Positions 1 through 64,000 of a stretch of 64,000 bases of DNA are shown here, in pieces (the first letter of the stretch is position 1; every line of letters starts with the position of its first letter). The stretch is taken from NCBI GenBank assembly GCA_963668425.1, contig OY764332.1, positions 188,943-252,942 on the forward strand, in the 5' to 3' direction. This DNA is from Minisyncoccota bacterium. GTDB lineage: Bacteria > Patescibacteriota > Minisyncoccia > Phycocordibacterales > JABAAK01. The translations under genes were made by a program, and so were the position numbers. The notes under the pieces were generated by a model, which was not told the DNA's origin, did not search any database, and saw nothing but the letters and a program-made list of their open reading frames with translations.

Positions 1-1012
1 CTGTAATAGAACGTGTCCAATTTGGGTATTTTTTTTGTTTTAAAAGAAAGTTGCCGAGGTCTTTTGTTTCATAGGTCGGTAAATCTTGTGAGTTAATAAA
101 TACTCGTGTATGTAACCCGTTTTTTTCTCCTTGGAAAATTATTGCTCCATCGTCTTTTTCAAAAATGCCGTACTTGCCACCGGTATGTTTGTGTACTAAT
201 GCATATCCGATTGGGCTCGCTTCACTTTCAAAAATTACTGCATCAAACCGTGTCCCCAGTTGACGGCATAGTTTATCTAAATGTGCAAGTGATGTCTCTT
301 TGCCCTGCTGCCATAGAGCGGTAATCTTTGTATTATCATTTGTATACAATGACTGGTTCACTGCCTCAATACCTCCCTTTGCTTCCTCGTCAAGTTCATA
401 TGTTTCATTTCCAAAGCGATATGCAGACCCTAGGTCGTTAATGCTTTTTGGATCACCGTCTGATTCCTGGAGACCCCATACGCTTTTTGCAACTGTTAGT
501 CCGATATCAGATGGGTAGTTGATCCGCCGTAGAGTTGCCCCCTGTGTCTCAAACAAGCGTGCTATTGACTCTCCAATGATATTACCGACTAGATTTCCGA
601 CATGTAACGGTTTGAATAAATTCGGACTTGTGTACTCAAGCAATATCTCTTCTCCCGCAAAACTGTCTCCCCACCCCCATCGCTCAGACAACGCATGCAC
701 TCGCATAATTTGCCTTGAGAAAAACTTTCTTTTTGCATAAAAATTCAAAAAACCTGGACCTGCAATCTCAATTCGATCAATTTCTGAAAATTTTCCTTCC
801 AGTTGTTCTTGAAACTCTTTTGCGATTTCTAATGGATTTTTTCTAATTTTTTTTCCGACTTCCATTGCTATGGCACTCGCATAGTCACCGTGCTCGTTGT
901 TTTTTGGGTAGTTTAGTTTTGTGTTTGTAATATCTGTATCAAAATTACTTCTCACCACACTCATAATTTCTCGTACTATTATTTCCTTGATCGTTGTATT
1001 ACTTGTACTCAT
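1..1012 (-). CDS. argS: arginine--tRNA ligase, N-terminal ~337 aa (gene continues beyond window start)
   Basis: Reverse-strand ATG at 1012 reads MSTSNTTIKEIIVREIMSVVRSNFDTDITNTKLNYPKNNEHGDYASAIAMEVGKK... then ...EYTSPNLFKPLHVGNLVGNIIGESIARLFE... (class I HVGH-type motif, here HVGN) and ...HTRVFINSQDLPTYETKDLGNFLLKQ... The frame is open to position 1 with no stop, which is why it is missing from the supplied ORF track. Confidence 0.75.
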   Translation of the reverse strand, partial: MSTSNTTIKEIIVREIMSVVRSNFDTDITNTKLNYPKNNEHGDYASAIAMEVGKKIRKNPLEIAKEFQEQLEGKFSEIDRIEIAGPGFLNFYAKRKFFSRQIMRVHALSERWGWGDSFAGEEILLEYTSPNLFKPLHVGNLVGNIIGESIARLFETQGATLRRINYPSDIGLTVAKSVWGLQESDGDPKSINDLGSAYRFGNETYELDEEAKGGIEAVNQSLYTNDNTKITALWQQGKETSLAHLDKLCRQLGTRFDAVIFESEASPIGYALVHKHTGGKYGIFEKDDGAIIFQGEKNGLHTRVFINSQDLPTYETKDLGNFLLKQKKYPNWTRSIT

Positions 1013-1084
1013 ATGCCAATAACCTACGGTGAGCAACAGTAGGGTTCCCTACTGTTGCTCTGTTTTCATGTCGCGATAACAACA

Positions 1085-3784
1085 CTATTCAACTACTATT
1101 GCTGTAGGGACGTTGCCAGAAGGAGTGTCACTGGAAGCGGGAAGGATGTTGCTATCACTGCTTTCTGTGGTAGTGTCTCTGGTGGTACTGCTTACTTCTT
1201 CAGTTCCTGCTGATGAATCTTGAGTGGGCACAGTTGGTGGTGCAGGAGGGGTGGTAGAAGTAGGAGGAGATGTACTATCTATAGCGACCACTATAGAAAG
1301 TAGCTCGAGTGCCTGTTGTAACAATGAAAGTGCCTCTTGGAGCCTTGCCTCTCGGAACTCTTCACTAGCTTGGATAGATGGATTTGACGTATTGACAATG
1401 ACTGATGAAGTCAGTAACGCGAAAGGAGAGGTTGCCATGAGATGAGAAAAGAAGTCATCAAGTGGTGGTGGTGTTCCTGTGTCTACTGAGAAGGTGGCAT
1501 TGAAGGATACCCCTCGTGCTTTGTCAGCGTTGTAATAATCGCCTGAGATAGCTACATATACCGCACCATCTTGTAGTGTATTCATCGGATTAATGGTTAT
1601 GGTCATGTTGTCATTGCTCATATTTGCTTCAAACGGTATGCCATATCCGTATACGTCATCGGTACGTAACACTACAAAACTTGCTAGGTCATTTGTAGTA
1701 AATAGTGTTTTATTGATATCTCTATATGCTGCTTGATTAAAGGTTATGGTAATGTTTACTGCATTGTCCTCAATAATTGTGCCATCTTCGGGAGTAGAAG
1801 TTACAACAAACCCTGTTGAAACTGCAATAGTGAATGTGTTAGTAGCTGTGGCACCCTGATTGTCAGCAGCATCGTAGTAGCCATTGCTTACAGCGACATA
1901 TACTGTACCATTTGCTAGGTCATTAGTCGGATCAATGGTAACCTTCGTGTTACCTGCATTTATGGAAGCGCTGAACGGAATGTCTGTTCCGTTTGCGTCA
2001 GTGCTTTTTAGTGTTATGAGGCCTGAGAGTGCAGTGGTGTCAAATGCTGTCTCGCTGGTGTCCTGATATATCGCTTCATCAAATGTAAGCACTACATCGG
2101 TACCTGCATCAACAACCGTAGCACCACTTACTGGAGAGAATGACACTGTTGGTGCGGTGGTGTCTGCTATTGGAACTGCAATAGTGAATGTGTTAGTAGC
2201 TGTGGCACCCTGATTGTCAGCAGCATCGTAGTAGCCATTGCTTACAGCGACATATACTGTACCATTTGCTAGGTCATTAGTCGGATCAATGGTAACCTTC
2301 GTGTTACCTGCATTTATGGAAGCGCTGAACGGAATGTCTGTTCCGTTTGCGTCAGTGCTTTTTAGTGTTATGAGGCCTGAGAGTGCAGTGGTGTCAAATG
2401 CTGTCTCGCTGGTGTCCTGATATATCGCTTCATCAAATGTAAGCACTACATCGGTACCTGCATCAACAACCGTAGCACCACTTACTGGAGAGAATGACAC
2501 TGTTGGTGCGGTGGTGTCTGCTATTGGAACTGCAATAGTGAATGTGTTAGTAGCTGTGGCACCCTGATTGTCAGCAGCATCGTAGTAGCCATTGCTTACA
2601 GCGACATATACTGTACCATTTGCTAGGTCATTAGTCGGATCAATGGTAACCTTCGTGTTACCTGCATTTATGGAAGCGCTGAACGGAATGTCTGTTCCGT
2701 TTGCGTCAGTGCTTTTTAGTGTTATGAGGCCTGAGAGTGCAGTGGTGTCAAATGCTGTCTCGCTGGTGTCCTGATATATCGCTTCATCAAATGTAAGCAC
2801 TACATCGGTACCTGCATCAACAACCGTAGCACCACTTACTGGAGAGAATGACACTGTTGGTGCGGTGGTGTCTGCTATTGGAACTGCAATAGTGAATGTG
2901 TTAGTAGCTGTGGCACCCTGATTGTCAGCAGCATCGTAGTAGCCATTGCTTACAGCGACATACACTGCACCATTTGCTAGGTCATTAGTCGGATCAATGG
3001 TAACCTTCGTGTTACCTGCATTTATGGAAGCGCTGAACGGAATGTCTGTTCCGTTTGCGTCAGTGCTTTTTAGTGTTATGAGGCCTGAGAGTGCAGTGGT
3101 GTCAAATGCTGTCTCGCTGGTGTCCTGATATATCGCTTCATCAAATGTAAGCACTACATCGGTACCTGCATCAACAACCGTAGCACCACTTACTGGAGAG
3201 AATGACACTGTTGGTGCGGTGGTGTCTGCAGGACCTACCGTAGGCACCACATCGGTACCTGAATTAATAACACCAACAACACCAACAGCACCATTTACTG
3301 GAGAGGGTAATGCCGTTGGTACGGCGGTGTCTACAGGTTCTACTACTGTAGCAATAGAGAAAATTGCGCTTGCAGCATCACCTTGCAAGCCATTTTTGTC
3401 ATAATACGCATCACTTATCGCAATATATACTGCCCCACCTGAAAGAGTGTCAGTCGGATCAATAGTAATTTCTGTGTTGCCTGCATCTATAGAAGCAGCG
3501 AACGGGATAGCGGTGCCGTCTGCATCGGTGGTGTGTAGTGAAACTACATTTTTAAGTGTTGTGTCAGTAAACACTCCTCCTTCAGCATCTACATACACTG
3601 CCCGATCAAATGAGATAGTAATAGTAGTATTTGCATCCTGCTCTACTGCATCCGCTGCAGGAGAAAATGAAGCATTGAAGTCAGCGGCGTATACAGAACT
3701 CACCATCACTAAGAACGACGCTGTGAAAGCAGCTATACCGATTACAATGGTATACAAACTCCTTGATATTTTTTTTGGTCTCAT
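1085..3784 (-). CDS. large secreted cell-surface protein with six Ig-like domains (SbsA/Big-like; S-layer- or adhesin-like), four of them near-identical
   Basis: ORF 1085..3841. The likely start is the internal Met at 3784 (MRPKKISRSLYTIVIGIAAFTASFLVMVSSVYA, a signal peptide). A ~118-aa unit (TAPTVSFSPVSGATVVDAGTDVVLTFDEAIYQDT...NTFTIAVPIAD) recurs four times, flanked by diverged copies. The C-terminal tail is PT-rich. Confidence 0.8.
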   Translation of the reverse strand: MRPKKISRSLYTIVIGIAAFTASFLVMVSSVYAADFNASFSPAADAVEQDANTTITISFDRAVYVDAEGGVFTDTTLKNVVSLHTTDADGTAIPFAASIDAGNTEITIDPTDTLSGGAVYIAISDAYYDKNGLQGDAASAIFSIATVVEPVDTAVPTALPSPVNGAVGVVGVINSGTDVVPTVGPADTTAPTVSFSPVSGATVVDAGTDVVLTFDEAIYQDTSETAFDTTALSGLITLKSTDANGTDIPFSASINAGNTKVTIDPTNDLANGAVYVAVSNGYYDAADNQGATATNTFTIAVPIADTTAPTVSFSPVSGATVVDAGTDVVLTFDEAIYQDTSETAFDTTALSGLITLKSTDANGTDIPFSASINAGNTKVTIDPTNDLANGTVYVAVSNGYYDAADNQGATATNTFTIAVPIADTTAPTVSFSPVSGATVVDAGTDVVLTFDEAIYQDTSETAFDTTALSGLITLKSTDANGTDIPFSASINAGNTKVTIDPTNDLANGTVYVAVSNGYYDAADNQGATATNTFTIAVPIADTTAPTVSFSPVSGATVVDAGTDVVLTFDEAIYQDTSETAFDTTALSGLITLKSTDANGTDIPFSASINAGNTKVTIDPTNDLANGTVYVAVSNGYYDAADNQGATATNTFTIAVSTGFVVTSTPEDGTIIEDNAVNITITFNQAAYRDINKTLFTTNDLASFVVLRTDDVYGYGIPFEANMSNDNMTITINPMNTLQDGAVYVAISGDYYNADKARGVSFNATFSVDTGTPPPLDDFFSHLMATSPFALLTSSVIVNTSNPSIQASEEFREARLQEALSLLQQALELLSIVVAIDSTSPPTSTTPPAPPTVPTQDSSAGTEEVSSTTRDTTTESSDSNILPASSDTPSGNVPTAIVVE
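1822..3237. repeat. 4 x 354-bp near-perfect tandem direct repeats inside the surface-protein gene
   Basis: Identical 60-aa shadow ORFs on the plus strand at 1884, 2238, 2592 and 2946 (period 354). Long identical DNA blocks such as ctgcaatagtgaatgtgttagtagctgtggcaccctgattgtcagcagcatcgtagtagcc recur at 1827, 2181, 2535 and 2889. Confidence 0.9.
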
Positions 3785-4011
3785 AAATATAATTAACGTA
3801 TAAAAGATAATAATGAAAATATCTGAACACAAAACACACACACCAGATATGTCTGTAGTGTACCAACATAAAATGCTTTATATTGCTTCCTATGGCGTAT
3901 TTTGTGTATAAGTCGTGGAAATATTAGAGCCCTTACTAGAATAGGGGAAGAAATCCTCAAACAAGTGGAAATATGCTGAAGGTGGGACGTATGTGGTGCT
4001 GTGTCGGGAGG

Positions 4012-4587
4012 TTATCCAAGCATTACCCCTTCCTGTTGTAGTACTGTCAATAGTGCTTGGAATACTTTTAAATGTAACTCCGCATCATATAGTGCTGAAT
4101 GTCGCTTTTCTTCTTCTTCTTCAATCCCCAATGCCTCCAATGTGCTACTCATCCCTGCCACACCCAATGCTGCCAGAGACAAGGTGGTGACATCCATCAT
4201 TCGGCGTGATAGTGGTAGTGCGGTATCATTCCGATAGGTGTCCCACAAACGCTCTAACATTATATAATCAAAATGCGCGTTTGCGGCGACGATGTGTAGT
4301 TCAATATCTTCAGCAATACCATACTGCTTCACGATTTCTTGCTCAAACTCTTTTAAGAAAACTTCTGGATTAACCCCATGTGTCTTTGCCTGTTCCATAC
4401 TGATGCCGTGTACCTCTTCTGCTGCACTATCCCATGAAAACCTCTCTGGCATATAGGTGATATTCCATTCTCGTGTGTTGACCGGCTGTATTTTTTCATC
4501 TAAAAATATTGCTCCACATTGAATCACTTGCGATGAGCAAAAATCTACGCCTGTTGATTCCACATCTAATGCTATAAATCTGTGCAT
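4012..4587 (-). CDS. DEDDh 3'-5' exonuclease (DnaQ / DNA pol III epsilon-like)
   Basis: The Exo I motif FIALDVESTG lies close to the N-terminus. The start was chosen at Met13 (MHRFIALDVE...) so it does not overlap proS. An acidic EEEEE stretch lies near the C-terminus. Confidence 0.7.
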   Translation of the reverse strand: MHRFIALDVESTGVDFCSSQVIQCGAIFLDEKIQPVNTREWNITYMPERFSWDSAAEEVHGISMEQAKTHGVNPEVFLKEFEQEIVKQYGIAEDIELHIVAANAHFDYIMLERLWDTYRNDTALPLSRRMMDVTTLSLAALGVAGMSSTLEALGIEEEEEKRHSALYDAELHLKVFQALLTVLQQEGVMLG

Positions 4588-4591
4588 ATAT

Positions 4592-5845
4592 CTATGATAT
4601 AGCGTGTAGTAACCCTTCAACAACGGTATCCAGCATTTTTTTCTCGTCTGTCGCCCGGTCTTTGTATTCTATTTTTCCTTCTGCGCATGTTTTCTCTGAT
4701 ACTATCAATTGTTGCGGAATACCGACAATATCACTCTCAGCGAATTTTTCTCCGGCAGATATGTTTCGATCATCGTACAGCACTTCAATCTTTCGCTCGG
4801 TTAGCTGTGTGTACACATCATCTGCTGCCTTTGCTACTGTATCAGAATTTCCTAATGCAATAAGATGCACATCAAACGGCGCGATACTTGCGGGCAACAC
4901 CATCCCTGTATCTGATCCAACCATCTCAACCACAACTCCGAGCAGTCGTGCTGGGCCGATGCCATATGATCCCATATACACTGGCACTTGAGTACCCGTG
5001 CCGTCTGTATATAGTAATCCAAGCGCGTCAGAAAACCGCATTCCGAGTGTGAAAATATTCCCCACCTCACACGCAGGATGTTCCTCAAGCTCCTCCCGTT
5101 GCAATTCCAGTCGTGCAAGCACTTCATCTGTATACACTTCTTTATTTAAAGCAATCTTTTTACCTTTGTGTACATAAATAACATCCTCACCCGCAGGCAC
5201 TATGGTTTGAAACTCGTCACTGAATTCAGAAAACGCTCCTCCGCTTGCAAATGTCCGATAGGTATTTTTGCCGATACCAACCCGTTCAAACACGCGCAGA
5301 TATGCTTCCGCGCATTGTTCATAAAACACCTTGTGTTGCTCTTCATCAGTGCAAAAAGAGTATAAATCTTTCATAATAAATTCTCGTGTTCGCAAGATCC
5401 CGCTCTTTGCTCGCTCTTCATTACGAAATTTTGTTTGAAACTGATACAAATAAAATGGCACATCACGATATGAGTTGACATGCTGTCGTGCCAAATCAGT
5501 AATCGGCTCTTCGTGCGTCCATCCAAGCCCTAATTCACCGCCAACTCGTAGCTGTGTCCGAAACCACACCTCATCGGCATCACCCTTCCACCGTCCTGAC
5601 TGCTCCCACACTTCTGGATTTTGTAACCCGTTCAGCAGTACTTCCTGCCCACCGATGCTGTCCATTTCTTCACGAATAATTTTGATAATCTTATTTAATG
5701 ACCGTAATCCAAGCGGTAGAAAACTATACACTCCTGCCATTGCCTTGTGGATGTACCCTGCCCGTATCAGTAGCTGTGCATTCAGTGCCATCTCATCAAC
5801 TGGCACTTCTTTTCGCACCCGTGTCGCCAAAAATGATTGTCGCAT
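4592..5845 (-). CDS. proS: proline--tRNA ligase (compact form, no large editing insertion)
   Basis: MRQSFLATRVRKEVPVDEMALNAQLLIRAGYIHKAMAGVYSFLPLG... matches the ProRS N-terminus. Class II motif 2 is FRNEERAKSGILRTREFIMKDLYSF. The ORF track starts 6 codons upstream at 5863. Confidence 0.85.
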   Translation of the reverse strand: MRQSFLATRVRKEVPVDEMALNAQLLIRAGYIHKAMAGVYSFLPLGLRSLNKIIKIIREEMDSIGGQEVLLNGLQNPEVWEQSGRWKGDADEVWFRTQLRVGGELGLGWTHEEPITDLARQHVNSYRDVPFYLYQFQTKFRNEERAKSGILRTREFIMKDLYSFCTDEEQHKVFYEQCAEAYLRVFERVGIGKNTYRTFASGGAFSEFSDEFQTIVPAGEDVIYVHKGKKIALNKEVYTDEVLARLELQREELEEHPACEVGNIFTLGMRFSDALGLLYTDGTGTQVPVYMGSYGIGPARLLGVVVEMVGSDTGMVLPASIAPFDVHLIALGNSDTVAKAADDVYTQLTERKIEVLYDDRNISAGEKFAESDIVGIPQQLIVSEKTCAEGKIEYKDRATDEKKMLDTVVEGLLHAIS

Positions 5846-6030
5846 ATATACAAAGTATACCACCTACATGCAGTAGTAAAATTGCGTATGCTACACCATA
5901 CAATGCCTACACATCATAACCCCTTATGGCAAAGTCCGCTGTATTTTGTTATACTACAGGCAGTATCGGAAATGTTTTCCGAATTGCTATTTGTTGAGCT
6001 ATATACATCTAATTGTATTGGAGATTTGAA

Positions 6031-6768
6031 ATGATGCAAAAAAATTTTGTGGTACTTGTTGCGTTTTTGGCAGTGAATATGGTCACGCCATTTGTTGGGT
6101 ATGCGGACACTCTTGATGTGTACCTTGGTGTGTTTTCCGAAAGTAAGGGTGTTTCAGGATACCTAACACCACATTTTTCAAGTGATCCTGCTGTTGGAGG
6201 ATCTCTTGCAGCAGAGTGGCGTGAGTATGTGTTTGGTGTTGAAACCGCAAAGTTTGTCGGACTGCGCTCTATGTTAAGCACTTCTGGGCATACAACAATT
6301 TTTGTTAACACACAAAGAAAGATTCGTGGCTATGATGCGGATGTACAGTACAACTATATTCGTATGCAATCTATGATGCCGAGCTGGTGGCCGTGGAATG
6401 ATAATAACTGCCACGAAGTGGCTGTGAAAATAAGATACCCTAAAACAGATAAGTGGCATCCATATGCCCTCACTGGAATTGCAGTTGCTGAGGATGCTTG
6501 GCTGGACACCTTTACAATAGTTGGTGGGGCTGGATCTACAGCAACCTTTCCGGTTACTCAGCGTATCAACTTTGTTGTAGATGCATTTGTTGCTACCTTT
6601 TTGTTCTCAGTTAGTCAGGATTGGAAAGTTTTTGGGAAGGCGGATGGGTCTTTCTTATTTGATCTTAAAACACTACCACTCTCGTTTGAAGCCGGGTTGC
6701 ATGCATTTAAAGAGCTTGGCGATAAACACAGAACATGGACTGATCTTTCTCTGCTATACACTTTTTGA
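6031..6768 (+). CDS. secreted hypothetical protein (signal peptide)
   Basis: A GGAGAT SD lies 6 nt before ATG 6031. The N-terminus MMQKNFVVLVAFLAVNMVTPFVGYA is signal-like. An intrinsic terminator follows. Confidence 0.6.
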   Translation: MMQKNFVVLVAFLAVNMVTPFVGYADTLDVYLGVFSESKGVSGYLTPHFSSDPAVGGSLAAEWREYVFGVETAKFVGLRSMLSTSGHTTIFVNTQRKIRGYDADVQYNYIRMQSMMPSWWPWNDNNCHEVAVKIRYPKTDKWHPYALTGIAVAEDAWLDTFTIVGGAGSTATFPVTQRINFVVDAFVATFLFSVSQDWKVFGKADGSFLFDLKTLPLSFEAGLHAFKELGDKHRTWTDLSLLYTF

Positions 6769-6788
6769 TAGTGTAATCGTTTTCATTG

Positions 6789-6827
6789 TCGGGATACCTA
6801 AAGGTATCCCGACTTTCTTTTTTTATT
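6789..6827 (+). terminator. rho-independent terminator
   Basis: The stem is gtcgggatacc / ggtatcccgac with loop taaa, followed by tttctttttttatt. Confidence 0.8.
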
Positions 6828-6856
6828 AGGATTGGGCATCTCAAACATACTGTTTT

Positions 6857-7951
6857 TTAATGCTCGCTACTGTGCGGTTTATCTAATAACTCTCGACTAT
6901 ACTCACCTCCCTTTCCGGTAATTTTAAATACATCCTTATCAATTAAATCGTATTTCTGTTCCGCGCTGTTGTAATGATTTACTGCCGCAGAAAGTGATTT
7001 TCCGACACCGTGAAATGCTTGCATATGGTTTTCAAGTCGCTTCCGCAACACCTCAACTCGTTTAATAATCTCCTGTGCATGTTCTTCAACTTTGAGTGAT
7101 CGTAATCCGAGATTCACCGTTTGTAAATATGCTAACAGAGTAGTTGGTGAGACGATTACTACTTTGTGTTGCTTAAACGCATACTCCAACATATTTTCCG
7201 CACTCTCTCCAGTACCAATTTTTTGTGTCAACAGGTCATAATACAATGACTCAGATGGAATAAACATAAACGCATAATCAAGTGTTCCTTCTTTCGGCAA
7301 AATATACTTTTCTGTCTCCTGAATCCGTGCCTTAATATCCTCTTTTAACCTGCGCTCTGCTTCAGTGACTTCGGCATTTTTAAGATCACCATCTAACAGC
7401 TTCGTATAGTTATCGAGTGAGAACTTTGCGTCAATACTGATCATCTGCTTGTCCCGTAAAAATACCACTGCATCCGCCCGTGCACCATTTTTGAATGAGT
7501 GCTGCATTGCGTATGTATTTGGCGGTAGTACATTAGCAATCACCTGCTCTAATACATACTCTCCGACTACACCCCGCCGTTGTGGATTTTTTAGTGTCCG
7601 CTCAAGTGACTGTAGCTGATCTGTGAATGACAGCATCTCCCGCCCAGTTGTCTTCACCTCCGTTAACTCTTTCGTGATATCCTCCACCAACTGCTTTGAT
7701 GAGTCAAACTGTGCGCGCATTTGTTTGTGCATCACTTCTGCTTGTGACTGCATCTGTTTGTTCACCATCTCAGACCCCTGGTGTAGTCGTGTATCAAGGG
7801 TCTCACGAAAATCACGCAATTGTGCTTCAAGTGTTTTTGTGTCATTAGCTGATTTTTCCCGACGTATAATTAGCCATATCATCACCCCAAGCACAATACA
7901 TGTGATAAGTAGGGATACTAAGCTAAGCAATATACTGACCTCCATTGTCAA
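6857..7951 (-). CDS. rmuC: DNA recombination protein RmuC
   Basis: N-terminal TM segment, coiled-coil region, then a conserved RmuC-like core (GEYVLEQVIANVLP...AFMFIPSESLYYDLL...VVIVSPTTLLAYL). Confidence 0.75.
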   Translation of the reverse strand: MTMEVSILLSLVSLLITCIVLGVMIWLIIRREKSANDTKTLEAQLRDFRETLDTRLHQGSEMVNKQMQSQAEVMHKQMRAQFDSSKQLVEDITKELTEVKTTGREMLSFTDQLQSLERTLKNPQRRGVVGEYVLEQVIANVLPPNTYAMQHSFKNGARADAVVFLRDKQMISIDAKFSLDNYTKLLDGDLKNAEVTEAERRLKEDIKARIQETEKYILPKEGTLDYAFMFIPSESLYYDLLTQKIGTGESAENMLEYAFKQHKVVIVSPTTLLAYLQTVNLGLRSLKVEEHAQEIIKRVEVLRKRLENHMQAFHGVGKSLSAAVNHYNSAEQKYDLIDKDVFKITGKGGEYSRELLDKPHSSEH

Positions 7952-8042
7952 GTAGTATACAACGGCTTGCCAAACGTGTATACTGCATGCGAGGGTTATA
8001 TTTTTGTAAAACTACACATCAGTCACTATCAGGAGGTTACAC

Positions 8043-8705
8043 ATGAAATTGTTACCCCATTTTGCTTCTTTGTTACTCATTGTTTCCGTAGGGTTACTCC
8101 CCTCTGTTGCGCAGGCGACTCATGCTACAGAAGGACGTCCCACTGCCTGGGAAAGTGCAGTTGTTGCGGTTGAGTCAAATGTCCTGAAAAGCATGCATGA
8201 TCTCGCCTCAAAGAAACAATGGGATTCGGCAAAGGCACACCTCATTGTATATCGAGACATTGGTTCTTGCTCGAACGCAGCAGAAACAATTGGCAAAATG
8301 CTCATTACTAAGAATAAAGACGGAGCCCTTGCAGTTATTCAACTTACTCTCGATGAGTTAATCAATCCACATAGAGGTCCGATAACCTCTACGCGACAGG
8401 TGAAGCGCTCATTTATTCGGGCAATACAGGCGTCAAAAGGTGAAAAATCAAAAACTACCCTGATTGTAACTTTTTTTAATGTGTTTTCTTTAGATGGCTT
8501 AACGCCATCAGAGAAAGTTACCATTAATGAACTTCAAAGAATGGTCGGGGAAGGTCTTCTAAAAACCGCTGCTACTATAGAGAAAATATTTGCAGTGGTG
8601 ATTGAGGAAGTCGGAAATCTTTCTCCTTTGGATGAGAGAGGAATGCTATCCCCGATATCCCATTTGACTACTGAACCTCAACAACCTGTAGAACCTAATC
8701 CATAG
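8043..8705 (+). CDS. secreted hypothetical protein
   Basis: A caggagg SD precedes the ATG. The N-terminus carries a signal peptide (MKLLPHFASLLLIVSVGLLPSVAQA). No recognisable domain. Confidence 0.55.
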   Translation: MKLLPHFASLLLIVSVGLLPSVAQATHATEGRPTAWESAVVAVESNVLKSMHDLASKKQWDSAKAHLIVYRDIGSCSNAAETIGKMLITKNKDGALAVIQLTLDELINPHRGPITSTRQVKRSFIRAIQASKGEKSKTTLIVTFFNVFSLDGLTPSEKVTINELQRMVGEGLLKTAATIEKIFAVVIEEVGNLSPLDERGMLSPISHLTTEPQQPVEPNP

Positions 8706-8714
8706 CCCTGCTTA

Positions 8715-8754
8715 AAGGTTGCACGACACTATACTTGCGTGCAACCTTTTATTC
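8715..8754 (+). terminator. rho-independent terminator
   Basis: The stem is aaaggttgcacg / cgtgcaaccttt with a 12-nt loop, followed by tttattc. Confidence 0.65.
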
Positions 8755-8772
8755 ATACTTAAAACATACTGT

Positions 8773-9636
8773 ATGTTTACAGATTTCCCTATTCAAACAC
8801 TTGCCCGAGAACACTATCCGGCACCTCTCATAGAGATACCGCAAGTGCCGGAAAAACTATATGTCCGAGGTGAGCCGATAGATGCCACGAAACGAATGAT
8901 TGCCGTGATTGGTGCTCGCCGTTACTCAGAGTATGGCAAAAAATCGTGTGAAAAAATTATTGCTGATCTCGCTCCTTACCCTATCACCATCGTTTCTGGG
9001 CTTGCTATCGGTATAGATGGCATAGCGCACCAGGCGGCTCTCAGCGCAGGACTTACTACTATTGCTGTCATCGGTTCTGGACTTGATGAAGATGTTATGT
9101 ACCCGAGCACTAACAGAATGCTCGCTAAATGTATTTTGGAGCAAGGTGGCACTCTTATATCAGAACTTGAGCCACATGTTCGCGGCGCGAAATATACTTT
9201 CCCCTCTCGCAATAGGATAATGGCTGGGCTTTCAGAAGTCGTTATAGCCGTAGAATGCACAGAGAAATCTGGTACTCGTATTACCACCCGTCTTGCTCTT
9301 GACTATAACAAAGAAGTCGGCGCTGTCCCTCATGTTATTTTCTCAGAAACTGGGGCTGGGGCTAATGCCCTTATACATGCAGGTGCACACGTCATCAGGA
9401 GTGGTCAAGATATCGTAGAAATTCTTGGATTAGAACCTGTGGAACAACAAACACTTGATCTCACCACCCTTACTGACGATGAGCAGAAAATATACCGCTT
9501 GCTCACTAGCCCAAAAACGAAAACCAACCTTTCTCAAGAGAGTAACCTACCCCCTCACAAACTTTCCGCCGTTCTTGCCGGGCTGGAGATGAAAGGACTT
9601 ATTACCGAAATTCTTGGCACCATTCAACGCATATAA
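8773..9636 (+). CDS. dprA: DNA processing protein DprA (Smf), competence / recombination mediator
   Basis: Rossmann-fold DprA signature ...RMIAVIGARRYSEYGKKSCEKIIADLAPYPITIVSGLAIGIDGIAHQAAL...GSGLD.... The start is moved to Met19 of the ORF (8773), downstream of the terminator. Confidence 0.8.
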   Translation: MFTDFPIQTLAREHYPAPLIEIPQVPEKLYVRGEPIDATKRMIAVIGARRYSEYGKKSCEKIIADLAPYPITIVSGLAIGIDGIAHQAALSAGLTTIAVIGSGLDEDVMYPSTNRMLAKCILEQGGTLISELEPHVRGAKYTFPSRNRIMAGLSEVVIAVECTEKSGTRITTRLALDYNKEVGAVPHVIFSETGAGANALIHAGAHVIRSGQDIVEILGLEPVEQQTLDLTTLTDDEQKIYRLLTSPKTKTNLSQESNLPPHKLSAVLAGLEMKGLITEILGTIQRI

Positions 9637-9659
9637 ATATTTGCATGTGTCATAGTCAC

Positions 9660-10661
9660 TCAAGATAGCAAAGGATACTCAAGTGGCAAGGTCTTAATGT
9701 AGGATCGTTGAATGTCGTATGATGCGTCAATGAGGGTTTTTAGAAGGTCAAGCGTTACCATTTCTTTCTTGGATAAATGTGTGATAAAGGATGCATCCTC
9801 CTCACTATACTCATTTATTATATTTGCAATACCGCCGCGTAGTAATAGTGCTGATCGTAGCTTACGAATGCATAACTTCGCGAAAAGTGGCACATTTGCC
9901 CCTGTCTCGGCAATGGTCTCTAATGCGGCAATTCCTTTGGTAACATCTTTCTCGGACAACGCTTCTAAATACTCATTTACCACTTGATGTCGTGGCGCGC
10001 CAAGTACCTCTTCAACTGTCTCGTGTGCGATCTCTCCTGTATCTGCTACAAATAATACTTTTTGTACCAATGTTAACGCGTCTCGAAATGATCCTTCTGC
10101 CATTAAGGCGATTAGTGCCGCTGATTGTTCATTTATTTTGTATGTTTCTTTTTCTGCGACTGATTCAACTACTTTTTGCAATGCGGTGAGGGAGGGCTGT
10201 CGAAATTGTAGTGAAATGCACCGTGATACAATGGTATCTGGCACCTTGTCTGCCTCAGTTGTTACCAGCATAAAAATAGCATATGCTGGTGGCTCTTCAA
10301 GTGTTTTTAAGAAAGCATTAAATGCTGCTTTTGATAACATATGCACCTCATCCAAGATATACACCTTATACTCTGATTCAACCGGCTGTGTATATACCGA
10401 TTCTGTTATCTCCCGTATGTGTTCAACACTCGTATGTGATGCCGCATCAATTTCAAACATATCTATACCCTTACACCCTAATGATTGCGCAAATATGCGT
10501 GCGACACTCGTCTTACCGATTCCTCTCGGTCCGGTGAATAGGTAGGCATGTGCAACCGTGCCTCCGGCGACTGCCTTTTCAAGCACCGATACTACTTGTG
10601 GCTGCTCTATAATATCTTTGAAATGTTGTGGTCTGTGTTTCTGATATAATGCTCGCTCCAT
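9660..10661 (-). CDS. dnaX: DNA polymerase III subunit gamma/tau (short form)
   Basis: AAA+ clamp-loader motifs: HAYLFTGPRGIGKTSVARIFAQSL, YKVYILDEVHMLSKAAFNAFLKTLEEPP, SRC. Confidence 0.85.
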   Translation of the reverse strand: MERALYQKHRPQHFKDIIEQPQVVSVLEKAVAGGTVAHAYLFTGPRGIGKTSVARIFAQSLGCKGIDMFEIDAASHTSVEHIREITESVYTQPVESEYKVYILDEVHMLSKAAFNAFLKTLEEPPAYAIFMLVTTEADKVPDTIVSRCISLQFRQPSLTALQKVVESVAEKETYKINEQSAALIALMAEGSFRDALTLVQKVLFVADTGEIAHETVEEVLGAPRHQVVNEYLEALSEKDVTKGIAALETIAETGANVPLFAKLCIRKLRSALLLRGGIANIINEYSEEDASFITHLSKKEMVTLDLLKTLIDASYDIQRSYIKTLPLEYPLLS

Positions 10662-10744
10662 ACCCTCTATAGTACCCTACCTATATCAAACACAACATGG
10701 ATTTTACCTTGTGCCACATTATATCTGGTTATACTACTTACCTG

Positions 10745-11293
10745 CTATACCTCTTCCTGCTCCGTCCGTTTTTTTACCTTCTGTACACCGTCTAAAATTG
10801 TTCTGCGAACTTTTGCATACTCTGGCAATTCTTCAACTTGCTGTATGCCCAGATGTAATAAAAATTCAACAGAAACTGATAGTAATCGCTTCCGTGCATT
10901 CGGCGTATCCTGAATTAACCCTCGCATCATTAATCGTCGCAGTGTGTACTGCGTGTTCACTCCGCGCAGAAAATCTAAATCTACCTTTGCAATTGGCCCT
11001 GCGTATGCGATGATGGATAGTGCTTCCTGCATTGCCCTGGAGAGTGGAGCCGCCTCCTCCTCTTTTCGTAACCCTTCTATAACATCCACCAGTGATGGAT
11101 TTGTCGCTAATGCTACCTGTGTGCCATCATCAACTATAATCACTCCACTGTCTGCCCGTTGTTGCCGTAGATGCCCTAACAGTCGCTCCAACTCTTTGCT
11201 GTCACACTTAACTTGCTTTGCGAGTTGTTTTTTTGTTACTCTGGCACCGCTGGTAAATAATATCGCCTCTAATTTTTGCAGTGCATCCTTCAT
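10745..11293 (-). CDS. scpB: segregation and condensation protein B
   Basis: LEAILFTSGARVTKKQLAK...LSRAMQEALSIIAYAGPIAKVDLDFLRGVN is typical of ScpB winged-helix repeats. Confidence 0.75.
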   Translation of the reverse strand: MKDALQKLEAILFTSGARVTKKQLAKQVKCDSKELERLLGHLRQQRADSGVIIVDDGTQVALATNPSLVDVIEGLRKEEEAAPLSRAMQEALSIIAYAGPIAKVDLDFLRGVNTQYTLRRLMMRGLIQDTPNARKRLLSVSVEFLLHLGIQQVEELPEYAKVRRTILDGVQKVKKRTEQEEV

Positions 11294-11566
11294 GTGCTAT
11301 CAGTATACTCTGTGTGAGCAATATCTTGCTGCGCTTTATGCGCTCCAACCTGCGCCATGAACATTAAGCATTGGGCTGGATATACCTCTTTTGAGCATCT
11401 CCACTCTTTCTGCAAATTGCTTTTGTAACTTTTCTGGTAATTTTTTATAACACAAATAGAAAACCGAACCGATGCACAATCTCTTTCTTGTATGTTCTGA
11501 TATCTACAGATGTCTTCATGTCGTTAATGATATACAGCCCCCATAAAAACATCAATTGCGACACTC

Positions 11567-12277
11567 TTACCTCTTACTAACAACAATATCGTCAAAATGC
11601 TTGTTTTGTGTTGCTGTTAACATATCTTTTCGTATCAATTCTAATACCGCAAGAAAAGAAATAATTTTTTCCTGCTTGTCTGCTTTTGCGGATAACGACT
11701 GAAACGATACTGACACCCGTTTTGTTACTGCGGCAAGCACTCGCTCAATTATCTCCTCTATCCGCACTTTTGCTCTGACTTTTTTCTGTGGTGGCTCCCG
11801 CAGAAATGATAATCCTTGTAATACAGCATCCGCATTGCGTTGTAACCCTTTCACGGTACATGAGTTATCAGGAAGAAACATAACCTGTTTTGTCGTGCTC
11901 TGTATTGCTACTACGGATGACCGTTTTTTCCAGCTGTTCAGTGCCGGCACTACTTGCATGCGGATGAAGTCAAATAATTTCATTCTGTCTTCTAGCTCGG
12001 CAACATCCACCTCTTCTTCTTCAGTATATTCCAAAACTGGCAACAGTGACCTTGACTTGATTACTATCAAGATAGATGCGATATGAATAAAGCGCGCCAC
12101 TTCCTCTGCCGGTACTGCTGCCATCTCACGAACATATCTCATATAGTCAGCTGTTATTTTTGCTAATGAGATCGTGTTGATTTGCAGTTTTCGTTTTTCT
12201 ATTAACTGGTGCAGTAAGTCCAGCGGACCTTCAAACTGCTCCAACGACACGATGTACTCCTGCTGTTCATTGCTCAT
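11567..12277 (-). CDS. scpA: segregation and condensation protein A (kleisin)
   Basis: LEQFEGPLDLLHQLIEKRKLQINTISLAKITADYMRYV is an ScpA N-terminal signature. The start was chosen at Met20 of ORF 11567..12334; it overlaps the 3' end of aspS by ~10 nt. Confidence 0.75.
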   Translation of the reverse strand: MSNEQQEYIVSLEQFEGPLDLLHQLIEKRKLQINTISLAKITADYMRYVREMAAVPAEEVARFIHIASILIVIKSRSLLPVLEYTEEEEVDVAELEDRMKLFDFIRMQVVPALNSWKKRSSVVAIQSTTKQVMFLPDNSCTVKGLQRNADAVLQGLSFLREPPQKKVRAKVRIEEIIERVLAAVTKRVSVSFQSLSAKADKQEKIISFLAVLELIRKDMLTATQNKHFDDIVVSKR

Positions 12278-13607
12278 ATAGACGAGTATCAATTCGGTTT
12301 CTGTCTCTCGGGAAAATCGCCGCTTCTTTTGCATTTGCTAATCCGAGTATCTTTGCGGTAAGCCGTTCTAGCCCAAGTCCCATACCTCCATGTGGTGGCA
12401 TTCCGTACTTGAAAGATTGTAAATAAAATCCGAATTCTTTTTCTGGATCTATGTTCGGTAACTTTTCTTTGATTTTTCGCACCAATTCTTCGTATTCGTG
12501 CACTCGCTGTCCGCCGCTTGTAATTTCCACCCCACGAAACAACAAATCAAAACTTTTTGTGTACCCTGGGTCATCCGCATCGTCATAGGTGTACCATGGT
12601 CGTTTTTCAGTTGGATAGTGTGTTACAAAAATAAAATCTGAATTGTGTTCTTTTAGGGCATGCTCGCACAACTGTCGCTCATGTTCTGGTGTTAAGTCCG
12701 GCTCCCCTACGCAGTCATCTCCAAATTGCGTCTTAATAATCTCCTGTGCTTCAAGTAACTTTATAATTGGAAACGGCTTTTCAGGTAGTGTCGGCATAGT
12801 TGCGCCGAGGATGGCAGTTTCCCGTTTCGCCTTTTCCGCGATAGAGGTGACAATATGTCGCACACACCCCTCTAACATGTTCGTGACATCAGTGTGATCG
12901 GTAATATATCCCATCTCAAAGTCCATACTTGTATACTCATTCAAATGTCTTGAGGTGCTGTGTTTTTCCGCGCGAAACACGTTCCCAATACAAAATGCTC
13001 GTTCAAACACTCCTACCAATATTTGCTTATATAGTTGCGGACTTGTCGCCAATGATGCTTTAATATCAAAATAATCAACTGGAAATACCTCTGCACCACC
13101 TTCCGCATCACCTCCGACAATCTTCGGTGCCTGAAACTCAACAAATCCTTGTGAGGTCAGATACTCCCGAAACCCTTGTGCAATTAACGCTTGCACCCGA
13201 AAAACCGCTCGGTCATCATCTCGCCGCAGTGTCAGTGGACGATAGTCAAACCGTGTGTCTAAGTTCAAGTCCGCCATTTCTAAATCAAATGGCAATTCTT
13301 GTGCTTTTGCTAACACCGTCAGTGTCTTCACTACAAATTCAATGTCCCCGTTTTCTCCTTCAGTGCGATTCTTTTCCGGTCGCTCCTGCACCTCCCCAGT
13401 CAGAGAAAGTACGCTTTCTGGTGATAGTTTCTGTGCATCGGCAAACTTGTCGTGTGCACTCGGCACAAAGCACTGTACTGACCCTGTCCGGTCGTATAGG
13501 TCAATAAACAATAATTTGCCGTGATCCCGCACCGCCGCAATTTTCCCACTGACAAGAACCTCCTGCCCCTTTTTCTCACCAAGATTTTCCATCAAACACC
13601 GCTCCAT
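12267..13607 (-). CDS. aspS: aspartate--tRNA ligase, archaeal/eukaryal-type (possibly non-discriminating) class IIb synthetase
   Basis: Length 446 aa. N-terminal OB fold (VLVSGKIAAVRDHGKLLFIDL). Motif 2 is FRAEKHSTSRHLNEYTSMDFEM and motif 3 is GMPPHGGMGLGLERL. AsnRS cannot be fully excluded. Confidence 0.65.
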   Translation of the reverse strand: MERCLMENLGEKKGQEVLVSGKIAAVRDHGKLLFIDLYDRTGSVQCFVPSAHDKFADAQKLSPESVLSLTGEVQERPEKNRTEGENGDIEFVVKTLTVLAKAQELPFDLEMADLNLDTRFDYRPLTLRRDDDRAVFRVQALIAQGFREYLTSQGFVEFQAPKIVGGDAEGGAEVFPVDYFDIKASLATSPQLYKQILVGVFERAFCIGNVFRAEKHSTSRHLNEYTSMDFEMGYITDHTDVTNMLEGCVRHIVTSIAEKAKRETAILGATMPTLPEKPFPIIKLLEAQEIIKTQFGDDCVGEPDLTPEHERQLCEHALKEHNSDFIFVTHYPTEKRPWYTYDDADDPGYTKSFDLLFRGVEITSGGQRVHEYEELVRKIKEKLPNIDPEKEFGFYLQSFKYGMPPHGGMGLGLERLTAKILGLANAKEAAIFPRDRNRIDTRLYEQ

Positions 13608-13823
13608 ATATGTATTTTATGTATATAACAGAAATAGTATATCACACTATCTTATCTACCTTTAATCTCCTATTTTGTCATCTTGAGTGTTCTGATTGCT
13701 GTTGTGATAAGTTTGGGGATTGGGATGCCTGCTTGCACGGTTAATACTCCACCGAGTAATAATCAGTATCTGACAACTCTTCCAGATCTATTGGACTTCC
13801 ACCTGCATTTCGGAAACCTGTTG

Positions 13824-14084
13824 TTATATTTTCTTGAGTGTAGTCTTATATCCAAAATAATCTTCTATCGCCTTCAGCATTCTTTTTGCCGATACAACAC
13901 TACCACTCATAATGTATTCGTCAGTGTTCCGTGATTCAAATACATCGTCAATAATAATATCAACCCCTTGTTTAATTTCTTCTATAATTACTTGCGATAA
14001 CAGATCACGCTCTTCCCGCCTAAAAGGGCTAGTCGCACATATAGTCATTGAAAATTTCTTTTCTAGTTTCTTTTTATACTCCAT
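13824..14084 (-). CDS. hypothetical protein (island cargo)
   Basis: 86-aa ORF in an AT-rich block with no recognisable motif. Confidence 0.35.
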   Translation of the reverse strand: MEYKKKLEKKFSMTICATSPFRREERDLLSQVIIEEIKQGVDIIIDDVFESRNTDEYIMSGSVVSAKRMLKAIEDYFGYKTTLKKI

Positions 14085-14118
14085 ATGCCTTCGCTTACTA
14101 TAATTTTACCCTGTCTTT

Positions 14119-14301
14119 TTAGAGTTTGCTGAGCACCTCTAACCAAATGCTTCCATTTTTTTCATCACTAAGCATATTCATTTTATCAATGCATTCTTTC
14201 ACTGTTTTACAACCATACTCTTTTTTCATCTCTTCCATAAAGGCATCTTTGTAATTTTTAACATGTAAGAAATATAGTAAAAGCGGAACTGCCTCCAGCA
14301 C
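14119..14301 (-). CDS. hypothetical small protein (island cargo)
   Basis: 60-aa ORF; weak. Confidence 0.25.
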   Translation of the reverse strand: MLEAVPLLLYFLHVKNYKDAFMEEMKKEYGCKTVKECIDKMNMLSDEKNGSIWLEVLSKL

Positions 14302-14347
14302 CCGCCTTACCTGAATATAACCCTCATTTTATTGCTATACTAAAAAC

Positions 14348-15208
14348 ATGACCAAAATGACAAGCACTGCCGGCAAGCAGAAAGTGTGTCGGGAAAGGAA
14401 GGTGTTGATAAATGAAGTGTTGTGTGGGCGGGCGGAAATTGTGTTGAATGATATCCCTAATAATGCGGTAGACATTGTTGTAACATCACCGCCGTACGAT
14501 GGTATCAGGGATTATAATGGCTTTGATCTTGATTTGCATGCAATTGGACGGGAAGTGTTCCGTGTTTTGAAGGATGGTGGTATTGCAGTAATGGTGATAC
14601 AAGACCAAACGAAAAATTTTGGGAAGACACTGACCTCTTTTAAGACAATTATAGACTGGTGCGACAATATCGGCTTTAAGTTGTTTGAGACGGCTATTTA
14701 TAGAAAACACGGGGCGGAAGGTGCGTGGTGGAATAAGCGGTTTCGTGTTGACCATGAATACATACCAATTTTTTTGAAAGGAGAAAGACCTGCTTTTTTT
14801 GATAAGGAGAGCTTAAAGATACCATCAAAGCATGCCGGCAAGACAATACGAGGTGGCGGGACGAGGTTGACCAACGGTAAGAGGATTGATACGCGACATA
14901 TAACAATCAACCCAACAAAATGTCGTGGTACTGTGTGGGAATACTTGACTGCTGGAGATGGCACACGATTGAAGCATAAACATCCTGCAACATTCCCTGA
15001 TAAATTACCGATTGATTTCATACAATGCTTTTGTCCGGAAGAAGGTGTTGTCTTGGATCCGATGTGTGGCAGTGGCACCACTCTCATGGCGGCAAAAATG
15101 TTGGGGAGGGACTATATAGGTGTAGATGTATCGCCAGAATATTGTGATTTATCTCGGAAACGATTGTTGGAAGAACTACCTAATCAAACACTCCGCTTTG
15201 AGGAATAG
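14348..15208 (+). CDS. beta-class DNA methyltransferase (N4-cytosine or N6-adenine)
   Basis: Motif IV VVTSPPY comes before motif I VLDPMCGSGTT (beta permutation). HPATFPDKLPIDFI precedes motif I. The SPPY form favours N4C. Confidence 0.85.
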   Translation: MTKMTSTAGKQKVCRERKVLINEVLCGRAEIVLNDIPNNAVDIVVTSPPYDGIRDYNGFDLDLHAIGREVFRVLKDGGIAVMVIQDQTKNFGKTLTSFKTIIDWCDNIGFKLFETAIYRKHGAEGAWWNKRFRVDHEYIPIFLKGERPAFFDKESLKIPSKHAGKTIRGGGTRLTNGKRIDTRHITINPTKCRGTVWEYLTAGDGTRLKHKHPATFPDKLPIDFIQCFCPEEGVVLDPMCGSGTTLMAAKMLGRDYIGVDVSPEYCDLSRKRLLEELPNQTLRFEE

Positions 15209-16154
15209 TGTACTCAACCCTGTTTGTTGCCGTTATTGCAAAAGAAATGGGATTTTTTGTTAATAATTCGTTTCTTCTCCTGAAACTCGTTGTGTTGTCT
15301 AAGACACTTTTGGAAAACTGTATGCATTCAAAATTGTCCCAACACCAGGACTGACTGTTGTATTCCCAACCTGTAAGATCAGATAGCATTTGTAAAATCC
15401 CTTCGCTTTTTTTGACCTCCTCCTTCTCTATATATGCTTGGTTATCACTTCTCACAATGTTTGCCGTCTCTCCGCCACCTCTCTCGGATATCTTTACTTT
15501 TTCTCTACCTCTTCCACCACCTATCTTCTTTATTTTACCGAATAGTTCTTTCATCAATTCCATACTTTCTGCTATAGGTGTGTGTTGTGTGAAAAATACA
15601 TCGTTCAATATGTCATTTCTTGTTGCTTGTAGGAAGTGAAACCAACTTAAACTATTTTCTGGGTATCCGAATATGTTCTTGAAGGTACCGTCGGCATACA
15701 GTAGCGGTGCAACAATACTTGGACTCTTCTCTAACTGCATGGCACTGCCGACAATCGCAATGAGCAGATGTATTGTTCCAAATGGGTATTTGTTTTGAAA
15801 GTCATTTTTAGCGTCAAATCCTCTTAGGTTGTTTGCGGAAATGCAGTTTTTAAAATTATCCCAATTTTCTGGAATCTCATTTTTGTTTGGCAGTAGCATG
15901 TGTTGCCCAACACTGCGTATATTTTTTCTGTACATCTCTACGTCAAGATACACAACAGAAGATGGATCTGTGTTTTTTTCTATTAGCAAAACTTTGCCGT
16001 CATACAATCCTTTTACTTTCCAGTTTAAGTGCTGAGACATGAAAAGTGCGCCTAACAATCCGTCGCAATCAGGGCTTATTACACAGCTTTCTTCTTTTGA
16101 GACAATCCATGGAAACTGTTGTATTATTTTTTGATAGTTAAGAGCATTATCCAT
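15180..16154 (-). CDS. hypothetical protein convergent with the methyltransferase (candidate restriction-nuclease partner)
   Basis: ORF 15180..16247. The first 31 codons of the track ORF read through the tRNA-Ser gene, so the start was moved to Met32 (MDNALNYQ..., 16154). Its 3' end overlaps the MTase 3' end by 29 bp. It contains SPDCDG...VYLDVEMYRK, loosely PD-(D/E)xK-like. Confidence 0.45.
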   Translation of the reverse strand: MDNALNYQKIIQQFPWIVSKEESCVISPDCDGLLGALFMSQHLNWKVKGLYDGKVLLIEKNTDPSSVVYLDVEMYRKNIRSVGQHMLLPNKNEIPENWDNFKNCISANNLRGFDAKNDFQNKYPFGTIHLLIAIVGSAMQLEKSPSIVAPLLYADGTFKNIFGYPENSLSWFHFLQATRNDILNDVFFTQHTPIAESMELMKELFGKIKKIGGGRGREKVKISERGGGETANIVRSDNQAYIEKEEVKKSEGILQMLSDLTGWEYNSQSWCWDNFECIQFSKSVLDNTTSFRRRNELLTKNPISFAITATNRVEYTIPQSGVFD

Positions 16155-16198
16155 GTTGTTTTTGATATGACTTACTCTTGAAATGCAAATATTTTTAT

Positions 16199-16290
<92 letters not shown>

Positions 16291-16338
16291 TGTATCTATA
16301 CGATACCACAATGCAACGCATTGGTCAGTTTGCCTTAC

Positions 16339-16734
16339 TCAATCAAAATCAATATCTTCTTCTTTTCCTCTATTTTTTTGATCAAGATAGCTTTGTAAAA
16401 TGATTGTTGCCGCTTCTGCATCAGTTCCTTTTCCGAGTCGTTTTGCTGCTTGTGTGGAGAACTGTTCCGGCTCAAATAGCACTTCTGCTTTTTCGCGCAC
16501 CGCATTTGCAACTTTCTGTACATCTGTCATAATTGGGTTTTTTTTACCATCTAAATCAAGTGACTCACCAAACACCACTGCTTTAATACCCCGTTCGGTA
16601 ATTAATGCCAGCAACTGTTCAATACATCTCTGACGTTTCAATGCTGTAAGTGGAAATGCTATAGACCCTTCGTCGTCGGAAATCGCCACTCCGACTCGTT
16701 CCTGTCCGATATCAACACCCAGGTATTTTTGCAT
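16339..16734 (-). CDS. ruvX: Holliday junction resolvase-like RuvX/YqgF
   Basis: MQKYLGVDIGQERVGVAISD is the canonical YqgF N-terminus. The start is Met24 of ORF 16339..16803. Confidence 0.8.
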   Translation of the reverse strand: MQKYLGVDIGQERVGVAISDDEGSIAFPLTALKRQRCIEQLLALITERGIKAVVFGESLDLDGKKNPIMTDVQKVANAVREKAEVLFEPEQFSTQAAKRLGKGTDAEAATIILQSYLDQKNRGKEEDIDFD

Positions 16735-16744
16735 GTGCTCACTG

Positions 16745-17008
16745 TTAGGACTGGACATCAATTGTAACTTTGCCGGCGGCGCGCACCACTCGTCCTTCAG
16801 CATCTTTCATGTTGCCGGAGACAATGATAATCAGATCAACAAGCCACCAAACCCCAAAGCCACCTAAAGTAATAAGTTTTAGTACGCCGGTGCCGATTTT
16901 GCCTAGATAAAATCGATCAATGCCAAGACCACCGATGAAAATTGATAATAAAAGTAAAATAATAAAATTTTTGTCACTTGTGTTTGACGTAGTATTTTTT
17001 TCATTCAT
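16745..17008 (-). CDS. TM2 domain membrane protein
   Basis: GGLGIDRFYLGKIGTGVLKLITLGGFGVWWLVDLI matches the TM2 domain signature. Confidence 0.7.
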   Translation of the reverse strand: MNEKNTTSNTSDKNFIILLLLSIFIGGLGIDRFYLGKIGTGVLKLITLGGFGVWWLVDLIIIVSGNMKDAEGRVVRAAGKVTIDVQS

Positions 17009-17046
17009 ATGCTTTCACTATACCACAATGTATACCATGTCAAACC

Positions 17047-18039
17047 CTATACAATACCGAGAACCTGCTTTACTTTTGTTAGCTGTTTAGTGAAAAGGGT
17101 GCTTACTTTTTTCCTGTTGCGTTCTAGCACTTTCTCAAGATATCTTGTATCTTTGCTGATTTTTTCATATTTTTCTCGTGCATCTTTAAAGTATGTCAGA
17201 TACTGCTCCACCAACACCTCTTTTAGCTCTTTATAGGTACTGTCCCCCTTGCTACAGCGATTTGCTATCGTGCCATACTCCTCTCGTGGCATTATTTTCT
17301 CAAGATATATACACGGCAAGCAGGTTTCTGTATTGATGGGCTGACCCTGTGGCGTTGAATCGGTAACAATGCTCATTATCCGTTTGCGTATTGTTTCCTC
17401 ATCAGCAAAAATTGGTAGAGTGTTTCCTTTTGATTTACTCATCTTTTCACCATCAAGACCGGGAATAATAGCAACCTCCTTCTGTATTTGCTCCTGTGGC
17501 TCTGTAAAATAGTCCTCATGAGCAATATGATTAAATTTTCGTGCTATTTCTCGGGTTAATTCTACATGCTGTGCCTGATCCTGCCCTACTGGCACCACCT
17601 GTGCGTCGGCGATTAAAATGTCTGCCGCCATCAATGCAGGGTATAAAAATACTCCTAACCCAACATCTTGTTTTTCTTGCGCTGCATCTTTATATGCGTG
17701 TCCTGTTGTTAAAAAATTATGTTTCAACATACAACTGATAATCCACATCAGCTCTGCAATCTGTGGAAAATCTGACTGTCTATACACAATTGATTTTTTC
17801 GGATCTATTCCTAATGCAATACTCGCGGCGAGCAGATGTTGGCTGTTTTCTTTTCGCTCTGTGGCACTGTGCTGCGCCTGCTCGTTACTTATATCTGTTA
17901 GTGCGTGCAAATCAGCAATAAAAAAATACATTTCCCCTTCATCCTGCGCATCAGTCATTTGTCTGAGAGCACCAAAGTAATTTCCCATATGCAGTGCCCC
18001 TGTCGGCTGCAATCCTGTTAAAATCCTTTTTTTATTCAT
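17047..18039 (-). CDS. trpS: tryptophan--tRNA ligase
   Basis: LTGLQPTGALHMGNYFGA (HIGH-type) and KMSKSKGN (KMSKS). Confidence 0.9.
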   Translation of the reverse strand: MNKKRILTGLQPTGALHMGNYFGALRQMTDAQDEGEMYFFIADLHALTDISNEQAQHSATERKENSQHLLAASIALGIDPKKSIVYRQSDFPQIAELMWIISCMLKHNFLTTGHAYKDAAQEKQDVGLGVFLYPALMAADILIADAQVVPVGQDQAQHVELTREIARKFNHIAHEDYFTEPQEQIQKEVAIIPGLDGEKMSKSKGNTLPIFADEETIRKRIMSIVTDSTPQGQPINTETCLPCIYLEKIMPREEYGTIANRCSKGDSTYKELKEVLVEQYLTYFKDAREKYEKISKDTRYLEKVLERNRKKVSTLFTKQLTKVKQVLGIV

Positions 18040-18065
18040 ACTACAAGTTAGTATAGCACCGCCTG

Positions 18066-20417
18066 TTACTCAATTTTGTATATTTTTTCTGCTACATATA
18101 TCCCTTCTTCAGTATTGGCGACAACACGAACAGTTGTTTCCTGTTCATTTTTATCCAATAACTTACTTGGATCAAAGCTCAGCATCGGCAAGTGTGATGA
18201 TCCGATAAGTGTGCCATTCACATAAAATTCATACTGTACTCTTTCTGCCGGTATTTTCTTCACTGCAATGGTGGTTATTTCATCTATATATATTTTTGAT
18301 TGTGGTGATTGTATAGAAAAGTTCTTCACCAAGCTTTCTCTGTTGCGACTATACTCCTCCTGTATCTCATTTCCCTCAAGCCAGTACTGTACTCCATACT
18401 CCCAATGCTCATACTGCGGCTCTTTAGAAGGATCATGAGCGTGCTGTGTTGGCTTATTCCTTTGAATGTAGTGCAATATTGTGTGTGGATCATCAGTATC
18501 TATCCTACCGAGCACTATATCTGGAGACAATTCTGGTGGAATGGTGTTTCGTGTAAAGTACGTCCCTTGCTCGCCATATTGCTCGGATACTGTTGTAACA
18601 ATTTGTCTTAGTAGTGGCGCAAGATGAAATCCGGCAGCGTTGTTCTCCAGCGGCGTGTTATCTGAATTCCCTGCCCACACCAGTACTACAATATCTGGAG
18701 AATATCCAACTATCCAAATATCACGAGCGTTGTTTGTGGTGCCGGTTTTTACTGCAACCGGTGGGTTGGTTATATACATTGCTGAACCCCTGCCGAACAC
18801 CGGTGCTCGTGCATCATCATCAAAGAGCATGTCAGTGATGTCTTGTGTTACATGTCGCTCCAGCACTTGTTTTTCAGATTTCTCTTCTCCATATTGCCAT
18901 ATGTACGGCACAAGCGTGCCTTCATTTGCAAATACACTATATGCCTGTGCCATTTCCAGTGGTGTTATATCTGCTCCGCCGAGTACTAAACTTAACCCGT
19001 AGTGGTTTTGGTTTTGCGTCAATGATGTGATGCCCATTTTTCTTGCCTGTTGAATTACATTTGCCACACCTGCTATATACAGCACTTTTACTGCTGGTAT
19101 GTTGATGGATTGTGCAAGCGCATCACGTAACGATATTGGTCCCACAAACCTTCCAGTGTAGTTAACTGGTGCATAACAACCGCGCTTGGTACTTTCAAAT
19201 CTATCTTTCTCACAATTCGCGTTGAATTGAGTCGGCGTATCATAAATAATAGTTTGTGGCGTGAGTCCTTTTTTAATTGCCTCTGCATATGCTATCGGTT
19301 TAAAGGTTGAGCCTGGTTGTCGAAGTGAGGTAATGATGTTTACCCGCCCGTCAATTTCATTGTCAAAGAAATCTCGCGAACCGACCATTGAAAGAACCTC
19401 GCCGGTCTTTGCTGAAAGTACGACGGATGCGATATTGCCAACCTTAAATTGCTCTTCCAGTTTTGTCTCTAAAAATTCCTGCGTCATTTTTTCAATTTCT
19501 TCCTGCATCTCAATATCAATAGTTGTTTGTACACGCTGCCCTTCAAGATTTCTCAGTCCGGCGCCATGCTCTTTTTCCAGCTGTTCTTTTGCAAAAAATA
19601 CAAAATGCGGTGCGCGGATTGAAAAGGTGTCCTGACTTTGGAAATACACCTCTTCTGCTCGTGCTCTGCGATATTCGTCCCTCGTTATTAAATTGTGTTT
19701 TAACATTAGTTGGAGTGTATGATTTTTTCTTGCCTCAAGTGCCCTTCTGTTTTGCCCATATGGTGAATAGTACGTTGGCGCTTTTGGAATTGCTGCGAGA
19801 TATGCTGACTCTGCGATTGTTAGCTCGCTTGGCTTTTTGCCGTAAAATGATTTGCTCGCTTCTGCTATACCATATGACACTCCGCCGTATGGTATGGTAT
19901 TAAGATACATCTCAAGAATTTCCTCTTTGTTTAATTGTTTCTCTAACTTTATTGCAAGTAAAAACTCTTTCATTTTTCGTTCTATTTTTTTCTCTGTGGT
20001 GAGGAATACATTTTTAATCACCTGCTGTGTGATTGTTGACCCTCCTTGGCTAAAAGACAGTGTGCGTATGTTGTTAATAAGCGCGCGTAAAAATGCATCA
20101 ATGCGAACACCGCCATGCTCAAAAAAGAGATGGTCCTCTATTGCAATGGTTGCGTTGATAACATTTTTTGATATTTCCTCATATGGAACAAAGGTTCTTT
20201 TTTCATTCACTGAAAAATCAAATAGAAACTTGTCATTCCGATCAGTCAATATGATGGACTGCTTAGATACGACGTTTTGTATGTCTACACCCGGCAGTGG
20301 GGTGAAGGTGTAAAAAAGTGTTATGTATCCTGCAGTAAAAAATGCCACTGACAGTGACAAGAGAATGATATTTTTTATTGTAAAAAAATTTTTCACAGTA
20401 TTAACAGGATACTCCAT
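18066..20417 (-). CDS. class A penicillin-binding protein (glycosyltransferase + transpeptidase) with C-terminal extension
   Basis: N-terminal TM. GT51 motifs (EDHLFFEHGGV, GGSTITQQVIKN). TP motifs (STFKP, SIN, KTGT). ~170-aa C-terminal domain of unknown function. Confidence 0.85.
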   Translation of the reverse strand: MEYPVNTVKNFFTIKNIILLSLSVAFFTAGYITLFYTFTPLPGVDIQNVVSKQSIILTDRNDKFLFDFSVNEKRTFVPYEEISKNVINATIAIEDHLFFEHGGVRIDAFLRALINNIRTLSFSQGGSTITQQVIKNVFLTTEKKIERKMKEFLLAIKLEKQLNKEEILEMYLNTIPYGGVSYGIAEASKSFYGKKPSELTIAESAYLAAIPKAPTYYSPYGQNRRALEARKNHTLQLMLKHNLITRDEYRRARAEEVYFQSQDTFSIRAPHFVFFAKEQLEKEHGAGLRNLEGQRVQTTIDIEMQEEIEKMTQEFLETKLEEQFKVGNIASVVLSAKTGEVLSMVGSRDFFDNEIDGRVNIITSLRQPGSTFKPIAYAEAIKKGLTPQTIIYDTPTQFNANCEKDRFESTKRGCYAPVNYTGRFVGPISLRDALAQSINIPAVKVLYIAGVANVIQQARKMGITSLTQNQNHYGLSLVLGGADITPLEMAQAYSVFANEGTLVPYIWQYGEEKSEKQVLERHVTQDITDMLFDDDARAPVFGRGSAMYITNPPVAVKTGTTNNARDIWIVGYSPDIVVLVWAGNSDNTPLENNAAGFHLAPLLRQIVTTVSEQYGEQGTYFTRNTIPPELSPDIVLGRIDTDDPHTILHYIQRNKPTQHAHDPSKEPQYEHWEYGVQYWLEGNEIQEEYSRNRESLVKNFSIQSPQSKIYIDEITTIAVKKIPAERVQYEFYVNGTLIGSSHLPMLSFDPSKLLDKNEQETTVRVVANTEEGIYVAEKIYKIE

Positions 20418-20906
20418 TTATCCTTGGTCCGTAAGAAATGGCACCGCCGCCAGATGAGTAATGCCAATGGCAATGGCATCATACTCATCATCATGTCGCT
20501 TCTTCTCATTTAATGCAATGAGCCGTGGCACCATACGAATAATATCTTTTTTGGTGGCGTTGCTGTTCCCGGTAATTGCGTTCTTTACCTGATTTGGTGT
20601 GTATTCAATTACCGTTAAACCATACTCTTTTGTGGTGTAGATACATACTCCGCGCACTTCTGCTGTCTGCAAGGCGGTCTTTTTATTTTTTGAAAAAAAA
20701 AGTCGTTCTATTGCTGCACAGTTCGGCTGATATGCTTGTATAATACTTCGTATCCGACCACCTATCTGGGTCAATCGGCTTTCAAATGCCGTTTCCTTCT
20801 CGGTCTCAAAACATTCTGAAAAAAGTAGGTTGGTTTTCCCGTCTTTTTTTGCTACTACTGCAAACCCTATGCGTCCGTATCCTGGATCTATGGCGAGCAC
20901 TTTCAT
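20418..20906 (-). CDS. ruvC: crossover junction endodeoxyribonuclease RuvC
   Basis: MKVLAIDPGYGRIGFAVV, RNase H-like fold. Confidence 0.85.
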   Translation of the reverse strand: MKVLAIDPGYGRIGFAVVAKKDGKTNLLFSECFETEKETAFESRLTQIGGRIRSIIQAYQPNCAAIERLFFSKNKKTALQTAEVRGVCIYTTKEYGLTVIEYTPNQVKNAITGNSNATKKDIIRMVPRLIALNEKKRHDDEYDAIAIGITHLAAVPFLTDQG

Positions 20907-20907
20907 A

Positions 20908-21438
20908 CTATGCTTTGTTTGTAACTATTTCTTGTGTGTCCTCCTGTTCATGCAGATCAGCCACAAGTGTATTCAGTTTTGCTGCATCTGTTTCTGATAA
21001 TGATACTGTTGTGTTCGGTGTGATGCTACTTCCCTGGTTGCTGAATACCCATGCTGCTGATCCTGGTGCGCCAACGGTGTATCCGTTTTTTGTGGCAATG
21101 TGCCGAATCTCTGCCGCGGTGCGGTTTTTGTTGTCAGTTAATGCCTTGATGAGAATGGCACACCCACCTGGACCGTACATCTCATAGGTAATTGTTTCTG
21201 ATGATTCCGCATCATTTTCAATGCCTCGCTTAATTGCTCGGTCTATGTTTTGTGACGGCATGTTCGCTGCTTTTGCCTGCTCTATTGCCGATTTTACTGC
21301 TGGTGCGTTGCGATTGCCATCATGTTTTTTTGATTCTACTGCCAGCAGTTTTGCCAGCCGAGAGAATGTCTTACTCTTTTGTGCATCAGTCCCTGCTTTT
21401 TTATGCTTAATTTTAGACCATTTATTATGTCCCGCCAT
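20908..21438 (-). CDS. yebC: YebC/PmpR family DNA-binding regulator (short)
   Basis: MAGHNKWSKIKHKKAGTDAQKSKTFSRLAKLL is the YebC N-terminus. At 176 aa it is shorter than the usual ~240. Confidence 0.75.
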   Translation of the reverse strand: MAGHNKWSKIKHKKAGTDAQKSKTFSRLAKLLAVESKKHDGNRNAPAVKSAIEQAKAANMPSQNIDRAIKRGIENDAESSETITYEMYGPGGCAILIKALTDNKNRTAAEIRHIATKNGYTVGAPGSAAWVFSNQGSSITPNTTVSLSETDAAKLNTLVADLHEQEDTQEIVTNKA

Positions 21439-21449
21439 ACGATATGATA

Positions 21450-22442
21450 TTAAAGAGATCTCAGATATGCTGCTCCTTTTTCGGTGATACTTCTGCCGCG
21501 AGGGGTGCGCTCTATGAGTCCTGCTTGAATGAGGAAAGGTTCGTATACTTCTTCAATGGTACCCACATCCTCTGAGAGAGTGGTGGCGAGCGCTTGGATA
21601 CCGACTGGACCACCATTAAACGATTCCTGGATTGTTCTGAGCATTGCCCTATCTTCTGCAGTAAGCCCATATTCATCTATATCACGCTCTGAGAGAGCGC
21701 TCTGCACTATATCAGATGTAATATCTACAGTATGCACTTGTGCGTAATCTCGCACTCGCTTAAGAAGGTAGTTAGCGATTCGTGGTGTGCTGCGCGCTCG
21801 CCCTGCAATATTGCTCGCGGCTTTCTCTGGCAGGGTAATGCCCAGCACTGATGCCGATCGCATGATGATCTGCGCAATCTCATCTTCTGTGTACGGGATC
21901 AATCGCATAACGCCGCCGGAAAATCGTGTGCGCAGTGGCGTAGACAATCTTCCCACTTGCGTTGTCGCGGCAATGATAACAATCGGTGGCAAATTGATCT
22001 CGACTGAGCGAGCGGTCGGCCCTTTTCCGACAATGATAGAAATATTACCGCTTTCCATTATTGGATATAACACCTCTTCTATATTTTTGCTCAATCTATG
22101 TATTTCGTCTATAAACAATACGCCGCCATTTTCCATTGCTGATGCAAGAGAAACAATATCTCCTGCACGCTCTATCATTGGTCCGGATGTAGTGTGTACT
22201 GGCACTTCCAACACTGAGCCGATGATATACGCTAATGTTGTTTTCCCTAAACCTGCGGGGCCGTATAACAGGATATGTTCTGGCATTTGCCCTCTTTCTT
22301 TTGCTGCCTCTATAAGGATGTGTAGGTTTTTCTTTATCATCTCCTGTCCGATATAGTCATCCCAGTGCTTAGGACGCAGCAAACTATCCAAAGAATGCTC
22401 TAGTGATTGTTTATTTTCTATAGCAATATCATTTATACTCAT
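21450..22442 (-). CDS. ruvB: Holliday junction branch-migration helicase RuvB
   Basis: ILLYGPAGLGKTTLAYIIG (Walker A), IDEIHRL, C-terminal winged helix. Start at Met4 of the ORF. Confidence 0.9.
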   Translation of the reverse strand: MSINDIAIENKQSLEHSLDSLLRPKHWDDYIGQEMIKKNLHILIEAAKERGQMPEHILLYGPAGLGKTTLAYIIGSVLEVPVHTTSGPMIERAGDIVSLASAMENGGVLFIDEIHRLSKNIEEVLYPIMESGNISIIVGKGPTARSVEINLPPIVIIAATTQVGRLSTPLRTRFSGGVMRLIPYTEDEIAQIIMRSASVLGITLPEKAASNIAGRARSTPRIANYLLKRVRDYAQVHTVDITSDIVQSALSERDIDEYGLTAEDRAMLRTIQESFNGGPVGIQALATTLSEDVGTIEEVYEPFLIQAGLIERTPRGRSITEKGAAYLRSL

Positions 22443-22451
22443 ATATAACAA

Positions 22452-24137
22452 TTAGATAACAATACCAATAACACGTGACACCTCTTCTAAGGAGGTCATA
22501 CCTTTCAATACCTTCCACAACGCGTCATCTTCCATAAAAGGAAACCCTTGTTTGCGTACCTCTGTGCGTAATGCGGTAATGCCGCCCTCTTCACGAATAA
22601 CTCGCTCAATTTCATCATTAACCTCAAACACCTCAAATACACCGATTCTTTTTTTGTATCCGTCATTACACTCCTGACAATTTTGTGACGCCTCACTTGG
22701 TCTTCTGATGGCATTCAAGTCAAAATCTTCTTTATATTGCTCTGGAAACTTTTCTATCATTTGCTGTATTACTGTTTTCTGACTGTCCGTTAACGGGTGT
22801 TGCTCTGAACAGGTCGGGCATATTCGTCGTACCAGTCGTTGCGCAATAATAATGTTAATTGCCCGTGAAAATGTTTGTGGATCTGTGTCAAATTGCAGAA
22901 GTCGTGGTAGTGCTCCGAGCGCATCATTGGTGTGTAATGTTGAAAAAACCAAATGCCCGGTTAGTGCCGCCTGTATAGCGACTTGTGCGACTTCAGCGTC
23001 GCGAATCTCCCCCACTAAAATGACATCAGGGTCCTGCCGAAGGATAGCACGCAATCCTGTGGCAAATGAGTACTCTCCATCAATCTCTGTTTGCACGATA
23101 CCTTCAAGGCGGTATTCTATTGGGTCTTCCAGTGTAACGGTCTTGATGTGCTCACCTTTTACTATACTAAGAAATGAGTATAGCGTTGTTGTTTTTCCTG
23201 AGCCAGTTGGTCCGGTGTTTAAGATCATGCCATTCGGTCGTTTGATATGCTTCATAAAAACCTCAAGCATCATTGGATGAATCCCTAATCGCTCAATACT
23301 ATGCACAATATTCTTCGGATCAAGGAGCCGTATCACAAATGAGCCACCTTCGTCCTCTGGTATCACAGATGAACGAACACTGAGTGTTCTCTTCGGAAGA
23401 TGCACCACAAAACCTCCGTCTTGTGCCCCTTTCGCAGTTATTTTCATACTGGAAACCAATTTCATTCTGGTAACCACCTGTTTATACTCTAGTTCTCCGA
23501 GTTCAGTTATATCAGTGAGTACACCATCTATACGATACCGCACCACTCCACCGTCTGATGACGGTTCAATATGTATGTCTGATGCGTTTACCGCAATTGC
23601 AGTCGCCACAATATATTCAACATTCTTTGATATTCGCCGTGTCCGGCTCATTTTTTTGAGATCACGCAACATATCGCGAACTGCCTCAATTGATTCTATG
23701 CTTTTTATTTTTTGTTCTAATTCTTCGTTTGCGATAGAGAGTGTTCCTGGTGAAGTTGCACTCGTTGTAATAATATCTTTGTAATACATCCATATTTGCT
23801 CCAGCGTTTTTGTTGAAGCAAGGGTTAATTCGTGTGAATATCCTTTCTCCTCAAGATTGCGAAGTATTTCTGCTAGTTTCTTATTATTAGGCTCATTCAC
23901 TGCTATTGTCAATACTCCTTTTAATCGCTTATATGCCGCCATTTTTGCTTCTCGCGCATCAACCTCTTTGACGAGCTGGAGTGCATTAGGATTTACTTGT
24001 ATATCGGCAATATGAATGGCAGGGTGGTGATATTTACCAGAAAGATATTCCATCAATCGTTCTTCTTCCTCTTCCTTGTACTCTTTCAAGTCCTTTTGAA
24101 ACTCTTGTACTGGTGTATTAGTAACAGTCATTGTCAT
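22452..24137 (-). CDS. pilB: type IV pilus assembly ATPase PilB (GspE family)
   Basis: NGMILNTGPTGSGKTTTLYS (Walker A), TLEDPIEY, tetracysteine CPTCSEQ...CQEC. Start at Met17 (MTMTVTNT). Confidence 0.85.
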   Translation of the reverse strand: MTMTVTNTPVQEFQKDLKEYKEEEEERLMEYLSGKYHHPAIHIADIQVNPNALQLVKEVDAREAKMAAYKRLKGVLTIAVNEPNNKKLAEILRNLEEKGYSHELTLASTKTLEQIWMYYKDIITTSATSPGTLSIANEELEQKIKSIESIEAVRDMLRDLKKMSRTRRISKNVEYIVATAIAVNASDIHIEPSSDGGVVRYRIDGVLTDITELGELEYKQVVTRMKLVSSMKITAKGAQDGGFVVHLPKRTLSVRSSVIPEDEGGSFVIRLLDPKNIVHSIERLGIHPMMLEVFMKHIKRPNGMILNTGPTGSGKTTTLYSFLSIVKGEHIKTVTLEDPIEYRLEGIVQTEIDGEYSFATGLRAILRQDPDVILVGEIRDAEVAQVAIQAALTGHLVFSTLHTNDALGALPRLLQFDTDPQTFSRAINIIIAQRLVRRICPTCSEQHPLTDSQKTVIQQMIEKFPEQYKEDFDLNAIRRPSEASQNCQECNDGYKKRIGVFEVFEVNDEIERVIREEGGITALRTEVRKQGFPFMEDDALWKVLKGMTSLEEVSRVIGIVI

Positions 24138-24231
24138 AATTGTACCATGCTTGCCTCTGGTACCCGAAGAGAGCCATTTTTGCATGTGGTGTTATGCGTT
24201 TTGCAGATTGCTTCGTGTGGTGGTGTGTGCA

Positions 24232-25569
24232 CTATAATCGTAGCATCCAAAGAGCCATGTCATATTTATTTATAAAAAACAGAAATTCTCCGTCTGTGCT
24301 TATTTGAGGGTGAACAACGTCAAATGTAGTGTTGTTAGAAAGGAGTTGAATTTCATCCTGATCAGGTGAGAGTGGTAATTGCTTTTCTCCTGTTGCTGCA
24401 TTCACTAATATAATCACATCGTTCAAAGAAATGTCCCCCTGGTACCACGAGTCAGGAAACATTGTTTCATACCCAGAAAGGGTTTCTGCAGGGACAGATT
24501 TCGGCACGGCACATACAAATACTCCATTCACTGTATCACATTTTTCAGGTAGCGTTATTGGTAGGTCAATAGAAACGCTTCGGTCTCGATTAGTAATGGA
24601 TGCTTTTCCGGCGAAATTATCCGCCTTTGTTTCAAACAACATAAAATATCCTGTTGTTGTGTCCATCAAAGCCGATCCACCTGAGTCAAGAGAAACGAAT
24701 TGCTCATCGGGCAGAACACCTTTCGGATCAATAAGATACACAAACCCTTTCATGAGATCAGTGACAGGGGTGTGCAATGTGATGTGCGTGCCATTACCCC
24801 ATCGCGGAATCCAAGAGGTGAAATCTGATCGCCAAATCACTTGTGTCTTTGATGGATTTGAGACATCAACAATGACACCAACTGATTTGTCATCAATCAC
24901 CTGAATAAAAAAGAGGAGGTTTTTATTATTTGTTGCGACACGAATGTTGTCCTCAAACCGCTGGACACTTGGACTGGTGTTGACTGTAGAAAAAGGAACA
25001 AATGCAGATCGTATTACGGATTCGTCATCGGCACTTTCATATAGCACAAGCACCTCACCATTTTCAAACGGATACCCCTCAACCGCTCGGGTAAATTCAC
25101 CACGCGCAGTCAGTGTTAAAGAGTACGGAATAGCTTGTACTGCATACCGATTTCCCCGCCCTTGCTCAACAACCTGCACTTCCCAGCCATCTCCTTTCTT
25201 CGCGACACGATACCCTGCTGTTGGACCCTTAAAGAGTCGTATTAGCCGTGGTATGTTTTCCTTGTCTTCGGTGATAGTGTCATTAATATCATTACGCTCA
25301 TCGGATAGTGGAATTGTACGCACCCGATCATCCCGCTGCCCCACCTCATCATTAGAAACAGAGCGCTCAAAAGAGATTTGATTCGGTTGTGTTGCTTCAA
25401 GGTTATTAAGACCGAGAGATGGCACTTGTGGAAGAGTGGGTGTAGTTGTTTCCGGCGGCGCAGGAGTAGGTGGCTCTGCGGAGAAATATACATAAATACC
25501 GGCGAAAAGTAATGCGAGAAACACTAAAAAAACAATTACAGCAATAGTAAACCTTTTTATAGGAGTCAT
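24232..25569 (-). CDS. membrane-anchored hypothetical protein (PT-rich linker, beta-propeller-like C-terminus)
   Basis: N-terminal TM MTPIKRFTIAVIVFLVFLALLFAGIYVYF, then PPTPAPPETTTPTLP. C-terminal PQISTDGEFLFF resembles TolB-type blades. Confidence 0.5.
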   Translation of the reverse strand: MTPIKRFTIAVIVFLVFLALLFAGIYVYFSAEPPTPAPPETTTPTLPQVPSLGLNNLEATQPNQISFERSVSNDEVGQRDDRVRTIPLSDERNDINDTITEDKENIPRLIRLFKGPTAGYRVAKKGDGWEVQVVEQGRGNRYAVQAIPYSLTLTARGEFTRAVEGYPFENGEVLVLYESADDESVIRSAFVPFSTVNTSPSVQRFEDNIRVATNNKNLLFFIQVIDDKSVGVIVDVSNPSKTQVIWRSDFTSWIPRWGNGTHITLHTPVTDLMKGFVYLIDPKGVLPDEQFVSLDSGGSALMDTTTGYFMLFETKADNFAGKASITNRDRSVSIDLPITLPEKCDTVNGVFVCAVPKSVPAETLSGYETMFPDSWYQGDISLNDVIILVNAATGEKQLPLSPDQDEIQLLSNNTTFDVVHPQISTDGEFLFFINKYDMALWMLRL

Positions 25570-25595
25570 ATGATACTAGTATATCGCGACAAGAA

Positions 25596-27215
25596 CTATT
25601 TATCACACTTAATCCCACCCTCATATGTTTTATCGCCTTGTGTTATATCTCCCCATGTAATATCAAAGCAGTGTGTTGTACTAAGAGGTATTTGTATGGC
25701 ACTGTCTTTATCAAGTAGCGGACCTGTATTTGCCGGTATTATGAATACCATACAAAACTTTTGAACATTCTTGTTAAAGTAAAAATCAACAGTAAACCCA
25801 TCTCCTAGTTTTTTCACCCTATTTTGAATTGAAAAAGCAAAATCACTATTAACGACCTTTGATGATTTATCGTATGCTGTGTATTCTGCAAGAATACCAT
25901 TTGTACCATTGTAGGTGTGATCAATAAAGTGAATCTTTTGATCAGACCTTGCACTCTTAAGATTGTCTACACCACTAATTTTAAAATTAAATTGAGCGCC
26001 GTGCTTTTTTCCGTAAGCAGCACTTAACTCCTCCCCTTTGGGTGGATGAATAAGGTATTGTGTATTTGGACAATTTGTAACAGATGATTTGATGAATGAT
26101 TGTATCTGAGAGGTTAGGTGTGCATCTTCATTTTTATTTTTCCATGGTAGTCCATGCCAAAATTTCTTCTGCACAACTTTTGTTTCAGTTTGGTCTGTAT
26201 TTGGTACTTTCTCAGATTCTTCAACTCCAATAGATACAGCAGGAAAAGCAACAACAATCTCTACGTCATCTGGTAGTTGTATTACTGATTCATCGGGTTT
26301 GTTTGGTGGCGTGCAGTTAATAACCTTCGCCCCTTCATTTTCATTCTCCTCATTATAGGTATATACCCTATCACTCACCGCTCTTGTATATAAAACCTGA
26401 TAAGAATACTGCAATGGAATGGGTGATGTGTCATGCTGCAAAGATTTTTTAATGCTATTTAATTGATCTCTAAAATTAGTGTCAACGATTTCAGGGCAGC
26501 GAGTTATGGTTAGTTTTTTACTTGATTTGTCAAATTCAATACCATTTTCTGGAATTTCCAGATTGTTTGAGTATAATTCAGAACCTTGTCCGACTTCCTG
26601 TAGACCTGTGATTGTTTGAAATAACCTAGGTCGCAGGAGGGATGGAGCAATAAAGTTTAAGATAACCCAAGAAAGTAGCAGAATAGCGGTGCCGATTGCA
26701 GCACTTTTTACTCGCCCTTTTGCGTCAGAAAAAACTGCAACATTGCCTCCAAACTCGGCATAGATCATCCGAGTGCCATGCACTGCCAGCAGTATGACCA
26801 TAAGTATCCCAGAAAGTGTGAAAATGATACTAAAAAAACGACCAAAAATTCCTTGGATTGTTCTACTTACAGACTCCCTGTCATTGTTACTTGCTTTAAT
26901 TTCTTTTCCTGCGCCAAAAATACTGCTGTATAGGTGTAATCTCAACGGCTCTTTCCCTGCTATACTCTGCTGAGCAGGATTAACGGTTGTTGGTGGCGAT
27001 GTTTCGTTTTCATTATCTTCGCCATCTTTGTCATCTTCGCTATCTTTGTTATCGTTGGTGTTTCCTAGATTATCAGGTAATTCAACATCGGCTGCATTGG
27101 TTTCCTGTATGTCAACTATCGGACCTTGTGCAAACAAGACACCACCAAAAAGACCCCCTATACTACAGACGAAAAGTAAACTGAATATCAGATTGTTGTA
27201 AATCTTTGTTTTCAT
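25596..27215 (-). CDS. membrane protein with acidic low-complexity region and a VirB2/TrbC-like two-helix hairpin, plus a large extracytoplasmic domain
   Basis: The start was moved to Met20 (27215). The hairpin is IQGIFGRFFSIIFTLSGILMVILLAVHGTRMIYAEFGG...AKGRVKSAAIGTAILLLSWVIL. There is a paralogous hairpin in the CDS at 44701..45870. Confidence 0.5.
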   Translation of the reverse strand: MKTKIYNNLIFSLLFVCSIGGLFGGVLFAQGPIVDIQETNAADVELPDNLGNTNDNKDSEDDKDGEDNENETSPPTTVNPAQQSIAGKEPLRLHLYSSIFGAGKEIKASNNDRESVSRTIQGIFGRFFSIIFTLSGILMVILLAVHGTRMIYAEFGGNVAVFSDAKGRVKSAAIGTAILLLSWVILNFIAPSLLRPRLFQTITGLQEVGQGSELYSNNLEIPENGIEFDKSSKKLTITRCPEIVDTNFRDQLNSIKKSLQHDTSPIPLQYSYQVLYTRAVSDRVYTYNEENENEGAKVINCTPPNKPDESVIQLPDDVEIVVAFPAVSIGVEESEKVPNTDQTETKVVQKKFWHGLPWKNKNEDAHLTSQIQSFIKSSVTNCPNTQYLIHPPKGEELSAAYGKKHGAQFNFKISGVDNLKSARSDQKIHFIDHTYNGTNGILAEYTAYDKSSKVVNSDFAFSIQNRVKKLGDGFTVDFYFNKNVQKFCMVFIIPANTGPLLDKDSAIQIPLSTTHCFDITWGDITQGDKTYEGGIKCDK

Positions 27216-28167
27216 TTTGAGCAAATACACGAATAGGTATTTCGGTGTTCTCACCCTGAACAGAAATATCAAGCTTTCTACCCTCCTTTAGATGGCTTGT
27301 TTCGTTATTTACAAACCACCTGTATTGTATCGCATTTTTTTCAAAATCGGACTGATTGAAGTAAAATGGGTACACTGAAGCCGTAATTTCCTCACTCCCG
27401 AGAGAAAGATTTTTGGAGAAAACCCGATCTCGAGCAAGTCCATATAGTAAGGTGTGTGGATATACTAATAATCGCGGTTCAATGATAGGAACATTAATGA
27501 TTTTTTCAAAGGCAACCTTGCCGCTTTTAATGAGTGTTGCTTCAACCTGTACAATGATATACCTATTCAAATAACTTCCACCATCTTCATACACCACACT
27601 ACTAACTCCGGGACCCCGACTGCTATGATATCGTGATTCAATCATCCAACGAAATGAAAAGTCCCTCTCGGTATATATAACACCATCTTGGTCAACATAC
27701 TGTATTTTTGCTGAAAGCTTTATCGGTGTCTGTGGTCCTGCGAGCCGATGTCCCCGATATAGTGGCGTGACTACTGAATCCGCCTCCCACAACACATCAA
27801 AAATAACTGGTCGTATCCATCTGGAAATATCTATAAATCTTTTGTCGCCTTGTGAATCAAAGTAATGTATTCGTGCGTTCACTCGCTTTGGTGCGCTGCT
27901 GGCAATTTCGGTAATCTCCATCTTGTTTGTGTACTCTGCCCGCTCAGTGCCGTCAACATACCATGTGACCAATTGAATACTGGAGATAAATGATTTGTTA
28001 GATCTGATGGTGAAATCAACATACTTACCTGGTGACGGGTACGACTCACTTACAACAATTTCATATGCATCATAACTCCCTTGCACTTGCGCGAATGCAG
28101 TGTGAGAAAGCATTAAAAATCCACTCAAAAAAACAATGTATGCATAGAAAAGAAATAGCGTTCGCAT
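27163..28167 (-). CDS. secreted hypothetical protein
   Basis: Signal peptide MRTLFLFYAYIVFLSGFLMLSHTAFAQ. No recognisable domain. Confidence 0.5.
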   Translation of the reverse strand: MRTLFLFYAYIVFLSGFLMLSHTAFAQVQGSYDAYEIVVSESYPSPGKYVDFTIRSNKSFISSIQLVTWYVDGTERAEYTNKMEITEIASSAPKRVNARIHYFDSQGDKRFIDISRWIRPVIFDVLWEADSVVTPLYRGHRLAGPQTPIKLSAKIQYVDQDGVIYTERDFSFRWMIESRYHSSRGPGVSSVVYEDGGSYLNRYIIVQVEATLIKSGKVAFEKIINVPIIEPRLLVYPHTLLYGLARDRVFSKNLSLGSEEITASVYPFYFNQSDFEKNAIQYRWFVNNETSHLKEGRKLDISVQGENTEIPIRVFAQNENKDLQQSDIQFTFRL

Positions 28168-28228
28168 ATGGTGTCAAGTATACCCTGAAAAACCACTACC
28201 ACACGCATAAGGTGCTTGACCTGTGCTG

Positions 28229-28969
28229 TTATAGGAATTTTTGTAAAAACTCTGGCGGCCCTATCTTACTGAAAACCGACAGATCTCCGATGAGGAAAAA
28301 TACCCCTAGCGCAATAAACAATAATCCGCCGATAATTCGCATGCTTGGGAGAAATTTTGGTATGTCTTGTAGCCGTTCAGCAGCTTTTGTGTATATGAGT
28401 GCAAGGATAGTGAGCGGTAGCATAATACCTAGAGCAAATGCAGATAATAGCAACATTCCTGTTATTGTTGACCCTGAACTTGCTGCTAATGTTAGTACGC
28501 CACCAAGTACTGGACCGATACATGGCGACCATCCGGCGGCAAATATTGCACCGATCAGCACAATGCCCCACCACGAATGTACCGAGAGTGCTTTCGGTAT
28601 TGGAAATGATTTATTGTTGAGCAACCTTTCTGGCAGTGGTACCGCACGTAATAATACCAGTCCGACAATGATAAAAAATATTGCCCCAACAATTATTACT
28701 ATCGGCTTTATTTCGTTGAATAGCGCCGTCGTCTCACTAAACTGCCCAAATAAGCCAGCAACGCCACCAAATATGGCGTATGTTATTGCAAAACCGATAA
28801 AAAACCAGGTTGTTGTGGTGAGTGTGTACGGGATGTTATTACTATCTTCATCGCCGATGATAAGCGCAATGTATCCTAACACCATCGGATATGTACATGG
28901 CAGAAAGACGGTGATAATTCCTGCAAATATGGTTACTGCAAAACTTATTAAGGATAATTGCTCTATCAT
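28229..28969 (-). CDS. ccdA: cytochrome c-type biogenesis / thiol-disulfide transporter CcdA (DsbD family)
   Basis: Six TM helices with the two conserved Cys motifs FLPCTYPM and GWSPCIGP. Confidence 0.8.
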   Translation of the reverse strand: MIEQLSLISFAVTIFAGIITVFLPCTYPMVLGYIALIIGDEDSNNIPYTLTTTTWFFIGFAITYAIFGGVAGLFGQFSETTALFNEIKPIVIIVGAIFFIIVGLVLLRAVPLPERLLNNKSFPIPKALSVHSWWGIVLIGAIFAAGWSPCIGPVLGGVLTLAASSGSTITGMLLLSAFALGIMLPLTILALIYTKAAERLQDIPKFLPSMRIIGGLLFIALGVFFLIGDLSVFSKIGPPEFLQKFL

Positions 28970-29676
28970 TGTATTGCCTTCAGCATATTTCGCACCTGGT
29001 CTACTGGCAGTGCACCTGGTATAGATTGTACTCCTTTGGTTTTTGTATTGACTAAGAATGATCCCGGCGTACCATTGACACCCATTTTCTGTGCATCTTG
29101 TATATCCTGTTCAACACTTCTTTGCTCATTACTATCTGTCGCGAGACAGCCGTCTATTTGCGCTTCAGAAATGCCAATATCCTGCGCAAGCGCTTTATAT
29201 GTTTCAAGATTTAAGGTGCTTGCAGCAAATACATTATTTGTGTATGTCCAGAATGCTTCCGATCCTCTGTGTGTTTTAACACATTCCCCAAGTACCGCAC
29301 CATCTTTGGCGGTTGCGTGAAATGGTAATGGTAGGTGTCGATATATCCATGTTACTTCCCCACTGTCTACTAGTGCCTGTGCTGTCTTGTGGAATTGTTG
29401 GCAGAACGGACATTCATAATCTGAATACTCTATCAATACTATATCTCCATTGCCCTGGGGTGCATCGCTGTCACGTATCGCTAATATGTTAAGATCCGGT
29501 GCTACTTGTGGCTCAGATGGCGCTACTTCTCCTCCTCCTCCACCTGCAGGAGGTGCTACTGCTACAGTTCCGCTTTTTCCATGCATTAGTCCAGCGTAGA
29601 AGACCGCTGCTATAGCAATGAGTACCGCAAAGGCAGTGATCATACTATTAGTGGTATTTTCTTTTTCTTTGTTCAT
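28966..29676 (-). CDS. membrane-anchored DsbA-family thiol:disulfide oxidoreductase
   Basis: N-terminal TM, GGGGG linker, thioredoxin-fold active site YECPFCQQF. Confidence 0.8.
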   Translation of the reverse strand: MNKEKENTTNSMITAFAVLIAIAAVFYAGLMHGKSGTVAVAPPAGGGGGEVAPSEPQVAPDLNILAIRDSDAPQGNGDIVLIEYSDYECPFCQQFHKTAQALVDSGEVTWIYRHLPLPFHATAKDGAVLGECVKTHRGSEAFWTYTNNVFAASTLNLETYKALAQDIGISEAQIDGCLATDSNEQRSVEQDIQDAQKMGVNGTPGSFLVNTKTKGVQSIPGALPVDQVRNMLKAIQ

Positions 29677-29741
29677 ATTGTTTATGTATTATATAACTTA
29701 CTAAATAATTATGTCTATACTATACCATATTTTTAATGCGG

Positions 29742-30449
29742 TTATGGCCTTGCTTTTGCCACCAATACTTTCACCCGTTCCAAAAATTTGCTGTATTCGT
29801 TTGCGTATGAAATCCCAACTGGTCGATCTTTGTACACTACCACGATATATGGTGTTCCGCGAGAACCTAACCGCCACCCCTCACTGCTGTCCTCTTCTAT
29901 GCGATCACGCACTTTCATATCAGTTGCTATGCACTCCTGAAACTCCTGTGCATCCGCTCCGAGGTCAATCGCCTTGCTTTCCAACATTTTTGTATCGCTA
30001 ATATTTCTTTGATTTTTGTATACATATTGAGTAAATAGGAAAAAGGGTTCTTCACCGGCATGCTTTGCTACACATTCAGCAGCAACTGCCGCTTCAAATG
30101 CAGCTCCTTTTTTATGTGGATAGAGGTGCCGTGACACCAACATAATACCTTCTTCCCGTACAATTTTCTTAAAATTTTCCTGCATTGCCGCGCACATGAT
30201 ACAACCCAGGTCTGAGTACTCAATGAGTACTACGTCAGCATCAGCATCTCCTCGAACATGGTCAACAGAGCGGATATCTTGCATACCAACTACCGTGTGT
30301 TGTGAATCAACAATGCCGACACCTGCTGCAACGTGTTTTACTGAACGCAGTATCGGGTGCTCCACATATAGCAGCACTCCTATTACCATCACTATGGCAA
30401 TACCTATCACTACTCTCCGTCTGATATTCATACCTTGCTTGCTTTGCAT
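29742..30449 (-). CDS. second DsbA-like thioredoxin-fold protein (atypical CIMC active site)
   Basis: N-terminal TM, then VVLIEYSDLGCIMCAAM, parallel to VLIEYSDYECPFCQQF in its neighbour. Confidence 0.65.
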   Translation of the reverse strand: MQSKQGMNIRRRVVIGIAIVMVIGVLLYVEHPILRSVKHVAAGVGIVDSQHTVVGMQDIRSVDHVRGDADADVVLIEYSDLGCIMCAAMQENFKKIVREEGIMLVSRHLYPHKKGAAFEAAVAAECVAKHAGEEPFFLFTQYVYKNQRNISDTKMLESKAIDLGADAQEFQECIATDMKVRDRIEEDSSEGWRLGSRGTPYIVVVYKDRPVGISYANEYSKFLERVKVLVAKARP

Positions 30450-30515
30450 ATAGTTATAGTATATCTTTATAAACTATCCCTCAGCATATCCCTCTTTGTG
30501 CTCTTGTGGCGATCT

Positions 30516-31634
30516 CTACCCTTCCAGAGCTCGTAGCGCTGCCCCCACTGCCACTGAAAACTCCGACCCGCTCTCTTTTAATGTCTCAGACAGCAGTGCT
30601 GGATGCCGCAGGCGCGCGAACGGGTTTGCTATCTCAACGCCGATTTTCGTTTTTGCTTTTACCTCCTCCAGCAGCCCTGTCATAGATGCACCACCTCCGG
30701 TTAGTATAACCTTAGAAACGGACTGATGATATCGCTGTTCAAAATCAATGATTGCATTATTTGCTTCTGTGAAAATTTCATCAACAATAAGTGCCATAGC
30801 ATGTCGTGTGTCCTTATCTTCTATCTTGAAACCAAACTCTCGTTTTCTGTGTTCTGCCTCTTTGAACGGTATGTTTTCTGTTCTTGCTATTGCCTGTGAA
30901 ATACTTTGTCCTCCTTGGTTGATAAAGAATGACCGAAGAATAATACCGTGTTCAACAACATACAACTTTGTGGATCGCGCCCCTATATCAATAATAATAA
31001 TCGGTAATCCACCATCATACACTGAAGAGCGCAATGTGCTGAATATCTCAATCTCAAAGTATTGCGTGTTTAGTTTTGTTTTGTTTAAAATATTTTTATG
31101 TTTGATGAGTTCGTGATTGTGAATGGCAATCAAAAGCACCTTTCGTTTATCGTCTTGTTGGCTAATGGGTGTAATATCATCTTCAAAAATAGGTGCGTTA
31201 TCTTTGCTCAGCAATGCTTGCGGCACCACAAACCAATCCAGTGATACATCTTCAAGTGGTACCGGTATATATCGTTTTGCTTCAAACGGAATTGTCTGTG
31301 CTATTTTTTCATCAGAGAGTGCTGGTACCTCAATAAGCGATATTAAACTGGAGTGAAATGGTATAGAAACACACGCCAATGATGTAGTAACTTTTGCTTC
31401 CTGTAATAATGCTGATAGCACAGTATATAAAACTTCTTCACTAGCGTTTGCGTGCTGTCCAATCTCCGCACCTTCAACATAGGGCCCTATTGCTAATGAT
31501 CCGTAGGTTTCCAGAACGGCAATTCCTTTTTCTTGTCGAATCTGTACTACCTTTATTGAGGATGATCCAATGTCTATCCCTATAACACTATGCTTTCCTC
31601 CCTTTAAGAATGAAAGAAATTTTGGTATTGGCAT
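30516..31634 (-). CDS. pilM: type IV pilus assembly protein PilM (actin-like ATPase)
   Basis: VIGIDIGSSSIKVVQI...; ASKHA-fold segments throughout; no TM helix. Confidence 0.8.
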   Translation of the reverse strand: MPIPKFLSFLKGGKHSVIGIDIGSSSIKVVQIRQEKGIAVLETYGSLAIGPYVEGAEIGQHANASEEVLYTVLSALLQEAKVTTSLACVSIPFHSSLISLIEVPALSDEKIAQTIPFEAKRYIPVPLEDVSLDWFVVPQALLSKDNAPIFEDDITPISQQDDKRKVLLIAIHNHELIKHKNILNKTKLNTQYFEIEIFSTLRSSVYDGGLPIIIIDIGARSTKLYVVEHGIILRSFFINQGGQSISQAIARTENIPFKEAEHRKREFGFKIEDKDTRHAMALIVDEIFTEANNAIIDFEQRYHQSVSKVILTGGGASMTGLLEEVKAKTKIGVEIANPFARLRHPALLSETLKESGSEFSVAVGAALRALEG

Positions 31635-31671
31635 TGTATTTAAAAGTATTTAGTATATAGTATACATCATA

Positions 31672-32331
31672 ATGACAGTAAAATATCGGCTCATTGCGTG
31701 TTTGAAGGTGTTGTTTGAGATAGTATTTCCGAAGAAAAAACACAGTGCCGCAGTAGAGAAACGAGGTGTTCTGATGATCACTCGTCAGAAAGAGCCAATA
31801 CAAAACAAGGGGCATTTTGCTTTGCTGTCGTACAATAGTGCTTCAGTGAAAGATTTCCTGTACGCGATAAAATATGAGCAGCACAGAGAGAGTATTGAAG
31901 TGGCAGCGGATATGTTGCGGGAATATATATACGATGAAATACAAGAGATGGAGGTGCTTCAGAAAATGCATTATGCGCTCTGTGCTATCCCAATAACGGA
32001 AGAACGAAAAGTGAGTAATGGCTATAACCACCTACATGTCATATTTGATGTACTTTATGCACATCTGTCGGACAGTACACTGCCCATACAGGACAAAAGG
32101 GATTTGCTCACATGGACACGGCAGGTCAATAGGCAAAGCAGGTTGCGAAATCGGTCCGATCGGTTCAAAAATGTGAGTGGTGCTATGGCTACAACTGATC
32201 AACTTTTTTCAAATACGATTTATTTTGTTATAGATGACATAACCACTACCGGTGCAACACTCGCTGAGGCTCGTCATGTACTTATCGCAAACGGTGCGCA
32301 TACTGTTATCACCCTTGCCCTTGCACATTAG
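31672..32331 (+). CDS. comFC: ComF family protein (phosphoribosyltransferase domain; ComFC-like)
   Basis: C-terminal PRTase motif YFVIDDITTTGATLAEARHVLIANGA. Confidence 0.7.
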   Translation: MTVKYRLIACLKVLFEIVFPKKKHSAAVEKRGVLMITRQKEPIQNKGHFALLSYNSASVKDFLYAIKYEQHRESIEVAADMLREYIYDEIQEMEVLQKMHYALCAIPITEERKVSNGYNHLHVIFDVLYAHLSDSTLPIQDKRDLLTWTRQVNRQSRLRNRSDRFKNVSGAMATTDQLFSNTIYFVIDDITTTGATLAEARHVLIANGAHTVITLALAH

Positions 32332-32497
32332 GCACCATATGAACATATAAATCCTGCATTTGTGTCGGTGTAGCGAATTTTCTCTGGTGCACAGACTAGA
32401 AAGACGATATCCATAGATTCAATGCGTGGCATCAATGTTCCTCCCTTTACATTTTAGATTCTTTTAGCAGTATACAAAAAAGCAAAGAATAGGCAGC

Positions 32498-34825
32498 TCA
32501 TCGAACCTCATACCCATTTTGTTTTAACGCCTCATACACGATGTTCATCTGCTTGTTTACCACTTCGTCGTCAAGGGTTTTGCTGTCTGACTGAAACACC
32601 AAACGGAACGCGTGTGACTGCTTGCCATCTTTTTCAAATGAATCAAACAAGTTTATTTTTTGTAAGTAGTCCCCACCGCTCTTCTGTAGCAGTGCTTCAG
32701 TGTTTGTTACGCTTGCTCCATTTGGTACAAACACTGCCACATCCCGTAATATAAATGGATACTTTGATGGTGATACATATTGCACCGTGCTGATAGGCGA
32801 TATGGTGCTGTCAGGTTTATGTACTTGCACTTCTTCCAGAGCCACCTCCCATACCCCATTTTCAAAACTGCCGGGCATGCTTACTACTTGTCGTATCATC
32901 TTTTCAATAGTAGTTATATTTGCCTTTGCTCGTCCTACTGTTTCCTGAACCCCAAGCGCAAGGTGCACTTTTTCACCCTCTTCAGTAAATATGCTTCCGA
33001 TTTCTGCGATTTGTATTGTGTCCAAACCTACTAGTTCGCCATTGTATGCATTCTGTACTAATGCTCTTTCTATTCCTGGTCGCAGTGATGACCGCAAACA
33101 CCCTTTATCTTTTGCGACTGGATAGGAGACACATATCTTATCTTTCACACAAAATGATGAGGTCATCACCTCAGAAAACCCGATTTTTTGCAGCGCTCGC
33201 AACACTAAAAATCGTTTTGTATGTGTCTCGCTGCTCTTCGGGAAAAAACGATTACGTATTTGTATCCACATTGAATGCAACCCACCACCTGTGGGTGTAG
33301 TACTTGGTATTGCATCATATCCAAGTATACGCCCTACTTCTTCAATTACATCGTTTTCATCTTGTATATCAGGCCGTTCAACTGGAACAGTAACGGCAAA
33401 TCGTTTTTTATCATCCCAAATTTGTCCGAACCCGACAATATTTTCATCAGTAATTTTAGAAATCATGACTTTTTTACCCCCTTGGGCACCAATATATGAA
33501 TCAGTGTCAAGTAGGATACCGACGTGACTTATTCCTGCGTCACTCTTTCCTGGCAGTACTGGAAACCCTTCCTCAAACACACTTTCATTGCGTGTAATTG
33601 CCTTTTTATCAGATGAAACAGAAAATACGATATCCCCTGGTTGTGGATCAGTGGTTGGTGTGGCAAAAAAGTACTGATTAATTGACATTCGTGGTATTGA
33701 CTTTCCCGCTTGCGCCGCACACCAGCATACAAATGAAGAGCAATCAAACGTGTCGGGGGCATCTCGAGAAACAGACGCACCCCATTTGTATGGTTTGCCG
33801 CTTTGTTTTTTTGCAGCTGTAATAAATTGTTTTCGTGGATCAACATATTCATATGAAAAACCGAGTCGATCCAGGACACTGGCAATTTCTTTTTGTGTGT
33901 AGGTGCTGCCAAGTAGATTATTTACTTCTGTTATTGAAACACCAGTTTTTCGTTGTTTCGGTAATGACACACGGTGGTGATCTACAGAGTTAATGATGGA
34001 GCCGTATGCACCAAACACCTCAGCCACTCGTTGTGCGGTATAGCCAATCACTACCGGAGGAAGTCCTTGCGAAAACCGTAGTGCGGCATCAGATGTGTGC
34101 CCTGTACGTCGCATTGTTCTTCGCACACTTACACTATCAAAAGAAGCGATTTCTATATATATATCTTTTGTGTTTTCATCTACTTTTGTCTTTTCTCCAC
34201 CTTTTATCCCAGCGAGTGCGATGGCACGATTGTCAGCCGCGTCAGCAATTACTACATCACCAACTTGCAATACTATCTCTTCATTGCCGAGTAGTACTAT
34301 CGTCTCTTCTTTTTGTGCCTGTCGCACTCTAAATTGTCCTGATGTTTTTTGTGCATCAAATGTGTGTATTGGTTGGCCAATGTCAAAAAGAATGTAATTT
34401 GATAAATCAACAATCGGATTGATGCATCGCTGTCCGATTGATTCAAGGTGTTTTTGTATTTCTGCCGGCGTCTCAGAAAGTGATATATTTTCAACTTTTA
34501 ATATTGTATATCTATCACATTTTTCTGTATGTATGTATTCTGCGGCACTGTTATATGAAAACTGTTCCTGAAAGTATTGCTTTTTGAGTGGTAGTGAAAA
34601 TATTGCTGCAATTTCTTTTGCAATACCGTAGTGTGCAAGGCAGTCAACAGATCGATCTGGCAGAATATCCAGTTCATACACCGCGTCATTACTGCCTGTT
34701 TTCCGCACTTCTTCTACTTCAAATGAGTGCTTTAGTAATTTTTCTGAAACCTCTTCTGGTGATGGCAATTGTTCATCAAAGAATGCTTGTAGCCATTGAT
34801 GGCTATATATACTTTTCATAGTCAA
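32498..34825 (-). CDS. pheT: phenylalanine--tRNA ligase beta subunit carrying an inserted NlpC/P60-like papain-fold domain
   Basis: Canonical PheT N-terminus (SIYSHQWLQAFF), B3/4 domain (INPIVDLSNYILFDIGQPIHTFD), B5 domain, then TVPVERPDIQDENDVIEEVGRILGYDAIP and a C-terminal FDX-ACB domain. Between B5 and TVPVERPDI sits a ~140-aa segment YKWGASVSRDAPDTFDCSSFVCWCAAQAGKSIPRMSINQ...PGDIVF...SHVGILLDTDSYIGA. Confidence 0.85.
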   Translation of the reverse strand: MTMKSIYSHQWLQAFFDEQLPSPEEVSEKLLKHSFEVEEVRKTGSNDAVYELDILPDRSVDCLAHYGIAKEIAAIFSLPLKKQYFQEQFSYNSAAEYIHTEKCDRYTILKVENISLSETPAEIQKHLESIGQRCINPIVDLSNYILFDIGQPIHTFDAQKTSGQFRVRQAQKEETIVLLGNEEIVLQVGDVVIADAADNRAIALAGIKGGEKTKVDENTKDIYIEIASFDSVSVRRTMRRTGHTSDAALRFSQGLPPVVIGYTAQRVAEVFGAYGSIINSVDHHRVSLPKQRKTGVSITEVNNLLGSTYTQKEIASVLDRLGFSYEYVDPRKQFITAAKKQSGKPYKWGASVSRDAPDTFDCSSFVCWCAAQAGKSIPRMSINQYFFATPTTDPQPGDIVFSVSSDKKAITRNESVFEEGFPVLPGKSDAGISHVGILLDTDSYIGAQGGKKVMISKITDENIVGFGQIWDDKKRFAVTVPVERPDIQDENDVIEEVGRILGYDAIPSTTPTGGGLHSMWIQIRNRFFPKSSETHTKRFLVLRALQKIGFSEVMTSSFCVKDKICVSYPVAKDKGCLRSSLRPGIERALVQNAYNGELVGLDTIQIAEIGSIFTEEGEKVHLALGVQETVGRAKANITTIEKMIRQVVSMPGSFENGVWEVALEEVQVHKPDSTISPISTVQYVSPSKYPFILRDVAVFVPNGASVTNTEALLQKSGGDYLQKINLFDSFEKDGKQSHAFRLVFQSDSKTLDDEVVNKQMNIVYEALKQNGYEVR

Positions 34826-35529
34826 AATTGAGTAACCAGTCGCATATCTCCTTTATACAGCAGTCGTACATCATCAACCGCATGTCGTAGCATTGCAATT
34901 CTGTCAACTCCCATACCAAATGCAAATCCGCGATATTTTTGTGAATCTATCCCAACTCGCGCAAGTACTTGTCGGTGTACCATTCCACATCCTAGTATCT
35001 CAAGCCACTTTTTGTCACTCTCCCGTTTCATATCCACTTCTAAGCTTGGTTCTGTAAACGGAAAGAAACTCGGACGGTACCGTATCTGCACCTTGTTGCC
35101 AAACAACTTTCGTAACAATACGCTGAGCACTCCTTTCATTTGTGCCAATGTTGCGTCTTCGGTAACACACAATCCCTCCACCTGATGAAATTGCACCTCA
35201 TGTGTTGCGTCAGTTGCTTCATTTCGAAATACCTTACCCGGTACCACTACTTGAATTGGTGGTTTGTGTTTTTCCATATATCGCACCTGCACTGGTGAAG
35301 TATGTGTCCGTAGTAATTTTTCTTCTTGCCCTTTAATCCAAAAGGTGTCCCACATCTCCTGTGCTGGATGCCCTTTGGGGATATTGAGTGCTTCAAAATT
35401 ATAATATGCTGTTTCTAGCTCAGGCCCTGAAGCAACTTCATACCCAAATCTCTTAAAAACACTCACAATTTCCTGCATCAGTGTTGAAATCGGATGCACG
35501 CTTCCGTATTTTTTTTTCCCGCCACTCAT
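34822..35529 (-). CDS. pheS: phenylalanine--tRNA ligase alpha subunit (core-only short form)
   Basis: Class II motifs FRNEATDATHEVQFHQVEG and GFAFGMGVDRIAML. It overlaps pheT by 4 nt. Confidence 0.9.
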   Translation of the reverse strand: MSGGKKKYGSVHPISTLMQEIVSVFKRFGYEVASGPELETAYYNFEALNIPKGHPAQEMWDTFWIKGQEEKLLRTHTSPVQVRYMEKHKPPIQVVVPGKVFRNEATDATHEVQFHQVEGLCVTEDATLAQMKGVLSVLLRKLFGNKVQIRYRPSFFPFTEPSLEVDMKRESDKKWLEILGCGMVHRQVLARVGIDSQKYRGFAFGMGVDRIAMLRHAVDDVRLLYKGDMRLVTQF

Positions 35530-35603
35530 GGCTCGTAGTATACCACATTACCCTTTCCTAAGATCTGTCATGTAGGACAGGCACATCTGTACTACTATAT
35601 AGT

Positions 35604-36071
35604 ATGGCAATTATTCTTTTGGAAAACGTCCGTAGTGTGTTGAATGTCGGTGGTGTGTTTCGAATTGCGGATGCTGTTGATGCAGAAACAGTTCTGTTGA
35701 TTGGTTATACTCCCGCACCAGTAGATAGGATGGGTCGGGAAAATAACAAGATTGCAAAAACCGCGCTTGGTGCGGAGCGATCTGTTTTATGGCAGCAGTA
35801 TGCAACAGCAAAAGATGCCCTTGATGCACACCCAAATCATACACCTGTAGTCGTGGAACAAACACCCACCTCTATTCTCTATACTGAACATTCTCCACTT
35901 GCAGATTCACTGTATATTTTCGGCAATGAAACAGAGGGTGTGTCATTTGCTATTCGTGATACTGTTTCAACGCATGTCCATCTTCCCATGCATGGCATTA
36001 AAGAGTCCCTTAACATTACAACTGTTACGGCAGTAATTCTCTATCACCACCTTGCTTACAAAAAAATATAA
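35604..36071 (+). CDS. SpoU/TrmH-family RNA 2'-O-methyltransferase (SPOUT)
   Basis: LLENVRSVLNVGGVFRIADAV...IFGNETEGVS...LPMHGIKESLNITTVTAVILYH. Confidence 0.75.
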   Translation: MAIILLENVRSVLNVGGVFRIADAVDAETVLLIGYTPAPVDRMGRENNKIAKTALGAERSVLWQQYATAKDALDAHPNHTPVVVEQTPTSILYTEHSPLADSLYIFGNETEGVSFAIRDTVSTHVHLPMHGIKESLNITTVTAVILYHHLAYKKI

Positions 36072-36099
36072 GGGGTCGTTTAATTATAGGGAGTATGTT

Positions 36100-37524
36100 T
36101 TACTCATTCTCTGGTTTTTCTTGGTCTGGAGCACATCTATGGTGAGTATGCTGTATCTCAATTTTTATTTTTTCTTTGTTTGCCGGCAGTGTATTGCGCC
36201 ATGCGGGAAATATCTCTGGTGTTGTGTGCTGTGCTACCTGTGAATATTCACTGGTTAGAATGTCTGCGACTTCTTTGCGATTTTTCCCCGCAATATCATC
36301 GGTGAGTAATGCTGTGTCAATGTCCCAGCAGAGATCTGCTGAACCGCTCAGGCGAAAGCTGAACTCTGTTGAAGAAACAATTTTAAATTCATCCCCCTTC
36401 TCAATTTTCACAGAAAAATCTTTTGGCTTAACGCGCGTTGGTGCTGCTGACTGTATTGACGACGGTGTGTATTTTGCCAGCAGTGCGGCAAGTTCTGTTT
36501 CTCTGAATGCTATCGCATGGAGTGTTCCTTTTTCACGAATCATTGCCACGTTGCCATTTTGCTCATCTTCCAAGGACTCAAATTCAATAAATATTCCTTC
36601 TTCAAATACTGTTCGCTTAGTAAGTTGGTTTTCTGCTACTGATTGTGTCAACTCATCGCGAAGATTTTTCTCTATATCTCTTCGTAATTGTTGTCGTATT
36701 TTTGCTTCTTCATCTTGGTCAGGAATAAACCGTTCGCCACTGAAACCACCAACAATTCTACTTGAGGTTACGGCATATGTTTCTGCAAACTCTTTCCATT
36801 TTGCAAGCCCCGGTATAGAGAGTCGCGTACCTTTATTCGGCAAATTAAAGTCATCACCAAAATCATTTGCCTCTATTTTTACTTCTTTGCTGCCTGGCAC
36901 AAATGTACCTCCTGTTGTTTTGCCTCCTGGAATAATGTGTTTTCCGATGAGGCGATATATCTTGCCGTTTTCAGATTGTAGTCGTGTGCGATTGATCAAA
37001 TCCAAGCTTTCACCAGAAGGGTTGACATTGTACAGTAGTACAGTGCCCTCTGCTCGTGTATTTTGTCGCTCTCGTGTCCCATTTGTTATTGGTGCTTCTT
37101 GTGTGACATCAAACGCACCAAGTCGTTGATATGAGATATCTTTTGATTGTGCCGGTTCACGAACTGCATGGAATACTCCATCTACAGAAACTTCAGCGCT
37201 GGAAAGTATTATGTCCAATCGTGCTGTTGCAAATACTGTTGTCAGTAAGAATACTACAATGATTGCAAGCAGTGTGAAGAATATTGCTGCTTTTTTTCCG
37301 GCGTTGGATTTTTTTCCTCGTTTCGGTTGTTTTTGAGCAGTCCTTACACTGATATTACTTTTTTTTCTTGCCTTTACTGACCGTCTTTTTTTTATGCCTG
37401 ATCGTGAAGTGGCTCCACGTAAACCAGATCGCTCAATGGCGTGCAGATTCTTATTTTCTTCTTCATTTTCATTTTCTTCATTTGATTTCATCTCTTCGTT
37501 TTCTTCGTTTATTTCTTCTTCCAT
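36100..37524 (-). CDS. membrane-anchored hypothetical protein with highly charged cytoplasmic N-terminus
   Basis: MEEEINEENEEMKSNEENENEEENKN..., then a K/R-rich stretch, a TM (AAIFFTLLAIIVVFLLTTVFA), and a ~380-aa outside domain. Confidence 0.5.
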   Translation of the reverse strand: MEEEINEENEEMKSNEENENEEENKNLHAIERSGLRGATSRSGIKKRRSVKARKKSNISVRTAQKQPKRGKKSNAGKKAAIFFTLLAIIVVFLLTTVFATARLDIILSSAEVSVDGVFHAVREPAQSKDISYQRLGAFDVTQEAPITNGTRERQNTRAEGTVLLYNVNPSGESLDLINRTRLQSENGKIYRLIGKHIIPGGKTTGGTFVPGSKEVKIEANDFGDDFNLPNKGTRLSIPGLAKWKEFAETYAVTSSRIVGGFSGERFIPDQDEEAKIRQQLRRDIEKNLRDELTQSVAENQLTKRTVFEEGIFIEFESLEDEQNGNVAMIREKGTLHAIAFRETELAALLAKYTPSSIQSAAPTRVKPKDFSVKIEKGDEFKIVSSTEFSFRLSGSADLCWDIDTALLTDDIAGKNRKEVADILTSEYSQVAQHTTPEIFPAWRNTLPANKEKIKIEIQHTHHRCAPDQEKPENE

Positions 37525-37617
37525 ATATACTTTTTATTATATAGGTAAAATTGCCGTTTGCACACCTGCTGTGGAATATAATTGGGTGATTTTAAGGCAC
37601 TATGCAGCAAAGATGCT

Positions 37618-39780
37618 TTATATATCTACTGTCGCATATGTTGCATTTTCCTGTATAAATGCTTTTCGTGGGGCAACTTCACTACCCATCAACATATCAA
37701 ATGTTCTATCTGCATTTTCAGCGTCTTCTATAGATACTCGTTTGAGCACCCTGTTTTCAATGTTCATAGTAGTGTCTCGTAATTCCTCAAAATTCATTTC
37801 ACCAAGTCCTTTGTACCGTTGCACTGTTGCACCACTTGTGTTTGCCTCTTCTCCATCGGCAGGGCTTGTTTTTTTACTTGCTGTTTTTGTTGTTTTCTTC
37901 TTTACAAACTCTTTAAGTGTTTCATCCCGTTCCTGATCTGAATATACATACCGTACTTCCTTTCCTTTTACTACTTTGTAAAGCGGTGGTTGTGCGAAAT
38001 ATACATTTCCATTATCAATGAGCGGTTTAAAGTGGCGGAAAAACAAAGTCAACAGCAGTGTACGAATGTGTGCTCCATCAACATCTGCATCTGTCGCAAT
38101 AATGATTTTATCATACCGTAATTTTTCTATATCAAATGAGTCACCGATAGAGGTTCCTAATGCGATGGCAAGTGCTTTTATTTCTTCTGAGGACATCATT
38201 CGGTCTATGCGTACCCGCTCTACATTCAGTATTTTACCGCGTAATGGTAATACCGCCTGTATCCTTCTATCTCGCCCTTGCTTTGCCGTACCTCCTGCCG
38301 ACTCTCCCTCAACAATAAATAATTCAGAATCACTTCTATTTCTTGATTGACAATCTGCCAGCTTGCCCGGTAAAGTCATTCCGTCAAATGCGCCTTTTCG
38401 CAAAATACTGTCTTTCACTGCCCGCGCTGCTTTCCGTGCTTGTAGTGCTAATGACACCTTTGTTATAATGTTTCTTGCATCAGCAGGGTGTTCTTCTAAA
38501 AATGTATTGAATGCTTTATTGAACACACTCTGCACAGCTGATCTTGCTTCTACACTTCCTAATTTTGCTTTTGTCTGTCCTTCAAATTGAATTTCTGGTA
38601 ATTTTACTGAGATAATAGCAGTGATGCCTTCAAGCACATCTTCGGCAGTAAAACTGTCGGTATCTTTGGTTAACTTTTTATCTTTTGCGTATGCGTTGAT
38701 AGTTCGTGTTAGTGCGGTCTTAAAGCCGGTTACATGTGTTCCTCCTTCGGCGTTTGGGATGGTGTTTCCGAACGCGAATACCCTTGGTGATATGTCATCT
38801 ACATACTGTAGCGCAACTTCAACTCCGACATCACCAACCTGTTCTTCAATGTAGAAAATGTTTTGGTGTATCGGTTTTTGACGATTGTTGTAGTGTCGTA
38901 CAAATGAGGTTAAACCGCTATCATAGAAAAATGAGTAGGTCGGTGCCTCTGGTAATTCTTCATGTATAAAGAGTGAATCTTCCAGAATGTTTTTTGTTTC
39001 TGCTTGTCGTGCATCAATGATTCGGATATGTAGTGATTTTACCAGAAATGCTTGGTTGCGCATATGGTCTTTGATTCGTTTTGTATCAAATACTTCTCCA
39101 TTAAAATCTGTGCTGGTAAAAATTGATGCGTCCGCGCGAAACTGCACTACTGTCCCCTGTTTGTTTGTGGAGCCGACTTGTTTTACTTTTGCGATTGGTT
39201 TTCCGAGGTGATATTCCTGTTGGAATAATGTTTTTTCCCGATGCACCTTCACCGACACCTCAGTTGAAAGTGCGTTTACAACCGACACACCCACTCCATG
39301 TAATCCGCCAGACACCTTGTATCCTCCGTCACCAAACTTTCCCCCTGCGTGTAGTGTGGTCATGATTGTCTCAAGTGCAGAAACTTTTGTCTTTGGGTGG
39401 GTGTCAGTTGGGATACCTCGTCCATTGTCTGCAACCCGCACCACGTCCTCTGGCAGTAAGGTGATTTCAATCTCGCTTGCGTGCCCTGCCATTGCTTCGT
39501 CTCGTGAATTGTCAAAAACCTCCCAAATTAGATGATACAGACCGTCAACTCCGGTTGTCCCGATATACATCCCGGGTCGCCGTCGTACTGCTTCAAGTCC
39601 TTCTAATACTGTAATATCACTTGCGCTGTATCCATTTTTTTTACTACTGCTTTCGGCAGATGTCTTGTGTGTCGTTTTTTTGACTGCACTTTTCTTTTTG
39701 ATCGCCTTTGTTGTTGGTTTTTTAACTGTTTTTTTGCTGATTACCTTTTTCTTTTTCGGCATATGGTAGGAGTATACCAC
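37618..39780 (-). CDS. gyrB: DNA gyrase subunit B (type IIA topoisomerase ATPase subunit) with lysine-rich N-terminal tail
   Basis: GHKL ATPase (LHAGGKFGDGGYKVSGGLHGVGVSVVNALS), Toprim (LFIVEGESAGGTAKQGRDRRIQAVLPLRGKILNVE), and a ~50-aa K-rich N-terminal extension. parE cannot be excluded. Confidence 0.8.
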   Translation of the reverse strand: MVYSYHMPKKKKVISKKTVKKPTTKAIKKKSAVKKTTHKTSAESSSKKNGYSASDITVLEGLEAVRRRPGMYIGTTGVDGLYHLIWEVFDNSRDEAMAGHASEIEITLLPEDVVRVADNGRGIPTDTHPKTKVSALETIMTTLHAGGKFGDGGYKVSGGLHGVGVSVVNALSTEVSVKVHREKTLFQQEYHLGKPIAKVKQVGSTNKQGTVVQFRADASIFTSTDFNGEVFDTKRIKDHMRNQAFLVKSLHIRIIDARQAETKNILEDSLFIHEELPEAPTYSFFYDSGLTSFVRHYNNRQKPIHQNIFYIEEQVGDVGVEVALQYVDDISPRVFAFGNTIPNAEGGTHVTGFKTALTRTINAYAKDKKLTKDTDSFTAEDVLEGITAIISVKLPEIQFEGQTKAKLGSVEARSAVQSVFNKAFNTFLEEHPADARNIITKVSLALQARKAARAVKDSILRKGAFDGMTLPGKLADCQSRNRSDSELFIVEGESAGGTAKQGRDRRIQAVLPLRGKILNVERVRIDRMMSSEEIKALAIALGTSIGDSFDIEKLRYDKIIIATDADVDGAHIRTLLLTLFFRHFKPLIDNGNVYFAQPPLYKVVKGKEVRYVYSDQERDETLKEFVKKKTTKTASKKTSPADGEEANTSGATVQRYKGLGEMNFEELRDTTMNIENRVLKRVSIEDAENADRTFDMLMGSEVAPRKAFIQENATYATVDI

Positions 39781-39782
39781 AT

Positions 39783-40436
39783 TTATAGTTGTACAGTAAT
39801 CTGTACAATTTCATCAGATACTGCATCATCTTTATAAAATTCAGGGTGGTGCTGTACTGGCTTGTTGGTGTTGGTGTCTATGTCTATAATTTCTGCCAGG
39901 ATTCTCTCCTGCTGTGTTTGGTTATTTTTTGCGTCATAGGGTGGGTATCCGTTTAACCACACTACACCGTTGTTGGTTTCTGCTATCTTTGCCATGTAAC
40001 TTATGAGTGTATTACCTGTATTGGCATATCCCTCTTTGTCTCTGATACTAGAGAGTGGGATGGTTATCTCTTGTGTTGTTCCTGGCTCAATTGCGGCGAT
40101 CTCAAACACGTTACTTACACCAGAGGTTTCTGTTAGTAGTGCGATAGTTGCGTACGGATCACCAATTTCGGCGAGCGATTCGTATGCTTTCGGTGGTCGT
40201 GTTCCCAAAAAATTCATAGAGAAGTCGCGATTGTGTACTACAAGCACGCCCGGAGAGATGGAGTATTCGGAGATATTTGCAAAACGAATAACCGGATCGG
40301 ATTCTTGTTGTGTTACTGTTTCGCTGTTGGTAGGGTCAACTTTATATGAAGAGGCATAGTTTGTAAAAAGGTTTGCACCCACGCCGATCACAGAAACCAC
40401 TATAACAACGATGATAAAAATAATCCACTTATTCAT
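39783..40436 (-). CDS. membrane-anchored hypothetical protein
   Basis: N-terminal TM MNKWIIFIIVVIVVSVIGVGANLF. No recognisable domain. Confidence 0.45.
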   Translation of the reverse strand: MNKWIIFIIVVIVVSVIGVGANLFTNYASSYKVDPTNSETVTQQESDPVIRFANISEYSISPGVLVVHNRDFSMNFLGTRPPKAYESLAEIGDPYATIALLTETSGVSNVFEIAAIEPGTTQEITIPLSSIRDKEGYANTGNTLISYMAKIAETNNGVVWLNGYPPYDAKNNQTQQERILAEIIDIDTNTNKPVQHHPEFYKDDAVSDEIVQITVQL

Positions 40437-40584
40437 ACATACTGATAAGGAACGTTAGTAATGATGTAGTTAGTATATCACATTTTAATTGATCGGATGG
40501 ACTTTTGATACAAGCCCCTGTGCAATAGTAGGTATTGTGTTTGTTTGGTGAGATCTCAGTTTGGTGGATGATTCTGTATCACCA

Positions 40585-41844
40585 TCACCCTATTCTTTCT
40601 TTCGTCTTCCGACATACATCTAAAATAATATGCACGATAATCAGAGCCCCTGTTCCGCTGATTGCGAATATAAAGGTTCCCGTTGTTGAGCCGGTTATCA
40701 TGTATGGCAATGCTGCAACTGCAACTAAAAAGATTGCTGCATATAGCAGGATGTGCTTCAATACCTTGTTAAAGTGTGCTTCGGTTTCCTCTCCTGGACG
40801 TACGCCGGGAATAAATGCTCCCTGGTTTTGCAGATTTTCAGCAATCTTTTTTGTATTGAATACAATCGGCGTATGAAAATAGGTGAAGAATAGGGTGAGT
40901 AGTGCTACTGGTATTGCGTAATAGAAACCGTTTGCCAGCAGCCCGTCTACATGTGCACTTATTGACTGTACTATACCCCATCCCTCAAGATCACTTAGAA
41001 ACTTGAAGCCGTATTGAAAAAATGCCATTACTGTCAGTGCAAAAATGATTGACAATACGCCGATTGGGTTTACTTTAATAGGAATGTAGGTTTTTGCTCG
41101 TCGTTCGCCTGATCCATATCCCATGCCATACCGGGCATAGGTTATCGGTATCGGTCTATCTGCCTCATTCATCCATACCGCAATCATGCAGCCGATCAGA
41201 ATACCAATTGCGCCGAGCACGTATGAAACAATTAATGCCGGTGAGTAGGTTGTTATCATTTGTGTTATTAATGTTGGAATATTTATCACAATGCTGGCGA
41301 ATATAATAAATGATATGCCATTTCCTATGCCAAACTCAGTGATTAATTCTCCAATCCACATTGTCAGTATGGTACCTGCGACAATGAACAACACGCTGAG
41401 TGTGAAATCAGGAATGGGGAGATTTGTGATTGCTCCCTGTGTTTGTAAATAGTAGAGAATACCTATCGCATTTACTGTCGCCACCGGAACGGTAATAATC
41501 CGAGTCCATTGTCCTATTTTTTTTCTGCCGATTTCCCCTTCTTCATGGTAGAGCGAATGTATTTTAGCAGACACCGAAGTTAATAATTGCACCACGATTG
41601 AAACGGTAATGTACGGAAACACGCCGAGCATAGCTATGGAGAAGTTTGATAACCCGCCGCCGGAAAATATATTAAACGCTCCAAGAATTTGGTTTTGATG
41701 TAGTAGAGCACTGATAGTTGATTGATCTATCTGTGGTATCGGCACCGATGCTATTAAACGAAATACTACTAGACCGATGATAACTGCTGCATAGCGTTTT
41801 AACAGTACTGTATCAGAGAAAAAAGATTTGAGTCCCTTAAGCAT
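40585..41844 (-). CDS. secY: preprotein translocase subunit SecY
   Basis: 10-TM protein; N-terminal LKRYAAVIIGLVVFRLIASVPIPQID and SecY-like segments throughout. Confidence 0.9.
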   Translation of the reverse strand: MLKGLKSFFSDTVLLKRYAAVIIGLVVFRLIASVPIPQIDQSTISALLHQNQILGAFNIFSGGGLSNFSIAMLGVFPYITVSIVVQLLTSVSAKIHSLYHEEGEIGRKKIGQWTRIITVPVATVNAIGILYYLQTQGAITNLPIPDFTLSVLFIVAGTILTMWIGELITEFGIGNGISFIIFASIVINIPTLITQMITTYSPALIVSYVLGAIGILIGCMIAVWMNEADRPIPITYARYGMGYGSGERRAKTYIPIKVNPIGVLSIIFALTVMAFFQYGFKFLSDLEGWGIVQSISAHVDGLLANGFYYAIPVALLTLFFTYFHTPIVFNTKKIAENLQNQGAFIPGVRPGEETEAHFNKVLKHILLYAAIFLVAVAALPYMITGSTTGTFIFAISGTGALIIVHIILDVCRKTKERIG

Positions 41845-41846
41845 GT

Positions 41847-42284
41847 TTATTGTATTGTACCACCTGCCGCCTCTACCTTTTGTTTTGCGTTTGCTGAAAT
41901 TTTACATTTTTTGAGCGTTATCGGAGTGGTTATGTCTCCACGTGCGACTATCTTTACTGATGGCACACGCCCCTTTACTTTTGTGACAATTTTTCTTTCA
42001 GTCAGTACTTTCGGTGTAATGATACTCTTTTCCTGAAAGTTTTTTTCTAGCACCCCTAAGGTTACACTTCGTACTGCATCCCTGTTCCGCACACCTCGTG
42101 CACGATTTTTGTTGTGACCTCGTCGTTTCGGTATGCGTGCTAATTCATCCCGTATAGCAGGGCGAATGCGTCGCCCTGCGCGTGACCGTTGCCCTTTATT
42201 ACCCCGCCCGGACTTTGCGCCGCGTGCACCACCTCGCCCTATTTTCTTTTTCTTTTTCTTTTTTGTTGAGAGTTCGTGAAGCAT
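41847..42284 (-). CDS. rplO: 50S ribosomal protein L15
   Basis: KKKKKKKIGRGGARGAKSGRGNKGQRSRAGR. Start at Met14 of the ORF (MLHEL...). Confidence 0.85.
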   Translation of the reverse strand: MLHELSTKKKKKKKIGRGGARGAKSGRGNKGQRSRAGRRIRPAIRDELARIPKRRGHNKNRARGVRNRDAVRSVTLGVLEKNFQEKSIITPKVLTERKIVTKVKGRVPSVKIVARGDITTPITLKKCKISANAKQKVEAAGGTIQ

Positions 42285-42315
42285 ATGCCTTTTAGTATGT
42301 TGCCTGTAGTATATT

Positions 42316-42990
42316 TTACCCATTCATCAACGCGAATGCTTTTAGTGTTGCACGTGCATTATTGAGATGGCACTTGCTTCTGGATTGTATCTTTGCATTC
42401 ATATGTTCAATGCCGGCAAGTTCTGCAATAGTTCGTACCGCACCACCAGCGACAAATCCTCTATTCGGACGAATATGCACTACAGAAGCACAGTACTTAC
42501 CGGTCGCCTCGCTTGGAATACTTTTTTCATCTGTTATTCGCACTTCAATCATATTTTTTTGTGCTTGATTTCTCGCCTTTTCCATAGCTGCTGCCATATC
42601 AATCCCTTTACCGGTACCGATGCCAACCTTGCCTTTCCGATTACCAACTGCTACTGCAACAGACAAGCTGAATCGTCTACCTCCAGCAACCACACGAGAC
42701 ACTCTTCTTGCGGAGAGGACTCGTGTTTCAAATTCTGATTTTGGCTTGTCTCTACCGCGACCTTTTCCAGATCGCCCAAATGCGGATCGTCGTTTTTTTC
42801 CGCGACCGCCTTGACCGCCTTGACCGCCTTTGTTGCCCTCACCTCTTCTTTGTTGCCCTCTCCTGTTTCCACCCCTATCTCTATCACTGTTTTGTGATTT
42901 TTGAGGTTTCTCTTGTGTATCGGCACCACTTCTGCTATCGGTGACACTCTTTGTATCCTGTTGTGGTGTTTGTTTTGTATTTTCTTCCAT
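42316..42990 (-). CDS. rpsE: 30S ribosomal protein S5 with R/G/Q-rich N-terminal extension
   Basis: Core RVSRVVAGGRRFSLSVAVAVGNRKGKVGIGTGKG...GAVRTIAELAGI; ~70-aa low-complexity N-terminus. Confidence 0.9.
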   Translation of the reverse strand: MEENTKQTPQQDTKSVTDSRSGADTQEKPQKSQNSDRDRGGNRRGQQRRGEGNKGGQGGQGGRGKKRRSAFGRSGKGRGRDKPKSEFETRVLSARRVSRVVAGGRRFSLSVAVAVGNRKGKVGIGTGKGIDMAAAMEKARNQAQKNMIEVRITDEKSIPSEATGKYCASVVHIRPNRGFVAGGAVRTIAELAGIEHMNAKIQSRSKCHLNNARATLKAFALMNG

Positions 42991-42992
42991 AG

Positions 42993-43343
42993 TTAAAATT
43001 CTAACCCACCTTCTCGTGCAGCATCAGCAAATGCCTTTACTGAGCCAGTGTACATAAAACCACCCCTGTCAAATACTACTTTTTTTATTTTTTTCTCTTC
43101 TGCCTGATTTGCCAGATTACTACCCATTTGCTTTGCGTTCTCCATTGCACCTTTTTTGTTGCTTTTAAGGGAGGAAATGCCAATGAGTGTTTTGCCGACA
43201 GTGTCATCAATAATTTGTGCATAGAGATGTTTGTTTGAGCGAAAAAATGCGAGGCGTGGTTTCTCCTGCGTTCCGAATATTTTTGCGCGAACTCTGCGGT
43301 GTCGCTGTACTCTCCTCAACATTTTTTTTGCTGTTTGTTTCAT
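42993..43343 (-). CDS. rplR: 50S ribosomal protein L18
   Basis: [31 protein letters not shown]. Confidence 0.9.
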
Positions 43344-43355
43344 ACTTTGTTTTTA

Positions 43356-43898
43356 TTAATCTGCTGTTTCAGCTTTTTTACCCTGTTTTCTTCGTACCAC
43401 CTCACCAACATATCGTATGCCCTTGTCTTTATATGGATCAGGTTTTTTCACCCGTCGTACCTTTGCGGCAAATTGTCCGACTTTTTCTTTGTCAAAACCT
43501 TCAATGGTTATAGTAACATCTTGTACCTGTACCTGCAAACCTTCTGGCACATCAAATACTACTGGGTGTGAAAAGCCGACATGGAGTACCAGTTGCGCCC
43601 CCTTCATTTCGGTTCGGTAGCCGATACCTCGCACCTCCAGTTCTTTTTTATATCCTTCAGTCACACCGGCAATCATATTCTTTGCGTGTGAAGCGTAGGT
43701 ACCCCATAGCTCGTCTGCAAGTCGGGTTTTTGCTTTTTTCTCTACACCTATTTCTTTATCTTTGATAGTGAATGAGATTTCATCCCGCACTTTTCGTGTT
43801 AATTCTCCTTTCGGACCCTTTACAGTTAGCATACCTTCCTGAAAGGCGACCTGCACGCTGTCGGGTATTATTATTTTTTGTGATCCTATTCTTGACAT
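43356..43898 (-). CDS. rplF: 50S ribosomal protein L6
   Basis: MSRIGSQKIIIPDSVQV...VKGPKGEL. Confidence 0.9.
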   Translation of the reverse strand: MSRIGSQKIIIPDSVQVAFQEGMLTVKGPKGELTRKVRDEISFTIKDKEIGVEKKAKTRLADELWGTYASHAKNMIAGVTEGYKKELEVRGIGYRTEMKGAQLVLHVGFSHPVVFDVPEGLQVQVQDVTITIEGFDKEKVGQFAAKVRRVKKPDPYKDKGIRYVGEVVRRKQGKKAETAD

Positions 43899-43906
43899 AC
43901 TAGTAA

Positions 43907-44302
43907 TTACCAAATTGAAAAAAGCACTTCCCCGCCGACATGTCCTTTACGTGCTTCGCCTCCAGTTAGGATTCCTTTTGGCGTTGAAAGAAATAAGGTG
44001 CCGTGATTGTTTCGAATTGGATGAATGTCTTGTACTTTGAGATACACCCGTCGTCCTGGCTTTGAAATTCTTTTCACATCGTTTACTTTATGTCTACCCT
44101 CTTCGTTGTACGCCAAGGTAATAACCAATTGTTTTTTTGTACCGTGTCCCTGTGTTTCAATATTTTCAACATAGTTTGTAACACGCAATTTTTGCGCTAT
44201 GCTGTTTCTTTTTTTTGAATACGGTACTTCAATTTTTTCTTTACGCACCATACCGGCGTTTTTTATTTGGATGATGAGATCCGCGACAATGTCTGTTACC
44301 AT
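43907..44302 (-). CDS. rpsH: 30S ribosomal protein S8
   Basis: [30 protein letters not shown]. Start at Met38 of the track ORF. Confidence 0.9.
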
Positions 44303-44565
44303 GATGATTTCTTTAATCCGGGAATGTATCCTTTCTGCACTTGTTCCCGTACACATATTCGTGATAATCCGAATGCCCGAATGTATCCGCGAGATCGCCC
44401 GGTGATGAAACAACGATTACGCACTCGGACTGGAGAAGCATTCTTCGGTAATTTTTGTAATCCCTCCCAGTCACCTGCTGCCTTGAGCTCTGTCCGTTTT
44501 TTCGCGTATTTTTTTGCTAATCGTATTCTTTTTTGATTACGTGCTATAAGTGATTTTCTTGCCAT
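44296..44565 (-). CDS. rpsN: 30S ribosomal protein S14 (long, non-zinc type)
   Basis: [24 protein letters not shown]...[24 protein letters not shown]. Confidence 0.9.
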
Positions 44566-44700
44566 ACTTCCTATATAACCGAAGCAATATCACACAACGT
44601 TGTCTTTGTCCAACATTCAGCAATGACATAGGACATAGAAAACCTTGTGGATTAACTCCGTGGTGGTAGTATAGCATACTCTATGCTATGAAAAAGTGTC

Positions 44701-45870
44701 TCATTGACTATATAGTGAAAAATGATCCGCGCCTATAGTGGAAATGTGATCAATCCTTTTTTGGGCTTCACTTTCACTAAACCCTTCTGCCTCTAATCCT
44801 TTTGTCACAGGACCTTTGAGGTTATCATATCTACTTTTATTTTTTACTTCATATACAGCCTTGAATCCGCTGTCTTTTGCTGCTCGTATGAACGCAACGA
44901 TGTTTGTCGCGTTCGGGGTTGTGGTGGTAAAGTTTGCGTCAACACAGGTGCAGTTTTCTGGTTTATGGCAACTGTTCTGGTGAGTGAGTGTTGGTGGACA
45001 CGCTTCAGTAACACGCCATTTCGCACTACTCTGCCCGGCAAGTTTCTGTAACTTTTCCCCAACACCCTTACTGACCCAGCATGCGTCTGTTTGATTGAAC
45101 TCATTATTTGGTTTATTTTTTTTATTGGTACACAGCTCGTGGGCATCCTTAAAACTCACCCCAAGAATACTTGCTGTTTCTGTCTGACAGCCGGGACATC
45201 TCTGCAAACTTGTAGGTTGTTGCTGTTGACCCGGATCTGGTCCCGTGGACTCTGTTGGCTCTATCGGATCATCTGTGGCTTCTGTTGGTTCCGCTGGCTC
45301 AGGTGCTGTAGGTTCTGTTGCAGGCGTTGTATCTACGGGCTCTGTTGGTGTAACTGGATCAGGAGTTGGGGACTTTGTCAGATTTGCAACATCTGGGGTT
45401 GGTAGTGATGACTCATCATATTTAAATGGATCACCATCGTTTAGATTGTAGCCGATAATATCAAAGCCGGCCTTGACAATGAGATATGCGCTGAGAATGA
45501 AGAGAAGTCCTACTAATGTTGCTCTGAGTGCATCCTGCACCTCTTTTCTTGCCTGCTGATGCCCACCTTTTGTAAACACATTGACTGCTAATTTTGTTCC
45601 TTTGTAGAAAATAAGCAACCCTGCCCCGGTAATTGCGACCCAAAGAAGTAGTTTCATCACATTATTTGCCAATTGAAAAAAATGCTTAATACTACAATCC
45701 TCCTTTCCACTTTCACCAAAACTACAATCTATTATTAGATTTGACTGTTCTGGTGTTTTTGTCACTAATGCGTTGTTTGTTTGACCAAGTACGACTGTAC
45801 TACTTATGATTGAACTTGCCACAAACACTACCGCCACAACAAGAAAATATGCCGTCTTTTGTTTGTACAT
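44701..45870 (-). CDS. membrane protein with VirB2/TrbC-like hairpin, PT-rich linker and Cys-rich extracytoplasmic domain
   Basis: Start at Met25 (MYKQKTAYFLVVAVVFVASSII). Hairpin NVMKLLLWVAITGAGLLIFYKGTKLAVNVFTKGG...ARKEVQDALRATLVGLLFILSAYLIV. PT-rich PTPDPVTPTEPVDTTPATEPTAPEPAEPTE. At least 12 Cys in the C-terminal domain. Confidence 0.5.
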   Translation of the reverse strand: MYKQKTAYFLVVAVVFVASSIISSTVVLGQTNNALVTKTPEQSNLIIDCSFGESGKEDCSIKHFFQLANNVMKLLLWVAITGAGLLIFYKGTKLAVNVFTKGGHQQARKEVQDALRATLVGLLFILSAYLIVKAGFDIIGYNLNDGDPFKYDESSLPTPDVANLTKSPTPDPVTPTEPVDTTPATEPTAPEPAEPTEATDDPIEPTESTGPDPGQQQQPTSLQRCPGCQTETASILGVSFKDAHELCTNKKNKPNNEFNQTDACWVSKGVGEKLQKLAGQSSAKWRVTEACPPTLTHQNSCHKPENCTCVDANFTTTTPNATNIVAFIRAAKDSGFKAVYEVKNKSRYDNLKGPVTKGLEAEGFSESEAQKRIDHISTIGADHFSLYSQ

Positions 45871-45950
45871 GCTGCTGTCAGTATACCGCACGTCAACGTT
45901 CCTTATTCTGCTCTTGTGGTGTCTATACGGCTGTGTTATCATGTACTCTA

Positions 45951-46634
45951 ATGATATTAACTGATCAACAAATAGCTCCGATAGATGTAGAAAAGCGGCG
46001 TAAGAGTGGTTTTGATGTGGGAGATACTGTTCGTGTCCATCAAAAAATTACTGAAAAGGATAAAATTCGTATACAGGTTTTTGAGGGTACTGTTATAGCC
46101 CGCAAACATGGCACTGAGCCGGGTGCAACATTTACTGTCCGTCGTGTTGGTACTGACGGCATAGTGGTGGAAAAGATATTCCCTCTGTATACCCCCACCA
46201 TAGATCGCATAGAAATATCACAAAAAATTAAAACTCGACGTGCAAAATTGTACTTCCTTCGCGGAAGAACACCAAAACAAATCCGAGAAAAACTTCGTAA
46301 TACCGTGGCATCTATAAAAGATGCTGTGGTGCCAGAGCCAAGACAGCAGGAGAAGACGAAGGAGGGGCGTGAAGTACAACAGCATGAAGGTGAAGAAGGG
46401 TCGGAAAAACAACCTACAGCACAGCAAGAAGATCTGCCAGAGCAGGAGAAGGAGGAAGAAGTGGAAAAACAACCTACAGCACAGCAAGATGAACAACAAA
46501 AACAAGGAAAGGAAAGTGCTTCAAAGCAGCAGGAAGAGGTGCCGAAGGCACAGTCAGATGTACATAGCGCTTCGGAATCTGAACAAACAAAACAAACGGC
46601 AACACCTCAACAACCTGGTACTACTGATGCATAA
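45951..46634 (+). CDS. rplS: 50S ribosomal protein L19 with ~110-aa E/K/Q-rich C-terminal extension
   Basis: MILTDQQIAPIDVEKRRKSGFDVGDTVRVHQKI...RRVGTDGIVVEKIFPLYTPTIDRIEI. The tail has tandem EKQPTAQQ(E/D) units. The track ORF starts at 45810, but that extension overlaps the divergent gene. Confidence 0.85.
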   Translation: MILTDQQIAPIDVEKRRKSGFDVGDTVRVHQKITEKDKIRIQVFEGTVIARKHGTEPGATFTVRRVGTDGIVVEKIFPLYTPTIDRIEISQKIKTRRAKLYFLRGRTPKQIREKLRNTVASIKDAVVPEPRQQEKTKEGREVQQHEGEEGSEKQPTAQQEDLPEQEKEEEVEKQPTAQQDEQQKQGKESASKQQEEVPKAQSDVHSASESEQTKQTATPQQPGTTDA

Positions 46635-46645
46635 ATGGTCAGTTG

Positions 46646-47617
46646 TTATTGTTGCAAAAATGCATCCACAATCTGCTCAACATCGGTGGCGTTTTGTGCT
46701 TCGTCCATGAGTTTCATGCGGAGTTGTTTAGCACCGACAAAGCCCTCAATATATGCTTTGTAATGTTTTTTCATCAGGTTAAATGATTTTGTTGGCAGTT
46801 TTTCTTCAAACAGCTTGGTGTGTTCAACCATTACCCGCAACTGCTTTTTGATTGGTACTGCGCTTCGTGAAACCTTTTTGTTAAAAAGCCATGGATTACC
46901 AAACATACCCCTTCCTATCATGATTCCGTCGCACCCGCTCTCCTGTGCTTTCTGCTCACCATCTGCTCTATCCATCACATCACCATTACCAACCAACAGT
47001 GTCTTTGGCGCGAGTGTGTCTCGCAGAGCAACAATACGACTCATTGCCTCCCAGTGTGCTGGCACTTTTGACATTTCTTTTCTTGTGCGTAGATGTACTG
47101 ATAGTGCAACAATGTTTGTTTGTAGTAATGTTGGTATCCATGAGTCAATTTCATCTTGATTGTAGCCCATTCTAGTTTTTACCGACACAGGCAAACCGGT
47201 TTGCATTGCCGCCTCTATAATGGTAGTTGCTGCTTTTGGGTTTCTAATCATATCGCATCCACATCCTTGTTTTTCAATTTTTCGATCAGGGCACCCCATA
47301 TTAATATCTAATCCGTCAAAACCAAGCTCTTTTACCAGCATTCCTGCTTTATACATATTCTTTGGATCGCTTGTAAATAATTGTGCAACAATCGGTCGCT
47401 GATTTTCTTCAAATAGCAAATCAATTTTAAGTGACTCCCGCCCAGGTGAACACAATCCATCAGCAGATACAAACTCTGTCCAAAATACATCTGGCTTTCC
47501 ATACTTTGCAAACATCGTGCGGAAAGAGGTATCTGTTACATCTGCCATGGGTGCAAGCGCAAAAAACGGGCGTGGTAATGTATCCCAGAAAGAATCTTTT
47601 TTTTCATATTTTTTCAT
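46646..47617 (-). CDS. dus: tRNA-dihydrouridine synthase
   Basis: FALAPMADVTDTSFR...DINMGCP...TIM barrel, Dus family. Confidence 0.85.
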   Translation of the reverse strand: MKKYEKKDSFWDTLPRPFFALAPMADVTDTSFRTMFAKYGKPDVFWTEFVSADGLCSPGRESLKIDLLFEENQRPIVAQLFTSDPKNMYKAGMLVKELGFDGLDINMGCPDRKIEKQGCGCDMIRNPKAATTIIEAAMQTGLPVSVKTRMGYNQDEIDSWIPTLLQTNIVALSVHLRTRKEMSKVPAHWEAMSRIVALRDTLAPKTLLVGNGDVMDRADGEQKAQESGCDGIMIGRGMFGNPWLFNKKVSRSAVPIKKQLRVMVEHTKLFEEKLPTKSFNLMKKHYKAYIEGFVGAKQLRMKLMDEAQNATDVEQIVDAFLQQ

Positions 47618-48422
47618 ACAGAATACTTAATGGATTGCGGACATCAACGGATATAATTTCCGCCAGTTTTTCTGGATTAGAAAACACTTCTTCAAACACG
47701 ATGTGGAGTGCTCGGGTTGTGTCGTGTGTTGACTCACTGATATCAAGCCAAATACCAATACTGTTTTCAAGTTCAATATGTACCACCTTTGTATCCCGTC
47801 GTAGTGATATCTTTTTTACTAAAAAACCACCATTTTCAAGATACTGCACTATCTCAGGTATTTTTTGAAAATCTGTTATCGCTGAGATACCGTCATCAAA
47901 TATCTGATCACTGAGATGTAGTGTATTAGAGACGGCAATGGTAGTGCCAACCTGTATGTCTGTCTTCATAAAGGCAACTCCTTCTGTGTCAATAATGAGA
48001 CACTGTGTGTCTGAGCAATAGGTACCGAACGATGTTCTTTTTTTTGCCACGATCTGCCATTTATTTAAGAAATTTGATTTTACACTAACGGCGTCTGCCT
48101 GTAAAAAATTTGTTCGTACCATATTTTCAAATTCTTGTTTTTTGAAAAAGTATCGTGTTTTTCCCGGCACTCCATAGACCTTATCACTGAGCGCTTTCTT
48201 TGCATACGTAAGTATTTTTGTTCGTACTGTCTGATCTATATCAGATTCTGGCGCTATAGCAATTGACTGCACTGAAATAAATGGTAGATGTAATGCAGTT
48301 GCTGCAATGATGATTATGATTGCTGTCCCTAGCACAATGCGAATAGTTATCCGTAGCAATTTTTGTGTTGACTTACGGAGAAACCAAATTTTTATTTTAC
48401 TCTTTAGTCCTCTCTTCCTCAT
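47604..48422 (-). CDS. cell division protein FtsQ/DivIB-like (POTRA)
   Basis: Basic N-terminus, single TM (IVLGTAIIIIIAATAL), then a POTRA-like region. Confidence 0.5.
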   Translation of the reverse strand: MRKRGLKSKIKIWFLRKSTQKLLRITIRIVLGTAIIIIIAATALHLPFISVQSIAIAPESDIDQTVRTKILTYAKKALSDKVYGVPGKTRYFFKKQEFENMVRTNFLQADAVSVKSNFLNKWQIVAKKRTSFGTYCSDTQCLIIDTEGVAFMKTDIQVGTTIAVSNTLHLSDQIFDDGISAITDFQKIPEIVQYLENGGFLVKKISLRRDTKVVHIELENSIGIWLDISESTHDTTRALHIVFEEVFSNPEKLAEIISVDVRNPLSILYEKI

Positions 48423-48564
48423 TACTTAAATGGTACAGCACATCTTCACGTATCCAAACAATGAGTATCGTTTGTTAAAACTGTGGTGTACTCATTGCAG
48501 AAAGAGATGGGTACCATCTTTACTTTTGTGTTCTGCGGTATGTAGTACTGCATGTGAACAATTC

Positions 48565-50631
48565 TTATGGTGTCGGTCTTTTGTCCCGAAACCCTACCCC
48601 GTGCAATCGCACTATATCAAGCCCTCCAGTTGGTCCGGCTGTTGTCGGAAGGTGGTATCGCTCAATGTGGTCAGTATCGCTGCAAACGGTATTTAACTCT
48701 ATGCCGCTATATTGTTCTTTTGCTCCTGTCGTTGGCTCCAGGAGATACACTTCGTCAACCTTCCCAGAAATGAGCGAGGTTCCTATCACAGCTACAATAT
48801 TTTTACTTGGGTGCTTATTGGAAAGACGGTTAAAGACAACCTGCTGATCATTTTCTGCGGTTGTATCACACAAGACTCTTTGCTTGTTGTTTGGTGCCTC
48901 GTTTTTGTTGAACACTGAGATGACTGTCGCGGTATCCGATGCTCTCACACCGCTAAAATATACCAGTCGCCCATTTTTATTAATAGCTATAGGTAGGTTC
49001 CTGAAATGCAGATGATCAGTGAGTGGTGATGTATCACTTGTTGCGATTGTGGTTACTGTGGTATCAAGTATGCTGTCAATGGCACAAAGGGCGGTGCCAT
49101 CTGAGCATAGTATGGTGTATGTATTCAACCCATTGCCGTATGCAAAAATATTTCCGTTGGCAATTGCGTCACTTCGCTTTAATTTTGATGCTCTTGAGCC
49201 GGCCGATACCACGTGCTTACCGGCGCTGTCCCGATACCAGAGTGAAACTGTGTTGTTGATAACCTGCAATGCATCAAGGAATCTGAAAGACACATTGTTA
49301 ATTTCACTCGGTGTGATGTTGGTGTTGTTGTCTGGGTTTGGGTCTGGGTATATCTGTCGACAACGATTACTGGATGTGTTGTTCGGCACATACTCAAATT
49401 CACTACACCCGCCGTTAATATCACCTGAGGAGATAGGGGCGTTGCCACTGAATAGGCGAACCGTTCGATTGCCGGCAGTATTTCTGAAGTATATAAGCAC
49501 TCGATTAGCATCACTGTATATGTGTCGTACGGTGTTCTTGCTGACACCACCCTCTACGATACGGGTTGAGGAAGCATTATCAATTCTATAGAGCACACCA
49601 CTGTATGATCGTGCGTATAGGAGCCCTCCTGAAGGGTGGATGGACACAATGCTTCGCGGATCGTTTGTGCAAAAGCGACAGGTGCTGAGGTTTGACTTCC
49701 CCAGTACCCGAACAACAGCATCCTGTATCCTGGAAGACACTTTATACACCGCATCTTTTACTCCAACAGACCCGCTTGCAGTTAGCGCTTCATCTATGGA
49801 TGTCTGTGGAATGAAAAAGAGTAGTCCATTATCTCCGAGGATATAGAGCCCATCGTTAGTAAATTCAGCTGCGATTATTTTTGCACTCTCTTCACAAAAA
49901 CTATCCACAAAGGTGTTTCCTAATCCATCCCGACATACGATTTCAGCATTCTCTGGATTAGTGACGATACTGCCGTTCTCATCAAGGTACTGCCCTGACT
50001 CATCCACTCTTGGGCCATATGCATAGTGATACACAACTGAGGCATCTTCATTTTCGGAGCTGCTGACAAAGGTGCTCAGAATATTTTGACCTGGCTCAAG
50101 TATGCGGCTGGTAATCTGTGTCTTGAATGAGATTTGTTTTGTATTGCCGTCAATGACATATTCCGCATCAATTTGTGCCTGTACTCTCGGTTGCTTTGTA
50201 GTGTCATTTTCTAGTTCAAAGGAGAGGTTTGTTACCGAAACGGACTTGTCAGTAAACGGCACCCATCCATCAGAGGAGCTGCATGTATTCGGGTCTGGAT
50301 CAAATAGTTTTTTTGCTCGCTTTACCTGCTTATTTGTACTGTCATACCAAATTTTTATTCGTGCATTTAATTGATCAGTAAATGCCAGGCAGTGGCATGT
50401 GTTTCCTACCGTTTGCCCACAGGTGTAGTCATACCCGAAATAGGTCTCGCGTGATAACTCAGAGAACAGAAACCGAACGGTCTCAAGTGCAACTCTCTCA
50501 TCCTGTACCCGCACTTGCTGCCCAATAAATGTGGTAAAAAAGCTTAACATAGTGGTCAACACAATACTCGCCAATCCGATAGCGACAATGAGTTCAATGA
50601 GTGTAAAGCCCCGTGTATGTGAAGACCTCAT
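48565..50631 (-). CDS. very large type IV pilin-like protein (prepilin N-terminal methylation motif + ~650-aa domain)
   Basis: Start at Met14. RGFTLIELIVAIGLASIVLTTMLSFF is a class III signal / N-methylation site (G|FTLIE), followed by a large Cys-containing domain. Confidence 0.75.
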   Translation of the reverse strand: MRSSHTRGFTLIELIVAIGLASIVLTTMLSFFTTFIGQQVRVQDERVALETVRFLFSELSRETYFGYDYTCGQTVGNTCHCLAFTDQLNARIKIWYDSTNKQVKRAKKLFDPDPNTCSSSDGWVPFTDKSVSVTNLSFELENDTTKQPRVQAQIDAEYVIDGNTKQISFKTQITSRILEPGQNILSTFVSSSENEDASVVYHYAYGPRVDESGQYLDENGSIVTNPENAEIVCRDGLGNTFVDSFCEESAKIIAAEFTNDGLYILGDNGLLFFIPQTSIDEALTASGSVGVKDAVYKVSSRIQDAVVRVLGKSNLSTCRFCTNDPRSIVSIHPSGGLLYARSYSGVLYRIDNASSTRIVEGGVSKNTVRHIYSDANRVLIYFRNTAGNRTVRLFSGNAPISSGDINGGCSEFEYVPNNTSSNRCRQIYPDPNPDNNTNITPSEINNVSFRFLDALQVINNTVSLWYRDSAGKHVVSAGSRASKLKRSDAIANGNIFAYGNGLNTYTILCSDGTALCAIDSILDTTVTTIATSDTSPLTDHLHFRNLPIAINKNGRLVYFSGVRASDTATVISVFNKNEAPNNKQRVLCDTTAENDQQVVFNRLSNKHPSKNIVAVIGTSLISGKVDEVYLLEPTTGAKEQYSGIELNTVCSDTDHIERYHLPTTAGPTGGLDIVRLHGVGFRDKRPTP

Positions 50632-50949
50632 GTACTTATAATACCACCCTGCTGTGGTGGCATAGGACACTGTATTGCCATTATAATTAGGTAGATATAT
50701 TCTAATGTGTATGCAAAAAGGGACTTAATTTGCCCTTAAACATGCTCTGCAGTTATCAAAAAACCCTATAAAATAAGGATTTTTCTTATATTTTCTCTTA
50801 AAATTGACGAAATTTGATAAATATTGTATACTATATATAGTTTTTCTTTGACACACAATCCACATAAGGCAATCTATATCTGATACAAATGGTTGTTTTG
50901 TGTGGGTTGTGTGTTGTAATTTAACTAAATAACTAAAAAAGGAGAATGT

Positions 50950-51273
50950 ATGTTAGGAACTGGAATTTCTGTAAATGGAGAGCGTGTGTTGCTGAGCCCT
51001 GAACCTCAGGAAACGGAAGCGATTGATGGTTCCGCTGATCGTGGGATCATTTTGGTTGACAACCTCGGCAAGAGATCGGTTTTTATGCCGAAGGGCACCT
51101 CCCGGAGAGATCGTGCACGACATAGGAGCAAGAGACCGATCCGATCTTGGGTGTCCCGCTTTTGCTCAGAGGCACGTGGGCAGATATCTGCCCACACGTA
51201 CTTGCGGGTAAATGGCACTGTAACCATATATCCCGCCTCTGAAGATCTTAGACGAATGCTCCTAAGTGATTAA
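50950..51273 (+). CDS. small hypothetical protein (or non-coding structured RNA) in a GC-rich block
   Basis: AAGGAG lies 6 nt upstream of ATG 50950. The 107-aa ORF is Arg-rich, local GC is ~55-58% against ~42% for the surroundings, and a strong terminator follows. Confidence 0.3.
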   Translation: MLGTGISVNGERVLLSPEPQETEAIDGSADRGIILVDNLGKRSVFMPKGTSRRDRARHRSKRPIRSWVSRFCSEARGQISAHTYLRVNGTVTIYPASEDLRRMLLSD

Positions 51274-51308
51274 ACTTTAAAGGCAGTGAGGATTTGCCTG
51301 AAACCTCA

Positions 51309-51350
51309 ACCCAGCAGTTTACTAAACACTGCTGGGTTTTTTGTTTTTTA
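51309..51350 (+). terminator. rho-independent terminator
   Basis: aacccagcag / ctgctgggtt stem followed by ttttttgtttttt. Confidence 0.85.
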
Positions 51351-51379
51351 TACAAACTGTGCTCAGTACGTTGCTCTGT

Positions 51380-52966
51380 TTATATCGGTGGTGTTCGGTA
51401 GGTAACCGCTTCCAGAATATGATCCGGCAAAATATCTGCACTTTCCGCTAAGTCGGCAATGGTTCTTGCACATTTGATTGTGCGATGATAGCCACGTGGA
51501 GACAGTGAGAGTTTTGTTGCAGCTGATTGAAGTATAGAGACCGATTCAGATGGCATCGCAAGATGACTTTCAATAATCCGTGCATCGGCTTCACTGTTGA
51601 GATGTATGTGGGTGTTCGTATACCGATTTGCCTGTGCTTTCCGTGCTTTATGTACTGCTGCTTTGATACTGTTTGTTTTTGTGGCATCTTGTGGCACCTG
51701 CTTCTTTTCTAGTTCATCAAAGTTGCTTGCCTCCACTGCTATCCATACATCAATACGGTCGGCGATTGGTCCGGTGAGTTTTCGGCGATATGCTGTTTTT
51801 GACGATGGCGAACAAGAACATATTTTATCGGTACCTGTATTGCCGCACGGACATAGATTAAATGCAATCACCAGAGTGCATGATGCTGGGAATCTGACCG
51901 ATCCACTTGTTCTGGTGACAGTGATAGCATGCTCTTCAAGTGGCTCTCGTAGTGATTCAATAACCCGTCTATCAAACTCAGGAAACTCATCTAGGAACAG
52001 CACACCACGATGTGCAAGGGATATCTCGCCTGGACGTAGCGCTCTGCCACCACCTGTAATTGATGCATATGAAGAGGTGTGGTGTGGGTTGCGAAATGGT
52101 GGTGTACTAATCGGCTCGGAAGGGATGCTATGAGAGATTGAATGTAGAGATGTCACTTCAACACATTCATTTTTTGTGAGTGGTGGTAGGATACTGATAA
52201 GTGCTTTTGCTAGTAATGTTTTACCGGCACCTGGTGGTCCGTATAGTGCGATATTGTGTCCGCCTGCGCCGGCAACGGTAAGTGCTCGTTTCACACTTTC
52301 CTGCCCTTTTACACACTCAAAGTCAACATAGTTGTTGGTGTTTTTCTCGGGGATATATGATGGCATAGTTGGGGGTATGTTTGTCTCGGACTGCAGGTGT
52401 GCTATAACTACCTGCAACGATTTACATGGAATGATGCTTATGCCGTCAATCAGTGCTGCTTCTTTTGTATTGCCGAAAGGGATGTATACTTCTTCAAATC
52501 CATTTTTCTTTGCGTGTTGCAGGATTGGTAGTATCCCTCGTGTTGATTGAATACTGCCGTCTAATGCTAATTCGCCGATGAATAGTTTTTTCTCTGGGTT
52601 AAAATAGAGTTTTTTTATGGCAAGTAAATAGGTGAGGGCGACTGGAACATCAAATAGCGTGCCGGTTTTTTTCAGATCACCTGGTGCAAGTGAGACAACA
52701 ATTTTATGATTTTGTTGTTTTGGTGAGATGAGTCCAGAATGTTTGATTGCCGCGGCTACTCGTTCTCGTGCCTCATCAACTGCTTTATCAGGCAGCCCGA
52801 TGATGGAGAATGTATGAATACCGGGGGAGATATCAACCTCAACTCGCACTGTTTGTGCTGCCAGAGATATTCGTTGGGCACTGTAGGTGTATGCGTGTGT
52901 TGTGTTTTGTGTATTTTTTTTCACATACTCACTATAGTACAGTCGCGTGAAAAAGTAAAAAATCAC
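51380..52966 (-). CDS. comM: YifB/ComM family Mg-chelatase-like AAA+ ATPase (competence protein ComM)
   Basis: N-terminal Lon-protease-like domain (VEVDISPGIHTFSIIGLPDKAVDEARERV). Walker A (IALYGPPGAGKTLLA), Walker B (VLFLDEFPEF). The start codon is uncertain. Confidence 0.8.
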   Translation of the reverse strand: MIFYFFTRLYYSEYVKKNTQNTTHAYTYSAQRISLAAQTVRVEVDISPGIHTFSIIGLPDKAVDEARERVAAAIKHSGLISPKQQNHKIVVSLAPGDLKKTGTLFDVPVALTYLLAIKKLYFNPEKKLFIGELALDGSIQSTRGILPILQHAKKNGFEEVYIPFGNTKEAALIDGISIIPCKSLQVVIAHLQSETNIPPTMPSYIPEKNTNNYVDFECVKGQESVKRALTVAGAGGHNIALYGPPGAGKTLLAKALISILPPLTKNECVEVTSLHSISHSIPSEPISTPPFRNPHHTSSYASITGGGRALRPGEISLAHRGVLFLDEFPEFDRRVIESLREPLEEHAITVTRTSGSVRFPASCTLVIAFNLCPCGNTGTDKICSCSPSSKTAYRRKLTGPIADRIDVWIAVEASNFDELEKKQVPQDATKTNSIKAAVHKARKAQANRYTNTHIHLNSEADARIIESHLAMPSESVSILQSAATKLSLSPRGYHRTIKCARTIADLAESADILPDHILEAVTYRTPPI

Positions 52967-52980
52967 CGAACAACGTTGTC

Positions 52981-54693
52981 TTAAAAGGTATTTGTGGAAC
53001 GGATTCTTGCGTTTATGAGTGGTATAACGGATTCTTCACCGGCAATAAACACTAGGATGGATCGGCCAAAGAAGTAATAGAAAATCTCTTTTTGACTTGA
53101 CGGGTTTCGTATCACACGAACATCTTGGTTATCAATAATACGAGATTCAACAATCACATTACTTACTTTTGACTGTTGGAAGAAGTTCGGAAAAACAGCA
53201 AGGAAGGCGTTGATTGCATTCTTTTCCCAGTTCCGTATCCACACAAATGCATCACCGTATTTTTTTACTGATGCAATGAATATGCCGTTTACTTCAGTTT
53301 GTGTCAGATATTTTCCGACGAAATAGTAATCGTCAAAGGCGTTTTGTAACCCTCCTGGAAAACGCACATTGAAAGTGTCGGAAAAATCCTCAAAGCTGAT
53401 TTGCAATTCTTTTTCTTCAACCGGCTTATACGGCACATACTTTGTTATTGTGTCCTGTTCACCTTTTTTTTCTGTGATAGATTGCCATGTATCAGATAGG
53501 GCTATTGTATCTGATGTATCTACAAATACTTGATTTTCACTGTTGAGCACATCGGATACCAGAGTTATATCTGCTGTGCCGTTGCTGTTTTCGATCGGTT
53601 TTTCTGCAGGAGACAGTGCGAGGAATATAATAGAAAAAAGCAACCCGGCGAGTAGGAAAAAGACGATGGCAAGTAATAACATATTTTGTCTCCGAAGTGG
53701 CTTGTTCGGTACCGGCTCATCCGAAGAAGTGGCATATGACCGGACATCCCGTGCTTTTAATCCTATTTGTTGTAATTTTTTCTTTTTTTGCTTGAAATCT
53801 TTCCATGCGTCCTGGATTGCTCCCTTTTCAATAACTTCCTGCTGCTTCTGCTTTAGTGACTCCCTTTTTTCTTTTGTAAAAACATCTTTGGGGCGTATTC
53901 TGCCTTGGGCTCGTGCAAAAATACCCTTCCTTTCTGCTGTTGGATCGCTTGATTTTTCTGTGCTGCTTGGTGCCCTTGTATCAGGACTCTTAGTTGGCGT
54001 GGCAGGTTTTGACTGTTCTCCTTTTGGGGTACTTGCTGTACCGGAGACAGGTTTTCCTGATGGCTCTTTTTGTTGTTCTTTGGTAGCATCATGCGCTGAT
54101 TGCATGTATGCAGTTGCTCCAGAGAGAATACGAGTTATGTTTTCTTGATCGATGGATTTTGCATCGGCATTAATGGTGGATGCTTTTGGTGTTTGTGTGC
54201 CAACGCCCTGCTTTTGTTTTCCTTGGACGAAATTTTTATACCTGTCCCGCAACACCACTGACTCCTTCATGACGTCTTTAGTTTTTCTGAGATACTCTTC
54301 CTGCGCTTGTCGCTTTTCTTCTGCCTCTTTTGCTAGTATGGTGCGTAATTCGGCACCACCTTTTGTTTGTGCCATGTCTCTTGTGTCCTGATGATAGGTT
54401 CGCAAGACGGGTACCATGTACTCTTTTTTGTTTTCTTTGTCTTTTTTTGGAAGTTTTTCTGTCGTTGTGTTTTTATTTTGTATCTCTTGCTCAACGGTAT
54501 TTTTTTTGTGCTCATTTTTTTTACCCTCTCGCATAAATTCACCGGACTCATCAACAGCTGAAGCGTTAATAGACGCGAGGTCAATGGTGTCTTTTTGCGG
54601 CAGGTTTGTCGCTTTCTCATTACCTTGCAAGGAAGATGTGTCAGATTTTACTTTATTTTTATCACTGGGTATCTGTTTTTTATCTTGTGCCAT
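52981..54693 (-). CDS. membrane-anchored hypothetical protein with long K/E/Q-rich cytoplasmic N-terminus
   Basis: ~340 aa of low complexity, a TM (LLLAIVFFLLAGLLFSIIFLAL), and a ~200-aa outside domain. Confidence 0.5.
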   Translation of the reverse strand: MAQDKKQIPSDKNKVKSDTSSLQGNEKATNLPQKDTIDLASINASAVDESGEFMREGKKNEHKKNTVEQEIQNKNTTTEKLPKKDKENKKEYMVPVLRTYHQDTRDMAQTKGGAELRTILAKEAEEKRQAQEEYLRKTKDVMKESVVLRDRYKNFVQGKQKQGVGTQTPKASTINADAKSIDQENITRILSGATAYMQSAHDATKEQQKEPSGKPVSGTASTPKGEQSKPATPTKSPDTRAPSSTEKSSDPTAERKGIFARAQGRIRPKDVFTKEKRESLKQKQQEVIEKGAIQDAWKDFKQKKKKLQQIGLKARDVRSYATSSDEPVPNKPLRRQNMLLLAIVFFLLAGLLFSIIFLALSPAEKPIENSNGTADITLVSDVLNSENQVFVDTSDTIALSDTWQSITEKKGEQDTITKYVPYKPVEEKELQISFEDFSDTFNVRFPGGLQNAFDDYYFVGKYLTQTEVNGIFIASVKKYGDAFVWIRNWEKNAINAFLAVFPNFFQQSKVSNVIVESRIIDNQDVRVIRNPSSQKEIFYYFFGRSILVFIAGEESVIPLINARIRSTNTF

Positions 54694-54808
54694 ACACTTA
54701 TCATACCTTGATTTTGCGGTATGTATTGGTGATGTATATCATATACCAATGACTTGTGTTGTGTAGTTATTTTGGTATACTGTTTCTGATTACGGTATAC
54801 ATCTATAC

Positions 54809-55429
54809 ATGTTTCAATACAAAAAAGCAGTCCAAGTACTTAATTTTTTTGCTCGCAAGGCAGAGGAGGAGGGGGTTTCGCTGTATAAGACGAATATGCT
54901 GAAGTTGGTATACTTTGCTGACAAAAAACACCTCAGGGAATCATTGCGGACTATTACCGCGGACAGTTATATTGCAAAACAGAAGGGACCTGTGGCACGA
55001 GATACCTGCGCCCTCATTGAAACTCAGGCAGGTACTACAGAACAGGAATCGGAAACTGTGCAATATGCGAATACATTTATTATTTCTGAGGAAAAATGGC
55101 GACCATGGAATAGGAAAAAAGGTATAAAAATAATGTCAAAAAAGGAAGTTGATAAAAAGGTGCTTTCAGCGTCAGACATAGAAACACTTACTTTTATATG
55201 GAGTGTATGCAAAGCGGACTTGCGGGACTTATGGAAAAAAACTCATTTATATCCGGAAGGGAAAAAAGCAGAGGGAGGGAGGGCATGGGCGGAAATTAAG
55301 GAAGAAGAGCTTTTCAGTACAATTGAGAATGATCCACTCGGTGAGCAAACTGTTGCAGAGATTAAAAATGCTGAAGAGTTGTACCGAGAGCGGAAGGAGG
55401 CGAAAATGGCATTCGGAATAACAACCTAA
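54809..55429 (+). CDS. Panacea/DUF4065-domain protein (SocA/GepA-like putative antitoxin)
   Basis: MLKLVYFADKKHLRESLRTITADSYIAKQKGPVARDTCALIE fits the DUF4065 core (KLqKLLYyA...GPV). Confidence 0.65.
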   Translation: MFQYKKAVQVLNFFARKAEEEGVSLYKTNMLKLVYFADKKHLRESLRTITADSYIAKQKGPVARDTCALIETQAGTTEQESETVQYANTFIISEEKWRPWNRKKGIKIMSKKEVDKKVLSASDIETLTFIWSVCKADLRDLWKKTHLYPEGKKAEGGRAWAEIKEEELFSTIENDPLGEQTVAEIKNAEELYRERKEAKMAFGITT

Positions 55430-55455
55430 ATGGCAGTATGAAGGTAGGAAGTGTT

Positions 55456-55770
55456 ATGGTCTCAAGTTTGGGTGGCAAGCAGCATAGGGCGGTCTGTGTT
55501 GGGGTGGATTCAAACGGTTTTGTTGCTCTGGTATTAGCGACATCAAAAGTAGCGAAAGTAAAAGAGCTTGCATCCCGTAGGCAAAATTTGCGTACTGCGG
55601 AATCTGTCGTTGAAGTTACGCAGGAGGAGTATCAAAGCGGTCTACATCCAGATATTTGCTCACTTACCAAACATACTTGTTTTGATTGTAATGAAATAAT
55701 TACTCATCATGTTGACTTATTACTTGAAAAAATACCCCCCCTTGTGATCCACTGCCGATGGATATTTTAG
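55456..55770 (+). CDS. small protein downstream of the Panacea gene; candidate toxin (weak MazF/PemK-like pattern)
   Basis: An AGGAAG SD lies 4 nt before ATG 55456; the track ORF starts at 55438. GGKQHRAVCVGVDSNGFVALVLATSK loosely resembles the MazF RPALVLS...VIVAPITS pattern. Confidence 0.4.
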   Translation: MVSSLGGKQHRAVCVGVDSNGFVALVLATSKVAKVKELASRRQNLRTAESVVEVTQEEYQSGLHPDICSLTKHTCFDCNEIITHHVDLLLEKIPPLVIHCRWIF

Positions 55771-55893
55771 ATACAATCCGACAAGTGATTATTCTTTCTC
55801 CTGAGATAGAGACATATACTAAAGAACGATTCAAAATAACATGATCATTTTCCTCCTCTTTACAATGTCTGTCGTGCAGTAGCTATGTGCATA

Positions 55894-58188
55894 TTAGTTT
55901 CGTCCGTGCCTCCTTTCTTTTTTGCCAAAAAATCCTCTATCTTTACCTCCCCTATCTCCTCCACCTCCCCTGCCCCCTCTACTATCTCCTCTGTCTCCTC
56001 TGCCCCCTCTACTATCTCCTCTGCCCCCTCTGTCTCCTCTACCTCGCCTATTGTTGTGTGATTTTTGATTTGGCGATTGAGTATGGTCAGCATTCTTCAG
56101 TACTGCATCAAAAAATGACGGATCTCTATCTTTTACACTAAGTGCAATTCGTCCATCAGGACGAACCTCTTTTACTACAACTGGCACTATATCTCCAGAG
56201 GAAACCACACTATCTACCGTATCAATTCTCTGTGGAGAGAACTCAGACACATGAATCATGCCATCTTTACTCGGTGAGAGCTCCGCAAACGCGCCAAAGT
56301 CGGTAATATTCTTGATGGTGGCATCAATTGTGTCACCAACTTCAAATGAGCGAGTCATGTCGTGTATTTTCTGTATTACTGAGGCAACTGCTTCTTTGTT
56401 GCCACTCACTGAAACTGTTCCGTCGTCTTCAATATCAATACTATCAACACCAGTATCAGTACGAATCTGCTTGATGGTTTTTCCTCCAGTGCCAATAACC
56501 ATACCGATACAGTCAGGATCAATAGTAATTGTTTCTATATGTGGCGCGTGTGGTGAAAGTGAAGTACGTGGTTCAGGTAACTCTTGCGTGATAGTTTCCA
56601 AGATGTGTAGTCGCGCATCTTGCCCTTTTTTCAGTGCCTCAGAAAGGATCGGGAGTGTGATACCTTCAATTTTTACATCCATTTGGATTGCAGTTATACC
56701 ATTTTTTGTGCCGGCGACTTTAAAATCCATAGCACCGTGATGATCTTCTGGGCCCTGTATGTCAGTAAGCAAAACGTGCTTATCCCCTTCTTGCATCAGC
56801 CCGATGGCAATACCGGCAACCGGCGCGGTAATCGGTACACCACCGTCCATTAGTGCGAGCGTAGAAGCACAAACAGAACCCATTGAGGTGGAACCATTTG
56901 ACGCGAAGCATTCAGAAACTAGACGCATTGTATATGGAAAATCATTCTGAGAAGGCAATACGTTACGTAGTGCCTTCTCAGCAAGTGCTCCGTGTCCGAT
57001 TTCTCGTCGCTTTGGACTGCCGATCCGCCCAACTTCACCCGTTGAATATGGTGGAAAGTTATAATGATGCATAAATCGCTCATCAGTTTCTGGGTCTTCA
57101 ATAGTGTTCAGTGATAACGCGTCTCCCGGACTGCCGAGCGTTAATGCAGTAAACACATGTGTGCCTCCTCGGTAAAAGATACCGCTGCCGTGCAATCGCG
57201 TGGACATACCACCAGCTTGTGCATATAGTGGCCTTACTTCGTCCATACTTCTTCCGTCGACACGCCGGCTATTTTTGACTGCCTCACTGTGTACCAGAGC
57301 ATCAGTCATCTCCTCAAAATATGAATCGGTGACCTTTCTTTCGTCAGGGATGCCTTTTTCCTCAAGGAGTTTCATCCATTCTTCCTGTACTGAGCCCAAA
57401 CTCATTTCAGAAGAAAACATTGCCTGCTCTATTTTTGGGCGGATGATGGTATCAAAAATTTGTTTTGCCTCGGCGGACAGTTCGGTGACGGAAATTTCTT
57501 TTTTCTCCTGTCCGACCTGTGTGATGATATCTTGCTGAAATTTTTGTAAGTCGGCAAGTGTGTGCACTGCCTGTTCGCTGACCTGCATAATCTGTTCTTC
57601 TGAAACCTCTTTACCCTCCATCTCTATCATGGTGATTGTATTTTCTTTGCCGCACAAAAGAATATGGTCGGTTAGATCTTTTGCTTCTTCAAAGTTGGTG
57701 AATGGTTGCCAGTTATTCGTGGTTTGTGAAAACCGAACAGCGGATATCGGTCCGTTCCACGGGATAGATGAGGTGCCGAGTGCAAGCGATGCTCCAATGA
57801 CCGCAAGTACATCGGGGTTGTATGAGCCGAATGAAAGTACCATTGCCACAACCTGTACTTCTTTGTGGAGTTCCTTCGGGAAGAGAGGGCGGATGGTTCG
57901 GTCTATAATCCGTGCGTTCAGCACTGCTTCCTGTGATGGTCGCCCTTCCCGTCGCACAAAGCGACTACCTAATATCGCGCCGACTGAGTAGAATCGCTCT
58001 TCAAACTCAACAGAGAGTGGAAAATAATTTTGTGTTGCTTCATGTTCTGACATAGTTGCTGATACAAACACAACTGTATCTCCTGCTTCTATAAAGACAG
58101 AGCCGCCGGCATTTTCGGCGAGGTTAGTGAATGTTGCAGTTATGGCAACATCGTTGATTGTTGTAGTAAAGGATTTTTTTTGTTGCAT
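55894..58188 (-). CDS. pnp: polyribonucleotide nucleotidyltransferase (PNPase) with RG-rich C-terminal tail
   Basis: Two RNase PH domains, KH and S1 domains. The tail is RRGRGDRGGRGDSRGGRGDRGDSRGGRGGGGDRGG. Confidence 0.9.
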   Translation of the reverse strand: MQQKKSFTTTINDVAITATFTNLAENAGGSVFIEAGDTVVFVSATMSEHEATQNYFPLSVEFEERFYSVGAILGSRFVRREGRPSQEAVLNARIIDRTIRPLFPKELHKEVQVVAMVLSFGSYNPDVLAVIGASLALGTSSIPWNGPISAVRFSQTTNNWQPFTNFEEAKDLTDHILLCGKENTITMIEMEGKEVSEEQIMQVSEQAVHTLADLQKFQQDIITQVGQEKKEISVTELSAEAKQIFDTIIRPKIEQAMFSSEMSLGSVQEEWMKLLEEKGIPDERKVTDSYFEEMTDALVHSEAVKNSRRVDGRSMDEVRPLYAQAGGMSTRLHGSGIFYRGGTHVFTALTLGSPGDALSLNTIEDPETDERFMHHYNFPPYSTGEVGRIGSPKRREIGHGALAEKALRNVLPSQNDFPYTMRLVSECFASNGSTSMGSVCASTLALMDGGVPITAPVAGIAIGLMQEGDKHVLLTDIQGPEDHHGAMDFKVAGTKNGITAIQMDVKIEGITLPILSEALKKGQDARLHILETITQELPEPRTSLSPHAPHIETITIDPDCIGMVIGTGGKTIKQIRTDTGVDSIDIEDDGTVSVSGNKEAVASVIQKIHDMTRSFEVGDTIDATIKNITDFGAFAELSPSKDGMIHVSEFSPQRIDTVDSVVSSGDIVPVVVKEVRPDGRIALSVKDRDPSFFDAVLKNADHTQSPNQKSHNNRRGRGDRGGRGDSRGGRGDRGDSRGGRGGGGDRGGKDRGFFGKKERRHGRN

Positions 58189-58209
58189 ATAGTGCTAGTA
58201 AGTATATTA

Positions 58210-58716
58210 TTAACGATTGCGAATAAGGTATTTCTTAGAGGCGCATAAATCTACAAAGTCATCAGCGGATTCCTGCAATCTTTGTGAGCAGGTCTTGCCG
58301 AATGCGACCACTTCAACCTGGCAGCCAAACTTTTTGACATATTCAAGTGCTGGCACAAAGTCGCCATCACCGGAAACCAGTGCGATGACATCCAACTTTG
58401 GAGCAAGACCGATCATATCAACCGCAAGACCAACATCCCAATCTGCTTTTTTTGCATTATCTTTGAAGACCTGCAGTTCTTTACTCTTGGTCTCTATCCC
58501 CATATTCACCAACGCATCAAGAAAGGCGGCTTCATCACCAGATTCGGTGTGTATCACATATGCGATTGCGCGAATAAGTGTGCGGCTGGCTACAATATTT
58601 TTCACAACGGCTTCAAAATTTACACGCGCACCATACAGGTTTTTTGCGCTGTGGTAAAGATTTTGTACGTCTAAAAATATGCCGACCCGCTGGTTAGCGT
58701 GTTTGATGATTACCAT
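58210..58716 (-). CDS. NYN-domain (LabA-like, PIN-related) predicted ribonuclease
   Basis: RVGIFLDVQNLYHSAK...DVGLAVDMIGLA...IALVSGDGDF matches the NYN signature. Confidence 0.7.
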   Translation of the reverse strand: MVIIKHANQRVGIFLDVQNLYHSAKNLYGARVNFEAVVKNIVASRTLIRAIAYVIHTESGDEAAFLDALVNMGIETKSKELQVFKDNAKKADWDVGLAVDMIGLAPKLDVIALVSGDGDFVPALEYVKKFGCQVEVVAFGKTCSQRLQESADDFVDLCASKKYLIRNR

Positions 58717-58872
58717 ATTGAAAGAAAGTTAGATACATAATGTGTTTAGAGGACCTGACTGTCGCAAGAGATATTGTAAACAGTTTGTAAAATGAAGCAG
58801 TTACATGCATTCGCTTTGATAAAAATGTGACTATAAAAATTCTGATGGTTGCTGACTGAGAAAGATTGCCAT

Positions 58873-59139
58873 CTATTTTCGTAAACCAAGTTTTTCAACA
58901 AGACCCTCGTATATTTTAGGATTTCTTCTTTTTAAGTAAGAAAGATGCTTACGTCGTTGTTCAACAAGTCCAACAAGTCCACGGCGGGAATGTTTATCCT
59001 TGTGGTTGCCTTTTAGGTGCTCGTTCACCTGTTGTATACGACTTGATACTATAGCGACCTGCACAGCAGACGACCCAGTGTCTGAGGTGTGCATCCGCCC
59101 TGTTTCAATTTGCTTTTGCTTTTCTTCTTTTGTAAGCAT
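58873..59139 (-). CDS. rpsO: 30S ribosomal protein S15
   Basis: MLTKEEKQKQIETGRMHTSDTGSSAVQVAIVSSRIQQVNEHLKGNHKDKHSRRGL. Confidence 0.9.
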   Translation of the reverse strand: MLTKEEKQKQIETGRMHTSDTGSSAVQVAIVSSRIQQVNEHLKGNHKDKHSRRGLVGLVEQRRKHLSYLKRRNPKIYEGLVEKLGLRK

Positions 59140-59180
59140 GCATATAGTATACAGGTTGAATGAATGCTCTGCAATAGAGC

Positions 59181-59211
59181 AAAAGAAAAGCCACGGCTGA
59201 GAAGCCGTGGC
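59181..59211 (-). terminator. rho-independent terminator of the 59226..59903 gene
   Basis: Minus-strand hairpin gccacggct-tctc-agccgtggc followed by ttttcttttgc. Confidence 0.75.
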
Positions 59212-59225
59212 GTTAAAGAAAGATC

Positions 59226-59903
59226 CTATTGCAAAACGTCATTAAAGTGCATACTCACCCCTAGCCACATTTTTGACCTTTGCTTGTCGGTCATGGTGCT
59301 AAAGGTGAGCTTGTAGAACTCCATCTCCTTGGACAATGTCCCGGTTACAGTTGAGGTTTCTCCCTTCCAGACATTGACACCCAGGTTGCACGTCAGTATG
59401 TCTATTGAGACACCGACTCTAACCAAAAACAGTGATGTGTGAAGAGGGTTGTAATTATAGCCCCCGCTTATCCTTCCTTCCATCACTCTTCCTATCACTC
59501 TCCATTTCTTTACGACACTTAAGGACGAAGCAAGGTAATTCATTCCCTGCCCCTCCTCACCATCCATTACTTCAAGGACATTTTCTACTTCTACGGCGAT
59601 ATTGGTGCCGTATGTTCTTTTGAGGGCATTTGACCCTCGGAGCCCTTGAGACATTTCCCCTTCATAGGAGGAGTAACCGATGAGATCAACCCTCCCTAAT
59701 AGGAAGCTGGAAAATGCCTCCCCATCTACCTGCAGTCCCATACTTGTCTGCATGGACTGCTTTTGCACCTCAATTGGGTACTGTGGGTGCATAGAGCTGG
59801 ACCTTATTCCGATCCCTATACCTGTCCCTATACCTGTGGTTTGAGATTGAATGTCTGTTGCCACAAATGCCGTTATTATTAAACAAAAAAGTATTTGTTT
59901 CAT
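59226..59903 (-). CDS. secreted hypothetical protein (Gly-rich N-terminal region)
   Basis: AAGGAGAGAGAA SD before ATG at 59903. Signal peptide MKQILFCLIITAFVATDIQSQ, then TGIGTGIGIGI. Confidence 0.55.
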   Translation of the reverse strand: MKQILFCLIITAFVATDIQSQTTGIGTGIGIGIRSSSMHPQYPIEVQKQSMQTSMGLQVDGEAFSSFLLGRVDLIGYSSYEGEMSQGLRGSNALKRTYGTNIAVEVENVLEVMDGEEGQGMNYLASSLSVVKKWRVIGRVMEGRISGGYNYNPLHTSLFLVRVGVSIDILTCNLGVNVWKGETSTVTGTLSKEMEFYKLTFSTMTDKQRSKMWLGVSMHFNDVLQ

Positions 59904-60003
59904 TTCTCTCTCCTTAAAGATTTTGCTGGTATAAATTATACCATAAAACTGTATTTTTATCAAGTTACGTGTTACGTACATAATAGACGTATATACTGGT
60001 GGT

Positions 60004-60885
60004 ATGAGGTTTACTCAGGCAAAACACTTGTTTTTAGAGCACATTGAGCTTGGGCTCGGAAGATCACTGAAAACGGTAGAAAATTACGATCGCTATTTGA
60101 GTCACTTTGCTGATCTCGTCGGCATAGAACACATTGGGCAGATAACTGAGCCGGCAGTGCACACCTTTCGTCTTAAGCTTAATCGCAAAGGAGCACTTAA
60201 AAAAACTACGCAGAACTACTACCTTATCGCGTTGCGAATGTTTCTGAAATATCTTGAGACCACTGGAAGAGAATGCCTTTCACCGAATGCAGTGGTGTTG
60301 GCAAAAACCGGCACACGGGAAATAGATATTATCACTGCGGATGAATTACAGCGGCTGTTTGATGTCACGAATGGAAAAACTATACAAGAGTTGCGCGATC
60401 GTGCAATTATTGAAACCCTCTTTTCAACGGGCTTACGTGTTTCAGAGCTGACAACGCTTAAGCGGGATATTGATCTGACAGCAAAAGAGGTGGCGGTTCG
60501 TGGCAAGGGAGAGAAGGTGCGAGTGGTATTTTTTTCTGACCCTGCAATAGCGGCAATACATACCTACCGAGACAAGAGGGAGGATATGTCTCCGGCATTA
60601 TTTGTGGGACGAGATGGCAACGGACATCTTACTACTCGCACTATAGAGCGTATCATTGCTAATCGTGCACGGCAGGCGGGTATTTCAAAAAAGGTGACCC
60701 CACATATTCTTCGCCATATGTTTGCTACCACCCTTTTGTCAAATGGCGCGGATATTCGCTCGGTTCAGGAAATGCTTGGACATGCTAATATTCAAACTAC
60801 ACAGGTCTACACACACATTACCAACAAGCGACTCAAAGAGGTGCATAAAAACTTTCATCAGAAGCCGAGTGATATGAGGAAATAA
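60004..60885 (+). CDS. xerD: tyrosine recombinase XerC/XerD family
   Basis: C-terminal catalytic box HILRHMFATTLLSNGADIRSVQEMLGHANIQTTQVYTHI (R...HxxR...Y). Confidence 0.85.
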   Translation: MRFTQAKHLFLEHIELGLGRSLKTVENYDRYLSHFADLVGIEHIGQITEPAVHTFRLKLNRKGALKKTTQNYYLIALRMFLKYLETTGRECLSPNAVVLAKTGTREIDIITADELQRLFDVTNGKTIQELRDRAIIETLFSTGLRVSELTTLKRDIDLTAKEVAVRGKGEKVRVVFFSDPAIAAIHTYRDKREDMSPALFVGRDGNGHLTTRTIERIIANRARQAGISKKVTPHILRHMFATTLLSNGADIRSVQEMLGHANIQTTQVYTHITNKRLKEVHKNFHQKPSDMRK

Positions 60886-60915
60886 AAAGGGGCAGGAATA
60901 CTCCTGCCCCAATGC
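60880..60915. terminator. bidirectional intrinsic terminator
   Basis: ggggcagg-aatact-cctgcccc, with an A-tract 5' (a T-tract on the minus strand) and cttttatc 3'. Confidence 0.7.
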
Positions 60916-61205
60916 ACTCTTTTATCTCTAATCTCTATTCGTCATCATCTGTGATAACGTCTATGAGCTCTTCAAAGGTCAGCTCTTTAAGCCTTGCCAT
61001 GATTTCTTTAGAGAGAAGTCTCTCAAGGCCATTTATTAGAGTGATTCTTAATCTTCTCTTTTTGATCATCATCAAGCGGGATTTCTTTCCCCCGCTTGAG
61101 AAAGGACTTAAAATCAATCGTAACACTCTCATCTTTCATGGCGACTTTATCTCCTTCACAATACTTATGTTGTAATTGTACCACAGAAAAAGGTATACTA
61201 CAACT

Positions 61206-62000
61206 ATGAACGTATATTCTTGGAATGTGAATGGCCTTCGGGCGGTATACAACAAGGGTGCGCTCGCGCAGTTTATTGCAAAAGAAGATCCTGACATTAT
61301 TCTTTTTCAAGAGATTAAGGCAAAAGAGGAGCAGTTGCCGGAAGAGTTGCAAAATGCTGAGTACATTCATTTTTATAACTCAGCGGAGAAACCCGGCTAC
61401 TCTGGCACTGCAATGTGGGTGCATGATCGGCATAAAAAGATTGTTACAGGTTTTTCAAAAGGAATGCCAAAATGGAGTGACACTGAAGGCAGAATAGTAC
61501 AATGTGCATTCGCTGATAAAAAAGTCATTATCACGGTGTATGTGCCGAACGGAGGAAAATCAGAAGAGGCGTATCAGGAAAAACTGCAGTTTCTCACTAC
61601 GCTTGCGAGCTATGCAAAAAAATTACAAAAAGACGGTTACCAGGTCATTATTGGCGGTGACTTCAATGTCGCCCGTAGTGAGCTTGACCTTGCCAAGCCA
61701 GAAAAGCATCGCGACCACACTCACTTTAATGACGAAGTGCGCTCCCACATGGAAAAACTCATAGCAGTAGATCTTGTGGACACATACCGTAGTCGCAATC
61801 CAGAAGAGGAAGGGGCGTATACCTACTGGGATAACTTTAGTTTTTCTCTCCCCCGTGGCACTAAACCTCGTGATGTTAATGAAGGGTGGCGACTTGATTA
61901 CCTCCTTGTAGATCCGAACACTGACGCAAAAATAAAACGGGTGTCCATTCATCAAAACATCTTCGGCTCCGACCACTGCCCTGTTTCTATTAGTGTATAA
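61206..62000 (+). CDS. xth: exodeoxyribonuclease III / AP endonuclease (EEP fold)
   Basis: MNVYSWNVNGLRA...ILFQEIK...SDHCPV. Start at Met11 of the track ORF. Confidence 0.85.
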   Translation: MNVYSWNVNGLRAVYNKGALAQFIAKEDPDIILFQEIKAKEEQLPEELQNAEYIHFYNSAEKPGYSGTAMWVHDRHKKIVTGFSKGMPKWSDTEGRIVQCAFADKKVIITVYVPNGGKSEEAYQEKLQFLTTLASYAKKLQKDGYQVIIGGDFNVARSELDLAKPEKHRDHTHFNDEVRSHMEKLIAVDLVDTYRSRNPEEEGAYTYWDNFSFSLPRGTKPRDVNEGWRLDYLLVDPNTDAKIKRVSIHQNIFGSDHCPVSISV

Positions 62001-62081
62001 CCTTGTTTGAGTGCAGGGATTCTGCATTGGAAAAGAATGTTTCTTGAAATATTGTTAATGTAAGGTATACTGTAAGGTATT

Positions 62082-62345
62082 ATGGCAGATGTCTCAACAG
62101 AAAAAATAGAGGAAGAGGTGAGGGAGAATTACACTTTCTTCAAGAAAAATCTTCCTGAACTTATTAAGGAACATAGAGATAAGTTTCTTATCATACGTGA
62201 TAAGAAGGTTGAGGATGTTTGCGACACTGGCGAGGAGGCAATAGTAAAGGCAAAAGAAAAGTTTCCAGACGAATTATACTCAATCCAACAAGTTAGTGAG
62301 AGAGAAGTTGACCTCGGCTCTATATCAGCGTATGCCGTATTTTAA
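62082..62345 (+). CDS. small acidic hypothetical protein, translationally coupled to the downstream protease
   Basis: 87 aa, KFLIIRDKKVEDVCDTGEEAI. Its last 14 nt overlap the next start (gtATGccgtattttaa). Confidence 0.5.
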   Translation: MADVSTEKIEEEVRENYTFFKKNLPELIKEHRDKFLIIRDKKVEDVCDTGEEAIVKAKEKFPDELYSIQQVSEREVDLGSISAYAVF

Positions 62346-62859
62346 AGTACCACTGAAAGATAATAGATTTATTATACGATCGGTGATTTTAGACATTCGG
62401 TCATTATCACCTAAAGAGGTAAAATCTTATATTGAACGTGTTAATTTCGAGGGTGAGAACCGGTCCGTAGTGAGTGCACTTATTGACACTGGTGCTACTA
62501 ATTGCAGTATAACCGAAGATCTTGCAGAACGATTATGCCTAAAACCAACAGGGCAATGTACTGTTGGTACTGCTGGTCATCCGATAGAATGCAATCAATA
62601 TTTCATTCTTCTTGGTATACCAGTATCAGAAGTGTATGGAATGCAAAAAATTTATGATGAGAAAAGTGGTCAACAAAGAGAAGTTCCCTATGGTGTTACT
62701 CACTTTAAAGCACATTTTGCTCAGGTAAGCAGTATGCCGAAACAGGAAAAGGTAAGGGGTTTTGACGTTATTATTGGCATGGACCTTCTCGGAAAAATGA
62801 TTTTTCACTATTCAGGTAACCCTGCTACCTCTCAAGGGGAATTGACTATAGGATTTTAA
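62332..62859 (+). CDS. retropepsin-like aspartic protease (clan AA)
   Basis: SALIDTGATNCSITEDLAERL (a D-T/S-G-A active-site loop) and later VIIGMDLLGKM, a retropepsin flap/dimer region. Confidence 0.6.
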   Translation: MPYFKVPLKDNRFIIRSVILDIRSLSPKEVKSYIERVNFEGENRSVVSALIDTGATNCSITEDLAERLCLKPTGQCTVGTAGHPIECNQYFILLGIPVSEVYGMQKIYDEKSGQQREVPYGVTHFKAHFAQVSSMPKQEKVRGFDVIIGMDLLGKMIFHYSGNPATSQGELTIGF

Positions 62860-62911
62860 GACACTAATTCAAAATATATACTGTTACTTGTTGTTGTGCG
62901 GGTGCCTTGGG

Positions 62912-64000
62912 TCACCTTTTTTGTATGACTTTTAGGAAGGTGTCGTGCGATACTGTTACTCGTCCCGCTGCTCCCATTTTCTGTTTTCCCTTTTTTTGTT
63001 TTTCTCGCAGTTTCATTTTTCTGGTGATGTCACCACCGTAGAGTTTTGCTGTAACATCTTTGCGTAGAGCAGGTAAGGTTTTAGAGGCAACGATACGCCC
63101 ATCCATTTTTGCCTGTATTTTGATAACAAATAATGCTCTGGGTATTGTTTCATGCAGGATGTTTACCATATCCCGCGCTTCACGCTCACCTCGCAAACGC
63201 GATACAATACTTGCAAATGCTGGAAATTCTTCCTCAGCAAGCAGTATGTCCAGCCGTGTAACATCCGCTTCCCGCTGCCCTATCCGTTTGTATGAGAGTG
63301 ATGCGTATCCGGAACTCACACTTTTTAACCTGTCAAAAAACTGTCGCATCATTTCTCGCAATGGCATTTCACCCTGTACGATAAAGCGATTGTTTTTAAA
63401 ATCATTAACCTGTAGCACATATCCTTCATATTCCTGCAATAGTTGTGATACTGTTGGTACATATTCCGCAGGAGCAATAATGTCTACCGCCACCCACGGC
63501 TCGGCTACCGCTTTTATTTCGTGTGTATCAGGAAACTTGGATGGTGTTGCGATGATCACTGTCTCATCTTTTTTTGTTGTTACGGAAAAATCAGTGCTCG
63601 GTGCAGTGACTACCAGATCTATTCCTGCCTGTCTTCGTACCCGCTCGGTAATAATTTCAAAATGTAGCATTCCTAAAAATCCACACCGAAATCCTTTTCC
63701 CAGCGCTGTTGACCGCTCCTCTTCATATGAAAATGCTGCATCTGTTAACCGCATTTCCTGAAGAGCATGGTGTAGTGCGTTATACTCATTCGCATTTTGT
63801 GGGTAGAGTGATACCCATATTACCGGCACTGCCTCCTGATACCCAGGAAACGGTGGTGCATTTGAGCGGGCGTGGGCAATGGTATCACCGACAATCGCAA
63901 TGCCCGGCTCTTTAATACCTGTGGTGAAATAGCCGATCATTCCTTCTTGTATGGATTCGGTAGATACCATATCTGGCTTGAATATACCAACATCTTTCAG
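62912..64000 (-). CDS. lepA: elongation factor 4 (LepA), C-terminal ~360 aa (5' part beyond window end)
   Basis: GFRCGFLGMLHFEIITERVRRQ and the LepA-specific C-terminal domain. The reading frame stays open through 64000 (LKDVGIFKPDMVSTE). Confidence 0.85.
   Translation of the reverse strand: MKDVGIFKPDMVSTESIQEGMIGYFTTGIKEPGIAIVGDTIAHARSNAPPFPGYQEAVPVIWVSLYPQNANEYNALHHALQEMRLTDAAFSYEEERSTALGKGFRCGFLGMLHFEIITERVRRQAGIDLVVTAPSTDFSVTTKKDETVIIATPSKFPDTHEIKAVAEPWVAVDIIAPAEYVPTVSQLLQEYEGYVLQVNDFKNNRFIVQGEMPLREMMRQFFDRLKSVSSGYASLSYKRIGQREADVTRLDILLAEEEFPAFASIVSRLRGEREARDMVNILHETIPRALFVIKIQAKMDGRIVASKTLPALRKDVTAKLYGGDITRKMKLREKQKKGKQKMGAAGRVTVSHDTFLKVIQKR

Follow-up and report, generated by a model that had tools for sequence, protein, structure and literature searches.

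The small acidic protein with a DUF5678 fold and the retropepsin-like aspartic protease encoded directly downstream of it are a dedicated, obligate or near-obligate pair. The pair was analyzed in a 64,000-nucleotide window (the whole stretch of DNA under study), and the cassette is found in thousands of bacterial and archaeal genomes, apparently without having been described before. It most likely encodes a protease that is regulated by its own partner. The more specific reading, in which the partner inhibits the protease in the manner of a prosegment or an antitoxin, is tentative, and we give it slightly less than an even chance. The initial annotation had placed an 87-aa acidic ORF in a 14-nt overlap with a protease ORF, and both were recovered at 62082-62345 and 62332-62859; the protease length given there, 176 aa, counts the stop codon and becomes 175 aa. 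The reported location was also correct, with an xth-like gene (Exo_endo_phos) upstream and lepA downstream. The features of the locus are as follows.

62044..62071, + strand: promoter-like site TTGAAA, 16 nt, TATACT (10/12 matches; consensus match only)
62056..62079, + strand: two tandem 12-nt direct repeats TA(A/C)TGTAAGGTA, overlapping the -10-like hexamer
62082..62345, + strand: small partner gene (ORF1), 87 aa, acidic, DUF5678 fold
62310..62342, + strand: C-terminal tail of the small partner, residues 77-87 (LGSISAYAVF), proposed protease-binding strand
62332..62345, + strand: gene overlap ATGCCGTATTTTAA, 14 nt, site of translational coupling
62332..62859, + strand: retropepsin-like aspartic protease gene (ORF2), ATG at 62332, 175 aa
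62900..62927, + strand: terminator-like hairpin with T-run, after the protease gene and into the lepA 3' end

Assignment of ORF2 to the retropepsins, proposed earlier from its active-site loop, was borne out by profile and fold searches. Two clan AA profiles matched ORF2, its DTGA loop included, above their curated cutoffs: gag-asp_proteas with 31.5 bits (28.2 required) and Asp_protease_2 with 29.3 bits (24.3 required). The latter was the only positive among the profiles that had been suggested for an HMM check. Pfam RVP (PF00077) stayed below its cutoff (13.9 versus 20.7 bits), with residues 46-63 alone aligning, and ORF2 is a member of neither TIGR02281 clan_AA_DTGA (20.1 bits, cutoff 57.95) nor TIGR03698 clan_AA_DTGF (14.7 bits, cutoff 57.35). 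Members of the TIGR02281 family carry a transmembrane helix in their N-terminal region. In ORF2, neither a signal peptide nor a membrane-spanning segment was found (maximum Kyte-Doolittle value over 19 residues, 1.01), and the protease is therefore presumably cytoplasmic. A sequence search of solved structures gave no match for ORF2. The top PDB matches of its AF2 model (pLDDT 90.6) in Foldseek were all retropepsin-like, namely Rickettsia APRc 5c9f, AMV, HIV, and FIV proteases, and the Ddi1 RVP domain, with TM-scores that were modest (0.4-0.6) because of inserts. ORF2 is thus predicted by its model to be a single-lobe retropepsin fold, with three notable elements.

62476..62499, + strand: active-site loop ALIDTGAT, residues 49-56, with predicted catalytic Asp52
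62563..62601, + strand: probable flap hairpin VGTAGHPIECNQY, residues 78-90, by analogy with HIV protease
62776..62790, + strand: GMDLL motif, residues 149-153, corresponding to the retropepsin helix Gly-Arg/Met-Asp-x-Leu

The active-site loop opens the sequence ALIDTGATNCSITEDL (residues 49-64). Its residues A, L, D, T, G, A, and T are invariant in a cross-phylum alignment and I is nearly so; among 66 homologues, L, D, G, and A are invariant and I, T53, and T56 nearly invariant. The segment VIIGMDLLGKM (residues 146-156) had been called flap-like but is rather the Gly-Arg/Met-Asp helix motif. The model has a short helix at 150-153, G149 and L153 are invariant and D151 nearly invariant both in the cross-phylum alignment and among the 66 homologues, and VIIGMD (residues 146-151) provides the C-terminal hydrophobic-hydrophobic-Gly motif. 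The hairpin around VGTAGHPIECNQY is the more probable counterpart of the flap, by analogy with IGGIGGFIKVRQY of HIV protease. T80, A81, G82, P84, and C87 in this region are invariant in the close protease family. Strands were modeled at residues 74-78, 85-109, and 114-135, with a long clade-specific beta-hairpin insert following the probable flap and reaching to about residue 135. Proteases of the family begin with a conserved Met-Pro N-terminus.

The ORF1 product has a pI of 4.73 and a net charge of -7. It matched Pfam DUF5678 at 27.2 bits (cutoff 23.2) over profile positions 1-47 of 49. Its AF2 model (pLDDT 78) consists of a helix (residues 6-31), two strands (35-39 and 42-47), a second helix (50-60), and a further strand (67-70), a predicted fold similar to that of viral proteins annotated as DUF5678. 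Neither sequence nor fold searches found relatives of ORF1 among solved structures, and the fold search recognized no DNA-binding domain and no substrate-binding fold. Only six of 15 cross-phylum partners reached E<0.01 with the DUF5678 profile, suggesting that the partner family is mostly a divergent extension of DUF5678. Within the window's own clade, dN/dS of ORF1 was 0.08. The Pfam scores, purifying selection, and the many homologues that keep the arrangement put both ORFs beyond chance.

Conservation of the two-gene arrangement had been named as a check on the proposed tight coupling, and the small gene was found with protease homologues across phyla, in some cases even fused to them. All 17 family loci on genome contigs with upstream sequence, from Gammaproteobacteria, Spirochaetes, Chloroflexi, Poribacteria, Bacteroidota, CPR, and Micrarchaeota, had a small homologue directly upstream of the protease. 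The same was true for 68 of 74 protease loci on metagenome or viral contigs, and the other six belong to other retropepsin subfamilies. The pairing spans many bacterial phyla, DPANN archaea, and a few viral contigs. Conversely, seven of seven sampled small-protein homologues (six single-domain and one tandem-domain) were followed by a protease or a protease remnant. At 90% identity, the proteases recovered by a word-limited search formed 2383 clusters. For the partner, 5873 similar representatives at 50% identity were recovered by an exhaustive search (E<=1e-3), 1462 of them at E<=1e-10. Two natural fusions (P0260 and P0264) have the layout small-small-protease-TM. Tandem small-small proteins made up about 20 of the top 150 representatives, and for one of them the protease was the next gene, with a 13-nt overlap; a tandem layout would suit a two-fold symmetric dimer. 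An apparent loss of the protease at L120 was a gene-calling miss, the protease gene being intact, and L022 and L023 from the genome scan were discarded as unrelated multi-domain or retrotransposon proteins.

The assigned protease start overlapped the small gene in 50 of 66 distinct metagenome pairs, most often by 14 nt (20 pairs), followed by 4 nt (10 pairs) and 26 nt (eight pairs), and the -14 overlap occurs in several phyla. Translation through such an overlap would produce the partner first and in at least equal amounts. An upstream ORF followed by a protease in another frame also recalls the gag-pro order, and the overlap in the window contains TTT TAA A, at which a +1 slip of tRNA-Phe would enter the protease frame. 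The two genes might by this token be a remnant or analogue of a retroelement Gag-Pro whose ORFs are joined by programmed frameshifting, a reading that we regard as highly improbable. The frame relation varies by clade (overlaps of -14, -4, -1, 0, and +1), the T-run is not conserved even in the CPR clade (L004 has TCT TAA), the protease has its own ATG with the conserved Met-Pro start, and the surveyed neighborhoods contained no reverse transcriptase or integrase. We therefore do not regard programmed +1 frameshifting at TTT TAA A as a general trait of the family, the shifty stop not being conserved.

The promoter-like site lies directly upstream of the small gene, and a homologous pair (L001) has a similar TTGAAG...TATA element upstream. 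The second copy of the 12-nt repeat also contains AAGG, which resembles a Shine-Dalgarno element and lies 6 nt upstream of the small-gene ATG; one may speculate from their position that the tandem repeats form an operator. At the other end, the convergent lepA ORF ends at 62912, within the terminator-like element. Cassette neighborhoods were variable and mostly unrelated between loci, indicating that the cassette is autonomous and mobile. The two genes would then travel horizontally as a unit with their own promoter-like and terminator-like signals.

In a Poribacteria-like clade, the cassette is located between hsdS and hsdR in type I restriction-modification operons, and two of its loci (L031/L032) have hsdS upstream and ABC-transporter genes downstream. 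Five independent lesions of the protease were found in this clade (an internal deletion, a frameshift, a duplication with frameshift, a nonsense mutation, and a whole-gene deletion), whereas the small gene had no lesion. Elsewhere in the family, two deletion chimeras (P0296 and P0249) are without the active site. The asymmetry is not statistically strong, since it would have a probability of 0.63^5, about 0.1, if each lesion hit one or the other gene in proportion to its length, and the lesion-bearing assemblies are in part low-coverage long-read assemblies. Both genes had dN/dS of about 0.1-0.4 in this clade, and values for the small gene were 0.13-0.44 despite repeated destruction or deletion of the protease. 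Restriction-modification embedding was limited to the Poribacteria-like clade. A general association with defense islands was rejected: 131 neighbor proteins from 33 metagenome or viral loci showed no defense enrichment, most were housekeeping proteins, and no families recurred other than glycosyltransferases, kinases, and the like. The PADLOC profile PDC-M08B matched the window protease weakly (E 4.5e-4) in the active-site region and 26 of 66 family proteases (best E 8.6e-6), and PDC-M08A matched none of the 66 small proteins. Searches of curated plasmids by tblastn with the window and L030 proteases and of curated phages with the L030 protease gave no match, and PHROGs gave insignificant matches only. 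A literature search on DUF5678, PDC-M08, and retropepsins with toxin-antitoxin, anti-phage, or type I restriction terms found nothing relevant.

The cassette may represent a new toxin-antitoxin or abortive-infection class in which a DUF5678-fold antitoxin holds a cytoplasmic retropepsin-like protease inactive by placing its C-terminal tail, as a pseudo-substrate, in the active-site cleft or by blocking dimerization. We consider this specific form possible but rather doubtful. Degradation or cleavage of the partner, as might occur during phage infection, would free the protease. A constitutive role as regulator or adaptor would account equally well for the covalent fusions and for the persistence of the cassette in reduced CPR genomes.

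Such a role is the core of a second explanation, that of a two-component protease: a constitutive cytoplasmic enzyme with the DUF5678 protein as its adaptor subunit, which would activate it or recruit its substrates. The near-obligate co-occurrence and coupling of the genes would be expected of such subunits, the small-small-protease fusions place the small domains N-terminally, like targeting domains ahead of an RVP domain, and the cassette is kept in small CPR genomes amid housekeeping genes. Characterized bacterial A2 peptidases likewise involve other protein factors for activation (PMC11957791). The fold search described above, however, recognized no substrate-binding fold in the partner, and the variable contexts and patchy distribution would be unusual for a core proteostasis factor. 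In addition, an adaptor should decay along with its protease, whereas the small gene of the Poribacteria-like clade stays intact. We consider this explanation unlikely. The arrangement would be comparable to Ddi1 with its UBL/HDD domains or to RimB, which depends on partners.

The C-terminal tail of the small partner bears on how the two proteins may interact. Residues 77-87 have pLDDT below 50 and are predicted to be disordered when the protein is alone. The tail is strand-like and strongly conserved inside each clade, with clade-specific motifs. The pattern is often aromatic-Pro followed by alternating hydrophobic residues, such as VS[YF]PALTVGxINV, another tail motif is QN[YF]-TSNLIKIGV, and the CPR clade that includes the window has VDLGSISAYAVF, without the aromatic-Pro motif. 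The aromatic-Pro tails are reminiscent of retroviral Phe/Tyr-Pro cleavage sites. Retropepsins prefer cleavage sites of the aromatic-Pro type. The small protein might be a dedicated substrate or precursor, cut at the conserved aromatic-Pro/Thr site in its tail. The cut would set free either a matured core protein or a hydrophobic peptide of short length from the C-terminus. Both VS[YF]-PALTVG and QN[YF]-TSNLIKIGV are similar to retropepsin sites, and the tail, being predicted to be disordered, would be accessible. Against such an enzyme-substrate pair, which we judge improbable, tails of the window's own CPR clade lack aromatic-Pro, the motif is internal and repeated in fusions, and the small gene outlasts loss of the protease. 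Neighborhood surveys also found no conserved maturation, export, or modification genes near the cassettes.

In the Micrarchaeota locus L024, a TAT-to-TAG nonsense codon deletes the tail of the small protein beside an intact protease. Such a loss is hard to reconcile with an antitoxin that depends on its tail, except if the stop is a sequencing error or the L024 protease is inactive; a two-component protease would tolerate it.

Inhibitor, substrate, and toxin-antitoxin-like partner, all raised in the initial annotation, are the right shortlist, and the evidence leans to an inhibitory or regulatory partner. Inhibition is favored by the obligate pairing and coupling, the fusions, the conserved tail, the weak PDC-M08B matches, and a population pattern of variable contexts and protease lesions; the housekeeping neighbors and the absence of matches for the queried proteases in the curated plasmid and phage collections weigh against it. 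On the inhibitory reading, the protease would be soluble and cytoplasmic and active only as a homodimer to which each subunit contributes Asp52, since other single-domain clan AA enzymes behave so. The partner would bind it through the conserved strand-like tail and act as a prosegment in trans or as a protein antitoxin; we infer the direction of this regulation. The tail may occupy the substrate cleft as a pseudo-substrate, or it may cap the terminal-strand dimer interface. The protease would act only once the partner is removed, cleaved, or outnumbered.

Few prokaryotes are as yet reported to have known clan AA proteases (PMC11957791). Those that have been characterized are membrane-bound, periplasmic, or tied to RimK. 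The present analysis defines a large, apparently undescribed family of predicted soluble retropepsin-like proteases with a DUF5678-fold partner, and it gives DUF5678 a first functional context. The pair offers a simple two-protein system for the study of retropepsin regulation in trans. If the inhibitory or toxin-antitoxin-like reading is true, aspartic proteases would join the toxin or defense effectors.

Several known systems resemble the cassette in part. The best structural match of the ORF2 model was APRc (RC1339) of Rickettsia conorii (5c9f/5c9b; Foldseek E 2e-4), a single-domain bacterial retropepsin-like enzyme that dimerizes and is capable of autoprocessing, with activity dependent on the catalytic Asp (PMC4140852). 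APRc shares only 12-17% identity with the window protease. It is embedded in the outer membrane, where it processes autotransporters, and has no reported DUF5678 partner, whereas the window protease is predicted to be soluble and is paired with a small upstream gene. RimB of the Pseudomonas RimABK system is a cytoplasmic retropepsin-like protease with partners in the same operon, and a natural RimB-RimK hybrid exists (PMC11957791). RimB and the cassette family have in common a retropepsin-like protease that is, or presumably is, cytoplasmic, an operon partner, and natural partner fusions, but the partners of RimB are RimK (a glutamate ligase) and RimA rather than a DUF5678 protein, and its substrate is polyglutamylated RpsF. 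No rimK-like gene was found near the window pair or its homologues. Ddi1/Ddi2 combine the retropepsin fold with N-terminal accessory domains, as do the small-small-protease fusions; they are eukaryotic, and their UBL/HDD/UBA domains are unrelated to DUF5678.

Type II toxin-antitoxin systems are similar in gene organization, with two small, co-directional, overlapping genes of which the putative protective one comes first. The window genes are likewise adjacent, coupled, and travel together through variable contexts, and the family shares with these systems a patchy distribution, insertion into restriction-modification operons, and preferential decay of the second gene. Recurrent inactivation of the protease beside an intact small gene is indirect evidence for a toxic second product neutralized by the first, with the tail loss in L024 as a counterexample. 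In the fold search, the window partner showed no recognizable DNA-binding domain. To our knowledge, no aspartic protease is known as a toxin of such a system, and none was found in the literature. PDC-M08 is itself only a PADLOC candidate defense system, for which no publication was found; the profile of its protein B matches family proteases weakly, and its A and B were not seen side by side.

The HIV-1 protease is directly preceded by p6*, whose C-terminus abuts the N-terminal Pro of the protease at an F/P site; peptides of p6* are inhibitors of the enzyme in vitro (PMC4451514). The likeness to the cassette lies in a short upstream polypeptide, in the Met-Pro start of the family proteases, and in the aromatic-Pro tails of many partners. 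Unlike the window partner, which is separately translated and predicted to be folded, p6* is unstructured, covalently part of Gag-Pol until freed by autoprocessing, and not homologous to DUF5678. The cassette is a possible prokaryotic, trans-acting parallel to the retroviral p6*/protease zymogen control.

The cassette comprises a small gene and a protease gene that overlap by 14 nt, as the initial annotation described; its figure of 176 aa for the protease counts the stop codon, and the protein has 175 residues. Placement between xth and lepA was confirmed: an Exo_endo_phos (xth-like) gene and an Xer-type tyrosine recombinase gene lie upstream, with rpsO and pnp further upstream, and the 3' part of lepA lies downstream on the opposite strand. 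The features are as follows.

59226-59981, reverse strand: ORF of 251 aa between rpsO and the recombinase gene, with no Pfam match and a signal-peptide-like N-terminal region (MKQILFCLIITAFVATDIQSQ)
60004-60885: Xer-type tyrosine recombinase gene, 1.2 kb 5' of the cassette
62056-62079: direct repeat of 12 nt in two tandem copies, TA(A/C)TGTAAGGTA, which overlap the -10-like hexamer of the promoter-like site preceding the small gene
62082-62345, forward strand: small gene, encoding an acidic protein of 87 aa (pI 4.73)
62332-62859, forward strand: protease gene, 176 codons including the stop

The recombinase is probably the chromosomal Xer and not part of a mobile element, since the recombinase-xth-pair-lepA order is also kept at the homologous locus L036. 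A promoter-like site (10/12 matches) directly precedes the small gene, and a terminator-like hairpin lies 3' of the protease gene. The tandem repeats may serve as an operator or may just reflect duplication of an SD-like AAGG element; upstream of the homologous small gene at L001 there is a related GTAAGGGTATG.

The window protease passes the Pfam cutoffs for gag-asp_proteas (31.5 bits vs 28.2) and Asp_protease_2 (29.3 bits vs 24.3) and falls below those for RVP (13.9 vs 20.7), TIGR02281 (20.1 vs 57.95), and TIGR03698 (14.7 vs 57.35). Of the profiles suggested initially, only Asp_protease_2 was thus matched, and the protein is a member of Pfam Asp_protease_2/gag-asp_proteas, clan AA, outside the other three families. 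No hydrophobic segment was found in either window protein. For the AlphaFold2 model (alignment of 66 homologues; pLDDT 90.6, pTM 0.81), the top Foldseek matches in the PDB were exclusively retropepsin-type structures: Rickettsia APRc (5c9f/5c9b), avian, feline, and human retroviral proteases, and Ddi1 RVP domains. Judged from the motifs A-L-I-D-T-G-A-T and G-(M/R)-D-x-L, invariant or nearly so among homologues across phyla, the protease is probably catalytically competent. The segment VIIGMDLLGKM, first read as flap-like, instead forms a short helix at residues 150-153 of the model and corresponds to the Gly-Arg-Asn helix in HIV protease; a hairpin at about residues 78-90 is a likelier candidate for the flap. 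The model of the window protease also contains a long beta-hairpin (residues 85-135) that is additional in its clade.

The two-gene arrangement is conserved, with a small homologue upstream of the protease across phyla. Close relatives formed 16 clusters of CPR bacteria, one named Candidatus Kaiserbacteria and several from sponge metagenomes. These relatives retain the small gene, with a 14-nt overlap at L001, L004, and L036 and a longer one, by the gene caller's starts, at L037. A relative at 81% identity has the xth/lepA context in common with the window, and relatives at 46-60% identity adjoin Fic/Sua5, IF-2, or a tRNA synthetase; the cassette therefore moves between genomic contexts. A scan of genome contigs located distant protease homologues in Gammaproteobacteria, Spirochaetaceae/Treponema, Dehalococcoidia, Poribacteria, Chitinophagales, and Micrarchaeota, and a homologous small ORF lay directly upstream at every family locus with upstream sequence. 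The scan of metagenome contigs gave 74 loci (72 metagenome, 2 viral) with 250 nt or more of upstream sequence; in 68 of these the small-protein HMM matched directly upstream, and the remaining six are other retropepsin subfamilies. The commonest overlaps among 66 distinct pairs were -14 nt (20 pairs), -4 (10), and -26 (8). Conversely, seven small-protein homologues chosen independently of the protease (six with a single domain and one with a tandem domain) all had a protease or its remnant 3' of them. An exhaustive search with the small-protein profile returned 5873 representatives at 50% identity, 1462 of them at E<=1e-10. The protease profile, in a word-limited search, returned at least 2383 clusters at 90% identity, nearly all unnamed or "hypothetical" and most without a precomputed Pfam match. 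A dedicated two-protein system is established; the direction of regulation is what we infer below. Two high-G+C IMG/VR viral contigs (L038/L039, 4478-5360) carry the pair with a 14-nt overlap and a GTG protease start. The Chitinophagales protease homologue (L020, 1079-1711) is extended C-terminally, and the extension terminates in a SEC-C-like Cys/His motif (CPCGSDLKYKRCHGK).

At the overlap (62335-62348), the small-gene frame reads GTA TTT TAA A. Slippage of tRNA-Phe by +1 on the T-run, at the stop codon, would shift translation into the protease frame, producing a ~29-kDa fusion. This motif is kept at L036, L001, and L037 (as CTT TAA A) and not at L004 (TCT TAA). That the pair is a Gag-Pro-like frameshift unit is extremely improbable, because frames are inconsistent between pairs and the shifty stop is not conserved.

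The window small protein passes the curated Pfam cutoff for DUF5678 (27.2 bits vs 23.2). Its model (pLDDT 78) contains a long N-terminal helix, a beta-hairpin, a helix, and a third strand, with pLDDT below 50 at residues 77-87. The C-terminal 10-15 residues are predicted to be disordered, yet are strongly conserved within clades.

Conserved tails of the small protein, by clade
Largest clade: D/E-x-x-V-S-(Y/F)-P-A-L-T-V-G-x-I-N-V (Pro and Gly invariant)
Micrarchaeota-type clade: E-E-V-E-Q-T-Q-N-(Y/F)-T-S-N-L-I-K-I-G-V
Poribacteria type: I-R-F-M-P-S-L-V-R
CPR clade of the window: V-D-L-G-S-I-S-A-Y-A-V-F
Treponema: E-Y-F-N-N-A-V-x-F-A

Conservation of a disordered, strand-like tail points to a linear binding motif, the most parsimonious target of which would be the co-encoded protease. 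Retropepsins classically cleave at aromatic-Pro dipeptides, and Met-Pro is the N-terminus of family proteases. The HIV-1 protease is directly preceded by the transframe peptide p6*, which terminates at an F/P site and acts as an inhibitor of the protease in vitro (PMC4451514). The small protein might instead be a substrate or precursor of the protease, which we consider improbable.

Both domains also occur in single polypeptides. In two database representatives, P0260 (385 aa) and P0264 (376 aa), a pair of DUF5678-like domains is joined through a linker to a protease domain, which matches the family HMM at E 1e-22 and 3e-15, respectively, and a transmembrane helix lies at the C-terminus; precomputed Pfam matches of P0260 are DUF5678, Asp_protease_2, and gag-asp_proteas. 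The P0260 gene (L122, 3001-4158) lies in a block of small co-directional genes, possibly a prophage, with a weak phage depolymerase match. Tandem duplications of the small domain occur in ~20 of the top 150 representatives, including P0280, whose gene is followed by a protease gene with a 13-nt overlap; a tandem partner would suit a two-fold symmetric protease homodimer. P0296 and P0249 are deletion chimeras in which the small core is joined to the protease C-terminus and the active site is gone. At L120, a tandem-domain partner and a protease (2067-2702 and 3720-4157) adjoin a gene encoding a Shedu SduA_C domain; in the protease D-T-G is replaced by D-T-A (LLDTASD), and most of its ORF was missed by the gene caller.

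Among 127 neighbor proteins at 18 genome loci, the only recurrent families were type I restriction-modification (R-M) subunits, all from Poribacteria, transposases, Fic, and AAA_15/AAA_21 ATPases. Defense enrichment was absent among 131 neighbors at 33 metagenome/viral loci. Neither set contained a conserved third gene, and the cassette is therefore self-contained. In sponge-associated Poribacteria-like genomes it usually sits inside a type I R-M operon, between hsdS and hsdR (L011-L013, L025-L029, L033); at L031/L032 hsdS is upstream but ABC-transporter genes are downstream. The small gene is intact in 11/11 such loci compared, and the protease has suffered five independent lesions, each different in kind (low-coverage L027 left out of the count).

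Protease lesions in the Poribacteria-like clade
L025: internal deletion of the active site
L028/L029: frameshift
L031: duplication with frameshift
L032: nonsense codon just after DTGATHTAIR
L033: complete deletion

Some lesions are recent, because the adjoining small genes match others in the clade exactly (L025/L026, L031/L032) or almost exactly (L028/L011). The asymmetry is suggestive and not statistically strong (about 0.1 by gene length). A counter-example is the Micrarchaeota locus L024, where the codon for the conserved Tyr in the tail of the small protein (4917-4919) has changed from TAT to TAG, removing YTSNLIKIGV, and the protease is intact; the TAG may reflect a true polymorphism or a sequencing error, or may be read through. 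Such a tail-less partner beside an intact protease favors an activating or adaptor subunit, for which partner-dependent bacterial retropepsins provide precedent (PMC11957791), although we regard this role as rather unlikely.

We tentatively propose, with somewhat less than even confidence, that the partner would inhibit the protease, either as a prosegment supplied in trans or as a protein antitoxin. Inhibition best accounts together for the partner-first gene order and coupling, a tail that is conserved and resembles a pseudo-substrate, the N-terminal placement of partner domains in fusions, the movement of the cassette, including into an R-M operon, and the preferential loss of the protease. 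In aspartic protease zymogens, the prosegment is likewise N-terminal.

The structurally closest characterized enzyme, APRc of Rickettsia, is membrane-embedded with no such partner reported (PMC4140852), whereas the window protease lacks a hydrophobic segment and is paired with a DUF5678 protein. RimB is closest in logic, being cytoplasmic, partner-dependent, and sometimes fused, but its partners are unrelated to the DUF5678 partner (PMC11957791). The PADLOC candidate PDC-M08B is a weak relative of the protease, and its partner profile is unmatched by the small proteins. In the open-access literature we found neither DUF5678 in this context nor a link of retropepsins with toxin-antitoxin or defense systems. 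Given the known family membership, the unrelated partners of known systems, and the lack of a literature link, what is new here is a retropepsin-like protease with an obligate new partner family and toxin-antitoxin-like genomic behavior.
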